A stretch of 64,000 bases of DNA from a virus. The stretch's first letter is position 1; each line of letters begins with the position of its first letter. Location of the stretch: positions 1 to 64,000 of IMG/VR virus record IMGVR_UViG_3300038393_001444. One strand, written 5' to 3'. Shown here piece by piece: positions 1 through 64,000 of this stretch. The position numbers were made by a program, and so were the translations under genes. A model generated the notes under the pieces. It saw nothing but the letters and a program-made list of their open reading frames with translations. It did no database searches and was not told the origin of the DNA.

Positions 1-2
1 AG

Positions 3-986
3 CCCGCCGGCCCGGCCGATCCCGATGCCATTCCCGACGTGCCCGAAGTGCCGAGCTCCGAGCCCGAGCAGGTATGGATCTGCGGCGCGCACCGCGTCAT
101 GTGCGGCGACTCCCGCAATGCCGAGCACTGGACGCGCCTGCTGCAGGGTGAAAAGGGCGATATCGTCTGGACCGATCCGCCTTACAACGTCGATATCGGC
201 CAGAAGAACCGGGATCTGGATCGCCTGGATGGCGGCAACCGCTCGAAGAATGGCGGCATCGCCAACGATGCGATGGCCGACGCGGTGTTTCTCGATTTCC
301 TGTGCGACGTGTTCCGCCAGCTGCATGCCAACATGAAGCCGGGCGCGCCGATCTATATCGCCCACGCCGACCGCGAAGGCCACAATTTCCAGAATGCGTT
401 CCGCACGGTCGGCTTCAAGTTCTCGAGCATGCTGATCTGGCGGAAAAACAGCATCGTGCTGGGCCTGACCGACTACCAATCGATGCATGAGCCGATCATC
501 TATGGCTGGAAGCCGGGCGGCCGGCACAAGTGGTACGGCGGCCGCAAGCTGCGCAGCGTGGTCGAGCTCGAATCCGAGATTCCGGTCACGAAACAGGCTG
601 ACGGCCGCTTCGCGCTCACGATCGGCGGCCGCACGCTGCTGGTGCCGGCCGATGCCGAGCTCGAGGAAGTGCCGGGCTCCCTGGTGTACGTCGACAAGCC
701 CCAGCGCGGCCACGACCATCCGACTTCCAAGCCGGTCGAGCTCGTGCGACGCAACCTGCAGTCCAGCGCGCGCCGCAACGATATCGTGCTCGAAGCCTTC
801 GGCGGCTCCGGCTCCACGCTGATCGCGGCCGAGGAAGCTGGCATGTGCGCCCGGGTGATGGAAGTCGATCCGCGTTTCGTGGACGTGATCCTGCAGCGCT
901 ACTTCGATTTCACCGGCCGCGTTCCAGTCAATGAAGCCACCGGCGAGCCGTTCCCGGTGAAGAAGGGTGGCGACGATGCGCAATAA
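3..986 (+). CDS. DNA adenine/N4-cytosine methyltransferase (beta-class motif order), 5' partial
   Basis: TDPPY motif IV, HPTSKP, EAFGGSGST SAM-binding motif I; frame is open back to the window start. Confidence 0.9.
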   Translation, partial: PAGPADPDAIPDVPEVPSSEPEQVWICGAHRVMCGDSRNAEHWTRLLQGEKGDIVWTDPPYNVDIGQKNRDLDRLDGGNRSKNGGIANDAMADAVFLDFLCDVFRQLHANMKPGAPIYIAHADREGHNFQNAFRTVGFKFSSMLIWRKNSIVLGLTDYQSMHEPIIYGWKPGGRHKWYGGRKLRSVVELESEIPVTKQADGRFALTIGGRTLLVPADAELEEVPGSLVYVDKPQRGHDHPTSKPVELVRRNLQSSARRNDIVLEAFGGSGSTLIAAEEAGMCARVMEVDPRFVDVILQRYFDFTGRVPVNEATGEPFPVKKGGDDAQ

Positions 987-1119
987 GCAAGGCGGTTTCG
1001 CCCGCCCCGACAAGCTGCAGATCGTCGTTGCCGTCGCGGTGATCGCCTTCCTGGGCTGGGGCACGATCGAGGGCATCGTGCTGCTGGTCGAGCATCTGAC
1101 GATCGGGTGGAAGCCGTGA
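976..1119 (+). CDS. small membrane protein, 47 aa (MRNKQGGFARPDKLQIVVAVAVIAFLGWG...)
   Basis: Not in ORF track; fills the gap, hydrophobic stretch, stop overlaps next GTG (GTGA). Confidence 0.55.
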   Translation: MRNKQGGFARPDKLQIVVAVAVIAFLGWGTIEGIVLLVEHLTIGWKP

Positions 1120-1538
1120 AGGGCCTGCTCAAGCTGGTTCACGATCTGACGCTCAAGCGCTTCAAGGGCGGCGCTTACTTCAAGGTCAAGCTGCCGCCCG
1201 GCGTGGAGATCGGCGGCCTGTATCACCTGGGCGATGGCGTCTTTGTCGGGCAGCTGGCCCCGGAAGTCATCAAGAACACGTGCGGCCCGGTCGATGAAAA
1301 GGCCCGGCTCGCGCATCCGCCGCACTTCCTGCAGGTGGCGCTCAACGAAATCGAGCCGCCCGAGATCATCGCCTATGAGTTGATCGATAACCCGATCCCA
1401 TCGCCCAGAGAGGCCAGTCTTGTGCGCGTCAAGCCGGTGCTGACGGTCATGGTGCGCGATCCGGAAACCGGGGAGTCGGTGCTGCGCGTCTGCAAGGATG
1501 GCGAGCCGTTCCCGATCCAACCGCCGAGGCTGCATTGA
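1116..1538 (+). CDS. hypothetical protein, paralog of 2513..2935
   Basis: Shared GGLYHLGxGVFV and ELxDNPxP motifs; coupled start/stop. Confidence 0.7.
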   Translation: MKGLLKLVHDLTLKRFKGGAYFKVKLPPGVEIGGLYHLGDGVFVGQLAPEVIKNTCGPVDEKARLAHPPHFLQVALNEIEPPEIIAYELIDNPIPSPREASLVRVKPVLTVMVRDPETGESVLRVCKDGEPFPIQPPRLH

Positions 1539-1756
1539 ACGCCCGCCAGCGCCGGCGCGCCGCGCGCACGGTCCTCGCCGCTGTCTCGCGGGTGTCGCTC
1601 AAGCCCGGCGACGTGCTGGTGATCCATACCGTCAAGCCGCTTAAGCCCGAGGAATTCCAGCGCACCAATGCCGTCATGCGCCTGCACTTCCCCGACGTGC
1701 GGGTGCTCTATGCGCCCGCCGATTTTCATTTCTCCGTGATCGAAAGGACCGAATGA
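1535..1756 (+). CDS. hypothetical protein
   Basis: 4-nt overlaps on both sides. Confidence 0.55.
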   Translation: MNARQRRRAARTVLAAVSRVSLKPGDVLVIHTVKPLKPEEFQRTNAVMRLHFPDVRVLYAPADFHFSVIERTE

Positions 1757-2136
1757 TGCGCGCAGTTTCCTGGGTGGGTGAATGGCTCATAGCGCTGGCC
1801 GTGGCGATCGGCGCGCTGGTGTTCTGGCGCGCGCTGGTGCATCCGGACGATCCGTTCTGGCAGCCGAGCCTGCTGGCCTGCCTTGCCACGTTCGCCGCAT
1901 CCGCCGCCGTCACGCGCTTCGCGCTGCTGCTGTGCGAGGAAGGCCCGGGGCCGGAATTTGAGGGCTGGCTGTACTGCGATCGCTATGTTGCCGTCGCCTG
2001 GAACCCGCTGGTGTGGGAGATCTGGCCGTGCGGCTCGCTGGATGAAAGCCGCTGGCCGCGCGTGTACATGGTGCAGTGGCTGTTCCTGGCAATCATCTGG
2101 CAATACTCGACGCAACCGATGGGAGACGAAGAATGA
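1753..2136 (+). CDS. hypothetical membrane protein
   Basis: Two N-terminal hydrophobic segments; ATGA overlaps. Confidence 0.6.
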   Translation: MMRAVSWVGEWLIALAVAIGALVFWRALVHPDDPFWQPSLLACLATFAASAAVTRFALLLCEEGPGPEFEGWLYCDRYVAVAWNPLVWEIWPCGSLDESRWPRVYMVQWLFLAIIWQYSTQPMGDEE

Positions 2137-2516
2137 AGCGTTACAAGTGCCACAAGGAAGTCCTGGCGTCGAAGATCGTCGCCGCCGAATACTGCAAGGG
2201 CACCGGCCCGATGGGCGCGTGGCTGTTCACGTATGAGGACGGCGAGCAGGAACTGCTGCGGCAGGAAGATCCGAAGCTGGCGCGCTGGGTGCCGGGCGTG
2301 GGCGATTACAAGGTCGATTACATGAACGGCTTCGACTCGTTCTCGCCGGCGATGGTGTTCGAGGATGGCTATGCGCTGGTGATTCCGCATCATCTGCAGC
2401 GCGGTGTCGCCGATACGCCGGTGATCGCTGACGGCTATTCCACCAGCGAAGAGCCCGCGCCGGCTCCGCATCCCCAGCTGGCCCCGAGCTCGCTGGGCGC
2501 TGGAGACGAATCGTGA
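2133..2516 (+). CDS. conserved phage hypothetical protein (MKRYKCHKEV...Y.VDY.NGFDSFSP..FEDGY)
   Basis: ATG at 2133 overlapping the previous stop, GGAG upstream; recognisable phage motif. Confidence 0.7.
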   Translation: MKRYKCHKEVLASKIVAAEYCKGTGPMGAWLFTYEDGEQELLRQEDPKLARWVPGVGDYKVDYMNGFDSFSPAMVFEDGYALVIPHHLQRGVADTPVIADGYSTSEEPAPAPHPQLAPSSLGAGDES

Positions 2517-2935
2517 CCGCGCACTTCATGGATCACCGCGATGTGGTCGATGCGGCGCGCAAGCATGTCGCCGCCGGTGGCCACGTCAAGTTCCGGCTGC
2601 CGGTCGGCGCGTTCCTGGGCGGCCTGTACCACCTGGGCAATGGCGTGTTCGTGGCCAAGCTGCCGTCGCCGAACGATCTGCCGCACAACCGTGGCCGCTT
2701 CGCCATGCCGCCGGACATGGTGAAGGTGACCGGCTCGGAGGCCATGGTCGAGGCGCAGGCGCGCGTGATCACGCTGGAATTGTGCGACAACCCGCTGCCC
2801 GGAACGCTGGCTGCGCAGGAGCATTGCCGCATGATCCCGACGCAGCTGGGCGTGAAGATGATCGATGCCGAATCCGGCGCGCGCGTGGTGCGCTCCGTGA
2901 CAACCGGCAAGGTCATCAAGGGGCCGCGCAAATGA
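2513..2935 (+). CDS. hypothetical protein, paralog of 1116..1538
   Basis: Shared motifs; GGAG SD; GTGA overlap. Confidence 0.7.
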   Translation: MTAHFMDHRDVVDAARKHVAAGGHVKFRLPVGAFLGGLYHLGNGVFVAKLPSPNDLPHNRGRFAMPPDMVKVTGSEAMVEAQARVITLELCDNPLPGTLAAQEHCRMIPTQLGVKMIDAESGARVVRSVTTGKVIKGPRK

Positions 2936-3002
2936 TGCCCGGCATGCTGTATGTGGGCTGGGTGCTGTGGCCGAGCATGGTCATGTCGCTCTGGCTGCTG
3001 CC

Positions 3003-3311
3003 ATGACGTGCCGAGGCTGCCCGACTCCCGTGCGCTGCATCGTCGCGCAGCGCTGCCCGGATGGCTTGCCGTTCGTGGAGGGCACTGCGCCGCCGCTCGT
3101 GCCGCCGGAAGAGTCGGAGCCGCCGCGCGAATTCCCGCTGCAGCTGGGCCCCGACGTCGGCGAGGCATCGACGTTTCCTGAAATCGTTGTCGGCCCGGGC
3201 ATGTCCGCGCGCGCCGTCAATCCCTGCGGTGAATGTGGCGCGCCGCGCCGCCGGGCGCTGTACGGCCGCCCAACCTGTACCAACAAGAAATGTGCGAGGC
3301 ACGGAAGATGA
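3003..3311 (+). CDS. Cys-rich hypothetical protein
   Basis: CxxC pairs at both ends; ATGA overlaps. Confidence 0.5.
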   Translation: MTCRGCPTPVRCIVAQRCPDGLPFVEGTAPPLVPPEESEPPREFPLQLGPDVGEASTFPEIVVGPGMSARAVNPCGECGAPRRRALYGRPTCTNKKCARHGR

Positions 3312-3514
3312 GCGAACACCACGATAAGGGCGATGCGCCGCTGCACCGCCCGCTGGATGCACAACACGAAACCTTCAAGGCTGGGCTGGCGATTCCTGGC
3401 GGCGTCCCGCCGAAGTCTCCCGCGCCGCAATACGGCTGGATCTGCGCGAAGTGCGGCTGCGGCAATGCGCCGACGATGCCGGTGTGCCAGCGCTGCAGCA
3501 AGGAATACAGCTGA
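3308..3514 (+). CDS. small zinc-ribbon protein
   Basis: GWICAKCG...CQRC. Confidence 0.6.
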   Translation: MSEHHDKGDAPLHRPLDAQHETFKAGLAIPGGVPPKSPAPQYGWICAKCGCGNAPTMPVCQRCSKEYS

Positions 3515-4068
3515 TGAAAAAGCTCAAGGATGGCTGCTATCTGCAGGCCCCGCTGAAGATCCGCGCGTTCCTGGCCTGCCAGCCGGAAGCCCGGTTTTCC
3601 GCCGCCGAGATCTACCGCTCGCTGAATTCGTCCGCGCCGCTGATGAACCGCCTCATGTCGCTCATGACCGAGCGCGGCGAGATCTGCCGCGAGGAAAAGA
3701 GCGAGCGCAAGGCCCTGTTCTATGTCACGAAAGAGCAGGCCGCCGCGATCCATGAGGAATTGGCCGGCATCGGCGGCGAAGCGACGTTCTGGCTGGGCCG
3801 CAAGGTCGAGCCGCGCCGCCCGCCGAAGCTGGACGATGATCCGGAAGTGCCGAAGCGCGGCAGGCCGAGCGAAGCGGATCAGAATGCCGCCGCGCTGGCG
3901 AAGATGCAGCGCCTCGATGTGACCGATCCCATGGAAGCGTCGACGCGCCTGAATTATCTGCGCCGCATCCGCGAGCGCACGATCTTCGGCGAGGATGCCA
4001 TGCTCAAGGCCATCATCGCCGACTACGAAAGAACGCTGGCCCGGCTGACCGGGCGCAGCAGCGCCTGA
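3514..4068 (+). CDS. putative winged-helix DNA-binding protein
   Basis: IRAFL...FSAAEIYRSL...LMNRLMSLMTERGEICR wHTH pattern; AAGGA SD; TGATG coupling. Confidence 0.6.
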   Translation: MKKLKDGCYLQAPLKIRAFLACQPEARFSAAEIYRSLNSSAPLMNRLMSLMTERGEICREEKSERKALFYVTKEQAAAIHEELAGIGGEATFWLGRKVEPRRPPKLDDDPEVPKRGRPSEADQNAAALAKMQRLDVTDPMEASTRLNYLRRIRERTIFGEDAMLKAIIADYERTLARLTGRSSA

Positions 4069-4599
4069 TTACTTCGCCTTGTGCTGGGTGCCCTTCAAGT
4101 GGGCGTCCAGCTTCTTCACCTTTTCGATCGCTTCGGTGATGTTCTCGCCATCCTTCACGGCGCGCTGGGCGATCCAGATCGGGAAGGTCAGATCGTGGAT
4201 GCCGATGTTGACGCCGCGATGGTGGCCGCCGGGGATCTCGACGCCATCGATCGTGTGGCTGCCGCAGAGCACCACGAGATTGCGGATATCGTCGGGCGAC
4301 TCGATCGGCTTGTCGCCCAGCTGGTGGGTGTAGCCGTAGGGATCGAACACGTGCAGGGTGTCGAGCACCTTTTCCGGGTCCAGCTTGCCCCAAAGGGCCC
4401 ATTCGTGGATATGGTGCACTTCGCGCGCCTCGCGGCTGCCGCAGCACCAGCACGGCAGATCCAGCTGCCGGACCATCTGGCGCTTGTTCTTGCGGAATTC
4501 TGCGCTCTCGGTGCGCGCCTCGTGCGCATCGTAGTCCACGACTTCGGTGAGGGTGTGGCGCTGTTCGTGCGCCGCCGTGATCGATTTCTCTTCGGCCAT
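4069..4599 (-). CDS. HNH-like nuclease
   Basis: CWCCG...EVHHI...NLVVLC..H...HH...GIH; start reassigned to ATG 4599 (GGAG SD, downstream of late motif). Confidence 0.65.
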   Translation of the reverse strand: MAEEKSITAAHEQRHTLTEVVDYDAHEARTESAEFRKNKRQMVRQLDLPCWCCGSREAREVHHIHEWALWGKLDPEKVLDTLHVFDPYGYTHQLGDKPIESPDDIRNLVVLCGSHTIDGVEIPGGHHRGVNIGIHDLTFPIWIAQRAVKDGENITEAIEKVKKLDAHLKGTQHKAK

Positions 4600-4628
4600 T
4601 TGCCGCTCCATTTGGTTTCGGTGCGGCA

Positions 4629-4643
4629 AGTCTGCAATCACGA
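4629..4643 (-). promoter_or_regulatory. putative late promoter TCGTGATTGCAGACT
   Basis: Matches the TCGTGAYnnnAnnnT consensus; divergent pair. Confidence 0.75.
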
Positions 4644-4647
4644 ACCG

Positions 4648-4662
4648 TCGTGATCCTATCCT
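4648..4662 (+). promoter_or_regulatory. putative late promoter TCGTGATCCTATCCT
   Basis: Consensus match, intergenic. Confidence 0.75.
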
Positions 4663-4692
4663 TGCGGAAACCATCTATCCCGCGAGGCTCCT

Positions 4693-4962
4693 ATGTTCCC
4701 GTCCCTGAATTCCCAGCTGGCGATCAACACGCCGACCGTGGTCAAGCCGCAGGCTGGCCGCATCATGAAGGTGTCCGTCCTGGTGGCTGGAACTGCCGCC
4801 GGCGGCGTCTATGACTCCCAGACCACCAGCGCCGCCGCCCTGCAGAATCAGGTGGCGGTGATCCCGGCCGCGATCGCGGTGATCGATCTGCAATTCCAGT
4901 GCCGAAATGGCATCACCGTGGTGCCGGGCACGGGCCAGACGCTGGCCGTTTCGTTCGCCTAA
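4693..4962 (+). CDS. small beta-rich protein, probably virion-associated
   Basis: A/V/T/G-rich composition; own late motif; GAGG SD. Confidence 0.6.
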   Translation: MFPSLNSQLAINTPTVVKPQAGRIMKVSVLVAGTAAGGVYDSQTTSAAALQNQVAVIPAAIAVIDLQFQCRNGITVVPGTGQTLAVSFA

Positions 4963-4972
4963 AACCGCATCG

Positions 4973-4987
4973 TCGTGACGTTACCCT
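4973..4987 (+). promoter_or_regulatory. putative late promoter TCGTGACGTTACCCT
   Basis: Consensus match, intergenic. Confidence 0.75.
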
Positions 4988-5011
4988 GCGGGAAATTCCC
5001 AAGGGGTAACG

Positions 5012-8000
5012 ATGCTCGATCTCTCTGCTGGCCTGTCCGGGCCGATCCTGTTTCTGAAGGCCACGCAAAAGAAACAGGTGTTCATTCCCGCCTTTGTCCG
5101 CGCCGATGGCACTCCGGTGGCAGGGCACTACAAGTCGGTCCACGTTACCGACGATCACGATGATCACAAGGTAGCGCACGGGCAGGGCTCGCACAGCCAG
5201 AAGATCGCCCACGCGAAGCTGGCGCAGCACGATTGGTTCCACGCGCTGCCGACCGAGCACAAGGCCGCGATCGTGATGGCGCATGCCACGGATCATCAGG
5301 ACATGGATTCGGCCAATGCGCGCGCCTCCACGCTGAAGAAGAAGATCCTGGCCGGCGAAAAGCCGACGCCGTCCGAGTGGCGCGCCTGGGGCTATGTCGA
5401 GGCCGACAAGCGCCAGAAGCTCTACGATGAGATCACCGAAGCCGGGCAGGGCCCGTTCTTCCAATCCGCCATGGATGCGGACGCCGTGGCCAAGGGCGTC
5501 GAAGCCCGGAAAGAGCGCCTGGAGCATCAGCCCGCCGCGCCGGCCGACGTGAAGGCCGCCGAGCAGCCCAAGGAAGAGCCCAAGGCCGAGGAAAAGCAGC
5601 CCGAGCCGGCCGCAGCGCCCGAAGCGCCGAAGGCCGAGGACAAGCCCGCCGCGCCCGCGCAGGAGCCCGCCAAGGCCGCCGCCGGCGGCGAGCATGCGGA
5701 CTTCCTGGCCAAGCTGCATGCCGCCGCGCTGCCGCCCGAGAACGTCAATGCGTCCTCGTTCAACCTGAAGCTCAAGCTGATCCAGCAAGCCTTCGAAATA
5801 GGCGATGCCAAGACGCTGCTGGGCATGTCCTACGGCACGAACACCTACGGCAAGAAAGCTGCCAAGCTGGTGAATGAGGCCCTGGCCGTGCTCGGCCATG
5901 AGCACAAGGTCGAGCCGGGGCAGAAGGCTGGCGCGCATCCCGCGCTGGCCGGAGATCTGTCGCCGAAAGCCGAAAAGGAGCCGCCCAAGGATGAACCGAA
6001 GCCCGCAGAGCCGGCCCCAGCGCCGCAAGCAGCCGAGAGCGCGCAGCCCGAGAAAGCCGAAGCCGCTGCCGAGCCCGCCCCGGCTGCCGAACCCGTAGCC
6101 GAAGCGCCGGCCGCGAGCGAAACGGGAAATCCCGTTTTGGCCGATTCTCAAGCAAACGGCACGCTGGCCATGCCCGAGTTCGAAGAGGGCAAGGAAAAGG
6201 CCGGCGTCAAGGATTACTACGAGAAGGTCGCGCAAAAGATTATCGACCACGCCAGCGCCGGGAATGTCGCTGTGCTGGAGGATATGAAAGACGCGGGCCT
6301 GAAGCCGAACAAGAACGGCAAGGTCGGCAACACGTGGAAGGGAAAAACCGGCAACAGCAAGAAGCTGCTGGAGCTCTATGACGCCGCGCTGGCGCATGCG
6401 AAGGGGGAAGGCGCTGCCGCCGCCCCTGCCGCGCCCGCTGCCGTGGACGATGGCCCGAAGGAAGGCGATACCAAGACCGCCGCTGATGGCGGAACGCTGG
6501 TGCTGAAAGACGGCCACTGGATCAAGCAGGAAGAGCCGCAGGCGGCTGCCGCGCCGGGACCGCATGACGAACTGCTGGGGCAGGCCAAGGCCGCCGGCTT
6601 CGAAGTGAAGGTGAGCGGCATTCATGGAGTGGTGCTGGCCAATGGCAGCGGCATCATGAAAATGTATGCCAACAAGACGCAGGCCGAAAACGCCGTCCAG
6701 AACCTGAAGCAGAGCGGTTTCGATGCGCACGTGATCGGCCAGCATCCGTTCGCGGTCAAGATCACGGGCAAGGCGGCCGAGCCCGCGCCGGTGCTGGATG
6801 CGCCTGCTGCCGCGACCGACAAGGCCGCCAAGCATTACGTGCTGGATGCCGAGAATGCCGCCGCCAAAAAGGGATTGGTCGGCCAAGCCATGACCGCGCA
6901 CGTGTACGAGGCCGCGAAGCAGTGGCTCGATGCGCACCCGGGCAAGCTGGAAGAGCTCAATGCTGGGCTGGACGCGCTGGGTTATGCCAAGTTCCCCGAG
7001 CCGGCTGCCGCTGCCGCGCCAGCCGCGCCGGTCCCGCTGACCGACGCCGAGATCGGCGACAAGCCCAGCGGCGTGAACACTGATTTTTTCAACTCCGCGA
7101 AGAAGGCCGCGCTGGCCGGCGATCTGGCTGGGCTCAAAAAGCTGGCGCAGACCGCGCTGGACGAAAGCTATCCGAACACGGCGAACCATCTGCAGGGCAT
7201 GGCGGCCGCGCTCGAGGCCAAGCAGGGCGGCGCGCAGCCGGCCGGTGTCGATGAGAAAGCCGAGCAGGCCGCGATCACGATGGGCGAGAAGATGGCCGCT
7301 GACGGCGAGCTCGCGGATCTGGCCGAACTGATCCAGAACACGAAGGGCACGGTTTCCGATATCGCGCACAAGTACCTGCAGAAGCTGCTGGGCGATGCGA
7401 AAGACAAGCTGGCCGCCGAGGCTGCTGCCGCCGCCGGCAAAGAGCCGCCGAAGCCGACCGTCGCGCCGTCGCTGCAGAGCATTGTCGATGATGCGAAGTG
7501 GGCCTATGACAACGGCGAGCATCAAACGCTGTCCGATATCGCCGATTACGTGAAGGATCTCGATACCAGCGCCGACGCGCCGAAGATCCAGCAGTATGTC
7601 GCTGCGCTGCAGGGCCTGCAGAAGCCCGCGCGCCATGAGAAGCCGGCCGCGCAGCTCGCGCCGGAAGCCGCCCCAGCTGCGCCCGCCGCCAAGCCTTCGA
7701 TCACCCTGGCGGATCTGCCGTCGATCCCGGTGCTGAACCTGCAGAAGAACAAGGATCTGGCCGAGCACATGCAGCAGCTGGCGCTGGCCGGCGATCTGGC
7801 CGGGATTCAGGCGCTGCAGCAGACCGACAAGGTGAAGAACATCGGCAAGCTGTCGGGCTATTCGTACCAGCTGACGCAAGCGCTGATGCAGAAGGGCATC
7901 GTGACGCCGGTTCCTGGTGCTGACGCCGCACCCGCTGCCGATCAGGGCCCGAAGGATGGCGACACGAAGCAGGGCGCGAACGGCATGCTGGTGTTCAAGG

Positions 8001-10384
8001 ATGGTCGCTGGCACAAGATGGGCGACGATCCGAAGGTGCTCGCTGCCAAGGCCAATTCCATCGGCATGCCGAAGCTCACCGGCACGGCATCGATCAAGCT
8101 GACCAAGGTAATGAAGGGCCTGAAGGAAATCGCCAAGGAAGGCGGCGAGAAGGGCCTGAAGCTGGCGGTGAAGGAAATTGGCTCTTCGATACAAGTGTCG
8201 GCCGGCGGCTACACATTCAAATTCAACAAGGATCTGTCCGGATCGGGCCCGAATGGCAAGGCCGCAGGCCAGTACATCATGAACCTGATGGCCGCCATGG
8301 AAGGAACGAGCGGCCCGGTCGCGCCGAAGGTGGTGGGCGCATCGTCCTACGATCCGGCCGCCGCCGGCGAAGCGGCTGCCGCGCAGGAAGCCGCCGACAT
8401 GCAGGCCAAGTCTGCCGGCAAGGGCACGGCCGCGCCGATCGCCGGCAACAAGACCGAAAAGCTGGGCAAGGTGTCGGTGATGATCGCCGATGGCTGGGAG
8501 CAGACGGGCCCGCAGGGCGGCTCCAATCCTGGCGGCCGCTTCAAGGATGCGAAAGGGCAGGAATGGTATATCAAGCTGCCCAGCGATCCGGATACCGTCA
8601 AGAATGAAATGCTGGCGGCGAAGTTCTACGAAATGCTCGGCGCGAAGGTGCCGCAGCTGCGGCTGGTCAAGAAGGACGGCAAGCTGGGCATCGCGTCGAA
8701 GTGGGTCGATGGCATCAAGAAGGGCAGCGCCGAGCAGCTGGCGGCCGCCGATGGTGCGCACTCCGGGCATGTGTTCGATGCGTGGCTGGCCAATTGGGAC
8801 GTGGTCGGCCTGTCCAACGACAACCTGATGCTGGACAAGGATGGCAAGGCGCTGCGCGTCGACGTGGGCGGCTCGCTGGTCTACCGCGCCATGGGGAGCA
8901 AGAAGGGCGCGGCCTTCGGCAACGAAGTCACCGAGCTCGAAACGCTGCTGGATCACGGCAAGAACAGCAAGAGCGCCGCCGTGTTCGCCGGCATTTCCAA
9001 GGCATCGATCGACGCTGGCGCGAAGCAGCTGGCGAAGATGCACCCGAGCCAGATCGATACCCTGGTCGATATGTTCGGCCCGGGCAGCGACGCGGAAAAA
9101 GCCGAGCTCGCGCAGAAGCTCAAGGCGCGCCGCGAATTCATCCTGAAGAAGCTGGGCGTCGATGATCCCTGGAACAAGCCGGCCCCGGATCTCTCGAAGC
9201 TGCCGGTCAATCCGGACGATATGCCGCCGCCGATCAACTTCAGCGACTACATGGGCAGCGGCAAGGGCCTGTCATCGAAGGAGCACATCAACAAGCAGAA
9301 CACGATCGATGATGCGAACCTGATCGCCTTCGCCAAGCAGGGCAACCTGAAGGCGCTGCAGGACTACCATTACGATGCCTACGACAAGGAAACGGGCAAG
9401 TTCATCGGCAAGAAGCCGATCGGCGAGCATCCGAACAAGGATATCAAGAACCATTGGGCGTCCCTGTGCGATCTGCTGACGTCGGTGGCGCACCCGCCGG
9501 TTGAGGGCCTGGATCTGCCGCCGATCGGTGGCGGCTCGATCGAGGAAGTCGCCGAGCAGGCCGGCTACTTCAAGCCGGGCGAGAACATCAAGACGATCTC
9601 TGCCGAAAAAGTCGTGGGCTTCTGGATGAAGCTGGGCCACGTCGGCGCGGAAGCGGTGGCGGATCTGATGCCGCAGAAGCCGCGCTTCCTGAAGGGCGAT
9701 TTCGTGACGAAGGCGAAGCAGTGGTACAAGGCCGCCAGCGAAACCACGAAGGCCCTGGTCAACTCGATTCAGGATTCCGGCCATTACAACCGCTTCTGGA
9801 ACAACGGCGACAAGCACATCAGCATCAGCTCCGGCGGCCATAAGTACAGCGGCGGCGCGCAGACGCTGGCCAGCCAGATCTATCAGGAAGCCTTCGAATT
9901 CGATGAAGGTGAGACGATCGGCCGCTGGATGAACCTGTCGGAAGGCATGAAGCAGCAGCTGCTCAAGGAAGGCCCGGGGCTGGTATTCCAGAACGCCGAT
10001 TCCATGTGCGCATCGATCTTCAAGGATTGGGGCGACAACGCCAAGTTCGGTTCCGGCGCATTCCTCAACATCAAGTTCGCCAAGGGCGCGAAGGCGATGG
10101 CCTCGCTGGGCTCCGGCCGCTTCAAGGGCACGGGCCAAGACAAGGATGGCAACTATATCCATTCGGGCGGCGGCGGCGAAATGGAAGTCACGACGCTCAT
10201 GGGGCAGCGGTTCGTGGTGCTGGGCATCAAGCAGGGCAATGCCTCGAGCCCGAACGGCATCACCCTGGATCTGCTGGCGCTGCCGCCGCATGAAGGCTAC
10301 GTGGCCGAGCTCGGACAGCAGGCCGCGATGGGCAAATCGCTGACGGATGGCGTGTTATTATTCTTGAAAAGCAAGGGAAACTGA
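5012..10384 (+). CDS. 1790-aa polyvalent protein: repeats and linkers, HipA/PI3-4K-like kinase domain, C-terminal VIP2/Alt-like ADP-ribosyltransferase domain
   Basis: GGSNPGG..WYIK..NEMLA..DAWLANWD..DN..RVDVG kinase pattern; R...SMCAS...LNIKFAKGAKA...EMEV...GQRFVV ART pattern. Confidence 0.75.
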   Translation: MLDLSAGLSGPILFLKATQKKQVFIPAFVRADGTPVAGHYKSVHVTDDHDDHKVAHGQGSHSQKIAHAKLAQHDWFHALPTEHKAAIVMAHATDHQDMDSANARASTLKKKILAGEKPTPSEWRAWGYVEADKRQKLYDEITEAGQGPFFQSAMDADAVAKGVEARKERLEHQPAAPADVKAAEQPKEEPKAEEKQPEPAAAPEAPKAEDKPAAPAQEPAKAAAGGEHADFLAKLHAAALPPENVNASSFNLKLKLIQQAFEIGDAKTLLGMSYGTNTYGKKAAKLVNEALAVLGHEHKVEPGQKAGAHPALAGDLSPKAEKEPPKDEPKPAEPAPAPQAAESAQPEKAEAAAEPAPAAEPVAEAPAASETGNPVLADSQANGTLAMPEFEEGKEKAGVKDYYEKVAQKIIDHASAGNVAVLEDMKDAGLKPNKNGKVGNTWKGKTGNSKKLLELYDAALAHAKGEGAAAAPAAPAAVDDGPKEGDTKTAADGGTLVLKDGHWIKQEEPQAAAAPGPHDELLGQAKAAGFEVKVSGIHGVVLANGSGIMKMYANKTQAENAVQNLKQSGFDAHVIGQHPFAVKITGKAAEPAPVLDAPAAATDKAAKHYVLDAENAAAKKGLVGQAMTAHVYEAAKQWLDAHPGKLEELNAGLDALGYAKFPEPAAAAAPAAPVPLTDAEIGDKPSGVNTDFFNSAKKAALAGDLAGLKKLAQTALDESYPNTANHLQGMAAALEAKQGGAQPAGVDEKAEQAAITMGEKMAADGELADLAELIQNTKGTVSDIAHKYLQKLLGDAKDKLAAEAAAAAGKEPPKPTVAPSLQSIVDDAKWAYDNGEHQTLSDIADYVKDLDTSADAPKIQQYVAALQGLQKPARHEKPAAQLAPEAAPAAPAAKPSITLADLPSIPVLNLQKNKDLAEHMQQLALAGDLAGIQALQQTDKVKNIGKLSGYSYQLTQALMQKGIVTPVPGADAAPAADQGPKDGDTKQGANGMLVFKDGRWHKMGDDPKVLAAKANSIGMPKLTGTASIKLTKVMKGLKEIAKEGGEKGLKLAVKEIGSSIQVSAGGYTFKFNKDLSGSGPNGKAAGQYIMNLMAAMEGTSGPVAPKVVGASSYDPAAAGEAAAAQEAADMQAKSAGKGTAAPIAGNKTEKLGKVSVMIADGWEQTGPQGGSNPGGRFKDAKGQEWYIKLPSDPDTVKNEMLAAKFYEMLGAKVPQLRLVKKDGKLGIASKWVDGIKKGSAEQLAAADGAHSGHVFDAWLANWDVVGLSNDNLMLDKDGKALRVDVGGSLVYRAMGSKKGAAFGNEVTELETLLDHGKNSKSAAVFAGISKASIDAGAKQLAKMHPSQIDTLVDMFGPGSDAEKAELAQKLKARREFILKKLGVDDPWNKPAPDLSKLPVNPDDMPPPINFSDYMGSGKGLSSKEHINKQNTIDDANLIAFAKQGNLKALQDYHYDAYDKETGKFIGKKPIGEHPNKDIKNHWASLCDLLTSVAHPPVEGLDLPPIGGGSIEEVAEQAGYFKPGENIKTISAEKVVGFWMKLGHVGAEAVADLMPQKPRFLKGDFVTKAKQWYKAASETTKALVNSIQDSGHYNRFWNNGDKHISISSGGHKYSGGAQTLASQIYQEAFEFDEGETIGRWMNLSEGMKQQLLKEGPGLVFQNADSMCASIFKDWGDNAKFGSGAFLNIKFAKGAKAMASLGSGRFKGTGQDKDGNYIHSGGGGEMEVTTLMGQRFVVLGIKQGNASSPNGITLDLLALPPHEGYVAELGQQAAMGKSLTDGVLLFLKSKGN

Positions 10385-10386
10385 TC

Positions 10387-10884
10387 ATGGAACAGCAGCA
10401 CAACATGCCGGAAAAGCTCACCGAAATGCCGCCATCGTTCGGCGCGCAGCTGGGCGGCAACTATCTCGGCAGCCCGACCGTGGTCAGCGGCATCCTCGAG
10501 CGCTTCATCACCGAGATCGTGCAGTGGGTGAAGGAGCGCCATGAGGGCGTTCTTTCCGCCCATGAAATGACGGCGCAAGCCTACGAGCGCAGCAAGGAAT
10601 TCGCGCGGATCTTTTCCGGCGAAGATCCTGGCTACATGCCGATCGTCGGCTGGAATTCGCGCGTGGGCGGCCTGCAGGAGTACCTGAAAACGGATCTCGG
10701 CCATTACTGGCAGTCGCAGCGCGCCTCGCACGGCGACGATCCCTATGCGGTGTTCTATGGCTGGCTGCTGTGGGCGGTGGTGGATGCCTTCAGCAAGTCC
10801 GAGGATGATGACCTTGTGAACGCCACGATGGCCGCGCGCATCCAGCAGGCGATCCGGCTGCTCACGGGCACGAACCGCCGCTGA
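10387..10884 (+). CDS. hypothetical helical protein, candidate partner or inhibitor of the upstream enzyme
   Basis: Starts 2 nt after the upstream stop; typical codon usage. Confidence 0.7.
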   Translation: MEQQHNMPEKLTEMPPSFGAQLGGNYLGSPTVVSGILERFITEIVQWVKERHEGVLSAHEMTAQAYERSKEFARIFSGEDPGYMPIVGWNSRVGGLQEYLKTDLGHYWQSQRASHGDDPYAVFYGWLLWAVVDAFSKSEDDDLVNATMAARIQQAIRLLTGTNRR

Positions 10885-10899
10885 TCGTGACTGTAGGCT
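10885..10899 (+). promoter_or_regulatory. putative late promoter TCGTGACTGTAGGCT
   Basis: Consensus match, intergenic. Confidence 0.75.
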
Positions 10900-10929
10900 C
10901 CTGGGTGATCGATCATTCAGGGGCCGTCC

Positions 10930-11928
10930 GTGCTGCTACTCTTCAAATCCCACGTCAAGGGCTATACGCGCGCCGATGGCACGTATGTGCCGCCGCATGA
11001 AACCAAGGTAGTCAAGAAAGCGCCCGCGCCGCAGAAGGCGCTGTTCGATCACAAGGCCCCGCTGCCGGCGGAAGCCTATGCCGGCAAGGATCTGCCTGCC
11101 GCCGCCGCGCCGAAGAGCGTGGCATCCGCGCACATGGAGCAGATCAAGAGCGCGCTGCAGCAGCCCAAGGCGAAGAAGTGGGTGAACTCCCTGCACTCCG
11201 GCAAGCAATTCGGCAAGGACAGCGCCGGCGAGAGCAAGGGCGCGTATCAGGGCGGCCTGTTCGGTGGCCACAAGGGCTACGAAAAGGAAAAGCCGCACTA
11301 CCCGAACGCGATCACGCATCCGCAGGCCGGCGACAAGGGCGAGCCGATCCAGATCAACGAGCCGAGCAAGCCATCCCTGGCCGAAACCTGGGAAGATCCG
11401 GACGCCACGGCCACGTTCGTGCCGGGCTCGGCGGTGCCGCGCGAGCTCAACGGCGTGGCCATGCAGACGTGGGCCGATGCGCCGACCACGGATATCGAGT
11501 GGAACAATGTGCCCGGGCAGGACATGGATCTGGAAGAGCCGGAGTTCATCCTGCCCAAGGGCAAGAAAGCCGCCGCCGGCGTGATCATCGAAGAGCCGGA
11601 CGGCCGCGTGTGGCTGCTGCGCCCGACCAATGGCTTCGGCGGCTACGACGCCACGTTCCCGAAGGGCCGCATCGATCCCGGCATCGGCATGCAGGCCAGC
11701 GCCATCAAGGAAGCTTTCGAGGAAACCGGGCTGCAGGTGGAGATCACCGGGTTCGTGTGCGATATCGAGCGCAGCGTCACGATGGCCCGCTTCTACCGCG
11801 CGCGCCGCGTCGGCGGAACGCCGAAGGACATGGGCTGGGAAGCGCAGGCGGTGCAGCTGGTGCCCAAGGATGAACTGCATCAGGTGCTCAACACGGAAGT
11901 GGACCGGCATATCGCCAAGCAGGCATGA
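10930..11928 (+). CDS. Nudix hydrolase with long N-terminal extension
   Basis: FPKGRIDPGIGMQASAIKEAFEETGL Nudix box variant; AAAGVII beta-1 strand. Confidence 0.85.
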   Translation: MLLLFKSHVKGYTRADGTYVPPHETKVVKKAPAPQKALFDHKAPLPAEAYAGKDLPAAAAPKSVASAHMEQIKSALQQPKAKKWVNSLHSGKQFGKDSAGESKGAYQGGLFGGHKGYEKEKPHYPNAITHPQAGDKGEPIQINEPSKPSLAETWEDPDATATFVPGSAVPRELNGVAMQTWADAPTTDIEWNNVPGQDMDLEEPEFILPKGKKAAAGVIIEEPDGRVWLLRPTNGFGGYDATFPKGRIDPGIGMQASAIKEAFEETGLQVEITGFVCDIERSVTMARFYRARRVGGTPKDMGWEAQAVQLVPKDELHQVLNTEVDRHIAKQA

Positions 11929-11930
11929 AT

Positions 11931-11945
11931 TCACGCAAAGCGTGA
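11931..11945. promoter_or_regulatory. palindromic operator TCACGCaaaGCGTGA
   Basis: Perfect 6-3-6 palindrome; one of five related sites. Confidence 0.65.
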
Positions 11946-11953
11946 TAAAAGAC

Positions 11954-11983
11954 TTGCATTGATATAACTCCATGCGTTATTCT
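11954..11983 (+). promoter_or_regulatory. sigma70-type promoter TTGCAT-18-TATTCT containing operator TAACTCcatGCGTTA (11965-11979)
   Basis: AT-rich island; -35/-10 match; operator copy in the spacer. Confidence 0.65.
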
Positions 11984-12017
11984 TTGCTCCATACCAACCA
12001 ACCGGAGCAAAAACAGC

Positions 12018-12470
12018 ATGTGGATCTCTTTCAATACCGCCTTCCTTTCCATCGTAGAACCGCGCGCCATCGATCTCGTCCCGGGTGAGGGCGATGTGCT
12101 GCTGGTGCGCGCCAGGGTGCGCGGCCATATCGAATCGGTGTTCCCGAACGCGCAGGTGCTGCGCCGCCCGGGCCGCGATTACCTGTACCGCGCCTTCATC
12201 GATCGCGCCACGGTCGCGCAAGTGGTCATGGGCAAGGTGCTCGGCATCCACTACCCGAACTTCAAGGATTCGGTGAAGGATGATGAACTGCACGATGCCT
12301 ACGCCGGCGTCTGGCGCGTCATGTCGCACCTGCAGAAGGTGCGCCCGTATGGCGATGACTCGGCCGCTGCGCGCCGCGCCGAGGATGAGCGCGCCGGTGT
12401 CAAGGGCTTCGCTGCCAAGAAAAAGCCGGCCCGCGCCAAGCGCACGGGCGATCTGTTCGCGGGAGCCTGA
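12018..12470 (+). CDS. hypothetical phage protein (MWI...FLSIV...DYLYRA...YPNFK)
   Basis: GGAG SD; first gene after the promoter. Confidence 0.75.
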   Translation: MWISFNTAFLSIVEPRAIDLVPGEGDVLLVRARVRGHIESVFPNAQVLRRPGRDYLYRAFIDRATVAQVVMGKVLGIHYPNFKDSVKDDELHDAYAGVWRVMSHLQKVRPYGDDSAAARRAEDERAGVKGFAAKKKPARAKRTGDLFAGA

Positions 12471-12472
12471 TC

Positions 12473-12844
12473 ATGGCGACCGTGCAAACCAAGGATCTGT
12501 CGGGGCCGGCGCTGAATTGGGCGGCGGCGAAGGCGGAAGGCCACGCCGATCTCGTGTTCCATCCGAGCACGGGGTCGGTGACTAGAGCGATGCCGAATGG
12601 AATGGTGCTGGTTTTCAGCTATGCCGATAGCTGGATGCATGCCGGCCCGCTCATCGAGCGCGAGCGCATCGATGTGATCAGCGATCCGAACGGTACGGCC
12701 GGCTGGATGGGGCGCAACTATCTGCAGGGGCATGAGGTCCGCTTTTTCGGCCCGACGCCGCTGGTGGCCGCGATGCGCTGCTACGTGGCCTGCAAGCTGG
12801 GCCAGCAAGTCGAAGTGCCCGATGAACTGATGAAGGGGGAATGA
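12473..12844 (+). CDS. NinX-like/DUF2591 family protein
   Basis: DLSGPALNWAAAKAEG...W..AGPLIERERI...GPTPLVAAMRCYV. Confidence 0.75.
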   Translation: MATVQTKDLSGPALNWAAAKAEGHADLVFHPSTGSVTRAMPNGMVLVFSYADSWMHAGPLIERERIDVISDPNGTAGWMGRNYLQGHEVRFFGPTPLVAAMRCYVACKLGQQVEVPDELMKGE

Positions 12845-13095
12845 TGCTGTGGAATAACCGCAAAGAGCGCGCCGTGACCGTGACGCACAAGCCCACGGGC
12901 GTCGCCGCAACGGTGGACTGCGATCGCTCGCAGCATCGCAATCGCATCAAGGCCATGGCGCTGCTGCGCGCCCGGCTGTATGCGCAGCGCGAGCTCGGCG
13001 CGCGGCCAGTGATGGGCGACCATCCGGTGCGCGTCTACCGGCTGCCGGATGACGTGGGCCCGTATCCGAACGATCTGATGGAGTATGCGCGATGA
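12841..13095 (+). CDS. class I peptide release factor domain fragment lacking GGQ
   Basis: AVTVTHKPTGV...DRSQHRNRIKAMALLRARLY resembles the RF1/RF2 segment AVRITHxPTGI...ERSQHxNxxxAxxxLxARL. Confidence 0.75.
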   Translation: MMLWNNRKERAVTVTHKPTGVAATVDCDRSQHRNRIKAMALLRARLYAQRELGARPVMGDHPVRVYRLPDDVGPYPNDLMEYAR

Positions 13096-13277
13096 ACGAA
13101 TACCGCCTGCTGGTTACCACGACCACGAACCGCATGAACTCTGGCGCTCATGCCGATGTTCAGGTGATCGCCTTCGAGAGCCTGGGCGCTGCTGAAGAGG
13201 TCTATAACCGCCTGCGGCATCGCAGCCACTCCCACTTCGACCGCACGATCGAACGGCTCTATCCCGAGCCAGACTGA
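13092..13277 (+). CDS. hypothetical protein
   Basis: ATGA overlap, GGAG SD, followed by a terminator. Confidence 0.6.
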   Translation: MNEYRLLVTTTTNRMNSGAHADVQVIAFESLGAAEEVYNRLRHRSHSHFDRTIERLYPEPD

Positions 13278-13293
13278 CGCGCGCCGCCCCACG

Positions 13294-13319
13294 AAAGCCC
13301 GGTATTCCCGGGCTTTTTT
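13294..13319 (+). terminator. Rho-independent terminator
   Basis: AAAGCCCGG-tattc-CCGGGC-TTTTTT. Confidence 0.85.
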
Positions 13320-13323
13320 GCTT

Positions 13324-13338
13324 TCGTGACGGCATGCT
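13324..13338 (+). promoter_or_regulatory. putative late promoter TCGTGACGGCATGCT
   Basis: Consensus match immediately after the terminator. Confidence 0.75.
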
Positions 13339-13373
13339 GCGGGCTGTTTCCAGTGGCCCGAGAGGTTCCCGCA

Positions 13374-15998
13374 GTGTCCGAGATCCGCATTTCCCTGCCT
13401 GTCCTATTCCCCGAGCAAGACGCCATCGCCGCGCAGCCGACGCGCTTCACCACGATCGCCGGCGGCCAGTTCTCCGGCAAATCCACGCTGGCGATCGATC
13501 TGGCAATCATGTCGCCGAACGGCGCGCTGCATGGCAATCCGGTGGCGCTGTGCCTGCCCGACGAGGCGGCTGTCCTGAAGGCCAAGCGCCGCGTGGCAAA
13601 CCTGCTGCAGCCGCTGATCGTCGGCCGCATGGACCGGCCGCGCCTGGATCTGTCCACGGGCGGCAGCATCCTGTTCGTGGCCATGGATGCGGAAACGCTG
13701 TCGCTGTGGGATCAGGTGGCGCTGGTGGTGATCGATGATGCGCACAAGATGCCGCGTGTCTATGATGACTGGATGGACGTGCTGAAACCGATGCTCGCGC
13801 GCCGGCGCGGCCGCGCGTTCATCTTCGGCAAGCCGCAGGGCGTCCGGAATGGCTTTTACAAGATCTTCGCCGAGGCCGAGCGCGACGCCGATTACGGCAG
13901 CCTGCATCTGGCCACGGCGAGCAATCCGCACTTCCCAGCCGAGCGCCTGCAGAAGGCGCGCGAAGAGCTCACCGAGGACACGTTCGCGCAGGAATACGAG
14001 GGCCTGTTCATCGATGCGCCGATCGAGCTCTCGGTGTCGCAAACGATCATCGGCCGCGACGAGACCTTCCGCCAGTGGTGCCAGCGGCTGGCCGAAGATG
14101 GCCTGCTGGTCGACGGCCATCCGTTCACCTTCGAGGACCGGCCGGCGATGTGGTTCCTGTACGATCAGATCCCCAGCACGATCGAGGAAGCCTACGAAAA
14201 AGTCGTGGTGCTGATGAAGTGCACTCAGGTCGGCTTCACGGTGGCCGAGATCCTGGCCATGATCTACCTGTCGCTGAAATTCATGCCGATCACGGTGGGC
14301 ATGTACCTGCCGAACCGGGATCTGGCCAGCATCAAGTCAAGCGACCGCTTCATGCCGATTCTGCGCACGATCCCGGCCGCCTATGTGCTGCTGACCGGCG
14401 AGGACGAGAGCGGCAAGAAGGGCAAGGGCGAGGGCAATATCATGCGCCGCAATGTCGGCGGCTCGAAGTTCTATTTCCTGTGGACTTCCGGCAAGGGCGC
14501 AACCGAATCGGTGCCGATGGACGTGATCTCCCTGGACGAAGTGCAGGAAATGGCCAAGGCCGATATCGAAAAGGTGGCCGAGCGTATGAGCGCATCGCGG
14601 CTGCGCTTCACGCTGGCCGGCTCCACGGCGAACGATCTCGATGAAGATATTCATTGGATGTGGAAGCGCGGCACGAAGCATCAATTCCATACCCGGTGCC
14701 CCAGCTGCGGCAAGGGCAGCGTGTTGGACGAGTATTTCCCCGACTGCATCCGCTTAAATCCGATCGCCAAGCTGTTGCGTGGCAAGCCGCAGGCCGATTA
14801 TCAATACGTCTGCCGGCACTGCGATGGCTGGATCACGAACCCGCAGGACGGCGAGTGGATCGCGCAAGATCCCGAGGCCGAGACGATATCGATCCACTAT
14901 CCGCAAATGCTCTCGCCCACGATCACGGCGCGCCAGATCATCACGAAGTATCACAGCGCGGACGATATGAAGAACTTCTTCAATCGCGTCCTGGGCAAGC
15001 CGTACACCGATCCTTCGCAGGTGCCGGTGAACCTGGAAATGCTCGAGGAATGCGCGCGCATCGGCATGGGCCTGGGCGTGAAGTGGAAAACGCGCGCGGC
15101 CAACACCTACATGGGCATCGACCAAATGGGCAGCTTCAACGTGGCCCTGATCGCCGAGCGGCTGCCGTCCGGCCACATGGCGATCATTCACGCCGAAGTC
15201 ATCCTGGCCAAGCCCACGCCGGACAATCCCGACGTGAGCCCGTTCGATCGCTGCGGCGATCTCATGGAGCTCTACGGGGTGCAGGTGTGCGTGGTCGAGA
15301 CGCTGCCGAACTACAACGACGCCAAGCGCTTCGCCGCGAAATTCCCGGGGCGCGTGTTCCTGGCCGGCTATGCCGAGCTCAAGGAATCGATGCTGATGTG
15401 GGGCGACTCGGTGCCGTCCAAGCAGGAGCGCAAGACCGCCGAAGCCGATCAGGACCGCTACACGGTCACGCTGGATCAGTACAAGGTGATGCAGGTGGCG
15501 CTCAAGCGCATTCAGGAGCGCGCGACGGTGTTCCCCGATCCCGACGAGCTCACGCAAGAAGTGCTGTCCGAGGATACGCGCGGCGATCGGGTGGTCAAGC
15601 GGGTGCTGCGCGATATCATTTTCTTCCACTTCACGCGCACCGCCCTGGTGGCGATGAAGGATGAAGAGCAGCACAAGTACAAGCGCAAGGTGATCAAAGT
15701 GGGCATCGATCCCCACTTCTCCTATGCCTACATGCTGCTGTATGTGGCCTGGGCGCGCGCGCATGGCACGACCACCTTCCTGTTCCCCGACGAGGCAGAA
15801 GAGCCGGAGCTTGTCGAGCGCCCCGGCGCGGTGGTCAATTCGAAGGTGATCCAGATCGTGCGCGAGCAGACCGCCGCGATCGGCGTGGATACCTGCGGCG
15901 ATTGCGCGAACCAGCTGGGCGGCTACTGCGGCGAGCGGTTCGTCAACGTGAAAGACGCCGATCCGGCCTGCGATCTGTTCCTACGGGCCGAAGTCTAG
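13374..15998 (+). CDS. terL: terminase large subunit (lambda gpA-like) with an extra N-terminal terminase-type ATPase domain
   Basis: GGQFSGKST/VVIDDA/FGKPQG, then KCTQVGFT/ISLDEV/AGST, CxxC pairs, MGIDQ nuclease; start set at GTG 13374 (GAGG SD). Confidence 0.85.
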   Translation: MSEIRISLPVLFPEQDAIAAQPTRFTTIAGGQFSGKSTLAIDLAIMSPNGALHGNPVALCLPDEAAVLKAKRRVANLLQPLIVGRMDRPRLDLSTGGSILFVAMDAETLSLWDQVALVVIDDAHKMPRVYDDWMDVLKPMLARRRGRAFIFGKPQGVRNGFYKIFAEAERDADYGSLHLATASNPHFPAERLQKAREELTEDTFAQEYEGLFIDAPIELSVSQTIIGRDETFRQWCQRLAEDGLLVDGHPFTFEDRPAMWFLYDQIPSTIEEAYEKVVVLMKCTQVGFTVAEILAMIYLSLKFMPITVGMYLPNRDLASIKSSDRFMPILRTIPAAYVLLTGEDESGKKGKGEGNIMRRNVGGSKFYFLWTSGKGATESVPMDVISLDEVQEMAKADIEKVAERMSASRLRFTLAGSTANDLDEDIHWMWKRGTKHQFHTRCPSCGKGSVLDEYFPDCIRLNPIAKLLRGKPQADYQYVCRHCDGWITNPQDGEWIAQDPEAETISIHYPQMLSPTITARQIITKYHSADDMKNFFNRVLGKPYTDPSQVPVNLEMLEECARIGMGLGVKWKTRAANTYMGIDQMGSFNVALIAERLPSGHMAIIHAEVILAKPTPDNPDVSPFDRCGDLMELYGVQVCVVETLPNYNDAKRFAAKFPGRVFLAGYAELKESMLMWGDSVPSKQERKTAEADQDRYTVTLDQYKVMQVALKRIQERATVFPDPDELTQEVLSEDTRGDRVVKRVLRDIIFFHFTRTALVAMKDEEQHKYKRKVIKVGIDPHFSYAYMLLYVAWARAHGTTTFLFPDEAEEPELVERPGAVVNSKVIQIVREQTAAIGVDTCGDCANQLGGYCGERFVNVKDADPACDLFLRAEV

Positions 15999-16261
15999 CG
16001 CTGGCGGCTGAAGATGCTGGCCAGCAGCACGGTCGGCGTTTCCTGCACCGGCCGCGCATCCGGCACCTGGGGGCCGTAGACGCCGGCGACGATCAGGCGG
16101 CAGGCCGCCTCATCGCCTTCGGGTCGGTAGATCCGTCCGCCGAGCGGGCCGTGCAGGCGGCAGATCAGGATCTCGGCTGCGGCATGCAGCTGCACCTGCA
16201 GGCCCTGCGCGCGGGCGGTCCAGTAGTGCAGCAGGCCGCCGGTGAGCTCTTCCACCTTCAT
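15995..16261 (-). CDS. short NinX-like protein
   Basis: MKVEELTGGLLHYWTARAQG...ACRLIVAGVYGPQVPD. Confidence 0.55.
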   Translation of the reverse strand: MKVEELTGGLLHYWTARAQGLQVQLHAAAEILICRLHGPLGGRIYRPEGDEAACRLIVAGVYGPQVPDARPVQETPTVLLASIFSRQR

Positions 16262-16653
16262 GCGCGTGGATCGGATACGGTGTCGCCGAAGGTCGCGCGC
16301 ACGAACGCGCGCATGCCGGCGATCAGCGCCGTGGGGCCGTAGGTGGGCACGTGCGGATCGGTGTTCTTGAACGGCAGCCACGACGTCCACATGCGTTCCG
16401 GCTTGCCGGCGTGGGGCGAGATCTCGACGCCTTCGCGCTCGAGGATCGGGCCGCCCTGGCTCCAGTCGACCGACGGCGTGAAGCGGCTGTTGCGGTGATT
16501 CGGGCCGAAGCTGGCCGGCTGCAGGTAGCACACGCCATCCGGGCCGATCCATGCCTGCCCGTAGTAGGTTGCCGCATCCTCGTCGCGCATCGCTTCGGCG
16601 CGCGCGACGTACAAATCCAGTTCCGCGCCGCTCAATTCGTCGGTGTTCAGCAT
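16258..16653 (-). CDS. NinX-like/DUF2591 family protein
   Basis: ELSGAELDLYVARAE...PSVDWSQGGPILERE...GPTALIAGMRAFV. Confidence 0.75.
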   Translation of the reverse strand: MLNTDELSGAELDLYVARAEAMRDEDAATYYGQAWIGPDGVCYLQPASFGPNHRNSRFTPSVDWSQGGPILEREGVEISPHAGKPERMWTSWLPFKNTDPHVPTYGPTALIAGMRAFVRATFGDTVSDPRA

Positions 16654-16674
16654 GCTGTCTCTCGGTGGTGGGGA

Positions 16675-16950
16675 TTAGTTGGAACGGCCGAGCCGCAGCG
16701 CGACGATGGCGCGGCAGACTGCCTCAAGGTGGGTCGCGCCGTCGAAGCGCTGGGTGCCGTTGATGACGAAAACCGGGCTGGCCTCGTCCGTGCGGCAGAC
16801 GAGGTAGCCGGAATCGATCAGCAGGCCCATCAGGCGGCCGCCGGCGGCCCATTCGGTGGAGTAGGGCGGCACGGCGCTGCCATCGACCACGTGGCCAATG
16901 GCGCGGTGCGTGGCGGCATCCAGATCCGGGCCGGCGGCGGGCAGCATCAT
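16675..16950 (-). CDS. NinX-like/ABA-sandwich-like protein
   Basis: AGPDLDAA...PPYSTEWAAGG...ATHLEAVCRAIV. Confidence 0.6.
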   Translation of the reverse strand: MMLPAAGPDLDAATHRAIGHVVDGSAVPPYSTEWAAGGRLMGLLIDSGYLVCRTDEASPVFVINGTQRFDGATHLEAVCRAIVALRLGRSN

Positions 16951-17246
16951 TGCAGCGCCGCCTCGCGCTCTTCCGCGACGCGCTCGCGGGCGAGCTCATC
17001 CGGATCGCGCGCGCGCAGCGGCTTGACCACCTTGCGCGGCTTGGTCATCAGGTTCGGATGCTGGCCCGTCAGCAGCAGGTAGAGCTCCCAGCGCGCCACG
17101 TCCATCTTGCGGCGGCCGCACTCGTATTCATACCAGCGCTGCCCCGTGGCCAAGTGCACGGTGTCGGCAGCTTCTGCCTGGGTATGCTTGGCATTGCGGC
17201 GAGCGACGCTTACTTCCTCGCGGGTCGGTTGTCGATTGATGTTCAT
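16947..17246 (-). CDS. XRE-family HTH regulator, probably leaderless
   Basis: ARRNAKHTQAEAADTV...WYEYECGRR; ATG 6 nt after the -10 box. Confidence 0.8.
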   Translation of the reverse strand: MNINRQPTREEVSVARRNAKHTQAEAADTVHLATGQRWYEYECGRRKMDVARWELYLLLTGQHPNLMTKPRKVVKPLRARDPDELARERVAEEREAALQ

Positions 17247-17252
17247 GATCTC

Positions 17253-17281
17253 AGTGTAGCGCATTGCGTGACGGAATGCAC
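17253..17281 (-). promoter_or_regulatory. sigma70-type promoter GTGCAT-17-TACACT with operator TAGCGCattGCGTGA (17257-17271)
   Basis: Spacing; operator copy; AT-rich upstream region. Confidence 0.6.
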
Positions 17282-17300
17282 TGAATATACAACAAAAAGA

Positions 17301-17714
17301 TTATATTTTGATAATGCCGGCATTCAAGCCATGATCCAGCGCGGAATCGATGTGCGCCTTCGACGCCGGGATCTTGCCGCGCATCCAGCGCAGGATCGTG
17401 TTCATCGGCTTTTTGCGCAGCAGCGCCGGCTCGGCGGCGAGCAGCGCGCGGTAGCGGCTGGCATCGTTGACGACTTCCGTATCCAGCGCCGGGATCATGT
17501 GCTTTTGCGCGTAGTGCGTCAGTAGCGCCGCGACCGGGCACTCGATGCCATGCGTGAACACGTCGACCGGGCCGTTGCGGGTGTCGAGAGTGCGCCGGCG
17601 GTATTGCGTCAGCCGCTCGCCGTCATGCTGGATCTGGACGAACTGGCGCGCCGGGTGCACGTCGATCTGCAGGCCATCGGCGACGCCGCCGAGGAAAAGG
17701 TGCTTGGTGGTCAT
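17301..17714 (-). CDS. hypothetical protein (LFLGGVADG motif)
   Basis: GGAG SD; coupled to neighbour. Confidence 0.65.
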   Translation of the reverse strand: MTTKHLFLGGVADGLQIDVHPARQFVQIQHDGERLTQYRRRTLDTRNGPVDVFTHGIECPVAALLTHYAQKHMIPALDTEVVNDASRYRALLAAEPALLRKKPMNTILRWMRGKIPASKAHIDSALDHGLNAGIIKI

Positions 17715-18049
17715 ATTGCGTATCGCTCCACTTCGAATCGTTGGACGGTCACGCGCTCGCCGGTGTCGGTGAAGCGCGAGAGCGGGGCATTGCCGACGTA
17801 CCAGCCCGCGCAGAGCCGGTAAGCCAGATATCCCGGGGAAAAGACCTTGTATTCTTCCGGCGGTGGCGCGATCGGCTCCTGCGCGGCCATGTAGAGCGGA
17901 TCGCCGCCTACGTCGCGCGAGTGCTGGACGATGACCATCCGAGCCCGGTCGCCGTGGCGCGGATCTTCCGGGTCATTGATGGCGTAGATCACGACAGCGC
18001 CGACCGGCAGCGTGTGCGGTGCGCCCGGGGCTTCGGGTTTAGTGGCCAC
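17711..18049 (-). CDS. hypothetical protein
   Basis: GTG start with AAGGAG SD. Confidence 0.6.
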   Translation of the reverse strand: MATKPEAPGAPHTLPVGAVVIYAINDPEDPRHGDRARMVIVQHSRDVGGDPLYMAAQEPIAPPPEEYKVFSPGYLAYRLCAGWYVGNAPLSRFTDTGERVTVQRFEVERYAI

Positions 18050-18263
18050 AGGGCAACACTCCTTCGGGGGTAAAGGTCGCGCCGCAGGAAAGGCAGCGCG
18101 GCAGATCCTGCAGCTGGCCGAACGGCTTGATCGGCGGGTAATCCAGCTTCTGCGCCCGGTATTGCTCGATCGTGTTGCCGGTGATCCAGCTATCCAGCTT
18201 GCCGGCAATCCAGTGCTCGCGCCGCATCGTGCGGCGGTTGTCGTAAGTGCCATTCGGCGTCAT
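18039..18263 (-). CDS. small Cys-containing hypothetical protein
   Basis: CLSCG...LPCGH; overlaps both neighbours. Confidence 0.55.
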   Translation of the reverse strand: MTPNGTYDNRRTMRREHWIAGKLDSWITGNTIEQYRAQKLDYPPIKPFGQLQDLPRCLSCGATFTPEGVLPCGH

Positions 18264-18481
18264 TTCGGGCCCTTCCAGGGGGTGAACTTGCGCAGCACCG
18301 GGCCGAGCGGCTGGCCGAACACCGGGCCGGCGTCCACGAGCGTGACCGGATCGACGCGGCGGTAGTAGATCGCCACTTTCCAGTCGCCTTCATCCTTGAT
18401 CATGCCGTTGTCATCGGTGACGCGGTAAATGCCGCCCTTCTCGATGTGCTGGATCAGATCGCCATTTTTCGGCAGTTTCAT
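18260..18481 (-). CDS. DUF1653-like small protein
   Basis: QH..KGGIYRV...IYYR...F pattern. Confidence 0.5.
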   Translation of the reverse strand: MKLPKNGDLIQHIEKGGIYRVTDDNGMIKDEGDWKVAIYYRRVDPVTLVDAGPVFGQPLGPVLRKFTPWKGPK

Positions 18482-18620
18482 GCGTTTTTTCCTGTTTGTA
18501 TTTTGGAACCACTTCATGCGCGCCACACTGCAGGCAGTTGATGCGCAACCGGCTGATGTAGTGCTCGATTCGCTCGGCTTCACCGCACTCCGGGCAGCTG
18601 GCTTTCTGCTGGTCAGTCAC
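18411..18620 (-). CDS. possible zinc-ribbon protein
   Basis: CPECG...CLQCG; overlaps next gene by about 70 nt. Confidence 0.4.
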   Translation of the reverse strand: MTDQQKASCPECGEAERIEHYISRLRINCLQCGAHEVVPKYKQEKTHETAEKWRSDPAHREGRHLPRHR

Positions 18621-18672
18621 AGTTCGCCGCCTTCGCTCTCCACGCCTTCGGCGGGCGCATAGTCTTCCATCG

Positions 18673-19422
18673 TTACTCTCCTTCGGTTGCGGTCGGCAGC
18701 GCGGTGGACGGCTCATCCGGAAAGCGCGGTGCTTGCAGGCGCAGCACGTCCAATCCGGTGCGCAGCGCCATGTTCTGCACGTAGGCTTCCAGTTCGATCT
18801 TGCCGGCATGGACGGTCTTGGCCATGGTTTCGGCAAACTGCTCTTGCGCGAAGGCCAGATTGCTCGGCACGTTATGGGCCATGAGATCCAGCGTTCTGGC
18901 CAGCGCCTGCAGCTGGGTCTTGGTGGCTTTGCCGGCGGCGGCAAGTTCCTGCACTTGCGCCAGCACTCCCAGGGCATCTTCGGCGTAGCGTTCGCACTTC
19001 TCGCGCACTTCCCGCGCGAAGGTTTCCTGCGGCGTTTCCTCGCGCTCGATCATCGGCGGCTGTATCAGTTCATAGCCATCGGCCGGCCGGGCGCGGAACG
19101 TGACCGGGGTGCCGCTGCCGTCGCCCTGCGAGGAAATGAAGTGCGCCCATTGCGCTTCGCTCATCATGAGCTCACAGACAATGCCGCGACCGTGCTGGCG
19201 GCTGTTGTGCAGATCCCGGTACTCGCGCGCCAGTTCGACCGTGATCGACACGGTTTGCGAGTGCTTCAGGTCCGAGCCGAACAGGTTCACGCCGTCGCCG
19301 CCGCCCCAGCTGCTCTTCGTCAGCGTGACCTTGCCGAAAGCCGGATGCGCATATTCCCGGTCATATATCGGATGGTTGTCATCCCTGAAGATCTCTGTCG
19401 GTTTCTCATATTCGCGTGACAT
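18673..19422 (-). CDS. conserved phage hypothetical protein (HPAFG...LFGSDL.H...MSEAQWA.FISS..G.GTPVT)
   Basis: ATG 19422 with GGGAG SD, downstream of promoter. Confidence 0.8.
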   Translation of the reverse strand: MSREYEKPTEIFRDDNHPIYDREYAHPAFGKVTLTKSSWGGGDGVNLFGSDLKHSQTVSITVELAREYRDLHNSRQHGRGIVCELMMSEAQWAHFISSQGDGSGTPVTFRARPADGYELIQPPMIEREETPQETFAREVREKCERYAEDALGVLAQVQELAAAGKATKTQLQALARTLDLMAHNVPSNLAFAQEQFAETMAKTVHAGKIELEAYVQNMALRTGLDVLRLQAPRFPDEPSTALPTATEGE

Positions 19423-19456
19423 GGTGGTGCTCCCGTTGTGGTTGTTGACGCCCGGA

Positions 19457-19485
19457 ACTATAACGCAATGAGTTACGCCGGGCAA
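19457..19485 (-). promoter_or_regulatory. sigma70-type promoter TTGCCC-17-TATAGT with operator TAACGCaatGAGTTA (19461-19475)
   Basis: -35/-10 match; operator copy in the spacer. Confidence 0.7.
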
Positions 19486-19489
19486 GCGA

Positions 19490-19678
19490 TCAGGCCGATT
19501 TCTTGCGCCGATCCCATTCCTGTCGGATTGCATCCTCGAGCGCGCGCCGCCCGGCCTTGCCGCGCCGGGCCTCCACGAGCTCCAGAAAGGCGCGGCGCTG
19601 CGCCAGCGTCGGCTTTTCGTTGAGCACATGGCGCGCCTCGCACTGCGCGCGCCACGCCTCGCTGCTGGTGTCGATCAT
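19490..19678 (-). CDS. small hypothetical protein (SEAWRAQCEAR)
   Basis: TGATG coupling to the J-domain gene. Confidence 0.65.
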   Translation of the reverse strand: MIDTSSEAWRAQCEARHVLNEKPTLAQRRAFLELVEARRGKAGRRALEDAIRQEWDRRKKSA

Positions 19679-20265
19679 CAGAAGGGGATGCCGCTGGTGG
19701 TGCTGAACATCGACGGCTCGGTTTCATAGGCATAGTCCACCAGCAGTTCCTTGAGCGCGTCGCCGCGCTTCAGGCTGGTTTCCAGATTGGCCGCCAGCTG
19801 TTCCTTGTCGCGGATCGTCGCCTGCAGCATCGACGCGATGATGTTTTCGCCATCGCCGGAGAACTTCAGGCGCTGCGCGGCGCGCTGCATGCGGCGGATC
19901 TCGTTCTGCGCCTGGGCGATGCCCTGGCGGATGCCCAGCTGCGCGGCCTCGATGTGGCTGCGCACGTGCATGACAAGGTTCGTGCGGTCCAGATCCGGGC
20001 ACTGCATGACGAGCGCCAGAAACATCTGCGCGAGCTCGGCCAGCATCTGCTGGCGCGTGTCGTGCTGCCGGGTGTCGCCGCTGCGGTCGTACTGCAGCCG
20101 GCGCGCCGGGTCCATCAGCACGTCATGCGCTTCCTGCAGCCGGGCAAACGTCGCCGCGTCGCCGCCGCGATCCGGGTGGTGCTTCATGGCGCGCTTGCGG
20201 TACGCGCGCTTGATCGCGTCGGGGCTGGCGTCCTTGTCGACGCCGAGAGTGTCATACAGGCTCAT
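19678..20265 (-). CDS. J-domain (DnaJ-like) protein with coiled coil
   Basis: LYDTLGV...IKRAYRKRAMKHHPDRGG...AHDVL.DP.RR..YD. Confidence 0.9.
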   Translation of the reverse strand: MSLYDTLGVDKDASPDAIKRAYRKRAMKHHPDRGGDAATFARLQEAHDVLMDPARRLQYDRSGDTRQHDTRQQMLAELAQMFLALVMQCPDLDRTNLVMHVRSHIEAAQLGIRQGIAQAQNEIRRMQRAAQRLKFSGDGENIIASMLQATIRDKEQLAANLETSLKRGDALKELLVDYAYETEPSMFSTTSGIPF

Positions 20266-20465
20266 TTTTTCGCGCTCACCCGGTTCTTGGATTTTTCCTG
20301 GCACTTGTTGCAGATAAAGCGCTTGACGCGGCCGCGCTGGAATTCGGTGCCGTCGCCGGCGTCCACGTCATGCATGCCCTGCGCGCACCAGCGCTTTCCG
20401 CTGGCGGCGATTTGTGCGGCGCGCTTGGCGCGGGCCTTGGCGTTCTTTTCTTCAGCGGCGTTCAT
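20262..20465 (-). CDS. small zinc-binding hypothetical protein
   Basis: WCAQGMH...ICNKC. Confidence 0.55.
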   Translation of the reverse strand: MNAAEEKNAKARAKRAAQIAASGKRWCAQGMHDVDAGDGTEFQRGRVKRFICNKCQEKSKNRVSAKK

Positions 20466-20793
20466 AGTCTCGGATGGTTTCAATGTGGAAGCGGGCGATC
20501 GGGTAGAAGCGAGTGATTTCCAGTTCGTAGTAGGCGACCATCACCATGTCGTTGCGGCGGGTGTAGCAGCCGACTGCCATCTGCTGGCCGTTGGTGATGA
20601 ATGCGCCGCGCCAGCCCTTGCAAATGCTCGGCTTTTCCTGGGTCAGCACGATCGTGTTGCCGTCATCATCCCGGCCTTCGAGCACGTGGCCGAGCTCGCG
20701 CGCATGCGCCGGCCGGACGCCGAAGTAGATGATCGAGAACAGGGCGACGATGGCCAGTGCCAGCGTCACGCGGTCACGCTTGCGGGCGCTCAT
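20452..20793 (-). CDS. exported or membrane-anchored hypothetical protein
   Basis: Basic N-terminus, hydrophobic helix, AHA motif. Confidence 0.6.
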   Translation of the reverse strand: MSARKRDRVTLALAIVALFSIIYFGVRPAHARELGHVLEGRDDDGNTIVLTQEKPSICKGWRGAFITNGQQMAVGCYTRRNDMVMVAYYELEITRFYPIARFHIETIRDYERR

Positions 20794-21296
20794 GCTGCAC
20801 CCGTGCTACCGAAGCCGCCCGCGCCGCGCGCGGTGTCGCGGTCGAATTCCTTGACCACGCGGATCTCGGCGCGCTCGACCGGCACGATGGCCAGCTGGGC
20901 GACGCGTTCCTTGTGGCGGATGCAGCGCGGCCGGTTGGTGCGATTCCACAGGATCAGGCGGATCTCGCCGGTGTAATCCTCATCGATCAGCGGCACGAGG
21001 TTGCCGAGCACGACGCCCAGCTTGCCGCCGGTGCTCGATCGCGGCAGGATCAGCGAGGCATAGCCGGGCAGATTGAACTGCAGCGCGATGCCGGTGCGCA
21101 CCATCTTCTGCTCGCCTGCCGGCAGGATGATGTAGGGCGCGTCCAGCAGCGCGCGCAGATCCATACCGGCCGCGCCGGCGCTGCCGTATTCCGGCACGAC
21201 GGCTTCCGGGTGCAGCAGCTTCATCTGGACGGGGATGCGCGGCTGGTATTCGTGGAAGGAGCCGGCGGGGATGGTGGATGCTGCTCGGTCGTTCAT
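20790..21296 (-). CDS. dut: trimeric dUTPase
   Basis: AAGMDL, PRSSTG, IDEDYTGE, RVAQL, RGAGGFGSTG motifs. Confidence 0.95.
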   Translation of the reverse strand: MNDRAASTIPAGSFHEYQPRIPVQMKLLHPEAVVPEYGSAGAAGMDLRALLDAPYIILPAGEQKMVRTGIALQFNLPGYASLILPRSSTGGKLGVVLGNLVPLIDEDYTGEIRLILWNRTNRPRCIRHKERVAQLAIVPVERAEIRVVKEFDRDTARGAGGFGSTGAA

Positions 21297-22195
21297 TTGG
21301 AAGTCTCCATGGGATTGATGCGGTAAGTTTTGTCGACGTGGCCGAGCGCGGCATTGCCCACGGCCATGCGCTTGATGAAGCGGGTGAAACGGATATTTCC
21401 CTGCTCGTCGCGGTACCGGCGGATATGCCCGCGCCGGAAGTGAAAGCGCGGCGAATTGTGGCTGCCGCCCTGGTGCGCCCCGCGCGCGCGGCCTTCCTTG
21501 AACACGTCCAGCAGCCAGTAGGAATAGAACGGCGTCTTGCCATTCTTGGCGCGCTTCTTGTTCAGCTTGGCCGGCGCTTCGATGCGCTCGCGCTTCACGT
21601 TCTCGCAGTTCACGACCATCATGAATTCGATCGCGGCCACGACTTCATCGGCCAGATCGGTTGCGGCTTCGCGCTCGGTGTAGCCGCGATGCCAGATCTC
21701 CGTGATGAACGGCCGGGTGTCGAACGCAATGCGGTCGCCTTCGCTGACTTCCAGCGTATCCGGATCGAGGATCGCAACGGCCGGCGCGAACGTCCAGACG
21801 CCATCCTCGACTTCGAACGCCGAAAGCAGGGCGACACCAGTATCCGGCTGGCTGCTGTACAGCTGGACGCTGCCGAGATCGATGCACAGCGCGATGCGGC
21901 GCTTCGGGAAGTAGGGATGCTCGCGCACGTCCTCGAGCGCGCGCAGCCGGCGCGGGCAGAAGAATTCCAGCGCGCAGACCGGGGCCGGCAGGCGCAGCAG
22001 ATCCGGGCCGTAGCCGCGCCGCTCGCCCTGCTTAAAGACGCGCCCGTAGTCGGGCATGATGAACTTGTCGGCGCTGTCCAGCTTGTCCATGGCATCCGCC
22101 ATGCGATCCCAGCTGTCGGCGAAACTGGCTTGATAGGCCGCCATGTTGCGGGGCTCGCGGAAGTATTCCAGCAGGTGGGTGCAGTAATTGTTCAT
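21293..22195 (-). CDS. conserved phage hypothetical protein (KLNKKR...SPRFHFRRGHIR)
   Basis: Long ORF with ATGA overlaps. Confidence 0.75.
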   Translation of the reverse strand: MNNYCTHLLEYFREPRNMAAYQASFADSWDRMADAMDKLDSADKFIMPDYGRVFKQGERRGYGPDLLRLPAPVCALEFFCPRRLRALEDVREHPYFPKRRIALCIDLGSVQLYSSQPDTGVALLSAFEVEDGVWTFAPAVAILDPDTLEVSEGDRIAFDTRPFITEIWHRGYTEREAATDLADEVVAAIEFMMVVNCENVKRERIEAPAKLNKKRAKNGKTPFYSYWLLDVFKEGRARGAHQGGSHNSPRFHFRRGHIRRYRDEQGNIRFTRFIKRMAVGNAALGHVDKTYRINPMETSK

Positions 22196-22464
22196 TCGCC
22201 AATCTCGCGGAAATCGGGGTCGAAGGAAACGTCGATCAGCGCGTGGATGCAGCCGGCGCAGCGCGGGTCGGTCGCGGAAGCGTCAAACATGCAGTCCGTG
22301 CTCATGACGTGGCGGATCTCCTTCATGACCGGCAGGCGCGTCGGATAGGGCTCGTGCCGGGTCGCGTCGGGCTCGTCGCGCCATCCTTCTTGCGCCATGT
22401 AGGGTGAGCCGCCGGCCACGGGGCGCGGGCGGTTGTGGCAGCCGTAGGGGTTCATTGTGCTCAT
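22192..22464 (-). CDS. Cys/His-containing hypothetical protein
   Basis: YGCHNRP...C...DPRCAGC. Confidence 0.65.
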   Translation of the reverse strand: MSTMNPYGCHNRPRPVAGGSPYMAQEGWRDEPDATRHEPYPTRLPVMKEIRHVMSTDCMFDASATDPRCAGCIHALIDVSFDPDFREIGE

Positions 22465-22515
22465 GGCGGGAAAGGGCCGGCAATGCGCCGGCCCGTGTGA
22501 GTGAATGACTAAGGG

Positions 22516-23514
22516 TTAGGCTTCGATGGCGATCTGATAGGCCGCGCTCTTCATGCGGTCGCCGTCGCCGAACCATGCGGAATTCAGGCGGCGGCCCTGA
22601 TCCTTGCCGCGCTCATGGTCGACCAGCTGGGTAACTGCATTGAGCCAGCCCCATTTCGTGAAGCCCGCCATGTCCGCGCCGATCGCTTGGCCGTCGAAGA
22701 GCTCCATCACGCGCTTGTAGCCCTTGTTCGCGGTCACGTCCACGACCTTGCCTTCCTGGGCCTTCATCGTCGGCGCGATCAGCTTGGCGGTCATGTCGGC
22801 GGCCTTGTCCAGATTGATTTCCTGCTGCGCGAGCATCTTGGTCTGGATGATCCACTTGTCGAAGGAGTTGGTGAAAATGCCGAGATCCTTGCGCACCTGA
22901 TCGGCGTTGAACTTGGCGTTATGGTTCACCTTCACGGTGGTGGCGATGCCCCGGCCGTTGTTCTTGGTGCCCGGCTCGTACAGCGCGGCGGTGATCGTGT
23001 TGTTGCAGACCACGCGGATCGTGGTCAGCTTCGCCGTGGTGGCCATCGTGCCATCGTAAGAGGTCGACAGCAGCAGGTAGGGCATCACGTGATCCTGGCC
23101 GATGATCGGCGCGCCTTCGCCGATCTTGGCCAGCGCCCAAATGCGCTTGCCGTCCGACAGCGCGCCGGCGGTTTCCAGCGAAAAGCCGCCCACGCGCACG
23201 AGCTTGTCGAAGAAGCCCATGACCTGCTCGGGCTGGACGATGTGGTAGTTCTTGCCGACCACGCCGAGCGGCTGGTTGGTGTCGCCGCGATAGAGCACGT
23301 CGCGCACGAGCATCGTGTGCAGTTCGAACTGCTCGCCGACCGCGTACTGGACCGGGGCGCGCAGCACTTCCCACGCCAGCCCGGCTTCCCGGGTCCACGT
23401 TCCGATATCGGCGTCAGCGGTCAGGCGCTGGCCGAGCTTGTGCCACGGGGTTGCGCCTACGAAGGCAATCGCGGCGGTTCCGGTGCTCACGTCGATCTGA
23501 TGGCATTCATTCAT
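22516..23514 (-). CDS. DUF932-family phage/plasmid protein
   Basis: TPWHKLG, LGVVG..Y.IVQ, LETAGAL.DGK.IWALA, YDG, RVVCNNT. Confidence 0.85.
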   Translation of the reverse strand: MNECHQIDVSTGTAAIAFVGATPWHKLGQRLTADADIGTWTREAGLAWEVLRAPVQYAVGEQFELHTMLVRDVLYRGDTNQPLGVVGKNYHIVQPEQVMGFFDKLVRVGGFSLETAGALSDGKRIWALAKIGEGAPIIGQDHVMPYLLLSTSYDGTMATTAKLTTIRVVCNNTITAALYEPGTKNNGRGIATTVKVNHNAKFNADQVRKDLGIFTNSFDKWIIQTKMLAQQEINLDKAADMTAKLIAPTMKAQEGKVVDVTANKGYKRVMELFDGQAIGADMAGFTKWGWLNAVTQLVDHERGKDQGRRLNSAWFGDGDRMKSAAYQIAIEA

Positions 23515-23567
23515 GGGAAATTCTCCGTTCTCTGTTGGTTGGGTTTGTCGCTGCATCCGACACCTGA

Positions 23568-23595
23568 ATCATAACGCATAGCGTGATTCTGTCAA
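23568..23595 (-). promoter_or_regulatory. sigma70-type promoter TTGACA-16-TATGAT with operator TAACGCataGCGTGA (23572-23586)
   Basis: Near-consensus boxes; operator copy in the spacer. Confidence 0.8.
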
Positions 23596-23633
23596 TAACT
23601 TTTTGCGATTTCCTGGGTGAAAGTGTGGCGCTG

Positions 23634-23648
23634 TCGTGACGCTAGAGT
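23634..23648 (+). promoter_or_regulatory. putative late promoter TCGTGACGCTAGAGT
   Basis: Consensus match upstream of portal. Confidence 0.75.
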
Positions 23649-23673
23649 GGCAGGTGTCAAATGGGAGCCTTGC

Positions 23674-25452
23674 ATGTCCGACACTACCGAATCCGCCGCT
23701 TTCAATCCCGCCGCGCCTGCCGATGAGCGCGCTGATGCGCTCGGGCAGCTGCAGAAGAGCCACATGCCGACCGCCGTGGATGCGGAAGTCACCGGCAACG
23801 TGCAGCGCATCCTGCAAGAGGCGGTATTCCAGTTCGATGAAGAGCCGCAGCTGCTGGCCAAGTCCTATGTGGCCCCGATCAAGATCCTGTCGGGCAGCCA
23901 GGGCGGCCGGCGCGGCATCCAGTCCGTTACGCTCGATGACTGGACCGTGAACATTCAGGGCGATTACTACGAAAAGCCGTCCGTGCTGTCGTTCGATGCG
24001 CTGCGCACGATGGTCGCGCATACGCCGATCCTCAATGCCGTGGTGATGACGCGCGCGCGCCAAGTGCAGCGCTTTTGCCGCGTCGCCGACAAGGGCGACA
24101 TGCCCGGCTTCGAGATCCGCCATATCGACCGCAATCACAAGCTGTCCAAGTCCGAGCAGGAATCGATCGCGCTCCTGAACCGCTTCATCCTCAACACCGG
24201 CTGGGAATTCAAGCCGCGCCTGCGCAAGACGCTGGGCCGCGATTCCTTCAGCCAGTTCATGGCCAAGTCGGTGCGCGATTCGCTCACCCTGGATTCCGCG
24301 CCGATCGAAGTCGAGTGGAAGCGCGACATGAGCCTGGGCATCGACGGCTTCTATGCGGTCGACGGCTCCACGATCCGGCTGTGCACGGAAGCCGGCTATC
24401 AGGGCAACGACAAGCTGCAGGCGCTGCAGCTGGTGCAGGGGCAGATCCGCACGGTCTATACCCATGAAAACCTGATCTACGAGCCGCGCAATCCGCGCAC
24501 CGATGTGTCGGTCGCCGGCTACGGGCTGTCGGAAGTCGAGTTGATGGTGCGCGTGGTCACGGGTTATCTGAATGCCATGACCTACAACATCGACGGCTTC
24601 GACAAGAACAGCATCCCGAAGGGCATGATGCACTTGTCGGGCAATTACGACGCCAAGGATATCAACAGCTTCCGGCGCTTCTGGAATTCGATGGTGCGCG
24701 GCGTCAGCAATGCCTGGACGCTGCCGGTGCTGGTGTCGAAGGATCAGGAATCGAAGGCGCAGTTCGAAAAGTTCGGCGTCGAATTCGATGAAATGCACTT
24801 TTCCAAGTGGATGACCTTCTTGACGAGCATCATCTGCGCGCTGTTCGGTATGAGCCCGGCCGAGATCAATTTCGACTCGTTTTCCGGCGGCAACACGTCA
24901 CCGCTGGCGGGCTCGGACACCGAAGAAAAGCTGGCCGCGTCCAAGGATTCTGGCCTGCGCCCGCTGCTGTCCTACTACGAAAACACGCTGTCGGATTTCA
25001 TCCTGGCCGAGTTCTCGGAAAACTATGTGTTTCGCTGGACCGGCCTCGATCCCGAAGATGCGCAAATGAAGCAGGATCTGCGCAAGACGGTGCTCACGAT
25101 CGATGAGATCCGCGCGGAGCAGGGCTACGAAAAGCATCCGATGAAGTCGCTGGGCGATGCGCCAGCGAACCCGCAGCTCATGCAGGTGTACATGCAGGAA
25201 ATCGCCCCGGAAGAGCCCGCGCCGATGGCCCCGGATGGCAAGACGCCGCTCGATGGCAGCGGCCATCCGATCAACGAGCAGGGCCACAAGATCGGGCCGG
25301 ACGGCCAGCCGCTGCCGCCGGATGGGGTGCAGAAGGTCGGCCCGGATGGGCTGCCGGTCGATCCGAACGCGGACGATTTCGGCGGCAGCGCGCCCGATTT
25401 CGGCAAGTCGTTCGGCCTGCCGCCCGTGTTCAATGTCGGAGAAATGGAATGA
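23674..25452 (+). CDS. portal protein
   Basis: YAVDGSTI, GYGLSEVE, IPKG, ICALFGMSPAEI, GLRPLL, TIDEIRAEQG; gene position; ATG 23674 with GGGAG. Confidence 0.9.
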   Translation: MSDTTESAAFNPAAPADERADALGQLQKSHMPTAVDAEVTGNVQRILQEAVFQFDEEPQLLAKSYVAPIKILSGSQGGRRGIQSVTLDDWTVNIQGDYYEKPSVLSFDALRTMVAHTPILNAVVMTRARQVQRFCRVADKGDMPGFEIRHIDRNHKLSKSEQESIALLNRFILNTGWEFKPRLRKTLGRDSFSQFMAKSVRDSLTLDSAPIEVEWKRDMSLGIDGFYAVDGSTIRLCTEAGYQGNDKLQALQLVQGQIRTVYTHENLIYEPRNPRTDVSVAGYGLSEVELMVRVVTGYLNAMTYNIDGFDKNSIPKGMMHLSGNYDAKDINSFRRFWNSMVRGVSNAWTLPVLVSKDQESKAQFEKFGVEFDEMHFSKWMTFLTSIICALFGMSPAEINFDSFSGGNTSPLAGSDTEEKLAASKDSGLRPLLSYYENTLSDFILAEFSENYVFRWTGLDPEDAQMKQDLRKTVLTIDEIRAEQGYEKHPMKSLGDAPANPQLMQVYMQEIAPEEPAPMAPDGKTPLDGSGHPINEQGHKIGPDGQPLPPDGVQKVGPDGLPVDPNADDFGGSAPDFGKSFGLPPVFNVGEME

Positions 25453-25784
25453 TCCCGCTGTTCATCAAGTCGATTCAGCCGCCCAAGGCCAAGCCCAAGG
25501 ATGCGCCGAAGCCGAAGGAAACCAGCCCGGCCGAGCTCGGGCACTTCGCCGATCTGCTGGGCCTGCTGTCGAACCATCGCTCCGGCGGCGAGTTCGGCCC
25601 GCATAACGTCGAAGCCGGGCACCACGTCGCCTTCCGCGCCGGCGCGTTCTCCGGCTCCGGCGAAGTCACCGCCACCGGCCGCGATGGGCTGGTCGTGCGC
25701 GACGGCACCGGCCGCGAGCATCGCGTCCACTGGCGCGAGTGCACCGGCCACTTCGCGCCGGAAAAGAAGGCGAAGAAGAAGTGA
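25449..25784 (+). CDS. small head-associated protein, SH3/KOW-like C-terminal part
   Basis: MIPLFIKS N-terminus; G.V..TG.DG..V.D..G.EH.V.W. Confidence 0.65.
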   Translation: MIPLFIKSIQPPKAKPKDAPKPKETSPAELGHFADLLGLLSNHRSGGEFGPHNVEAGHHVAFRAGAFSGSGEVTATGRDGLVVRDGTGREHRVHWRECTGHFAPEKKAKKK

Positions 25785-26962
25785 GTTCCCTGCTGCTGGA
25801 CGTCGGCGCGCTGCCGTGCGGTTGCGTCGACCATGCGCTCGAGCACTTTTCGAAAGCGCTATCGGGCGAGGATGGCGAAAGCCCGGATATTTGGGCCAAG
25901 CATGAATCGCCGTTCATCCAGTCGCTGATCGAACTGTTCACCAGCCGGGGCCTGCTGCGCCTGGAAAAGGTGAAGCAGGAGCTCGAAGCCTGGGCGGCCG
26001 GCAAGCGCCACAAGGCCGGCGGCGCGCCGGCGGCGCGGCCGAAGATCCCGGGCCTGCAGTGGACCGACGAAGAAGCGATGCTGGTGAAGGTCTATCTGGA
26101 AAACCTGCCGCCGGAGCAGTTCACCGCCTCGGATTGGGCCCTGGTCGTGGATTATCTGGCGCAGCGCTACTTCCCCAGCAACGTGATCCAGTCCGAAGCC
26201 GAGTGGCTGGCCATGCGCTCGTCCATGATGGGCAAGGTCGCCGCGCACTATGCGGCGGTGGCCGTCACGGTGGCGCAGGCCGATGCGATCCTGGCGGCGC
26301 TGCCGCTGACGGTGGCCGATACGGTCCAGACGTTCGGCTACAAGGGCGCGGCGGTGCAGATCCTCGAGTACGCGCGCGAGCGCTGCTGTGATCAGGTCGT
26401 GCAGCTGTCCGATCAAATGCGGCATCGCATGAAGAAGGTGATCCTCGACTACGAGCAGCAGAAGATCGAAGGCGCGAATCCGCCGGCGGCAGCGCTGGCC
26501 ACGCGCCTGTTCGATGAATTCTCGGCGCTCAACCGCGATTGGCGGCGCATCGCCGTGACCGAAGCCGGCGAGAACGCGAATCAGGGCCTGATCGCCTCGC
26601 TGCCGCTGGGCACCCGGGTGAAGCGCCTCGAGCAGTATCGCGGGGCCTGCCCGTTCTGCAAGAAGATCAACGGCCGGGTGCTGACCGTGGTCGATCCGGC
26701 CAAGCGCAACAAGGACGGCGAGCTCGAAGTCTGGCTGGGCAAGAACAACCTGGGCCGCTCCGGCAGTCCACGGAAGCGCGTCGGCGATGCCTTAGTCGAG
26801 CGCGAGCCGCATGAAAAATGGTGGATTCCGGCCGGTACCGTGCATCCGCACTGTCGCGGCCAGTGGCACGTGCTCACGCCGCCGCCGCCCGGCTCCGATC
26901 CCGGGTTCGCCGCGTGGCTGGACAAGCACGTGCACAAATACAAGGTGGGGCCGCAAGCGTGA
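25781..26962 (+). CDS. MuF/SPP1 gp7-like head morphogenesis protein
   Basis: RRIAVTE...CPFC...HPHCRG; follows portal. Confidence 0.8.
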   Translation: MSSLLLDVGALPCGCVDHALEHFSKALSGEDGESPDIWAKHESPFIQSLIELFTSRGLLRLEKVKQELEAWAAGKRHKAGGAPAARPKIPGLQWTDEEAMLVKVYLENLPPEQFTASDWALVVDYLAQRYFPSNVIQSEAEWLAMRSSMMGKVAAHYAAVAVTVAQADAILAALPLTVADTVQTFGYKGAAVQILEYARERCCDQVVQLSDQMRHRMKKVILDYEQQKIEGANPPAAALATRLFDEFSALNRDWRRIAVTEAGENANQGLIASLPLGTRVKRLEQYRGACPFCKKINGRVLTVVDPAKRNKDGELEVWLGKNNLGRSGSPRKRVGDALVEREPHEKWWIPAGTVHPHCRGQWHVLTPPPPGSDPGFAAWLDKHVHKYKVGPQA

Positions 26963-27456
26963 GCGAAAAACTAACACCGAACGCCGAGCAGCTGGCGCGC
27001 AAGCATCCGATCGCCTACGTGCAGAAGTGGCATGGCCTGGAGCTCGCCATCGAAAACCCGGTCGGCTCGGTGCGCTCGGGTAAGAAGCCGGACGGCACCG
27101 CATGGCATACGACGATGAAGCATGCCTATGGCGAGATCTCCGGCAGCACCGGCGTCGACGGCGATCCGGTCGACGTGTTCCTGGGCCCGGATCTCGAGAG
27201 CGCGGAATTCGTGTACGTGGTGCACCAGCGCCGCGTCGATGACTGGAAAAACTACGACGAGGACAAGGCCATGCTGGGCTTTCCCAGCGAAGCCGCCGCG
27301 CGCATCGCGTTCCTGCGCAATTACGACGATCCGCGCTTCCTGGGCCCGATCACGAAGCTGCCGGTCGCGGAATTCATCCGCAAGGTGCGCGCCACGAAAA
27401 CGCACCCGGCGATGATCAAGTCGCTGCTGCTGTTCTTGCGAGAGAAAGTCAACTAA
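26959..27456 (+). CDS. inorganic pyrophosphatase-like domain protein
   Basis: IENPVGSVR..YG...GVDGDPVDVFLG...DEDKAMLGF. Confidence 0.8.
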   Translation: MSEKLTPNAEQLARKHPIAYVQKWHGLELAIENPVGSVRSGKKPDGTAWHTTMKHAYGEISGSTGVDGDPVDVFLGPDLESAEFVYVVHQRRVDDWKNYDEDKAMLGFPSEAAARIAFLRNYDDPRFLGPITKLPVAEFIRKVRATKTHPAMIKSLLLFLREKVN

Positions 27457-27469
27457 GGAGGAAGGGAAG

Positions 27470-27760
27470 ATGAGCTATTCATTCAGCGCCATCGGCGCAG
27501 ACAAGGAAGCCGCCAAGGCGGCAGTGGTCGAGGAATTCGACAAGCAGGTGCTGGCCTGCCAGCCGATCCATGTGCGCGACCGCGCTGCCGTGATCGCGCA
27601 TGCGCATGCCATGATCGATCTGCTTCCGGACGATCCGAGCAAGGCGGTGCATATCGCCTGCAACGGTTACGTGAGCTCGCCGATCCATGGCGATCCTGCC
27701 GAAGTGCCGCTGTCCGTGGCATCGGCCACCGCCTCGGCATCGCTGATCGAAAGGTCGTGA
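27470..27760 (+). CDS. hypothetical protein
   Basis: Strong AAGGAGG SD. Confidence 0.7.
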   Translation: MSYSFSAIGADKEAAKAAVVEEFDKQVLACQPIHVRDRAAVIAHAHAMIDLLPDDPSKAVHIACNGYVSSPIHGDPAEVPLSVASATASASLIERS

Positions 27761-27769
27761 CGCCATAGT
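27755..27769 (+). promoter_or_regulatory. putative late promoter TCGTGACGCCATAGT
   Basis: Consensus match; no complete ORF before the next terminator. Confidence 0.7.
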
Positions 27770-27775
27770 GCAGCT

Positions 27776-27831
27776 GTCTCCTGGAAGAGATGGAAGATGG
27801 ATTCGGCCCGCGCTCGTCGCGGGCTTTTTTT
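27776..27831 (+). ncRNA. putative ~56-nt late small RNA
   Basis: Bounded by late motif and terminator; 5' UCUCCU, three UGGA motifs. Confidence 0.5.
27806..27831 (+). terminator. Rho-independent terminator
   Basis: GCCCGCG-ctcgt-CGCGGGC-T7. Confidence 0.9.
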
Positions 27832-27833
27832 GT

Positions 27834-27848
27834 TCGTGACGCCATGCT
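27834..27848 (+). promoter_or_regulatory. putative late promoter TCGTGACGCCATGCT (ATG 6 nt downstream)
   Basis: Consensus match; leaderless geometry. Confidence 0.8.
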
Positions 27849-27854
27849 CGCGGC

Positions 27855-30800
27855 ATGAAAAAGAAGCCGCTGATCCTGTTCATGAAGGCCGCCGATATCC
27901 CTGCTGGAAGCAAATGGATAACGGTGCATCCGAATGGCCCCGACACGAAGGGCCAGCCGGTGCTGGTGCAGCCGGTCGAGCCCGGTTCGCACGTGTTGCA
28001 CGTGATCGGCGGTGCGGGCGGCAAGCTGAATTACATGCGCATCACTTCCACGAAGAGCCCGGAAGATTACGCAAAGGAGTCCGGCGAGCGCGCGAAAGCC
28101 AAGCGCGAGGCCGCCAAGGCGCAGAAGGCTGCCGACAAGGCCGCCGGCGTCCACGAAGCCAAGCAGCAGGCCAAGGCCGAAGTCTCCACGCAACAGCGCG
28201 CCGCCGAGCGCGATTTCATCGATACGGTCGCCAAGGCGATGGGCTGGGACGATTCCGCCCTGGCCTTCGATGAGGCCGCGCATGCGGGCGTGTCCGATGC
28301 CGCGCGCGCCACGGCGCTGCGCCAGCACCACGCCGAGCTCCTGAAGCGCGCCAAGGAAGCGGTGGGCCTGCAGCGCCAGCGCCTGCTGATCGATGCCGAT
28401 GCCCGCAAACAGGCATTCACGGGCGAGACGCCGCTGCATACCGATGATGCGACCAAGCTGGGCGTGTCCGATATCGATCCGGTGCGCCCGAACACCGGCA
28501 AAGGCTTCGATCCGGATTACGCCGGCCGCGCCAAGGACAAGGGCCTCACACCCGAAGCGGCCGAAGCCGAAGCCGCCGAAGTGCAGGGCAAGCAGGCCGC
28601 CGGGGCGAAGGACAAGAGCGTGGCGCAGAAGGTCGCCGAAGAGCTCGCCAAGGTCAACGCCGACAAGCCGGATCTGCCGGCGAAGATCGTGGAAGTCCAG
28701 CAGGCGGTGGATCTGCTGGCTGCGCAGAAGAAGCTGGCGGCGATCCAGCAGGCCGCGCGCGCGGCGAACCAGCAGATCGATGCCAGCCCGGAGCCGCATG
28801 GCTACGTGCTGAAGGTGTCCGACGTCGATCCGGCGGCAGTCGAAAAGGAAGTGCTGGACAAGCTGAACACGGCGAAAACGTCGGCCTTCCTGAAGGCGGC
28901 CGCCGAGACCGGCAAGGAAACGCCGCTCGAGCACCACATTGCCGCCGGGTCGTTCAATTCACTCAACGCGCTGGCGCTGGCCGCCGGCGGCGCGCCGCTC
29001 ATGGACCGCTCGGTGGTCGACGTGCTCGGCGCGGAAGCCTCGGCGCAGATCCTGGCGCGCCGGCTGCGAAAGGATCTCGGGGATGATAAGGCGGATGAAA
29101 TTGCTGACGGCATGGGCGGCTTCCATCTGCAGCACTATCAGGGCCTGCAGGAATCTGTGCTTGCGGACGTGGCAAAGCTGCACGAAACAGCCGCGCAGCT
29201 GGAAATCGATGCTGCCCACGGTCCCGCTGATCTGCTGGTTAAGGCGGAAGCCAATCGCCGCCGCATGGCCGCGCTGGATGAGGCGAACCATCTGCTCGGC
29301 CACGCGCTGGGCGAAATGGAAGCGAACGCGGCGATGGTGTATGCCCTGGGCGAGCCGTCGCGCGATGCGGTGCAGGTATCGCTGGGCAAAACGCCGCTGG
29401 TGTCGGCGATCCAGCAGCTGCGCGCGATCGGCCTGGAAAAGGGCGATTATTCACTGCAACAGGAAGCCGGCAATGCGTTTTTGACCATCCATGCGTCGGG
29501 CATGGATCGGCTCGCGGGCCCGGTGGATGCCGCCGGCCTGGAGCAGGTGCAGCGCAATCTCGGCATCATGAAGGGCAGCGAGGACGAGGATGGCTGGCTG
29601 CCGGAAGGCTTCGACGGCCGCGCCGATCTGGCGCTCAATCTCGAGCCGGGCGTCGCGCCGTCGCTGGCGCAGCCGTTCGATGGCCAAGCCGAAGATCTGC
29701 ACGGCGCGCTGCGCGACTACATCGGCTCGCGCATGGCCGATGGCGATGCGCCGGCCGATATCGTGTCGGATCTGCAGTCGGCCGCGTTCTTCGCCAAAGT
29801 CGGCGCGGATCGGGCGGACGATTACCGCGCCGCCCTGGATGCGGTCGCGCCGAACAAGGGGTCGGATGGCAAGCAAATGGTGCGCGCCGAGCAGCTGGCC
29901 CCGCTGTTCGACAAGTATGCGGACGAGTTCGTGGCGTCGAAGTGGGGCGGCAAGCGCTCCACGCTGAACAAGCAGGGCTTCGAGGCCGATGATCACGCGC
30001 AGGAAGCGCTGCACCGCGCGCTGGCCGCCGAGCCCGCCGGTGTTGCCGCCTACAAGCCGATCGGCGAACTGCACGATGGCGACACGAAGGCGCTGCGCGA
30101 CTACTTCTACAAGCACATCGCCAAGGAATCGCCGGAGCTCGCGGCCATGCGCGCCGAGTATGACGATCACCTGAAGGCCGAGCCGGAAAAAACGGTCGAG
30201 GATCTGTTCGGCGAGATCGCCCCGAATCCGGACTGGCAAGCCTGGGATTCCGCGCGCACGGCGCTGGCCGGCAAGATCAAGCAGAGCGGCCTGAATTGGC
30301 AGGATTACACGAAAACGATGCGCGGGCATCAGAAGGCGTATGAAACGCTGCAGGATCTGATCCGCTCGAAAGTCTCGTCCGAATTCGCCCGGCATTACAA
30401 CACCCTGAAGCCCGATGCGCCGCTGAAGCTGGGCAAGACGGTCGTGCGCGGCAACCTGAATCACCTGGATGCGGTCGATCCCGCCGCCCGGGAAGCGCGC
30501 GTAAAGGCCGAGCGCCAGCTGATCGACACGCTGCGCGAACGGCATGCCGGCAAGTACACGTCCGGCTCGGTGGCCGGCAAGCTGGAAGCTGCGAAGGAAG
30601 CCAAGGCAGCCTTCGAGCAGTCGCAAATGGGCTTCTTCTCGAGCGAGGAAGCGCCGGCGGCGCTGTCCGGCGACGATGGCGATATAGGAAATCCTATATC
30701 GCTCGGCGCGGATGAGCGCCACACGATCGGCCAAGCCGCCGAACACAAGCTGGCCGCGATGATGGGCGTGGTCGGCAAGAATTTCGTGCCGGGGCAGCCG

Positions 30801-32387
30801 ACGAAGCTGTTTGCGGCCTCGATGAGCGGCAAGGATGGCATCAAGCGGCAGCGCGCCATCAAGATGCTGCTGGCGAACAAGCGCATGATCGGCGGCCTGG
30901 GCGTGGGCTCGGGCAAGACCGGCATCGGCCTGGGCGCGTTCGCGCACCTGAAATCCACCGGCAAGGCGAAAAAGGGCCTGTTCGTGGTCCCGTCGATCGT
31001 CCAAGGCCAGTTCGGCGGCGAAGCGCTGCGCTTTCTGAAGGCCGGGCAATTCAACTGGCACTGCCAGCCGGGCGCGTCGCACGAAGAGCGGCTGGCCAGC
31101 TACAAGGATGCCGGCACCGACTTCCACGTGGTCACGCATCAGGCGTTCCGCGATGACGTGCTGAAGCTGGCCGCCAAGCACGAGGGCAGCGATCCGGAAA
31201 AGATCGCCGCCGCGCTCGATGCGATGGATGCCGAAGGCCGGAAACACTACATCAAGGACATCCTCGACAAGGAAGGCATCGGCTTCGATTACGTGATGGC
31301 CGACGAGGGCCATGGCCTGCTGAACCGCGAAGGCAAGGAAAACAGCCGGCTGTCGAACGTGGTGCAGGGCGTCACCGATAGCGCCGAATACTACCTGCAT
31401 GCGTCGGGCGATCCGGTCAAGAACGATGCTTCCGAAGCCTTCGATCTGCTGGCGAAAATGGATGGCAAGCGCTACCACGACCGCGCCGCGTTCATGCGCC
31501 GCTATGGCGGCGATTCCCAGCTGGCCAAGGACGGGCTGCGCCGCGAGCTCGCGCGCTATGCCTATCTGGCGAAGATCACGCCGGACGTCAATGTCACGAA
31601 AACCGAGCGGCATATCGAACTGCACCCGGAGCAGCATGCCGCCCTGGATGCGATCGACCGCGCCGCCGCCAAGGTGCGCATCGCGCGCATGAACGGCGGC
31701 GTGGATCTGCCGGCGCTGCAGGAGCTCTCGCCGGAATCCTTCCACGGTGCGCCCGAAGAGCAGCATGCCGAGATCGCGCAGGCGCTGACGAAGGCGATCG
31801 GCGTGATCAAGAACGCGGCGATCAACCGGGTGATCAACGCGCACCCGAAGAGCGCGAAGCTGGACGATCTGGCGCAGACGGCCGGAGAACGCAAGGGCAA
31901 GCCCGGCGTGGTGTTCGCCCGCTCGCTCGCTGCCGTCGAACAGGCCAAGGCGCGCCTGGAAGCCGCCGGCCATCGCGTGGCGGTGATTACCGGCGCGGAT
32001 AGCGCGAAAGACAAGGGCGCGAAGATCCAGCAATTCAATCCGGACGATGGCGATCGGAAGGCCGATATCGTGATCTGCTCGGACGCCGGCGCGGTCGGCG
32101 CGAACCTGCAATCCGGCTCCTGGCTGTATCAAATGGACACGCCGGACACGGCGATGGTGCATGAGCAGCGCAACGGCCGCATCGCGCGCGTGGGCCAGAA
32201 AAACGACGTGGAATTGATCGATGCGATCGCCAACCATCCGCAGGAGCGGCGCGCGCGCGAGCGGCTGGCGAAGAAGGGAGAACTGCGCCGCGTGGTCACC
32301 GATCCGCTCGATGGCATCGATGACACGGGGCTGGCCGCCTTCCTGAGCGCACAAAACCACGCGCAACAGCAATCGATGCTGTTCTGA
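27855..32387 (+). CDS. large SNF2/SF2 helicase-like ATPase (DarB-like position, no methyltransferase motif seen)
   Basis: GVGSGKT, VVPS, MADEGH, ASGDP, GANLQ, QRNGRIARVGQ. Confidence 0.85.
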   Translation: MKKKPLILFMKAADIPAGSKWITVHPNGPDTKGQPVLVQPVEPGSHVLHVIGGAGGKLNYMRITSTKSPEDYAKESGERAKAKREAAKAQKAADKAAGVHEAKQQAKAEVSTQQRAAERDFIDTVAKAMGWDDSALAFDEAAHAGVSDAARATALRQHHAELLKRAKEAVGLQRQRLLIDADARKQAFTGETPLHTDDATKLGVSDIDPVRPNTGKGFDPDYAGRAKDKGLTPEAAEAEAAEVQGKQAAGAKDKSVAQKVAEELAKVNADKPDLPAKIVEVQQAVDLLAAQKKLAAIQQAARAANQQIDASPEPHGYVLKVSDVDPAAVEKEVLDKLNTAKTSAFLKAAAETGKETPLEHHIAAGSFNSLNALALAAGGAPLMDRSVVDVLGAEASAQILARRLRKDLGDDKADEIADGMGGFHLQHYQGLQESVLADVAKLHETAAQLEIDAAHGPADLLVKAEANRRRMAALDEANHLLGHALGEMEANAAMVYALGEPSRDAVQVSLGKTPLVSAIQQLRAIGLEKGDYSLQQEAGNAFLTIHASGMDRLAGPVDAAGLEQVQRNLGIMKGSEDEDGWLPEGFDGRADLALNLEPGVAPSLAQPFDGQAEDLHGALRDYIGSRMADGDAPADIVSDLQSAAFFAKVGADRADDYRAALDAVAPNKGSDGKQMVRAEQLAPLFDKYADEFVASKWGGKRSTLNKQGFEADDHAQEALHRALAAEPAGVAAYKPIGELHDGDTKALRDYFYKHIAKESPELAAMRAEYDDHLKAEPEKTVEDLFGEIAPNPDWQAWDSARTALAGKIKQSGLNWQDYTKTMRGHQKAYETLQDLIRSKVSSEFARHYNTLKPDAPLKLGKTVVRGNLNHLDAVDPAAREARVKAERQLIDTLRERHAGKYTSGSVAGKLEAAKEAKAAFEQSQMGFFSSEEAPAALSGDDGDIGNPISLGADERHTIGQAAEHKLAAMMGVVGKNFVPGQPTKLFAASMSGKDGIKRQRAIKMLLANKRMIGGLGVGSGKTGIGLGAFAHLKSTGKAKKGLFVVPSIVQGQFGGEALRFLKAGQFNWHCQPGASHEERLASYKDAGTDFHVVTHQAFRDDVLKLAAKHEGSDPEKIAAALDAMDAEGRKHYIKDILDKEGIGFDYVMADEGHGLLNREGKENSRLSNVVQGVTDSAEYYLHASGDPVKNDASEAFDLLAKMDGKRYHDRAAFMRRYGGDSQLAKDGLRRELARYAYLAKITPDVNVTKTERHIELHPEQHAALDAIDRAAAKVRIARMNGGVDLPALQELSPESFHGAPEEQHAEIAQALTKAIGVIKNAAINRVINAHPKSAKLDDLAQTAGERKGKPGVVFARSLAAVEQAKARLEAAGHRVAVITGADSAKDKGAKIQQFNPDDGDRKADIVICSDAGAVGANLQSGSWLYQMDTPDTAMVHEQRNGRIARVGQKNDVELIDAIANHPQERRARERLAKKGELRRVVTDPLDGIDDTGLAAFLSAQNHAQQQSMLF

Positions 32388-32392
32388 AAAAG

Positions 32393-32407
32393 TCGTGATT
32401 GCAGGAT
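32393..32407 (+). promoter_or_regulatory. putative late promoter TCGTGATTGCAGGAT (ATG 7 nt downstream)
   Basis: Consensus match. Confidence 0.75.
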
Positions 32408-32414
32408 TCATGCA

Positions 32415-32660
32415 ATGAAATCCTCGATCGATCACGTGCGCGCGCTGGCGGCGAAAAACGCCGCGCTCATGGCGCAAGCGAAATCCACGCATGCCGGGCT
32501 GCTCGATGCCGCCGATGCCGAAGATGCGCGCCTGGGCCAAGCCATTGCCGCGACCGATCGTGCCGCCGTGCTGGCCGATCCCGGGCTGGCTGCCGTCTAC
32601 CGCAAGCAGGTGCGCGACCGCGCCTCCATCCAGCGCCTCGCTGCCGAACGCCATGCATGA
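32415..32660 (+). CDS. small helical hypothetical protein
   Basis: Follows late motif. Confidence 0.65.
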   Translation: MKSSIDHVRALAAKNAALMAQAKSTHAGLLDAADAEDARLGQAIAATDRAAVLADPGLAAVYRKQVRDRASIQRLAAERHA

Positions 32661-32853
32661 GATCCAAACCCGCCAGCTGCATTTCGCGGCCTACCTGAAA
32701 GCGCACGGCGCGGAATTCGTCGGTTGCGTCGATCGCGTCTTTACCTTCCGCTCGCCCAAGCCGCTCGATGCGTGGCGCGTCGAACACGCCAATTCCGATG
32801 CGCGGCTGGTGGATCTGAACCTGATCGAACTGCGCCGTTTCCTCAAGGCATAG
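32653..32853 (+). CDS. small hypothetical protein (T.QLHFAAYLK..G...F.F, DUF5659-like pattern)
   Basis: ATG 32653 overlapping the upstream gene end. Confidence 0.6.
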   Translation: MHEIQTRQLHFAAYLKAHGAEFVGCVDRVFTFRSPKPLDAWRVEHANSDARLVDLNLIELRRFLKA

Positions 32854-32864
32854 GCGAAAAAGAG

Positions 32865-32879
32865 TCGTGACGGAAAGAT
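32865..32879 (+). promoter_or_regulatory. putative late promoter TCGTGACGGAAAGAT (ATG 8 nt downstream)
   Basis: Consensus match. Confidence 0.75.
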
Positions 32880-32887
32880 CCGGTCCC

Positions 32888-33811
32888 ATGGAACACGCTT
32901 TCGAAAACCTGCCGTCGCACATTTGCTTCAGCGATCTGCTGAAGGCAACGCCCCGCATTGAGGGCGGCGAGCGCGTCATTTATATCGAGGCGTCCAGCCA
33001 AGCGAAGGATCTGCAGGGCGAAGTGATCCTGGCGAAGGCCCTGGCCGAATCGAAGGATTACTACCTGCAGTTCGGCAACCTGGATATCGATCACTACACG
33101 CAAATCGGCAAGCCGAATCCCGCCAAAGGTGCGGCCGGCATTCCCGATTACCTGTTCTACGAGATCGGCCGTCCGACCGAAGTGCGCATTGAGCGCAACC
33201 GCACGTTCGTGAAGGGCCTGATCAAGTCCGGCTTCGGCCCGGCTGCCGAAAAGGCCAACCTGTTCTGGAGCTCGCTGACCGAAGTCAATCCGCCGGAACG
33301 CTGGTATCCGAGCGTCGGCGGCGCGGTCATGGCCAAGGCCGAAGCCACGGATGAATCCACGGGCGCGACCTACCCGGTCATCACGAAGGTGCGCTGGACG
33401 AACATCGGCTTCTCGAAAACGCCGGTCAATCCGGATCTCGCCGAAGTCTCCACGGTGCCGATCGGCGCGCTGGCCAAGTGCTGGACCGCGCACGGCCTGG
33501 ATCTGCGCAAGAGCCTGTCCGCTGGCTACAACACCGATTCCGCAACGATGACCGGCGGCGATGCGCTGCGCGCCGGCAACGGCTCCGGCAGGAAGCAGGG
33601 CGATGGCCTGCGCCTGTACGTGAGCGACTACTTCAGGGATTTCCGCGATCCGTTCGCCAAGCTGGTGCACGACGGCCAAGCCGGTCGTTCGGTCGCCGAC
33701 ATGGTGAAAACCGCCACCACGCATTTCGAGCTCTCGCATTCCGATGCGGCGCGCTACGTCGAAATGTTCCTTGACGATTTGAAACGCAGCACAAAAAGGG
33801 GAAGCCAATGA
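32888..33811 (+). CDS. prohead protease
   Basis: EAS...DLQGEVI...NLDIDH...IGRP...PSVGG...PVN; precedes scaffold and capsid genes. Confidence 0.8.
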   Translation: MEHAFENLPSHICFSDLLKATPRIEGGERVIYIEASSQAKDLQGEVILAKALAESKDYYLQFGNLDIDHYTQIGKPNPAKGAAGIPDYLFYEIGRPTEVRIERNRTFVKGLIKSGFGPAAEKANLFWSSLTEVNPPERWYPSVGGAVMAKAEATDESTGATYPVITKVRWTNIGFSKTPVNPDLAEVSTVPIGALAKCWTAHGLDLRKSLSAGYNTDSATMTGGDALRAGNGSGRKQGDGLRLYVSDYFRDFRDPFAKLVHDGQAGRSVADMVKTATTHFELSHSDAARYVEMFLDDLKRSTKRGSQ

Positions 33812-34656
33812 GCTTTGAAGCACTCACCAATCGTCTGAATGAGATCGGCGATCTCAACAAAGCGCTCGCGGCCGATGCCGATGGTGCTGCAGACGACAAG
33901 AAAATCGCGGCCGCTGCCGCCGATGGCGCAGCCGCTGGCGGCGCGGACGGCGAAGGCGCTGGCGAAGGCAAGGAAGGCGCGACCGCTGGCGATGGCTCGG
34001 CCGGCAATCAGGGCGCGGATGGCGTGGATAACGCCGCCGGCGCAAACGATGAAGGCGGCGGCAATCCGGAAGATGAAGACGAGGACGAGGAAGGTGCAGG
34101 CAACAAGGGTGAAAAGCCCCTGGCCAAGTCCTTCTCGCTGCAGCTGGAAGACGGCACCGAAGTGGAAGCCTTCGATGGCACCGCGCTGATCAAGTCCTTC
34201 ACCGAGCAGCTGGCTGCCGCCGGCGAGCGCCTGCAGACCGTGGAGCTCCACGCGCAGAGCCATAGCGAGCAAGTCATGAAGGCGCTCGGCACTGCCGCCG
34301 ATCTGCTGGCCGGTCAAGCGCATGCGATCAAGACCGCCAACGCCACCATCGCCGCGCAGGGCAAGGCCCTGGAAGAAACCGGCGCGCTGGTCAAGTCGCT
34401 GCAGGAGCGCGTGGAAACCCTGGCCAATGCCGGCCGTGGCCGCGCATCGACCGTGTCGATGAACGAAAAGCCGGCCGCCGATGGCGCGCTGGTCAAGTCC
34501 ATGGGCGAGCCCATGAGCAAGCAAGAAATTCTGGCCAAGTCGCTCGCTGCGATGCAGACCGGAAAGATCTCGGGATTAGAAGCATCCGGTATCGAAACCC
34601 GCGTGAATCTCGGATTGCCTGTCGATCCGGTGCTTCTCGCAAAAATCTCTCAATAA
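33808..34656 (+). CDS. scaffold-like head assembly protein
   Basis: Acidic/G-A-rich region plus coiled coil, many L-x-K(S/A) sites; between protease and capsid. Confidence 0.75.
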   Translation: MSFEALTNRLNEIGDLNKALAADADGAADDKKIAAAAADGAAAGGADGEGAGEGKEGATAGDGSAGNQGADGVDNAAGANDEGGGNPEDEDEDEEGAGNKGEKPLAKSFSLQLEDGTEVEAFDGTALIKSFTEQLAAAGERLQTVELHAQSHSEQVMKALGTAADLLAGQAHAIKTANATIAAQGKALEETGALVKSLQERVETLANAGRGRASTVSMNEKPAADGALVKSMGEPMSKQEILAKSLAAMQTGKISGLEASGIETRVNLGLPVDPVLLAKISQ

Positions 34657-34674
34657 CTACGGGGGTAGTGAAAT

Positions 34675-36144
34675 ATGTTGGATCAACTGATAAATGGTGG
34701 CCAGTCCGGCGCTGCTGCCTCCGGCCTGAGCCAAGCCGGCGACCTGGGCATGGCCGAAGTCGAAGCGCTGAACAAGTCGCTGTCGGCGGGCTACGAGTCC
34801 GATATGAACGGCATGGCTGGCGGCTCCGCGCTGCGCATCCAGTCGCTCGACACCAACCTGCAAGCCACTGTGCAGGACAACAAGCACTTCGCGCTATTCA
34901 ACGCGCTGCCGAAGCCTCGCGCGACGGCCGTGCTCGATGAATGGACCGAGCAGCATTCGATCGGCGGCTTCTTCGGCGGCACGTTCAACGATCAGGATGG
35001 CATCGCCATGGAAACCCAGGGCGACTACACCCGCATGGTCGGTCGCGTGAAGTACATGAGCACCTATCGCAAAGTGCCGATCGTGCTGCAGCAGCAGAAC
35101 AATCTGGCCGACGTGATCACGCTCGAGACCACCAACGGCACCAAGCAGCTGCTCACCGATATCGAAGTCGGCCTGTTCGAAGGCCGCGATGACGTCACGC
35201 CGAAAGCATTCGCCGGCATCCGCCAGCAGCTGGAGTCGCTGAACTCGACCGACAACATCATCGATATGGCTGGCCAAGCGCTGTCCAACATCGATCCGAT
35301 CGCCAAAGCCGCGCAGAACATCTTCGGCTTCGGCAACTTCGGCCGCGCCACCGATATCTATGTGCCGCCGTCGGTCCAGACCGACCTGAACATGGATCTC
35401 GACCCGGCGTTCCGCGTCATGCTCAACGCCAATGCGTCCAGCACGGTGCGCGGCACCCACGTCGCCGGCGTCCAGACCTCCTACGGTCAGATCGCCACGC
35501 AAACCGACGTGTTCATCCGCGATGAAAAGCTGAAGATGCCGTTCGAATCGCGCAACGCGCTGCATGCCGCCGTCGCCGCCGCGAACTCCGCATTCAAGCC
35601 GCAGTCCGTCGCTGCTGTCGCTGGCGCGGGCGGTGCGGATTCCATGTGGACTTCGGCCAATGCCGGCAATTACTACTGGTCGGTCACCGGCATCAACCAG
35701 AACGGCGAATCGCAATCGGTGCAAACCGCGCAAACCGCAGTCGCGTCTGGCCAGCAAGTCACGCTGACCATCACCGGCTCGGCAGGCGGCACCGAAACCG
35801 GCTACGTCATCTATCGCTCGCGCCTGAACGGCACGAACGCGCTGACCGATCTGCGCGAAATGATCCGCGTTCCGAAGTCGGGTGCGACCACCACCTACAT
35901 CGACAAGAACCGCGAAATCCCGGGCTCGACCTGTGCTTTCGTGCTGAACATGACCGCATCCGATCACGCGATCGCATGGCGTCAGTTCATGCCGATGATG
36001 AAGATCGCCATGGCAGCGACGAACAGCCCGATCATCCCGTGGCTGCAAATGATCTGCGGCTATCTGCGCATCACCAAGCGCAACCAGCACTGCATGATCA
36101 AGAACATCGTCACCAACAGCCAAGCGTGGCGTCCGTTCAACTAA
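34675..36144 (+). CDS. major capsid protein
   Basis: N-terminal KSL.AGY...ALR.QSLD as in SPO1/Twort/A511-type capsid proteins; strong codon bias; terminator follows. Confidence 0.9.
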   Translation: MLDQLINGGQSGAAASGLSQAGDLGMAEVEALNKSLSAGYESDMNGMAGGSALRIQSLDTNLQATVQDNKHFALFNALPKPRATAVLDEWTEQHSIGGFFGGTFNDQDGIAMETQGDYTRMVGRVKYMSTYRKVPIVLQQQNNLADVITLETTNGTKQLLTDIEVGLFEGRDDVTPKAFAGIRQQLESLNSTDNIIDMAGQALSNIDPIAKAAQNIFGFGNFGRATDIYVPPSVQTDLNMDLDPAFRVMLNANASSTVRGTHVAGVQTSYGQIATQTDVFIRDEKLKMPFESRNALHAAVAAANSAFKPQSVAAVAGAGGADSMWTSANAGNYYWSVTGINQNGESQSVQTAQTAVASGQQVTLTITGSAGGTETGYVIYRSRLNGTNALTDLREMIRVPKSGATTTYIDKNREIPGSTCAFVLNMTASDHAIAWRQFMPMMKIAMAATNSPIIPWLQMICGYLRITKRNQHCMIKNIVTNSQAWRPFN

Positions 36145-36164
36145 TCCTTCGGGATTGGTGAAAA

Positions 36165-36187
36165 GCCGGGGAAACCCGGCTTTTTTT
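36165..36187 (+). terminator. Rho-independent terminator
   Basis: GCCGGG-gaaa-CCCGGC-T7. Confidence 0.9.
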
Positions 36188-36189
36188 AT

Positions 36190-36204
36190 TCGTGACACTA
36201 GCCT
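36190..36204 (+). promoter_or_regulatory. putative late promoter TCGTGACACTAGCCT
   Basis: Consensus match right after the terminator. Confidence 0.75.
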
Positions 36205-36267
36205 GTAGGCTCGCTGCGGCTTCGGGCCGCCATTCATCCATTTCTGTCTCGAGACAAGGGAATCATC

Positions 36268-36648
36268 ATGCGCATCCTCTGCACTCTGCCGAACGCCTCC
36301 GAACTGATCAACGGCGTGAAGTTCGCCATTCATGAAGCCGGCCGCCTGTCCGAAGAAGTCGCCGAAGAGATCGGCCATGCCTTCCTGGCGATCCCTGGCT
36401 ATCTGCTGCACGAAACGCCGGTGTCGGCGGTCGCGCAAGTGGTCAAGGCCGCCGATCCGGCGCTGGCCGCCGTGGTCGATGGCGCAGTCGCCGTCGCCGG
36501 CGACGTCAAGGAAGTGGCCAAGGATGCCGAAGCCGAAGTGGCTGCCGTCGATGCGGCCGCTGGCCAAGCGCCTTCGGCAGCGGATGCCGAGACTGCCGGC
36601 GACGAGCAAGCGCCGGCTGCGGCTGCCAAGCGCGGCAAGAAAGCCTAA
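36268..36648 (+). CDS. hypothetical protein following the capsid gene
   Basis: AAGGGA SD; Ala-rich tail. Confidence 0.7.
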   Translation: MRILCTLPNASELINGVKFAIHEAGRLSEEVAEEIGHAFLAIPGYLLHETPVSAVAQVVKAADPALAAVVDGAVAVAGDVKEVAKDAEAEVAAVDAAAGQAPSAADAETAGDEQAPAAAAKRGKKA

Positions 36649-36716
36649 TGCGGTTGCCGCTCTGGCGGCGGCACAAGGGAATGCCTTCGACCAATCCTCA
36701 TTTTTAGGGGTGCTTC

Positions 36717-36962
36717 ATGAGCAACAACACTGTGGCGAACAAGCCGCGTCAATCCGCAATCAACAAGATCAGCACCGCCACGGCGCGCGCCAAGCTGGGC
36801 GACGTGGTCGCTGACCTCACCACGCAAGTCAACACGCTGACCACGCAACTCAACGCGCTGCTCACGAAACTCGATACCGCCAATCTGGCCGGCATGGGTA
36901 CGACGAACAAGGCCACCTTCGGCGTGTCGCCCACGTCGGTCGTGAGCATGGAAAACCGCTGA
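36717..36962 (+). CDS. small coiled-coil protein, probably virion-associated
   Basis: VADLTTQVNTLTTQLNALLTKL heptads. Confidence 0.7.
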   Translation: MSNNTVANKPRQSAINKISTATARAKLGDVVADLTTQVNTLTTQLNALLTKLDTANLAGMGTTNKATFGVSPTSVVSMENR

Positions 36963-36986
36963 TCCGGGCGGTCTTTTCGCGGTAGC

Positions 36987-37012
36987 AGGGCGGGGTGATC
37001 CCCCGCCCTTTT
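36987..37012 (+). terminator. Rho-independent terminator
   Basis: AGGGCGGGG-tgatc-CCCCGCCCT-TTT. Confidence 0.75.
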
Positions 37013-37019
37013 CATTGCG

Positions 37020-37034
37020 TCGTGATGCCAGACT
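37020..37034 (+). promoter_or_regulatory. putative late promoter TCGTGATGCCAGACT
   Basis: Consensus match after the terminator. Confidence 0.75.
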
Positions 37035-37052
37035 GCGGCCAAGGGGGAAGGC

Positions 37053-37469
37053 ATGACAGATCAGGTTTCCGTGGTGATCGATAGCGCGCCGCTGCTGGTG
37101 CAGGCGCTCGATCTGTCCATGGACGTGTCGGTCAGCTACCCCGAAGCCGGCCAGGGCGGGGTGCTGGTGATCGAAGCCGCCCCGGTCGTGGTGATGGCGC
37201 AGCAAAACTTTTTCGCGGACGTGGAAATGGTGGCCATTCCCGCCGCCATCGGGGGCGATGTGCAACCAACAGCCAAACGCACCGACGTGGCCTCGGATAC
37301 GGTGATGTATCGCGGCGAGGCGGCGGTCGGCTCGAGCGAGACCGCCAGCGTCTGGCGCATCGCGCGCATCACCACGGATGCCAATGGCGACCTGAAAGAA
37401 GAGTGGGCGAACGGCTCGGCGAGTTTCGCATTCGCCTGGGCCGATCGCGCCAGCCTGGGATACCAATGA
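37053..37469 (+). CDS. putative virion protein (Y.GEA..GS....WRI.RI...W..R.SL.Y)
   Basis: First gene of the fibre-like cassette. Confidence 0.65.
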   Translation: MTDQVSVVIDSAPLLVQALDLSMDVSVSYPEAGQGGVLVIEAAPVVVMAQQNFFADVEMVAIPAAIGGDVQPTAKRTDVASDTVMYRGEAAVGSSETASVWRIARITTDANGDLKEEWANGSASFAFAWADRASLGYQ

Positions 37470-37921
37470 ATACTTACGACGTGATCCGTATTGCCGATGG
37501 CGTGAAGGTGTACGAATACCGCGCCGATGCCCCGATCGAATGGGGCGGCATGGAATTCGCCAACTACAACCATGTGCTGGTGGCGACCGACACAGCATCT
37601 TCGCCTGCGCCGGCTGGCCCCGCGCCGGTATTCGGCGGCAATCGCCACCTGACCAAGCTGGAGTTCCGCAAGCTGCTGCATGCGGGCGAGGAATCGAACA
37701 TCGACCTGATCCGGGCCAAGTTCGAAGATCCCAGCTTCACGTTCAACAGCATTTCGTTCACCGATGCGCAGCGCAACCAGATCCGCGTGATCGCCAACAA
37801 GTACAACGAGGCGACCTATATCGATCTGGATGATCCGGACAACAAGGCGGGCCTGACCTTCTTTGCGCAGATCGGCGCGCTGGAGTCGATCGATCGCGTC
37901 GCGGAGATCCTGAATGGCTAA
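37466..37921 (+). CDS. hypothetical protein, possible fibre chaperone
   Basis: LTKLEFR..L...A.YIDL.D...R..EIL; ATGA overlap. Confidence 0.65.
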   Translation: MNTYDVIRIADGVKVYEYRADAPIEWGGMEFANYNHVLVATDTASSPAPAGPAPVFGGNRHLTKLEFRKLLHAGEESNIDLIRAKFEDPSFTFNSISFTDAQRNQIRVIANKYNEATYIDLDDPDNKAGLTFFAQIGALESIDRVAEILNG

Positions 37922-40160
37922 CAAATACTGCGCGCACAATGCCTACGCCCTGAGCGCCACGGTCACGGCGACGATCAACAGTGGCCAGCTTGTCGTTTCC
38001 GCGATCCAGTCCGGCTACCTCGGCCTAAATGGCGTCATTACTGGCGGCCTGTTGAGTACCGCAAGCCCGGCCCTGTATTACGTCACCAGCCAAGCCGGCG
38101 TGTCCGGCAACGTGACCGGCAACTATGGCATCGGCAACACGACCGGCGTATCCAACGATGGTACGGCGCGCACCTACACCATTTCCGCCGGCCTGCCGTT
38201 TTTGACCACGATCCCTTCGGCGCTGTGGGGCATGCCGCAGGAGGGCGATGGTCTGGCATCCACGCCATCGACGGCAGCGGCCACGGTCACGATCGACCTG
38301 ACCGGCGCGACGGCCGCTGCAGCGGCCACCTTCACGGTGGCGGGCGCGGTGCTGACGTGCGTGGCATCCGGCGCGGGCGCGAATCAGTTCAACGCCGGCA
38401 GCGGTGCGACGCTGGTGGCGAACCTTGTCTCGGCGATCAATGCCGCGACGAACACGGTCAACGCGGCAGCCACTGGCTGGTTTGCGCACCAGCTGCGCGA
38501 TGCCGTGTTTGCCCGCGTCAATCCCGGCAATACATCGAAGCTCGACATCATGACGCGCGCCGGCAGCGCGGTCTATAACGCCAATTCGCTGTTCCAAGTC
38601 GCGCAGGCGAGCTTTACCGGGCTGTCCTCTGCCGGCCCGTGGCAGTTCGCGGGCGGCGTATCCGGCTGCTGGGGCACGGTGTTTTCCGGCGTGAACGTAT
38701 CCGTGCTGCCTTCGGCGATGAACGGCAGCCGCATGTATGGCGTGTGGGGCGCATCGCCGCCGCTGGCTGGCGCATTGAACGCGGGCGACAACGTGTATAT
38801 GCGCGCCAACGTCAACGTGCTGACCGGACCGGGCAACTATTACGACTCGCTCACGATGAAGCCGTGCGGCTCGGTGTCGAACCCGGTCAGCTTCCTGATC
38901 GATGACGGCACGGTTTGGTCGGCAGACGGCACGACGCCGATTTTCACGGTCCTGTCAACGCCACTAGGTGGGCGCGGCAACAACTTCTTCGCCATGACGG
39001 ATTACACGCTCGGCAGCGGCCTGATCCGCGTCTGCGGCAAGCGATACAGCAATGGCAATGCGAATCTCGCGTTCAAGGGTTTGGTGGATGCATACACCCA
39101 AATCGTCGCGCCGTCACAGCTGTATCTGGAGCATGCCGATGTATTTCAGGCGCTTTCCACGTTCACCAACGGCGTCGGCATCAACGTCGCTGGCGGTTTT
39201 TATGTGCCGACTGAGGCGCACTGGCATGATGTGCAACTCACGCAAAATTCGACCGGCTCGATCTACAATCTCAACGCCGGCAACTACAATACGCACAACT
39301 TCCGGCTGACCGGCAGCCAGATCATCAACACCGCGACGTCTGCCACCCCGAACGTGATCGGCATTTCGGGCGGCAACAGCAATTCGCAGCTGGTGCTGGA
39401 TGGCGTGACCTTCAGCGGCTTCGTGCCCGGCTCCAAGCTGCTGCCGGGCACGACTTCCACCTCCGTCGGTGAAATGCGCCTCGCGCTGAAGAACTGCAGC
39501 CTCGGTAACGTGGCTCCGATTCCGTGCTTCGCGGCAAACTCCTGCTTCAGCGGACTGTCCCTTTACGCCGCGTCGGCCACGCAGTTCGGCAACCGCGATT
39601 TCTTCAGCGACACGATGTTCGGCTTCGTGGAATGGAATTCGACCAAGTCGTTTCCGACGCTGCGCGCGCTGCTGCCGGATGGCGTCACGCCCTGGTCGCT
39701 GCATGCGATCCCGACCACGACTGCGGCCAATATCGGCCTGACCAAGCCGTTTGAATTGCCGCGCATTTCCAAGCTGAACAATCTGGCAACCGGGGATCGC
39801 ACGGTCACGGTCGAATTCGCGGTGGAGCAAAGCCAGAACTGGAACTCGTCCAATATCTCGGCCATCTTCGAGTATCAGGCAGCCGATGGCTCGATCGTGG
39901 CCGTGGACTCGCAATCGGGCGCGCTTGGCGTGACCACGGCGCTCACGCCTTCCACGTCGACGTGGTCGAACGAGAAAAATGGGCAGGTGTATTACCCGAT
40001 CGATGCGACCTACCACAACAAGTACAAGTTCTCGTTTTCCACGGTGCCGGGCAAGCAAATGGCAACGGGCACGGAGTTTTCGGTAACGCTGCGCATCTAC
40101 ACCAGCGTATCGAACACCTCGACCGGCGTGTTCATCTGCCCGGAATTGGTGGTCGTGTAA
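37914..40160 (+). CDS. large G/A/S/T/N-rich fibre- or spike-like virion protein
   Basis: Composition and beta-rich character; lies in late operon. Confidence 0.7.
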   Translation: MANKYCAHNAYALSATVTATINSGQLVVSAIQSGYLGLNGVITGGLLSTASPALYYVTSQAGVSGNVTGNYGIGNTTGVSNDGTARTYTISAGLPFLTTIPSALWGMPQEGDGLASTPSTAAATVTIDLTGATAAAAATFTVAGAVLTCVASGAGANQFNAGSGATLVANLVSAINAATNTVNAAATGWFAHQLRDAVFARVNPGNTSKLDIMTRAGSAVYNANSLFQVAQASFTGLSSAGPWQFAGGVSGCWGTVFSGVNVSVLPSAMNGSRMYGVWGASPPLAGALNAGDNVYMRANVNVLTGPGNYYDSLTMKPCGSVSNPVSFLIDDGTVWSADGTTPIFTVLSTPLGGRGNNFFAMTDYTLGSGLIRVCGKRYSNGNANLAFKGLVDAYTQIVAPSQLYLEHADVFQALSTFTNGVGINVAGGFYVPTEAHWHDVQLTQNSTGSIYNLNAGNYNTHNFRLTGSQIINTATSATPNVIGISGGNSNSQLVLDGVTFSGFVPGSKLLPGTTSTSVGEMRLALKNCSLGNVAPIPCFAANSCFSGLSLYAASATQFGNRDFFSDTMFGFVEWNSTKSFPTLRALLPDGVTPWSLHAIPTTTAANIGLTKPFELPRISKLNNLATGDRTVTVEFAVEQSQNWNSSNISAIFEYQAADGSIVAVDSQSGALGVTTALTPSTSTWSNEKNGQVYYPIDATYHNKYKFSFSTVPGKQMATGTEFSVTLRIYTSVSNTSTGVFICPELVVV

Positions 40161-40573
40161 TGGCGAACTTCCTGCACATGGGGAATCCGGCGTTGCCGAA
40201 TCAGTTCGGCACGACAGCCTATCCAGCCTCGCGCGGGCGGTTCACCACGGCCAACGGCTGCGCGGTCGGCAGCCAGTCGCTGCCGACCGATCAGATCGGC
40301 AATTACGCGCTGACGATGACGAACATGGTGCCGGGCTCGTCCTACGAGATCGAGCCGTATGCCGGCGGCGCATCGATCGCGCTGGGCACGGCGGATGCGA
40401 CCGGCCAAGTCACATTGAATATCCCGGTCTACCCGGGCGGCAATAGCGCCAACACGCTGCGCGTGAAGGTGCGCCAGGGAACAGTAGCGCCCTACTACCA
40501 ACCGTATGAGACGCAGGTGATCGCCAGCATCGGATCGTCCTCGCTCTATATCAACCAATTGCCGGATCAGTAA
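40160..40573 (+). CDS. putative virion protein
   Basis: TAATG coupling; beta-rich. Confidence 0.65.
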   Translation: MANFLHMGNPALPNQFGTTAYPASRGRFTTANGCAVGSQSLPTDQIGNYALTMTNMVPGSSYEIEPYAGGASIALGTADATGQVTLNIPVYPGGNSANTLRVKVRQGTVAPYYQPYETQVIASIGSSSLYINQLPDQ

Positions 40574-40575
40574 AT

Positions 40576-42081
40576 ATGACGATCAATAACGCTGATTTCA
40601 CGATCTCCTACAACAGCGGCACGTCCGCCTACGATATCCGGCATACCGGCGCAGGCACGACGATCTACTCGGTGCTGGATCTGCATGCATGGCTGCAGGA
40701 TCTGGCCGATAACGCGACCACCACCGGCTCGGAAAACTTGTCGATCCTGTCGGCGAACCCGTCGAAGCTGGATGGTCCGCGCGATGCCACGGTGGCGTCC
40801 CGCCTGAACCTGATCAACAGCTTCAACATCGATGATACGACCGCGCAGTATTTTCAGAGCGGATCGATCAAGCAGGCCAGCGGCAATACGCTGTATTCCG
40901 GCGTCAAGGCGATCGGTAACTTCGTGGCCGGCTCGCCGTTCTACGTGGTGCAGAACGGTGCCAAGCTGACCTCGTGGTGGGCGGCCGGCTCGCTGCAGAC
41001 GCTGATCAAGGTCAAGGTCGGCGGCGCGTGGATCAACAGCACGATCGCCGGCGGCGCAACGGGCACCGGCTATATCACGGTGTTCTCGCGCAAGTGGGGC
41101 CAGACGTTCTCGCACTTCGACGTGGACATGAAGCCGGGCGGCGAGAACGCGGCCGCTATGTCGACGGCGGTCGATCCGGCCGCCAACGGCGTCACGCAAG
41201 CCACGGCGCTCGGCTACGGCAGCGGCGACGGCACGACCACGCCGAAGATCACGGTGGCCCCGACCACGGCGCAGACCGGCATCAACATCGGCGATGGCGT
41301 GACCGGCAACTACACCGGCACGATCACGATCAGCCCGGCCGGCTCGCTCACGGTGCAGCAGATCTACCTGTATCTGCAAGCGATTTGCGCGGATGGCTCG
41401 GCGGTCAACGTCGGCACCACGCCCGGCTATATGTTCCGGGGCCTGTCCACGTTCCCGGAAAACACCGGCGCGCCGTTCGGCTCCTTCGCCGGCGGCAAAA
41501 TGTTCTTCGCGCAGGGCTGGTATGTCACCGGCTTGGCCCCTGCCGATGCGCTCAACTATGTGCTGACCGATAACGCCGGCACCACGCATCAGAAGCCGGC
41601 GGTGGGCTCGATCCAAGTGGCGAACCTGTCGCAGTACGATTACGTGCTGGTCGGCCGCGATAGCGGCACCGACATGATCACGAATGAATACACGGTCAAC
41701 GGCGCGACCACGTCCAGCACCACGGTCACGATGAACACGACCATCAAGGCGGATACGCCGGCTTCCGGCATCATCCGCATCGCCGGCGTGCCGTATGCCT
41801 ATACCTCGTGGTCCGGCTCGACCTTCACCTTCGCGGCCGCGCAGTCGATCGCCAATGGCGCATCCGCCTGGGTGCCGTTCATCGACACGTCGATCTCGAA
41901 TGCCGGCACCGGCCAGAGCGTCAGCGCATCCTTCACGTTCAGCGCCGGTTTCAACTTCCGCATCCGGGTGCGCTCGGGCACGGGCACCGGCGGCTCCACG
42001 CCGATCATCCCGTTCGAAACCACGGTGGCGGCCTCGTCCGGCGCGGCCTCGGTCAACGTGGTGCGCACCGCCGACGTATAA
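40576..42081 (+). CDS. putative virion structural protein (T/G/A/S-rich)
   Basis: Composition; operon context. Confidence 0.7.
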   Translation: MTINNADFTISYNSGTSAYDIRHTGAGTTIYSVLDLHAWLQDLADNATTTGSENLSILSANPSKLDGPRDATVASRLNLINSFNIDDTTAQYFQSGSIKQASGNTLYSGVKAIGNFVAGSPFYVVQNGAKLTSWWAAGSLQTLIKVKVGGAWINSTIAGGATGTGYITVFSRKWGQTFSHFDVDMKPGGENAAAMSTAVDPAANGVTQATALGYGSGDGTTTPKITVAPTTAQTGINIGDGVTGNYTGTITISPAGSLTVQQIYLYLQAICADGSAVNVGTTPGYMFRGLSTFPENTGAPFGSFAGGKMFFAQGWYVTGLAPADALNYVLTDNAGTTHQKPAVGSIQVANLSQYDYVLVGRDSGTDMITNEYTVNGATTSSTTVTMNTTIKADTPASGIIRIAGVPYAYTSWSGSTFTFAAAQSIANGASAWVPFIDTSISNAGTGQSVSASFTFSAGFNFRIRVRSGTGTGGSTPIIPFETTVAASSGAASVNVVRTADV

Positions 42082-42090
42082 GGGTAAGGC

Positions 42091-42549
42091 ATGATCTTCA
42101 CGCCGAATTGGTCGAGCAAGATCATCGACTGCGACAGCAGCATTACGGATATTCCAGCTGCCCACCTTGCATTGCGGGCGCTGGAAGTCTCGCCCACGGG
42201 CATGCTGTATCCGCCGATCTGCACGTACAAGGAATTGCCGCTCGGCGGCGGCGCGGTCTTTCCGGCGCTGCAGTTCATCAACGGCTACACGCTGCGCTTC
42301 CCGAATGCCGGCAATTACACGATCTCGGGCGGCAATCTCACGGCCACGATCAACCCGGTGGCCGGGGTGTATGTCGAGCGCGCGAGCTCGGCGGCCTATG
42401 CGGTCACCGCCGTGGGCGGCGGCAGCGGCACGAGCAGCGGCACGACGGTCGCGCCGGATGACGTGGCCAATGCGGTATGGGCGCACCCGTTTGCGGCAAC
42501 GCTGCTCACGATCAAGAAATTCCTGAGTTTCAACTTTCTGGATAAATAA
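42091..42549 (+). CDS. putative virion protein
   Basis: Operon context; DVANAVW motif. Confidence 0.65.
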   Translation: MIFTPNWSSKIIDCDSSITDIPAAHLALRALEVSPTGMLYPPICTYKELPLGGGAVFPALQFINGYTLRFPNAGNYTISGGNLTATINPVAGVYVERASSAAYAVTAVGGGSGTSSGTTVAPDDVANAVWAHPFAATLLTIKKFLSFNFLDK

Positions 42550-42557
42550 GGGCTCCC

Positions 42558-43661
42558 ATGGGCTTGAATGCAAACAAGGCGGTTACGCTCTCGATGACGG
42601 TCAAGGCCGGCGGCGCGCCGGTGGCGCTGCCGCTGTCGGACACGATCACGGCGGCCCTGTACTCGCCGGATGGGGCCACGCTGCTGTCCTCGATGGTCAC
42701 GTGCTCGCCTGCCGCGCTGGGCGCGAACTGGCCCGCCGGGCTGGTGGTGGCCACGTTCTCCGCTGCCGACACGGCCGCCCTGGTGCCGCCGTCCTGCCTG
42801 TTGGTGATCACGGACACGACGGGCGCGGTGCCGCGCTCCTGGCAGGCGCTGCTGCCGGTGTCGATCAACGATGCCACGGCGCTGTTCGACCGCGCCACGG
42901 GCATCGCCACGCTGCGCACCGCGCTCATGTCCGGCGCGGCTGGGCGGCTGCCGCCGGAGACGATCGCCAATGATGATCTGCTGTGGAGCAAGATCAAGGC
43001 GGCCGAAGCCGAAGCCGAGCGCCTGCTGAAGACGTTCTTCTCCCCGGTCAAGGTGCTGCCCGATGACGCCGATCCGAGCGAACTGGCCGCGCTCGATGCG
43101 GTCGGGCAGCGCTATGTGCAGGAAGCCGGCTATGACTTCGAGTCCGGCATGTTCTATCCGGATCAGTTCGGCATGCTGCAGCTGGGCCATCGCCCGGTGA
43201 TCTCGGTCGATTCGGTGATGATCGCCACGCCGACGCCGTTTTTGCAAGCCTTCCAAGTGCCGGGCAGCTGGCTGCGCCTGGATGCGCGCGCCGGCGCGCT
43301 GCGCTTCTATCCGACCATGACGCCGTTCGGCCTGCCGGCCGCCGTGGTCGGCATGGGAGCCTGGGCCGCCGGCGATTACCCGAATGCGATCAAGGTCCGG
43401 TACACCGCCGGCCTGAAGGATGCGACCAAGGGCATCGGCCCGGATATCGCCGACGTGGTGATCAAGATGGCGGTGCTCAAGCTGATGCTGGGCGCGTTCC
43501 TGCCTTCGTCCGGCTCGATCTCGGCTGACGGCCTGTCGCAGTCCGAAAGCGTCAATGTGGCCGATTGGCAGGATCAGATCGATCGCATCCTGTTCGGCCC
43601 CAAGGGCTCCAATGGCGGCCTGTACGCGGCCATCCACGGCATCCAGTTCGGAGTGATCTGA
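42558..43661 (+). CDS. head-tail adaptor/neck protein with N-terminal beta domain
   Basis: IKAAEAEAERLL...RPVISVDS...VRYTAG...SISADGLSQS. Confidence 0.7.
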   Translation: MGLNANKAVTLSMTVKAGGAPVALPLSDTITAALYSPDGATLLSSMVTCSPAALGANWPAGLVVATFSAADTAALVPPSCLLVITDTTGAVPRSWQALLPVSINDATALFDRATGIATLRTALMSGAAGRLPPETIANDDLLWSKIKAAEAEAERLLKTFFSPVKVLPDDADPSELAALDAVGQRYVQEAGYDFESGMFYPDQFGMLQLGHRPVISVDSVMIATPTPFLQAFQVPGSWLRLDARAGALRFYPTMTPFGLPAAVVGMGAWAAGDYPNAIKVRYTAGLKDATKGIGPDIADVVIKMAVLKLMLGAFLPSSGSISADGLSQSESVNVADWQDQIDRILFGPKGSNGGLYAAIHGIQFGVI

Positions 43662-44290
43662 TGCGCTTCAATTCCGGCAAGTTCAACACCTTCCTGGGCG
43701 GCATTGGCCAGAACGTGCGCTGGCGGCGCGCCTACGCCTGCCCGTGCTTCGATGAGAATTCCGGCGCGGCGACCTATGGCTGCCCGGCCTGCGCCGGCAA
43801 GGGCCATATCTGGAATGATCCGGTCGATTGCGTGGTCGGGGTGCCGAGCCAGAAGGTGCAAGCGCAATGGGCGCAGTTCGGCCAGTGGGAAGATGGCGAT
43901 GCGCTGGTCACGGTCGGCAGCGATTCGCCGATGTACGCGGCCGGGCGCTTCGACCGCGTCCTGTTCATGAATGCCAGCGATGCGTTTTCCCAGCCGCTGC
44001 TGCATGATGGCACCGAGCGGCTGAATCTGCCGGTGAGCGCGATTTCGCGGGTATTCTGGCTCGACGCGCAGAGCCGCATCGTGGAAGGCGGCATTCCGGT
44101 GGTGAATGCGGACGGCTCGCTGACCTGGGGCGCGGGCGCGCCGCCTTTGGGTGTGAAATTCACGATCTCCGGGACCAAGTTCTCGGAATATTTCGTGTTC
44201 AATTCGCTGCCGAACGACCGCAACGAGCATCAGGGCATGCCGCTGCCCACGCGCATGCAGCTGCGCCGCTTTGATTTGCTCGGGCGCTAA
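43661..44290 (+). CDS. head closure/neck protein (CPC...CPAC.G.G)
   Basis: Cys motif typical of SPO1-like neck genes; position. Confidence 0.65.
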   Translation: MRFNSGKFNTFLGGIGQNVRWRRAYACPCFDENSGAATYGCPACAGKGHIWNDPVDCVVGVPSQKVQAQWAQFGQWEDGDALVTVGSDSPMYAAGRFDRVLFMNASDAFSQPLLHDGTERLNLPVSAISRVFWLDAQSRIVEGGIPVVNADGSLTWGAGAPPLGVKFTISGTKFSEYFVFNSLPNDRNEHQGMPLPTRMQLRRFDLLGR

Positions 44291-45144
44291 TCCGCCTGGA
44301 AGGTGCGCTTGACCGCCTCGGCAAGCGCGGCTTCGGCTACCGGCTGCATCGTGTTGGCCACGCCTTCCACGATTTTGAGGCCAGGGCGCTCGGGCACGAT
44401 CCACTTCGGGCTGCCTTCCATCATCACGCGGAACGTCATGTAGGCACTGCTCTTCTGGCCGCCTGAACTCGTTTCCATGCGCACCATGCCCGCATACGGA
44501 TCATGCGAATGCTTCGGGCTGAGTTTCGGCGCGAGCCCGGCCGGCAGCCGATCGCCCCACGCATAATGATGGCGCGGCACCATCAGCGGGGGCTTGCCGC
44601 CGGCGGTCCACGCATTGCCGCTCTGATTCTTCGCCGGGATCATGCCGAAGGTCGGGCTGATCTCGGTCACTTCGCCGGCCGGGCGCTGGCTTTGGCCCAC
44701 GACGCTGCTCTTCTCCATCGCGCTCGCCAGTTCATAGATCGCCGGTGGCATTGCCTTCGCATGGGCATCGTTGCCTGGGGTGTTGTGGCGGAACGGGATC
44801 ACCATGAAGCGGCGGCCGTCTTTGGTCGTGCGCACCTTGCTGCTGGTCTGCAGCATCGCCTTCAGATCCTTCGCCGGCCGCCCGTTCTCGATCTCGAAGG
44901 CCAGCGCATAGTCGCTGGAGATCTCGGCCGAAAACGGCCCGGTCATCTGCATCGTGATCGACTCGATGTAGGGCTTTTTCTCGCCGCTCCATAGGCTCGC
45001 CTGCTTCACGCCTTCGATCCACTGCTGTTGCGCGGCCTCGGCGACCGCATGCACGGCCTGGGACACCAGCGGCATCAGCTGCTGGGTGAGTGCGCCGGCC
45101 GCATTCAAAAGCGGCGCGAGATCAACGGAAATTTGATAGTCCAT
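44287..45144 (-). CDS. putative neck/tail-completion protein on the opposite strand
   Basis: A..IENG...DLK..L...IPFRH...YAGMVR...YMTFRVM...W..P; own late motif. Confidence 0.7.
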   Translation of the reverse strand: MDYQISVDLAPLLNAAGALTQQLMPLVSQAVHAVAEAAQQQWIEGVKQASLWSGEKKPYIESITMQMTGPFSAEISSDYALAFEIENGRPAKDLKAMLQTSSKVRTTKDGRRFMVIPFRHNTPGNDAHAKAMPPAIYELASAMEKSSVVGQSQRPAGEVTEISPTFGMIPAKNQSGNAWTAGGKPPLMVPRHHYAWGDRLPAGLAPKLSPKHSHDPYAGMVRMETSSGGQKSSAYMTFRVMMEGSPKWIVPERPGLKIVEGVANTMQPVAEAALAEAVKRTFQAD

Positions 45145-45150
45145 GCGCCG

Positions 45151-45165
45151 ATTCTGCCGTCACGC
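45151..45165 (-). promoter_or_regulatory. putative late promoter GCGTGACGGCAGAAT (ATG 6 nt downstream)
   Basis: One mismatch to consensus; divergent pair. Confidence 0.7.
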
Positions 45166-45174
45166 CGGGCCCGG

Positions 45175-45189
45175 TCGTGACGCGAAGAT
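45175..45189 (+). promoter_or_regulatory. putative late promoter TCGTGACGCGAAGAT (ATG 6 nt downstream)
   Basis: Consensus match. Confidence 0.8.
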
Positions 45190-45195
45190 TCCTGC

Positions 45196-46038
45196 ATGTC
45201 AATCTCGATGATCGTTCCGCTCGCCATCGGCAATGCCTTGCGCATTGTGTTCGTGCCGCCTGACGGCACGGTGCGCACCCGCGTCTTGCGCCGGGCCGAT
45301 GCCGCGTTCACGGATCAGAACGATCCGGGGGCGATCAACGTCGGCGAAACCGATGGCCATGCCGTCACCGATACCAGTGGCCTGATCAACGGCCAGACCT
45401 ATTTCTACGCGGCGGCCTTCTTCGATGGCCTGCACTGGAGCCTGTCGGCGGCTGTCAGCGCGGTCCCGGCCGCGTCGTATTTCGATGCGACGGTCGATGT
45501 GCAAACGGTGCTGCGCGACCGCATCGATGCCGGGATGAAGGTGGAAGTCGCGCGCGGCGCGCTGCTGCCGCAGTCGGGCCGCATCGATGTGCTGACCGCG
45601 CCGCCGGTGTTCAACGACAAGCGCCTGCCGATGGTCACGGTGCACCTGGAAAACGAGGCCCCGATCCAGCGCGCGCTGGGCGATCAGCCGATTCCGGACG
45701 TGTTCGATACGGAAGGCAACGACTGGCAGGAATCCGGCGGCTGGCTCGGTCGCTGCCAGCTGACGATCGTGTGCTGGAGCCTGAACCCGGATGAGCGGCT
45801 GGCGCTACGCCGCGCGCTGCGCCGGGTGCTGGTGGCCAATCTGCCGGTGTTCTCGGATCTCGGCCTGGATACCGTCGAATTCAGCTTCAACGATCAGGCC
45901 GATTTCCAGTCGTTCGGCATCCCGGTTTATCAGTGCGTGTGCAGCTTCTCCGCGATGTTCGCGGTCACGGTCGCCGATGGCGTGGATGCGGTCACCGACG
46001 TGCTCGCGCCGGGCCCGGCGCTGGGCGGCTTCATCTGA
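45196..46038 (+). CDS. putative tail terminator/completion protein
   Basis: Position before sheath; LP.VTV.L..E...WSLN.DER. Confidence 0.65.
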   Translation: MSISMIVPLAIGNALRIVFVPPDGTVRTRVLRRADAAFTDQNDPGAINVGETDGHAVTDTSGLINGQTYFYAAAFFDGLHWSLSAAVSAVPAASYFDATVDVQTVLRDRIDAGMKVEVARGALLPQSGRIDVLTAPPVFNDKRLPMVTVHLENEAPIQRALGDQPIPDVFDTEGNDWQESGGWLGRCQLTIVCWSLNPDERLALRRALRRVLVANLPVFSDLGLDTVEFSFNDQADFQSFGIPVYQCVCSFSAMFAVTVADGVDAVTDVLAPGPALGGFI

Positions 46039-46057
46039 CTTTTTTAAGGGGTTAAAC

Positions 46058-46273
46058 GTGGCAAACGATGCAAATCAGGTTCCAAGCACGGCCGATGCGG
46101 CTGCCTCCGAACCGCTCACGCTGGACGAATTCTGCATGCGGTTTTCGCAGGTCGACCGGCGCGTGGAGTTAATCGGCGCATTCCATTACGTCGAAAAGAG
46201 TGCCGGGCGTCAGAAGGACACGGAAGAAGCCTACCGTGCCCGCTTTGATGCATTTGTCAACGCTCCTGTTTAA
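46058..46273 (+). CDS. small hypothetical protein before the sheath gene
   Basis: GTG with AAGGGG SD. Confidence 0.6.
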   Translation: MANDANQVPSTADAAASEPLTLDEFCMRFSQVDRRVELIGAFHYVEKSAGRQKDTEEAYRARFDAFVNAPV

Positions 46274-46283
46274 GGAATAAACG

Positions 46284-47999
46284 ATGAGTGTCTTTTTCAA
46301 CGGCCGCCTGATCGTATCGCCGACGTCTGCTTCGAACGTCGATGATTCGCAGATGGCCAACAAAAACTTGAGCGTTGGCAACGTGCTGGCGCTCATTGGC
46401 CCGTCCACGGGCGGCGCGCCGAACACGCCGCTTCGCTTCGGCAATGCGCAGGACGCGAAAGCCGCGCTGATCTCCGGCGATCTGCTGGATGCAGTCGTGC
46501 GCGCGTTCGATCCGAGCTCGCAAGTCACCGGCCCGCAAACCATCGTCGCCATCCGCGTCAATCCGGCGGTGCAGGCGGCGCTCACGCTGCAAGACAGCAG
46601 CTCGGCGAACGTGATCAACTTGGTGTCGACCGATTACGGCCAGTACACCAACCAGATCAAGGTGAAGATCGAAACCGGCTCGACCGCCGGCAAGAAGGCC
46701 ACGGTCCAGCTGGGCAACAATTACTTCTCGGCCGATAACCTCACCCGCAATGCGCTGTCGGTGCAGTACACCGGCGCGAACGCCTCGGCCAACATCACGA
46801 TCAACAACAGCACGGTCACGCTGGCTTCGCCAACTGGCACCACGGTGGCCACGATCGATCTGAACACCTACAAGACGGTGCAGCAGCTGGTCGATCGCAT
46901 CAACGCCGTGTCGGGCTTTACCGCTTCGGTCATGGATGGCAACGGCAATACGCCGGCGCTCAACGGCCTGGATTCGGTCACCGCCATCGATGTGAAAACC
47001 TCGGCCTACACGGTCCTGGCAGTGCTGCAGGCGGTGGTGGACTGGTTCAATTCCGCCGGCGAAGGCTATGTGACCGCCACGCGCGTCGCGGGCGCGGGCA
47101 CCCTGCCGACCAACATCGGCTTTACCTACCTGACCGGCGGCTCGGATGGCGTGACCACGAACACGAACTGGAGCAACGCCTATACCACGCTGCAGCAGGT
47201 GGACGCGCAGTGGGTGGTGCCGGTCACCGGCGACGCGTCGATCCATGCGATGAACGACACGCACTGCTCCTACATGAGCAACATCGGCAAGATGGAGCGC
47301 CGTGGCATCGTCGGCATGGCGCTGGCCTCGACCGATGCGGCCGCGATCGCGGAAGCCAAGTCGTTGAACAGCGACCGTACTTCCCTGGTGCATATCGGCA
47401 TGTACGACTACGACGCGAACGGCAACTGGACGCTGTATGCGCCCTATATCGTCGCGGCGATGATCGCCGGCGCGTTCGCCGGCGTGAATCCGGGTACGCC
47501 GATGACCAACAAGTCCCTGAAGGTACGGGGCCTGGAGCGCCAGCTGCGCAATCCGACCGATACCGATCCGCTCATTCAGGCGGGCGTGATGTGCGTCGAG
47601 AACACGAAGACCGGCTACAAGGTCGTGAAATCGATCACCACGTGGCTGCTGAACACGAACTACAACCGCGTCGAAGTCTCGACCGGCGTGGCCGTAGACT
47701 TCGCAGTGCGCAACGTGCGCGAAGCGCTGGACGTGCTGCGCGGCGAGAAAGGTACGCCGATCCTGCTGGCGCGCGCCGTGTCGATCACCGAATCGGTGCT
47801 GCGCACCCTGTCGCAGCCGGAGCCGCAGGGCGTCGGTGTGCTGGTCGGCGACAAGACCAATCCCCCTTACAAGAACATTCAGGCCACGCTGGTCGGTGAT
47901 GTGGTGCAGGTGTCCTACCTGTGCCAGCCGGTCGTCGGCGTGAACTATGTCTTGTCCACTTGCTTCGCCAAGCCGTACAGCGGCAGCGCGTCGGCATAA
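46284..47999 (+). CDS. tail sheath protein
   Basis: ALIGPSTGG.P, LTGGSDG, P.TNK.L, LIQAGV, VVKSITT; size and position. Confidence 0.9.
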   Translation: MSVFFNGRLIVSPTSASNVDDSQMANKNLSVGNVLALIGPSTGGAPNTPLRFGNAQDAKAALISGDLLDAVVRAFDPSSQVTGPQTIVAIRVNPAVQAALTLQDSSSANVINLVSTDYGQYTNQIKVKIETGSTAGKKATVQLGNNYFSADNLTRNALSVQYTGANASANITINNSTVTLASPTGTTVATIDLNTYKTVQQLVDRINAVSGFTASVMDGNGNTPALNGLDSVTAIDVKTSAYTVLAVLQAVVDWFNSAGEGYVTATRVAGAGTLPTNIGFTYLTGGSDGVTTNTNWSNAYTTLQQVDAQWVVPVTGDASIHAMNDTHCSYMSNIGKMERRGIVGMALASTDAAAIAEAKSLNSDRTSLVHIGMYDYDANGNWTLYAPYIVAAMIAGAFAGVNPGTPMTNKSLKVRGLERQLRNPTDTDPLIQAGVMCVENTKTGYKVVKSITTWLLNTNYNRVEVSTGVAVDFAVRNVREALDVLRGEKGTPILLARAVSITESVLRTLSQPEPQGVGVLVGDKTNPPYKNIQATLVGDVVQVSYLCQPVVGVNYVLSTCFAKPYSGSASA

Positions 48000-48012
48000 G
48001 GAGATCTGAACG

Positions 48013-48444
48013 ATGGCAACCTTGAAATCCAATCAGAACGTCCGCACGGGTAACCGTGTGGCGATCCTGTTCGGCGGCGTCCAGATCGGCCTGCTGCAGA
48101 ATCTGTCGCCGAACGATGACTATGGCCTCGAGCCGGCGGCGGGCATCGGCGATATCCACGTGCAGGAATACGTGCCGACCGTGGCGCGGCATTCCCTGAG
48201 CGCGTCGAGCATGCTGCTGCCGAACAAGAACCTGAAGGCAGCCGGCATTGCGTCGGAAAACGGCGACGATGCGCTGCAGGGCCTGGTGTTCGATATCGAA
48301 ATTTACGACAAGTACACCGGCGAACTGCTGCGCAAGTATGTCGACGTGTCGTATGGCGGCGGCAGCTGCGAGATCCGTGCGAACGCGATCATCGTGAGCA
48401 ATGCGCAGTTCATGGCGCGCGACGTGACCTCGAAGGGTCTGTAA
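48013..48444 (+). CDS. tail tube protein
   Basis: Follows sheath; IG..Q....DYGLEP..GIG....QEYVP. Confidence 0.85.
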   Translation: MATLKSNQNVRTGNRVAILFGGVQIGLLQNLSPNDDYGLEPAAGIGDIHVQEYVPTVARHSLSASSMLLPNKNLKAAGIASENGDDALQGLVFDIEIYDKYTGELLRKYVDVSYGGGSCEIRANAIIVSNAQFMARDVTSKGL

Positions 48445-48450
48445 GACAAC

Positions 48451-48473
48451 GGGGCCGCGCAAGCGGCCCCTTT
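48451..48473 (+). terminator. Rho-independent terminator
   Basis: GGGGCCGC-gcaa-GCGGCCCC-TTT. Confidence 0.8.
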
Positions 48474-48491
48474 CCGTGTTAGGGGATAGGG

Positions 48492-48839
48492 ATGAGAACT
48501 GCAGGAAACGGGGATTTCCCGGTCGAAGTCGAAGGCATGGGCCGCTTCATCTTCGCGCGCAAGACCATGCGCGATGTGTACGCGATTCGCGGCGAATATG
48601 CGGCCGTCACGTCGAACAATTTCACCGAAGAGGGCGGCTTTGCCGATATCGGCGCGCTGGCCTTCATCACGCTCAACCGGCTGATGGTGTCGGCCCCGTC
48701 CGACTTCGATCTGGCCGGGCTCGATCCGGTAACGGATGATGATGCCGAGCCGAAAATCGTGAAGGTATTCTTGGCCCTGCGCGAAAAGGAGCTCTCCTTT
48801 CGACCGCAGCCGAAAGCAGACGGCGCGGCAGAAGGGTAA
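48492..48839 (+). CDS. tail assembly chaperone (G-like)
   Basis: Between tube and tape measure genes. Confidence 0.75.
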   Translation: MRTAGNGDFPVEVEGMGRFIFARKTMRDVYAIRGEYAAVTSNNFTEEGGFADIGALAFITLNRLMVSAPSDFDLAGLDPVTDDDAEPKIVKVFLALREKELSFRPQPKADGAAEG

Positions 48840-49086
48840 GCAGTTAGCGGGAAGCTATGAAGGCTGGTTTCGCATGAAATACAGCCTTCCGCCGACCGAT
48901 CCACGGTTCCTGAATGCCACGATAGACGAGATCATGGCCGATTTCTTCATGCATCAGCACATGGAGAATGGTGGCAAGGAAGTCGTGGAAGATGATGAAT
49001 ACGATCAGGAAGCCATGCTTGCCCGCCTCGACGCCGGTCTGTCGCTTGATGAATTGAAATTGCCGGATGACTTCGAGGAAATCTGA
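48802..49086 (+). CDS. tail assembly chaperone extension (T-like), probably reached by +1 frameshift
   Basis: +1 frame open from 48763; reads ...GWFRMKYSLPPTDPRFL. Confidence 0.65.
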   Translation, partial: DRSRKQTARQKGKQLAGSYEGWFRMKYSLPPTDPRFLNATIDEIMADFFMHQHMENGGKEVVEDDEYDQEAMLARLDAGLSLDELKLPDDFEEI

Positions 49087-51800
49087 TGCCTGACGTAAAG
49101 CTCAAAGTTTCAGCCGATACCACGGGCGTCGGCGCAGCCGTCGATAGCGTCACGCAAAAGGCCGAAGCCGCCGGCAAGAAGCTCGGGCGCGGCCCGAAGC
49201 TCAACCCGATCGACCTGAAATCTTTCGAGGATGGCCTGCGCAAGCAGGAAGAGCTCTTTTCCAAGCACCTGAAGAAGCTGCAGGATCTGGCCAAGCGCAA
49301 CCCGGTGGCGATGCCGGGCGCGGGCGGCGCGCCGGCCCCTGCCGCCGGCGGCGCGGGTGGCTTGCCGCCGCTGCCGCCACCGCCGGCTCCGCTGGCCCCG
49401 CGCGGTCCTTCCCGGCCGCGCGGCCGCCACGCTTACACGCATTCCCCGGATATCTCGGACGTCGGCCGCAACCTGATCTCGGGCTTCGGCGGCGGCGCGG
49501 GCATGATCAGCCAGTACGCCACGCGCGGCGCGGTCGCCGGCGCGAACGGCGGCGGCGGCTTCCTCGGCGGCGGCCTGGGTCTGCTCAAGGGCCTGGGCAT
49601 CGGCGCGCTCGCGTTCGGCGCGCTGAAGGCTGGCCAGATGGGCAGCGAGGGCATGGATCTGGCCAAGGAGCGCCTGGGCGCGCTCGATAGGCTCAAGCGC
49701 CAGCTGGGCGATCTCGGTGTCTCGTTCAATGCGTTGAAAGTCGTGAGCGAAGCCGCTGCCGAAGGCATGGGCATCAATTCGAAGGAAGCCGCCGAGCTCG
49801 CGGTGAACTTCAACCGGCTGTCGCGCGGCTCCGAGCGCACCGCCGAAGGCTTGTCGGACGCGGTGCGCACCGGCGTCGGCCTGTCGAAAGCCTACGGGCT
49901 CGATCCGTCTGCCGGCGTCGGCTTCCTGGGCAACATGCGCAACATCGATCCGCGCCAGAACAACCGGGAACTGGCCCTGGTGCTGGCCGACACGATCGCG
50001 CGCTCGGGCATGAATGCGAAGGCCGATGAAGTCATGCAGGCGATCACGTCGTTCGCCAGCACCACGGCGCGCATGAGCCTGTCCACGCCGAACGTCGGCG
50101 CATTCGGCAGCGCCTACGGCAGCCTGATGAGCGCGGGCTATGCCGGCATGACCGGCGACGTGGCCGCGTCGATCCTGGGCACGGCGAACTCTTCGATGAT
50201 GCGCATGGGCGCGATGGGCGAAGCCGGCCAGAACTTCACCTATGCGGCATTCAAGAATGCCGGCGGCGCGGGCCTCAATCCATTCACCGCGCAGGCGCTG
50301 GCTTCCGGCGGCATCTTCGGCACCCGCGCCTCGGTGTTCGGCGACAACACGCCGATGGCGCGCCTGTTCGGTCGCAAGGGCGTCGATATCGGCCAGCTGG
50401 CCGGCGGCGCGGGCGCGAACACGACCAACCTCGAGGCGGTGGTCGCGCAGCTCGAGCGCAGCGGCGCGTCGATCGGCATCAAGAACGACAGCCTCAAGAA
50501 TTACTTCGGCCTGTCCTCGCCGCAGCAGGCGGCCGCGCTCTACAACATGGTGCTCGACAGCCAGGGCAAGGCCGGCGGCGGCACGATCGGGCTGCTGCAG
50601 CGCGCCGGCGTCGATCCATCGAAGGTCAACGAGCGCGGGATTGCCGCGCTGGGCCGGATCGGCGCGGCCGGCAGCGTCGCCGATCTCGAAGGCATCTATG
50701 CCACGATGGCCAAGCGCACCGGCAAGGGCGCGCTGACCGATGAGGACAAGAAGCTGCACGATGCGGCCGGCACCGATTTCAACAAGCTGCAGGATGCGCT
50801 GCTGAAAATCGCCTCGGGCAAGGACATGGAGGAAACGGATTTCTCCAAGATGACCGATGCGATCAAGACCGTGGAGAGCGCGCAGATCAAGGTCGGCGAT
50901 CTGCTGCTCAAGCCCCTGAACGCGATCCGCGACGGCATGCTGGCCATGGCCGGCGCGAGCAGCCCGGCGGCGCTGCGCGAAAAGGTGCTCGAGATCGGTC
51001 GCAGCGAGATCCGTGCCGCGCACGAAAAGGATTACGAAAAGGCGGCAGCCGATATCCATTACGGGGCGTGGCAGGGCAAGCATGGCGATCTGAAGGGGCT
51101 GCGCAAGGCGACCGATGACAAGATCGCGGCCGATATCGCCAAGTATGAAGGCGAGTATGCCGCCGGCGATGTTGGCCTGGGCGTTGCGCCGGCGCAGGCC
51201 GATACCGGCGGCGCAGCCGGTGTCGCGCCGGGGTCTGGCGGCTCGAGCGCGCCGGCCGGCGATCGCCGCGCGCGCATCGCCGCGATCGAAAAGAAATACG
51301 GCCTGCCGGCGGGCCTGCTGCTCGGGCAGTGGGGCACCGAATCCTCGTTCGGCAAGAACATCGGCATGAGCAGCGCCGGCGCGATGGGGCATTTCCAGTT
51401 CATGCCGGGCACGGCCAGCCAATACGGGGTGCGCATCGGCGACTTCGATTCCGAGCTCGACGGCGCAGCGCGCTACATGAGCGATCTGCACCGCCAGAAG
51501 GGCAGCTGGAAGGGTGCGGCCTTCGCCTACAACGGCGTGGTGCACAACTTCGCCGCCGGCGAGGATTACTGGCGCAAGGTGCAGGCCAACGGCGGCTTCC
51601 ACCTGGACGATGGTGTCACGCCGATGCCGGGCGGCGCAGCGCGCGGTGGTGCGGGCGGCAGCCACGGCAAGCTGGACGTGAGCGTGACCGTGAAACAGCA
51701 GACGCCGGATGGTCGCGGCGGCATGCAGGAGCGCGTAGTGGGAACGACAAAAGTGGCGATGCCGCGCGGTGCGGGCGCTGTTGCCGTGGAGGCGCATTGA
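49086..51800 (+). CDS. tape measure protein with C-terminal lytic transglycosylase (SLT) domain
   Basis: A/G-rich helical body; TESSFG...SSAGAMGHFQFMPGTA...AYN. Confidence 0.85.
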   Translation: MPDVKLKVSADTTGVGAAVDSVTQKAEAAGKKLGRGPKLNPIDLKSFEDGLRKQEELFSKHLKKLQDLAKRNPVAMPGAGGAPAPAAGGAGGLPPLPPPPAPLAPRGPSRPRGRHAYTHSPDISDVGRNLISGFGGGAGMISQYATRGAVAGANGGGGFLGGGLGLLKGLGIGALAFGALKAGQMGSEGMDLAKERLGALDRLKRQLGDLGVSFNALKVVSEAAAEGMGINSKEAAELAVNFNRLSRGSERTAEGLSDAVRTGVGLSKAYGLDPSAGVGFLGNMRNIDPRQNNRELALVLADTIARSGMNAKADEVMQAITSFASTTARMSLSTPNVGAFGSAYGSLMSAGYAGMTGDVAASILGTANSSMMRMGAMGEAGQNFTYAAFKNAGGAGLNPFTAQALASGGIFGTRASVFGDNTPMARLFGRKGVDIGQLAGGAGANTTNLEAVVAQLERSGASIGIKNDSLKNYFGLSSPQQAAALYNMVLDSQGKAGGGTIGLLQRAGVDPSKVNERGIAALGRIGAAGSVADLEGIYATMAKRTGKGALTDEDKKLHDAAGTDFNKLQDALLKIASGKDMEETDFSKMTDAIKTVESAQIKVGDLLLKPLNAIRDGMLAMAGASSPAALREKVLEIGRSEIRAAHEKDYEKAAADIHYGAWQGKHGDLKGLRKATDDKIAADIAKYEGEYAAGDVGLGVAPAQADTGGAAGVAPGSGGSSAPAGDRRARIAAIEKKYGLPAGLLLGQWGTESSFGKNIGMSSAGAMGHFQFMPGTASQYGVRIGDFDSELDGAARYMSDLHRQKGSWKGAAFAYNGVVHNFAAGEDYWRKVQANGGFHLDDGVTPMPGGAARGGAGGSHGKLDVSVTVKQQTPDGRGGMQERVVGTTKVAMPRGAGAVAVEAH

Positions 51801-53266
51801 TGGCCAAGGTACGCCAGCCGAAGATCCAGATCTGGCTGCAGAAGAATGTCAGCCGCACGATGCTCGCCGGCGGGGTGCCGGCGTCGCAGCGCTATTCCGG
51901 CCGCGCGCCGGTGGTCGATCTGTCGCCCTACCTCGGCGACCATGGCGCGGTGCGGGTGATGAAGTCCGTTCGCAGCGCCGCCGGCAGCTTCTCGATCACG
52001 CTGGCCGATCGCGTCAATCCGGACGGCCTGGATTCGATGTACGGCCTGATCGAGCCGATGGACATGATCGAAATCCGGCTGGTGTCGGATGCCTACCTGA
52101 TCGGCGCGCAGACGAATTTCCCGGTGCTGATGCGCGGCTTCGTGTCGGACGTGTCGCGCAGCGAAGGCATGGATGGGCAGGGCAAGCCGCAGCGCTCGGT
52201 CACGATCACCGGGCAGGATTACGGCAAGATCTGGCAGATCCAGCAGCTGTTTTTGATGCCATTCCTGCCGGCCGACGCCACGGCAATGCTGTCGAGTTTC
52301 CCGTTTTTCGCGCGCTTCGGCATCGGCGGCGATATCCAGCCGGCCGCGACCTTCGCGCAGAGCGTGGTCGACAAGCTGCTGAATCCCTATCTGGCCAGCA
52401 TGAGCAAGGAAGATATCTCGCCGGTGCAGCTGCTGGGCACCGATATCTCGGTAACAGACGGCGCGGTGTCGCCGTTCGGCCTGGGCGGCTGGTCCGGCGG
52501 CTCGGTGTATGCGCTTCTGATGCAGTTCGGCGATGTGGGCCCCTGGAATGAGCTCTTCATCGAGGATCGGGATGACCGCCCGTATCTCGTCTATCGGCCG
52601 AACCCGTTCATGAGCGCGGACGGCAGCGAATTCATCCTGCCGCAGGCAACCGAGAACGGCCCGGGGTTTATCCCGATCACCGCCTCGGACGTGATGGGGC
52701 TGCAGGCCACGCGCAGCGATTGCGATCTCGCCAACTATTTTTGGGTGGATGCGCCGACCTACGCGATGACGCGCCCGGAGATCCAGCGCCTGGACACGTA
52801 TCAGGGCGATCCGGAATCGCTGTTCGTCACCAATTACGGCAACGTCGATCCCACGCTCTACGGCACCCGGCGCATGACCGAGCAAACCCAGCAGGCCAAT
52901 CCCGCCGATGTGCTGCAGGGTGTCGGCCAGCCGGCCGGCGCGGCGCGCGATGCGGCCAACCTCACGGCGGCGCAGTGGATCACGCGCCGGCGCAAGCAGC
53001 TGATCGATCAGAACCGCGACAACGTGATGTTCGAGCGCGGCGCGATGCGCCTGAAGGGCAACCATTTGATCCGCGCCGGCAAGTATGTGCGGCTGGCGCG
53101 CGGGCGCATGGTGTCGGATTACTATGCTGTTGCCGTCACGCACGACTACCTGCCGTTCGGCCATTACGTGACCTCGGTGCAATTCGAGCGCGGCACCGGT
53201 TTCATCGATCGGGCGCAAATGGCCGCCCCTGGTTACTCGGAAAGGGCTGTGACCGATGTTGAATAA
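51800..53266 (+). CDS. baseplate hub protein
   Basis: AGSFSITL, RGFVSDV.R, ITGQDYGK, YY..AV.H; position. Confidence 0.75.
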   Translation: MAKVRQPKIQIWLQKNVSRTMLAGGVPASQRYSGRAPVVDLSPYLGDHGAVRVMKSVRSAAGSFSITLADRVNPDGLDSMYGLIEPMDMIEIRLVSDAYLIGAQTNFPVLMRGFVSDVSRSEGMDGQGKPQRSVTITGQDYGKIWQIQQLFLMPFLPADATAMLSSFPFFARFGIGGDIQPAATFAQSVVDKLLNPYLASMSKEDISPVQLLGTDISVTDGAVSPFGLGGWSGGSVYALLMQFGDVGPWNELFIEDRDDRPYLVYRPNPFMSADGSEFILPQATENGPGFIPITASDVMGLQATRSDCDLANYFWVDAPTYAMTRPEIQRLDTYQGDPESLFVTNYGNVDPTLYGTRRMTEQTQQANPADVLQGVGQPAGAARDAANLTAAQWITRRRKQLIDQNRDNVMFERGAMRLKGNHLIRAGKYVRLARGRMVSDYYAVAVTHDYLPFGHYVTSVQFERGTGFIDRAQMAAPGYSERAVTDVE

Positions 53267-54101
53267 TGCCGTGACGATCGGCGTGGTGGTCGCCGCCTAT
53301 CCGCAGGGAAATGCGGTCGATATCCTGCTGCCGCACGATGGCAGCCGGCTGTTCTCGGTGCCGGTAGAAGTGCCCAGCGGCTCGTCTGGTACCGGCGTGG
53401 TGGATCTGCCGGATATCGGCCTGCCGCTGGATGAGTCGCGCTGGCAGCTGACGGCCAAGCCGGAATACTATGTGCGCGCGGTGGTGCACTTCCCGAATGG
53501 ACTGCCGGTCGTGTCGGGTTTCCTGCTGCCGCCGGATTCCCAGCTGCTGTTCACCGACAAGAACCGGCGCATCGTGCGCCATGCGTCCGACGTCTATACG
53601 AGCCTGGATCAGAACGGCAATTTCGAGCTCTTCCATCCGAGCGGCTTCTATGTGCGCATCGGCACGTCCACGGCCCACGAGGATCTGACGGCCAAGGATA
53701 TCGGCAAGAAGTGGGCGATCAAGAAAAACACCGGCAATGCGGTGCATTTCTTCGTGTCGCAGCCGAATGGCACGTCGATCGATCTCGCGCCGGATGGCTC
53801 GCTGAAGATCAACACCACGTCCACGGTGAACGTCACGGCCGGCGGCGCGGCCACGGTCAAGGCCCCATCGGCGACGATCGATTCCCCGTCCACGCACTGC
53901 ACGGGTACGCTGCAGGTGGATGGCAAGATCACCGGCACCGGCGGCTTGGCCATTTCCGGCGGCGGGAGCGGCGCGGCGGCCACGATCACTGGCACGATGG
54001 CGGTGACTGGCGGTGATGTGACGGCCGATAGCATCAGCCTGAAGGGTCACAAGCATGGCGGCGTCCAGACCGGCAGCGGCACCACGGGAACGCCGCAGTA
54101 G
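53256..54101 (+). CDS. baseplate central spike (gpV/gp45-like)
   Basis: C-terminal SLKGHKHGGVQTGSGTTG. Confidence 0.85.
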   Translation: MLNNAVTIGVVVAAYPQGNAVDILLPHDGSRLFSVPVEVPSGSSGTGVVDLPDIGLPLDESRWQLTAKPEYYVRAVVHFPNGLPVVSGFLLPPDSQLLFTDKNRRIVRHASDVYTSLDQNGNFELFHPSGFYVRIGTSTAHEDLTAKDIGKKWAIKKNTGNAVHFFVSQPNGTSIDLAPDGSLKINTTSTVNVTAGGAATVKAPSATIDSPSTHCTGTLQVDGKITGTGGLAISGGGSGAAATITGTMAVTGGDVTADSISLKGHKHGGVQTGSGTTGTPQ

Positions 54102-54109
54102 TGCCCCTG

Positions 54110-54124
54110 TCGTGATGCAACACT
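54110..54124 (+). promoter_or_regulatory. putative late promoter TCGTGATGCAACACT (ATG 6 nt downstream)
   Basis: Consensus match. Confidence 0.8.
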
Positions 54125-54130
54125 TGGGGC

Positions 54131-55276
54131 ATGACCGCCCCATCCAGCCAGAAAGCCGATGCCCGGCCGATCTCCTTCGTATTTTGGGATCGGGCCGGCG
54201 GCGCGCAGCCGCAGACGATGACGCTGGCCATCCGGCCGGAAGAGCTCACGCGCGCCATGCCATCGCGCGCGGTGGTGCAGCAAACGCTGGGCGATCCGTA
54301 TGTCGATTCCTTCGGCGAGGGCCTGCCCACGATCACGCTGGCCGGGCATACCGGCTGGCGGCCGGGCCTGTCCTCGAGCGATCCTGGCGATGGTCTGGCG
54401 CGCTTCCAAGCCCTGAAGGAAATGGTGTTCACGAACTGGCACCGCCGGCGCGCCGCCGCGATCGAGGCGGGCCTTGATCCGGATGGCGTCGAACTGACCT
54501 TCTCCGATGCGCTGGACAATTTCTCGGTGCGCGTCATGCCGATGCAGTTCGTCCTGCGCCGCTCGCGCAGCCGCCCGCTGCTTTGCCAGTATCAGATCCA
54601 GCTGGTGGAGCTCACTACCGAACTCGATGCGCAGCCGCTGGAAAAAAAGCTGTCGGCCCTGGAAAAGCAGAAGCTCGGGCTGGCGTCGCTGACCGACTCG
54701 ATCAACAAGATCGCCGGCCAGATCAACAACGTGAAAGCCTGGATCGATGCCACGCTGGTCGCGCCGGTCAAAGCCTTCATGCAGCAGACGCAGGCGCTGT
54801 TCTCGGCGGTCAAAAACGTGGTGGCCGCCGTCGATGGCGTGGCCGGCTCGCTGATCTCGGTGGCGCAAATGGCCGCGCAAGCCGGCGCGAACTTGTTCCG
54901 CTCGCTGGCCACGGTCGCCGCGCTGCCGTCGCTGGCCAAGCAGCGCTTAATGGAGATCGGCAGCGCCTACGTCAACGTGTTTTGCGTGATGAAGAATGCG
55001 CTGCTGCAGAAAGTAACTTTCCAGTCCTTCGACGGTATCCTGGGCGCGTCCGGCTGCTCGTCCACGGCCGGCGGCGCGCCGCTGTCGGCCTTCGGCAGCG
55101 GCAACACCTTCGCCTCGGTGCTGCCGCTGGCGTCGAAGCTGCCGGTGTCGCTGACCTCGGGCGCGCAGAGCGGGCTGGCCAAGCTGGCGCAGGCCGATAT
55201 CGTCAATGCGCCGCTGTCCTCGGGTGATCTGAAAAGCGCGGTGACCGCCGCCTCGACCATGGTGGTGACGGCATGA
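54131..55276 (+). CDS. baseplate/tube initiator-like protein
   Basis: IRPEEL...QQTLG...D.FG.G...ITL.G.TG...RS.SRPLL..Y. Confidence 0.65.
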   Translation: MTAPSSQKADARPISFVFWDRAGGAQPQTMTLAIRPEELTRAMPSRAVVQQTLGDPYVDSFGEGLPTITLAGHTGWRPGLSSSDPGDGLARFQALKEMVFTNWHRRRAAAIEAGLDPDGVELTFSDALDNFSVRVMPMQFVLRRSRSRPLLCQYQIQLVELTTELDAQPLEKKLSALEKQKLGLASLTDSINKIAGQINNVKAWIDATLVAPVKAFMQQTQALFSAVKNVVAAVDGVAGSLISVAQMAAQAGANLFRSLATVAALPSLAKQRLMEIGSAYVNVFCVMKNALLQKVTFQSFDGILGASGCSSTAGGAPLSAFGSGNTFASVLPLASKLPVSLTSGAQSGLAKLAQADIVNAPLSSGDLKSAVTAASTMVVTA

Positions 55277-55893
55277 GCAGCGTGTTCGATCGTGAGCGCA
55301 TCGGCTTCCGGTTCGTGGAAGTGCAGCAGGATGATTCGCTGCAGCTGATCGCCTTCCGCGCGCTGGGCGACGCGGCGCGCTGGACCGAACTGATCGCCTA
55401 CAACAACCTGATCCCGCCCTTCGTTACCAACGACGCCACGATCACGGCGGCCGGCGTGCTGCATCCCGGCGACTTGATCATGGTCCCGGCGGTCACGGCG
55501 GCAGCGGCCGCCGCGCAGAACGTCGGCGACGATGTGCTTCTGACCGATGCGGCGCTGGTCAACCGCCGCCTGGGCGCGGCCAATGGCGATTTCGCGCTGG
55601 TGTCGGGGCTGGCCAACCTGAAGCAGGCGCTGATCAATGCGCTGGATACCGATCGCGGCGACCTGATTTTCCATCCGCAGTACGGCTCGCTGATCCGCCG
55701 CATCATCGGCGCGGTCAACGGCCCCACGGCCACGCTGCTCGCGGCCGAGTATGCGAAGGGGCCGGTGGCGGCCGATCCGCGCATCCTGCGCGTGACCTCG
55801 GCGGTGGCGGTGGCCGATGGCGACGCCATCCGCGTCACGATCGAAGCCGAAAGCGCGCTCGGGCGGCAAGTCGCCGTGGATGCAACTCTGTAA
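55273..55893 (+). CDS. LysM-like plus gp25/W-like baseplate wedge protein
   Basis: VQQDDSLQLIA...LGD..RW..L...N; NLKQAL...HPQYGS...DPRI. Confidence 0.75.
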   Translation: MSSVFDRERIGFRFVEVQQDDSLQLIAFRALGDAARWTELIAYNNLIPPFVTNDATITAAGVLHPGDLIMVPAVTAAAAAAQNVGDDVLLTDAALVNRRLGAANGDFALVSGLANLKQALINALDTDRGDLIFHPQYGSLIRRIIGAVNGPTATLLAAEYAKGPVAADPRILRVTSAVAVADGDAIRVTIEAESALGRQVAVDATL

Positions 55894-55905
55894 GGAACGG
55901 GCAAC

Positions 55906-57021
55906 ATGGCATTTCAGACCAAGGACTTCGTATCGATCGCCGCATCCATGATCAACTGGATGAAGGCCGCACAGCAGAAGGTCACCGATTTTTCCATCGG
56001 CTCGGTGGTGCGCACGATGCTGGAATCCATCGCCGCCGAGATCGAGCAGCTGTACCAGCAAATGTTCATCGGCCTGAAAGAAGCGATTCCGGTGGCGGTG
56101 TACAACACCTTCTCGTTCACCAAGATCGGCGCGATCCCTGCGACCGGCACGATCCGCGTCACGGTCACGTCCTCGGCGTCGAGCCTGCTGATCCCGTCCG
56201 GCACTGCCTTCGCGCTGGTCACGGGCGCGCAGTACCTGTCCACGTCGGACGTGACGATCGCCGCCGGCAACACCTATGCCGATGTGCCCGTGGCTGCCGC
56301 CGTGCCCGGCGCAGCAGGCAATCTCACGGCCGGGCAGACGTTCACCGCCACGCCATCGCCGTCCGGCTTCGTGTCGGCGTCCAATCTCGCGCCGATCCGC
56401 AATGGCAGCGATGCCGAATCCGATGATGCGCAGAAGGTGCGCTTCAATGCCTACCTGCAGAGCCTGTCGCGCGGCACGATCGCCTCTTACCTGTACGCGC
56501 TGAACTATCTTGTGTCGCTCACGGATGCCGCCGGCAACGTCACGGAAAAGGTGGCGAGTGCCGTGGTCATCGAGCCATGGCTGACCGACAACACCCAGCC
56601 GGTGGCGAACGTGAACGTGTATATCCATAACGGCGTCGGGTCCACCAGCGCGGCCCTGGTCGCGCAGGCGATCAAGATCCTGACCGGGTACACGGATGCG
56701 AGCGGCAACAAGATCCCGGGCTACAAGGCCGCCGGCGTGAACCTCACCCTGGTGGCGGCTACCGAGCAGGCGGTCAACGTCACGGCCACGCTCACGGCGG
56801 TGTCGGGCTACGACAAGCCGACGCTGGTTACGGCCGCGCAGCAGGCGATCTACGGTTACCTGATCGGGCTGCCGATCGGTGCGCCGGCGCTGTTCGCCGA
56901 GATCGTGCAGCTGGCCATGGATATCCCGGGCGTCTATAACTTCGCGCTCACCGCGCCGGCGGCCGATACCACGCCGGCTTCCTCGGGCAAGATCATGCCC
57001 GGCACGATCACGATCAGCTGA
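55906..57021 (+). CDS. baseplate J-like protein
   Basis: GSV.RT..E, ATG.I, PG..GN, GSDAESD...R, AAGV. Confidence 0.85.
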   Translation: MAFQTKDFVSIAASMINWMKAAQQKVTDFSIGSVVRTMLESIAAEIEQLYQQMFIGLKEAIPVAVYNTFSFTKIGAIPATGTIRVTVTSSASSLLIPSGTAFALVTGAQYLSTSDVTIAAGNTYADVPVAAAVPGAAGNLTAGQTFTATPSPSGFVSASNLAPIRNGSDAESDDAQKVRFNAYLQSLSRGTIASYLYALNYLVSLTDAAGNVTEKVASAVVIEPWLTDNTQPVANVNVYIHNGVGSTSAALVAQAIKILTGYTDASGNKIPGYKAAGVNLTLVAATEQAVNVTATLTAVSGYDKPTLVTAAQQAIYGYLIGLPIGAPALFAEIVQLAMDIPGVYNFALTAPAADTTPASSGKIMPGTITIS

Positions 57022-57023
57022 CG

Positions 57024-58142
57024 ATGAAGCTCACGCAAAAACTGCTCGGGTTCTTCGGCCGGGTCTTTTCGAAGAACCCGGATGCCTTCCTGGCGCTGCG
57101 CTTGCGCTACAACGGCGGCATGTCCTGGGCGATTGCGGACGGCATGCTGACCACGGTCGTGTCCGGCGGCATCGGGAGCAATCTGTCGATCGATCTGACG
57201 CAGTACACGGTGCGCCAGCTGGTGGCGTTCCTGGCGGCGCAGCCCGGCTACTCGGTCGCCTACGCCGAGACGGGCCAGCTTGCGGATCTGTCGGCGCGGG
57301 TGCTGATCGATGGCGGCGCGAACATCGCCGATTCGAATGGCGACCACATTTCCGGCTACACCAACCTGTTGTGGGCCTTTGTCGACGCCGGCGGCGGGGA
57401 GCTCGAGCATGCGGCCGCGCAGATCGATCAAATGCTGCTGCAGCTGGACACGCATACGGCCAGCGCCGAGTGGCTGGACGAGCTCGGCGGCTATTACGGG
57501 GTGCCCCGGCTGCAGGGCGAATTCGACGCGCAGTATGCGCCGCGCATCATCGCCGAAGTGCTGCGCCCGCGCGACAACAACATCGCCATGGAGCTCGCGC
57601 TGCAGCAGTACACCGGGCAGCCGGCGCAGGTGGTCGACGTGGTCGAATACGGCAGCGGCACCGGGGTGTTCATCTACAACAGCGCCTATTCCTACAACGG
57701 CGCGAAGCAATACAACAGCGCGAGCCAGCCGATCTACGGCAAGTTCGACGTGGTGTATTCCTACGATCTGCTGGGCGGCACCGATCCGAACGCCTTCGCG
57801 CAAACGATCCGCGATCTGATCAACCGGCTGCGCGCGGCGGGTACGCACTTGCGCGCGATGAGCCTGCAGACGTCGGCCATCATGGATACGGTCACGCCGC
57901 CGACCGATGGCGGCGATCTGCAGTTCGCCGGCGCGCTGGCGCTGGGCGATACGGTCGCAACTCCTGGCGACTCCATGAGTTTGTTGCAAGCGGCCATGGC
58001 GGCGCTCGCCGATACGGTGGCCGCAAGCACGGACACGATCAGCTTGTCGATCACTTCCGGCGCGGTGTATGGCGGCAACCGCAGCTTCAACAGCGCCATC
58101 ACCTACAGCAACACCGGGACGCCGGCGGCGGAATCCTTCTAG
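57024..58142 (+). CDS. baseplate wedge protein (I-like)
   Basis: TAS.EWLD..G.YYGV.R..GE.D..Y..RI; AAGT. Confidence 0.75.
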   Translation: MKLTQKLLGFFGRVFSKNPDAFLALRLRYNGGMSWAIADGMLTTVVSGGIGSNLSIDLTQYTVRQLVAFLAAQPGYSVAYAETGQLADLSARVLIDGGANIADSNGDHISGYTNLLWAFVDAGGGELEHAAAQIDQMLLQLDTHTASAEWLDELGGYYGVPRLQGEFDAQYAPRIIAEVLRPRDNNIAMELALQQYTGQPAQVVDVVEYGSGTGVFIYNSAYSYNGAKQYNSASQPIYGKFDVVYSYDLLGGTDPNAFAQTIRDLINRLRAAGTHLRAMSLQTSAIMDTVTPPTDGGDLQFAGALALGDTVATPGDSMSLLQAAMAALADTVAASTDTISLSITSGAVYGGNRSFNSAITYSNTGTPAAESF

Positions 58143-58147
58143 CGCGG

Positions 58148-58162
58148 TCGTGATTCGATCAT
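58148..58162 (+). promoter_or_regulatory. putative late promoter TCGTGATTCGATCAT
   Basis: Consensus match; AGGAGG SD follows. Confidence 0.75.
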
Positions 58163-58185
58163 CGCGGCTATAGGAGGAAAGCCGC

Positions 58186-58629
58186 GTGAAATTAACCGAC
58201 GATGTGAAAGGCCCGACCGGGCGATTTGTGCTGAACGTGTTCAAGCACGGCCAGCTGATCGAACGCTTCGAAGAAGACAACTTGGTGGTGGATGCGTCCA
58301 AGCAGCCGCTGGCCAAGCTGCTCGGCGGCTCTGTTACCAATCAGTCCGTCACGCAAATCGCCTTCGGCACGAACGGCACGGCTCCCGCCAACAGCAACAC
58401 GGCGATCACGAGCCCCTACACCAAGGGCTTCGATTCGGTCACGTACCCGGCAAGCAATCAGGTGTCCTTCAACTTCTCGCTCGGCTCCACGGAAGACAAC
58501 GGCGTGGCCATCATCGAGTTCGGCCTGCTCACGGCTGCCGGTGCGCTGTTTGCGCGCAAGGTCCGGTCCTCGGCCTTGAACAAGGACACCGATATCTCTT
58601 TCACCGGCAGCTGGATCATCAGCTTCTAA
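58186..58629 (+). CDS. baseplate/tail-fibre attachment protein
   Basis: NLVV...IAFGT...EDNG..I.EFGL...LFARK...W.I.F. Confidence 0.7.
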   Translation: MKLTDDVKGPTGRFVLNVFKHGQLIERFEEDNLVVDASKQPLAKLLGGSVTNQSVTQIAFGTNGTAPANSNTAITSPYTKGFDSVTYPASNQVSFNFSLGSTEDNGVAIIEFGLLTAAGALFARKVRSSALNKDTDISFTGSWIISF

Positions 58630-58638
58630 GGATAGGCC

Positions 58639-59940
58639 ATGGCCAACATTGTTGAATCAGTCAATTACGATACCGGCGTCTATCAGATCGCCACGACCGA
58701 TCCGGTGCAGGGCGGCGCGGGTGGCATCGCCAACTTGGCCGCGCAGAATCTTGCGAATCGCACCGCGTACCTGAAGCAGCACCTCGACAACCTGGAGTCG
58801 GGCGCAACCATCCCCAGCACGGTCGCGCCGAAGAACTCGCCGGTGTTCACGGGTGATCCGCAGGCCCCAACGCCGGCGCTGGGCGACAACGACACGTCGA
58901 TCGCCACGTCGGCCTTCGTGCAGGGCACGGTCAACGGGGTGCTGAACAAGTCAGTCGCCGGCAGCGCCAACGTGACGCTGACGGCAATCGAAGCCGGCAA
59001 TGGCATCTGGATTCTGACCGGCGCACTGAACGCCAACATCGATGTGATCGTGCCGGGCACGTCCAAGCAGATGCTGGTCGTGAACCGCACGACCGGGGCC
59101 TATACGCTGCGCGTGAAAACCTCGGCCGGCGCGGGTGTGTATGTCATGCAGGGCATGCAGCAGGAACTGTTCTGCGATGGCACCGACGTGAAGGTGGCCA
59201 CGAACGATTTCTCGAATCAGGTGCTCGATCTGTCGGTCACGCAAAGCGCCTCGGCCGCGCAGTTCGACAACTCGCTGAAGCTGGCCAGCACGGCATTCGT
59301 GCAGCGCGCGCTGGGCAATATCGCCGGCCAAACGGTAATCAGCGGCAACGCGACGCTGACGGCGGCGAATGCCGGCCAGCTGGTCCTGTTCAATGGATCT
59401 TCGGCGTCCACGATTACGCTGCCGGCGGTAAGCGCCATGCCGGGCGGATCGCAGATTCACTTCATGAGCATTGGCACCGGCACACTGACGATTGCCCGCG
59501 CCGGCACCGATGCCATCAACGTGAACAGCGGCCAGAACGTCCAAATGACGCTGAGCAATGGCGACACCCTGACGCTGGAAAGCACGGGGTCCGTCTGGAA
59601 CGCCGTGGATGGTTCGGGCCAGCTGAAATATGCAAGCGTTTTCGGAGCATCGTTCGCGGCTGCCGGTTACCAGAAATTGCCTTCGGGTCTGATCATCCAA
59701 TGGTGCTATAGCACTTACCTGAATGTTCCGGCTGGCACGCAAGTTAATGCAATTACCAGTTGGCCGACTCCATTTCCGAACGCCTGCCTATGGGGTGGCC
59801 CGGTGTGCGAAGTTCCGAGCGGAACAAACATCAACGTGTTTCTGAGCACGTATGTTTCCAGCACCACCCAAGTGGGCGCGGCGATCAATAGCGCGTCGAC
59901 ACAAAACGTCACAGTCTATTTCATCGGCATCGGATATTAA
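58639..59940 (+). CDS. tail fibre protein
   Basis: LANRT.YLK, SPVFTG.P.APT, IAT.AFV repeats, GYQKLPSGLIIQW. Confidence 0.9.
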   Translation: MANIVESVNYDTGVYQIATTDPVQGGAGGIANLAAQNLANRTAYLKQHLDNLESGATIPSTVAPKNSPVFTGDPQAPTPALGDNDTSIATSAFVQGTVNGVLNKSVAGSANVTLTAIEAGNGIWILTGALNANIDVIVPGTSKQMLVVNRTTGAYTLRVKTSAGAGVYVMQGMQQELFCDGTDVKVATNDFSNQVLDLSVTQSASAAQFDNSLKLASTAFVQRALGNIAGQTVISGNATLTAANAGQLVLFNGSSASTITLPAVSAMPGGSQIHFMSIGTGTLTIARAGTDAINVNSGQNVQMTLSNGDTLTLESTGSVWNAVDGSGQLKYASVFGASFAAAGYQKLPSGLIIQWCYSTYLNVPAGTQVNAITSWPTPFPNACLWGGPVCEVPSGTNINVFLSTYVSSTTQVGAAINSASTQNVTVYFIGIGY

Positions 59941-59949
59941 GGGGCGCTC

Positions 59950-60510
59950 ATGTTTTATTTTTCCGCAAAGACCGGCGGCATTTACGATATGTCGTTTCAC
60001 GACTACGAATTGCCGGCCGATGCCGTCGAAATCACCGCCGAAGAGCGTGCCGCGCTATTCGCCGCGCAGCAATCCGGAAAGATCATTCAAGCCGATGCGG
60101 ACGGCAAGCCTGTCGCCGTGGATCGCCCGGCCGAAACACTGGCGGCGATGAAGGCGCGGCTGTCTGCGGCGATCGATTCCCTGGTCGAAGGCATTTACGA
60201 AAAATACACGAAATTCCAAGTCGCCTACACGCCGCGCGAAGCGGCCGCGCGCGCCTTCAAGGCGGCCGGCTATGTCGGCGATCCCGGCCTGTGGGTGACT
60301 GGCTTCGCGGGCCCGGCCGGGCTCACGAACCAGCAGGCGGCCGACAAGATCATCGCGCAGGCAGATGCTGCTTATGCCGCACTGCCACTGATCGATGCGC
60401 AGCGCATGCGCAAGTATTCGCTGGCCGCTGCCGATGGCATGGCGAACGCGCAAGCGCTGTATGACGATATCGTGGCGCAGATCGCCACGGCGGCCGCGAG
60501 CCTGCAATGA
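59950..60510 (+). CDS. tail fibre assembly protein
   Basis: YFS..TGG.Y...PADAVEIT.EE...Q.GK.I..D..G.P. Confidence 0.8.
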   Translation: MFYFSAKTGGIYDMSFHDYELPADAVEITAEERAALFAAQQSGKIIQADADGKPVAVDRPAETLAAMKARLSAAIDSLVEGIYEKYTKFQVAYTPREAAARAFKAAGYVGDPGLWVTGFAGPAGLTNQQAADKIIAQADAAYAALPLIDAQRMRKYSLAAADGMANAQALYDDIVAQIATAAASLQ

Positions 60511-61019
60511 ACTACGCCGCCGCGCGCGACCTGATCCAGGACGGCGACGTGGTCGTGGTCAAGCGCCGATCCAGCGCGCTGGCCGTGCTCACGCGGCTGG
60601 TCACGCGCTCGCCCTATACGCACACCGGCATCGCCGTGTGGAGCGGCGGGCGGCTGCTGCTGGTGCAGGCCAATGGCGGCGGCGTGAACGCGGCCCCGCT
60701 GTCGCAGGAAGCCGAATTCGCCTTCGACGTGTACGATCCGCCGGCCGGGCTGGCTCGCTCGGAGATCGTGCAAGCGGCATGGGATGCGATCGGCGCGCGC
60801 CTGTCGTATGCCATCGCGGATCTCTTCGAGATCTGGCTGTACCTGTGGTTCGGCATCCCGCTGCCGGAAAAGCCCGGCGAAGATCCGATCTGCTCGCTAC
60901 TCACGGCGCGCATCCTGATGGCCGCCGGCTGGGCCCCGGTCAATCTGCCGTCGATTCCCTGGCCCAGCGCCGTCGCGGATGCGCTCGGCAAGCCGCCGCG
61001 CCTGTCGGTGGTGCCGTGA
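60507..61019 (+). CDS. permuted papain-like (YiiX/YebB/YaeF-type NlpC/P60) enzyme
   Basis: IQDGDVV...TRSPYTHTGI...Y...ICS (His before Cys). Confidence 0.75.
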   Translation: MNYAAARDLIQDGDVVVVKRRSSALAVLTRLVTRSPYTHTGIAVWSGGRLLLVQANGGGVNAAPLSQEAEFAFDVYDPPAGLARSEIVQAAWDAIGARLSYAIADLFEIWLYLWFGIPLPEKPGEDPICSLLTARILMAAGWAPVNLPSIPWPSAVADALGKPPRLSVVP

Positions 61020-61600
61020 TGCTCGCGCGCTTTTTGATCCTGCTGCTGGCCGATCTGCTGGCCAACCTGCTCGGCTATCTGCTCAATCCTATCGTGGTGC
61101 TGTTCGGCGACGCCGCCGGCGCGCTGCCGCGCGCGCTCGCGTGGTTCGCCACGCCGGACGCCACGCTGGACGGCATGGGTGCGGACGGCAAAATCGAGCC
61201 GCGCTTTCTGGCCGCCACCGAATCCTGGCGCGGCGCGGATCTGCTGCCGAAGAGCCGTTGGCATCGCTACCTGTGCCGGGTGTGCTGGCTGTATCGGAAC
61301 AATGTGAACGGCTTTTCGACGGCCGTCACGGGCGCGCCGGGGCCGTTCTGGCTGCTGTCGCGGGATCTGCAGGGCAGTGAGCCGGCCGATCGCTATCCAG
61401 CGGCGAGCGGGCGCGATTATGCGGTCTGGCGCGGCAGCGATGGCCGCTCGTACTTCAGCTATCGCTATGTGCAGGACCGGGGCAACGGCAAATGCTTCGA
61501 AGCCTACGTGGGCTGGAAGATCAGCGAAACCGCGCCGCGCGCGATGCTGGTCTGCCGCTGGACGCCGATCCGCGAGTTTGAATCCACGCCGCCGGCGTAG
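61019..61600 (+). CDS. hypothetical protein with N-terminal membrane segment (LP..L.WF.TPD..LDG...WL.RN...GWK)
   Basis: TGATG coupling. Confidence 0.7.
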   Translation: MLARFLILLLADLLANLLGYLLNPIVVLFGDAAGALPRALAWFATPDATLDGMGADGKIEPRFLAATESWRGADLLPKSRWHRYLCRVCWLYRNNVNGFSTAVTGAPGPFWLLSRDLQGSEPADRYPAASGRDYAVWRGSDGRSYFSYRYVQDRGNGKCFEAYVGWKISETAPRAMLVCRWTPIREFESTPPA

Positions 61601-61618
61601 GCTTGATTCCGAGCAATG

Positions 61619-61633
61619 TCGTGATGGGATGAT
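61619..61633 (+). promoter_or_regulatory. putative late promoter TCGTGATGGGATGAT (ATG 6 nt downstream), lysis cassette
   Basis: Consensus match. Confidence 0.75.
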
Positions 61634-61639
61634 TGGTGC

Positions 61640-62170
61640 ATGCGGCCGAGACATGGAGCCGCCAGACCATTCTTCCCGCCGCCGCTCATGAAAAATCTCT
61701 TCTCTGCCAAGCGCCTGCAAGAACACTGCGGCGCGCTGCTGCGCCTGTTCTTCTGCGCCCATATCTTTTTCGTGAACCTGATCGGCATGCTGGACGAAAA
61801 GAGCCTCACGCATGCGCTGACAGAGCACGGCGGCAGTTCAGCCTGGGCCACGCTCTACACGATGACGGCGATGGCGGCGGTCGGCTTCTTCGATACTTTC
61901 ATCAATGATGTGCTGCCGGATGACTACACGCTCAAGCATGGCCTGGAGTTCCGCCACCTGATCTTCATGGGCCTCGCGCTGTGCTTTGCCGCGCAAATGT
62001 GGTGGGGCGTGGCGATCCAGTCCTACATGCTGATCCCCTATTACCTGCTGCATATCACGTTCATTTCCGTGGCGGCCTTCCTCGATATTCACGACCGCTA
62101 CAGCCCCGATTCCTTATGCAGGGTGCGACGCGGCATTCAACCTGAAGGTGCCGCCCATGCCAATGCGTGA
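61640..62170 (+). CDS. multi-pass membrane protein (holin/antiholin candidate)
   Basis: About four hydrophobic segments; first gene of lysis cassette. Confidence 0.6.
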   Translation: MRPRHGAARPFFPPPLMKNLFSAKRLQEHCGALLRLFFCAHIFFVNLIGMLDEKSLTHALTEHGGSSAWATLYTMTAMAAVGFFDTFINDVLPDDYTLKHGLEFRHLIFMGLALCFAAQMWWGVAIQSYMLIPYYLLHITFISVAAFLDIHDRYSPDSLCRVRRGIQPEGAAHANA

Positions 62171-62585
62171 ATGCACGATCGTCCAGCAGTTCTTCGCGCT
62201 GTTCAAGCTGATGCTGTGGGTGCTCTGGCCGGTCACGGCTTTCGCCGCCCAGCTGTCGTTTTCGCATTCGTTTGCCGATACCGATGTGCTGCTCGATGTG
62301 CTGATGACGATCGGCATTTCGGTGCTGGTCGGACTCACGTCGCTGCTGGTGGCGATGAAGGCGGCCTATGAAAAGGACGGCAAGATCGATCGCCTGTGGC
62401 TTTTCGTGAGCTCGAAGATGCTGTGCTCCACGGTGGCCGGCATCACCACCTATTTTTGCGCCGGGCTGCTCGGCATGCCGCGCGACGGCGCGGTGATCGC
62501 CATCATCGGCATGGCGTACTGCGGCACGGTAGCCATGGAACGGCTTTCGAATGCCGTCATGGAGCATTTCGTCGCCAAGGTTTGA
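62163..62585 (+). CDS. holin candidate
   Basis: Three to four hydrophobic segments, directly before endolysin; start uncertain. Confidence 0.65.
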   Translation: MRECTIVQQFFALFKLMLWVLWPVTAFAAQLSFSHSFADTDVLLDVLMTIGISVLVGLTSLLVAMKAAYEKDGKIDRLWLFVSSKMLCSTVAGITTYFCAGLLGMPRDGAVIAIIGMAYCGTVAMERLSNAVMEHFVAKV

Positions 62586-62607
62586 AAACGTAGAAGGGGA
62601 AGGGAGT

Positions 62608-63333
62608 ATGTCTGTGACCGATGTGACCATTCATGAAGATGCGCCGGCCGAAGTCGCCGCGCCGGTAAAGCCGCCGCTGCTGACCGAAGCGCAGCTGCAG
62701 AAGATCATGCCGAAGGTCGGCGAGCGCGCCGGCCTGTACCTGCCGCACCTTGTCGCCGGCATGGAGCAGTTCGATATCCGCCAGCCGAAGGAGATCGCCG
62801 CGTTCCTGGCGCAGCTGGCGGTCGAGTCGAAGGATCTGACGGTGTTTTCGGAAGATCTGAACTACACGGCCGCGCGTCTGGCTGCCGTCTGGCCGAGCCG
62901 CTATTCGCTGGGCGGCAAGAAGCCGCTGCCGAACGATCTGGCCAAGCGCCTCGCCGGCAAGCCGGAAGCGATTGCGAACAATGTCTATGCGAACCGCAAC
63001 GGCAACGGCGACGAGGCGTCCGGCGACGGCTTCGCGTTCCGTGGCGCGGGCGCGATCCAGATCACGTTCAGGATGAACCATGCGCGCGTGGCCAAGTTCT
63101 TCCGCCTGGATCTGGCCAAGGTCGGCGAATGGCTGCGCAGCCCCGAAGGCGCGATGCTGTCGGCCTGCTGGTATTGGTGGGCGGCCGGCTGCTCGAAGCC
63201 CGCGCTCACGGGCGACTTCGATCAGGTCTGCGACCTGATCAACATCGGCCGGCACACGGCCGAGCAGGGCGACGCGCTTGGCTATGCCGACCGCAAGGCC
63301 GCCTTCCTCGAGGCGTCGAAGGTGCTGGCATGA
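62608..63333 (+). CDS. endolysin, glycoside hydrolase family 19
   Basis: AAFLAQ..VES...EDLNY...ANNVYANR.GNG....GDG..FRG.G.IQIT. Confidence 0.9.
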   Translation: MSVTDVTIHEDAPAEVAAPVKPPLLTEAQLQKIMPKVGERAGLYLPHLVAGMEQFDIRQPKEIAAFLAQLAVESKDLTVFSEDLNYTAARLAAVWPSRYSLGGKKPLPNDLAKRLAGKPEAIANNVYANRNGNGDEASGDGFAFRGAGAIQITFRMNHARVAKFFRLDLAKVGEWLRSPEGAMLSACWYWWAAGCSKPALTGDFDQVCDLINIGRHTAEQGDALGYADRKAAFLEASKVLA

Positions 63334-63716
63334 TGGCCATCGAATCTTGGGGAAGCGTGGCGCGCATCGTCATCGTGATCGCCGCCCTGGTGGCGGCTTT
63401 TGCGTTCGGCTGGACCGTGCAGGGCTGGCGCAAGACCGCCGAGATCGCCGCGCTCAAGAGCGCGCAGGACAGCGCGCGCGCCACGGCCGCAGAAGCCGCT
63501 GAAGCGCAGCTGGTGGATGCCGCCGCCAAGGTGCACGACGCGGCCGCCGCCGCCAATGTGAATATCGCTGATCTCGGCAAGAAGCTGGATCAGATCCAAA
63601 AGGAGTTCCGGAATGCGAAGCCGCTGCCTGCTGATTGCCGCCCTGATGATTTCCGGCTGCAGCACCTTGCCCGCGCCGTCGACGCCGCCCGCGCCGCAAT
63701 ATCCGGCGCTCGATAG
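63330..63716 (+). CDS. i-spanin (Rz-like)
   Basis: N-terminal TM helix, coiled coil, C-terminal Cys. Confidence 0.8.
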   Translation: MMAIESWGSVARIVIVIAALVAAFAFGWTVQGWRKTAEIAALKSAQDSARATAAEAAEAQLVDAAAKVHDAAAAANVNIADLGKKLDQIQKEFRNAKPLPADCRPDDFRLQHLARAVDAARAAISGAR

Positions 63717-63867
63717 CGCGCTGGCTGCGCCCTGCCTGCTGCCGGATGCGCCGGCGGTGGCCGACTATGATGTGTGGCAGGAATGGATCGAACAGAAGCT
63801 GGTGCCGGCCTTCGCGGACTGCGCGATCCGGCACCGGCAAACCGTGGCCGCGTGGCCGAAGAACTAG
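63613..63867 (+). CDS. o-spanin (Rz1-like lipoprotein)
   Basis: Lipobox ISG-C, Pro-rich, overlaps Rz in another frame. Confidence 0.8.
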   Translation: MRSRCLLIAALMISGCSTLPAPSTPPAPQYPALDSALAAPCLLPDAPAVADYDVWQEWIEQKLVPAFADCAIRHRQTVAAWPKN

Positions 63868-64000
63868 CGCCCCAGCTTCTTTAAGCGCTCGAGCGTTTCC
63901 GTGCACTCGACGCAATGGTGTTTTCCCATCGCGCGGCGCGCCTCCGAGATCGGCTCGCCGCAATCGAACTGCCGGCAAAGCGCCGGGCCGTAGCGCGGAT
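63864..64000 (-). CDS. TraR/DksA C4 zinc-finger protein, 5' partial
   Basis: Not in ORF track: PRYGPALCRQFDCGEPISEARRAMGKHHCVECTETLERLKKLGR*. Confidence 0.75.
   Translation of the reverse strand, partial: PRYGPALCRQFDCGEPISEARRAMGKHHCVECTETLERLKKLGR

Follow-up and report, generated by a model that had tools for sequence, protein, structure and literature searches.

A candidate late small RNA cassette resembling Rfam family RF02278 upstream of the helicase gene of a soil phage

A late-promoter motif that serves no gene, followed by a strong intrinsic terminator, lies directly upstream of a helicase gene in the genome of a large soil phage, and the short RNA predicted from this arrangement resembles the bacterial small RNAs (sRNAs) of Rfam family RF02278. 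A base-pairing sRNA directed against Shine-Dalgarno (SD) sequences is, on sequence grounds, the best-supported reading of the locus, and it seems that the phage has captured and remodelled an RF02278-family sRNA and put it under its own late promoter. The fuller proposal, that positions 27755-27831 form a moron-like sRNA cassette which is derived from RF02278, is made late in infection and pairs through its seed with ribosome binding sites, is advanced tentatively, with a likelihood somewhat short of even.

The virus record is 94,344 bp long, comes from a soil metagenome and is rated complete; the window analysed here is its first 64 kb (64,000 nucleotides), and positions are counted from the first base. 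The nearest named relatives are Bordetella phage vB_BbrM_PHB04 (PHB04) and, further off, Morganella phage Mecenats66. The small-RNA locus sits within the morphogenesis and cargo region (Table 1), in which the helicase gene is followed by genes for the prohead protease and the major head protein and, further on, the tail sheath. The 96-aa open reading frame (ORF) upstream of the gap is the final gene of the portal/cargo transcription unit, and its stop codon, TGA (27758-27760), falls within the orphan promoter motif, P1. No homologue of this ORF was found by tblastn against phage records and approximately 100 related loci, nor did looking up its protein product in the Atlas provide a useful clue. 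A scan of IMG/VR with a single protein returned no close relatives, and a tRNA/tmRNA gene search of the phage sequence found none. This DNA is matched only by a soil metagenome, perhaps the one from which it came, with no RNA run listed.

Table 1. Features of the helicase junction and its surroundings (positions in the window)
Feature	Position	Strand	Remarks
Portal gene	23674-25452		
Two ORFs without matches	between portal gene and InPase-domain gene		
InPase-domain protein	26818-27456		
96-aa ORF	27470-27760	+	phrog_28387, E 1.8e-12; GC3 0.76
Gap	between 96-aa ORF and helicase gene		94 nt
P1, orphan late-promoter motif copy	27755-27769	+	reads TCGTGACGCCATAGT, fits TCGTGAYNNNANNNT
Predicted small RNA	27776-27831	+	56 nt; 5' end from promoter geometry, 3' end in U-run
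CU-rich 5' seed, GUCUCCU	27776-27782	+	complementary to AGGAGAC (anti-Shine-Dalgarno)
Exact tandem repeat, AGATGGA x2	27788-27801	+	within purine-rich tract
22-codon ORF	27790-27858	+	ATGA overlap with helicase start; sole ORF in gap
Intrinsic terminator	27805-27831	+	stem 27805-27825, 8 bp (7 G-C), 5-nt loop, T7
P2, second late-promoter copy, helicase gene	27834-27848	+	followed by 6 nt, then ATG at 27855
DarB-like SNF2/DEAD helicase cargo gene	27855-32387	+	1510 aa; phrog_62, E 1.6e-143; Helicase_C

The motif TCGTGAYNNNANNNT occurs 17 times in the window, compared with 0.49 +/- 0.72 times in shuffled sequence, and for 15 of these 17 copies a gene begins on the same strand no more than 45 nt further on. 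The units served in this way are those of the large terminase, portal, helicase, protease, tail, baseplate and lysis genes, and there are more copies beyond the window, one preceding the small terminase gene. The remaining two copies are one that is antisense within a gene and P1 itself, which alone among the intergenic copies of the window lacks a gene start in the next 45 nt. In five copies the ATG lies exactly 6 nt past the final T, and the conserved A and final T of the motif are spaced like positions 2 and 6 of a -10 hexamer; by this geometry the last six bases of P1, CATAGT, form a -10-like hexamer. As the A of the ATG falls at the expected transcript start, the first genes of late units would be leaderless, and the helicase start at 27855 is likewise predicted to be so. 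The link to leaderless late genes drawn in the initial annotation is therefore supported both by the motif counts and by the distance of 6 nt to the ATG. A copy at 577-591 on the minus strand (16.8 bits by the matrix described below) is antisense inside a DNA methyltransferase gene (39-986), and may be a chance occurrence or an antisense promoter.

Related loci were gathered by means of the helicase N-terminus, 80 from IMG/VR and 27 from bacterial assemblies, and in approximately 36 distinct sequences the motif precedes the helicase gene, followed by 6 nt (occasionally 7) and an ATG. When scored with a weight matrix trained solely on the helicase promoters of these relatives, P1 reaches 16.2 bits, which is the same as the small-terminase copy and higher than the portal copy (14.2 bits), and P2 reaches 18.8 bits. 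The genome contains 23 matrix sites of at least 11 bits, compared with one to three in shuffled genomes, and P1 is mid-range among the 23. Judged from this comparison of sequences, TCGTGAYNNNANNNT is taken to be a real phage late promoter of fixed geometry, and the relatives provide comparative support for a promoter of this type, with leaderless geometry, that is undescribed and widely conserved.

In the 16 kb scanned, the terminator at the locus ranks first, and few genome-wide are as strong; P2 begins 3 nt past the T-run of this terminator. Terminator T-runs adjoin the late motif at 13314/13324, 27825/27834, 36181/36190 and 37009/37020; the distance from terminator to motif is 2-7 nt at several late junctions, and also in the relatives L088, L089, L090 and L092. 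The terminator-promoter pair is thus a recurrent insulator module, in which the T-run may double as an upstream promoter element, and since four late units have a terminator directly before the promoter, a terminator at this position could be anticipated whether or not there is an sRNA. The 12-mer TCGTGACGCCAT has exactly two occurrences in the 94-kb genome, at 27755 and 27834, and so a 12-bp direct repeat flanks a 79-bp unit at P1 and P2, which would fit the insertion of a promoter-RNA-terminator cassette (moron).

These same observations can be read as the trace of a by-product that has no function in trans. In such a scenario the terminator closes the portal/cargo operon, P1 is a relic or spare copy dating from the recombination through which the 96-aa gene arrived, and any RNA is quickly degraded. 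The other terminator-then-promoter modules, at 13314/13324, 36181/36190 and 37009/37020, are in keeping with this, as is the direct repeat around the 79-bp unit, which has the look of a recent rearrangement; the matrix score of P1, which is on a par with those of gene-serving copies, speaks against it.

The 22-codon ORF in the gap spans the terminator and hence cannot be complete on the terminated RNA; its GC3 is ~59%, compared with ~83% in real genes, and it is probably fortuitous. It would acquire a role if the locus were a cis-acting leader, with P1 and P2 as tandem promoters, read-through from P1 giving a leadered helicase mRNA on which the small ORF couples translation, and the terminator setting the ratio of leadered to leaderless forms. 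The ATGA overlap of the ORF with the helicase ATG agrees with such an arrangement and, with no Shine-Dalgarno sequence at the helicase start, coupling would be required on transcripts that arrive from upstream. However, in addition to its low GC3 the ORF has a poor SD with a 4-nt spacing and occurs in no relative, the terminator is strong, P2 alone is enough in the ~36 relatives and the similarity to RF02278 would go unexplained, all of which make a leader decidedly improbable. The elements that had been recognised initially, namely a full late motif at 27755-27769, no credible gene behind it, a strong terminator and a next gene with its own motif, were all confirmed.

If the geometry of the leaderless genes, in which the start lies 7 nt past the final T of the motif, is applied to P1, the transcript would start at G27776 and be 56 nt long. 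Its purine-rich tract (27783-27801, 19 nt) holds three GGA motifs, and the AGATGGA tandem at 27788-27801 suggests that the tract grew by slippage from the GAUAUGGA segment of the RF02278 family. A GUCUC/GAGAU hairpin with a CUGGAA loop that holds a GGA had been drawn from inspection of the sequence, and folding does predict it, with 5 bp and -3.4 kcal/mol. The seed is ~90-99% paired in the fold prediction, with an unpaired probability of 0.01-0.11 for nt 1-5. The RNA as a whole folds no better than shuffled sequences (z -0.8), and structure alone thus proves nothing.

The GGA motifs have been linked to a protein sponge, in which the purine tract would sequester CsrA/RsmA, or fill the distal face of Hfq, late in infection. 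Three GGA are found within 19 nt, one in the predicted CUGGAA loop and two in the AGAUGGA repeat, a tandem that resembles ANGGA sites. Pseudomonas has RsmA. Some relatives of the phage infect this genus, for example phage Dolphis (PMC9503643). Nevertheless, in searches whose controls (E. coli, B. subtilis and Thermotoga) were positive, neither the phage nor any of four genomes tested, including the RF02278 carriers Caballeronia and Paraburkholderia, had CsrA (PF02599), and it was present in 1 of 41 Burkholderiales genomes, although the phage host may be of another group. No Csr/Rsm family appears among the Rfam matches of the region, even at E <= 10. Known CsrA sponges, moreover, have many more sites. 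A sponge is therefore unlikely, and retains a small probability as a Pseudomonas phage is among the relatives.

The similarity to RF02278 extends over positions 27775-27832, which match the family significantly, at 33.4 bits (E 2.2e-5 in the region and 2.5e-6 per genome, in E-value mode), and the first base of the model lies within 1 nt of the predicted RNA start. The intrinsic terminator of the phage is aligned by the model with that of the family. This score falls below the curated gathering cut-off of 50 bits, so that by Rfam's criteria the phage RNA is not an RF02278 member, and it is best classed as a single-seed variant related to the family, carried by a phage behind a late promoter; at gathering thresholds Rfam gave no match anywhere in the genome, the window included. 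RF02278 members are double-hairpin RNAs of 57-67 nt with mapped 5' ends, and the CU-rich stretches that they leave unpaired are complementary to ribosome binding sites (PMC4603805, PMC5688073). Growth is slowed when one of them, ncS27, is overexpressed, and the opposite is seen with an antisense to its CU-rich region, while the "toxic" name of the family comes from toxicity on cloning in E. coli (PMC4603805, PMC5688073). In Bordetella pertussis, S17S is Hfq-dependent and represses a sigma54 activator via single-stranded sites, and its 5' region is identical across many Betaproteobacteria (PMC11722255).

The phage RNA was compared with the family in an alignment of ten sequences (A2) that also includes true RF02278 members of 64-84 bits, taken from Caballeronia and Paraburkholderia, and three relatives that score below the threshold, at 33-41 bits. 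The phage RNA and the members share the 5' UGUCUCCU (8 nt identical), the AUGGAUUC linker, GCCCGC..GCGGGC and the U-run, and GTCTCCT is the sole block outside the terminator that is invariant in 10 of 10 sequences. Taking the family's features in turn, the seed (U)GUCUCCUCC is present at the very 5' end of the inferred transcript, and the AUUC linker, Rho-independent terminator and U-tail are present as AUGGAUUC, a GCCCGCG/CGCGGGC stem and U7 in an RNA of 56 nt. The first hairpin (CCAU/AUGG), with its second CU-rich loop site, is missing and is skipped by the model (local end); its 5' half and loop are replaced in the phage by GGAAGAGAUGGAAG and just the 3' half, AUGG, is kept. Retention of AUGG makes descent with remodelling look likelier than convergence. 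UGUCUCC follows the -10 box by 6 nt in the bacterial genes and the -10-like hexamer by 5 nt in the phage, a near-equal spacing that would place the seed at the 5' end in both.

RF02278 is common in Burkholderiales, where 86 of 151 sampled genomes matched, 57 of them above the cut-off. The scores there are continuous from 76 down to ~32 bits, and the sub-threshold matches (33-41 bits) have the same build. In 14 control genomes there was no match at E <= 1e-4, and among 50 related phage records the matches were weak and terminator-driven, the best scoring 25.3 bits. RF02278 members carried by phages do exist: a pattern scan of IMG/VR returned 12 contigs, four representatives of which score above the cut-off (51.7-65.6 bits). 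The members on viral contigs are found at L141:2320-2386 and on L130, L133 and L134, the L141 copy being situated between a phrog_6191 gene and HNH endonuclease and terminase genes. Two functions had been envisaged for the RNA initially; an anti-SD sRNA has been strengthened by the similarity to RF02278, a family with a CU-rich seed, and a CsrA/RsmA sponge has not gained support, with CsrA present in 1 of 41 Burkholderiales genomes and no Csr/Rsm match in the region.

A different relation to the family is that of an anti-sRNA decoy, in which the purine tract, GGAAGAGAUGG, being like the reverse complement of CCAUGUCUCCUCC of the host family, neutralises host RF02278 sRNAs. Approximately 10 of 11 positions resemble the antisense of the RF02278 seed region in A2, and prophage-encoded sponges of core sRNAs, AgvB and AsxR, are known (PMC7873438). 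The predicted duplex with a family member has A-C mismatches, however, and its energy of -17.2 kcal/mol compares with a mean of -14.3 (sd 3.6) for shuffles, 19% of which are as good, leaving a decoy very improbable. The by-product scenario, for its part, leaves unexplained why the 30-nt stretch separating P1 from the terminator should resemble RF02278 (E 2.5e-6), with its seed lying at the predicted start.

Searches of IMG/VR and of the metagenome collection yielded no homologue of the phage RNA variant, so that neither covariation nor conservation speaks for the RNA itself. The late motif followed by GTCTCCT gave 13 matches in IMG/VR, all of them chance or 5' UTRs, and the variant-specific pattern gave four matches in metagenome contigs, all chance. 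The sequence upstream of the helicase promoter is highly variable among relatives. An automatic search of the related loci for promoter-terminator-promoter triplets found none, and a looser search for motif pairs yielded just PHB04 and one other case, in which there is a small leaderless ORF. In PHB04 (NC_047861, gp026/gp025; L003:4218-4497) an orphan late motif, TCGTGACGCAATGAT, stands right after the stop of an Ulx-like gene, and behind it lies a non-coding stretch of 234 nt with a fold z-score of -3.3 relative to shuffles. This stretch holds a Proteo-phage-1 RNA (RF03044, 60.6 bits) and a hairpin with the loop UUCUCCU, and 3' of it are a closing hairpin and then the helicase promoter. The arrangement implies that orphan late promoters feeding non-coding RNAs at the helicase junction are not unique to the phage of the window, and it sets Proteo-phage-1, an orphan motif of Rfam, downstream of a defined promoter in a phage that is in culture. 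RF03044 has no match in the window, and the main text of Weinberg 2017 does not mention Proteo-phage-1.

Conservation in related phages, the lack of which was to count against the initial proposal, is accordingly absent for the RNA sequence, which is a singleton, and present for the arrangement, in that PHB04 has a different RNA at the same junction. A by-product would be in line with the variability of the junction, the singleton RNA and the fold z-score of -0.8; it is harder to reconcile with the orphan promoter and non-coding RNA that the PHB04 junction also has, and overall this explanation is judged unlikely, though it deserves to be taken seriously.

Other non-coding stretches occur in the late regions of the relatives. 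In L088, L090 and L092, approximately 1.6 kb upstream of the helicase, at least 300 nt without an open frame are followed by a hairpin with a UUUCCUCCCU loop, a terminator and a late promoter, and this stretch is another candidate CU-loop RNA in the late regions of the clade. In L012, L024, L025, L031, L062 and L065, a long A+T-rich non-coding stretch with dense GGTAACC/GGTTAC-type repeats is located 300 nt upstream of the helicase promoter, where it takes the place of the gene and RNA of the window; it has the appearance of an array of iterons or binding sites.

If the locus is an RF02278-derived, base-pairing sRNA cassette, P1 would start transcription at approximately G27776 and the terminator would stop it at approximately 27831, producing the 56-nt RNA late in infection; the same sequence would also form the 3' end of transcripts from the upstream operon. 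The RNA would be a shortened RF02278 relative, in which the seed, the AUGGAUUC linker and the terminator have been kept and the first hairpin and second CU-rich site have been lost, and the terminator and U-tail would be the likely Hfq-binding part, as in the family. The seed, GUCUCCU(GG), would then pair with AGGAGAC-type ribosome binding sites and repress translation of host mRNAs and, perhaps, of early phage mRNAs, while the first genes of late units, if leaderless, would be independent of such sites. Firing of P1, accumulation of the RNA, its dependence on Hfq and its targets are thus inferred. Predicted duplexes with target-type sites have energies of -12 to -15 kcal/mol, compared with -3.4 for the hairpin that masks the seed. 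Internal late genes do carry Shine-Dalgarno sites, and that the RNA may favour the leaderless first late genes is an attractive idea.

Candidate targets were sought in the phage genome. On the early strand, two genes have CCAGGAGA at their ribosome binding sites, one RecT-like and the other a 76-aa ORF, a number within chance expectation, and scanning the whole of the G+C-rich phage genome for target duplexes was not informative. The CCAGGAGA sites at 71408-71423 (-) and 90564-90578 (-) are fully complementary to nt 2-9 of the predicted RNA, and AGGAGA occurs 12 times on the minus strand and twice on the plus strand.

A bolder extension is that the RNA, as a late-promoter mimic of the host RF02278/S17S seed, hijacks an Hfq-dependent regulon or damps SD-dependent translation, with the phage's own first late genes escaping; as a whole this appears quite unlikely. 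If it were true, the regulon hijacked would cover transporters, carbon metabolism and sigma54 activators and, given the CU-loop RNAs in PHB04 and other relatives, anti-SD RNAs would be a recurrent late-phase tool of the clade. Should the RNA be made, it would represent a natural single-seed version of RF02278, showing what the seed alone does, as well as a case of host-regulator mimicry by a phage, and it would allow a connection of leaderless late genes with interference at ribosome binding sites to be put to the test.

Among known systems, the RF02278 family (ncS03, ncS05, ncS27 and ncS62 of Burkholderia cenocepacia, and S17S of Bordetella pertussis) resembles the phage RNA in size (57-67 nt versus 56 nt), in the 5'-terminal UGUCUCCU seed at the start, in the AUGGAUUC linker and in the GCCCGC/GCGGGC terminator with its U-run, and the phage RNA would also be a stand-alone gene with its own promoter (PMC5688073, PMC11722255). 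The phage RNA differs in having a purine-rich tract with the AGAUGGA duplication in place of the first hairpin and second CU-rich site, and in its seed being followed by GG instead of CC and being predicted as paired. It further differs in lying under a late promoter, in contrast to the sigma70-type promoters of the family, and in being carried by a large, apparently lytic-type phage genome. Base-pairing sRNAs of phages are known mainly from temperate enterobacterial phages. In lambda 6S RNA and StxS (PR'-tR'), a late promoter likewise leads straight into a terminator with no ORF between, and a short late transcript of the lambda type can be a functional Hfq-binding sRNA (PMC7873438). The late genes of lambdoid phages need Q-mediated read-through, whereas the helicase gene has its own promoter 3 nt past the T-run, and with a separate P2 and a leaderless helicase start no antitermination would be needed at 27805-27831.

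Proteo-phage-1 (RF03044) in PHB04 occupies the same junction of cargo gene and helicase and shares with the locus an orphan late motif, a hairpin, the helicase promoter and, in the UUCUCCU loop of the PHB04 transcript, a CU-rich element; its sequence and structure are unrelated to those of the phage RNA, and its region is longer, at ~234 nt. Morons are independent units of promoter, gene and terminator inserted between the genes of late operons. The cassette is like a moron in that it has its own promoter and terminator, lies between conserved late genes, is absent from that position in relatives and is flanked by 12-bp direct repeats. It would differ from a moron in two respects: its cargo would be a small RNA and not a protein gene, and its promoter is of the phage late type, so that it would be co-regulated with the late genes and not expressed from a prophage.
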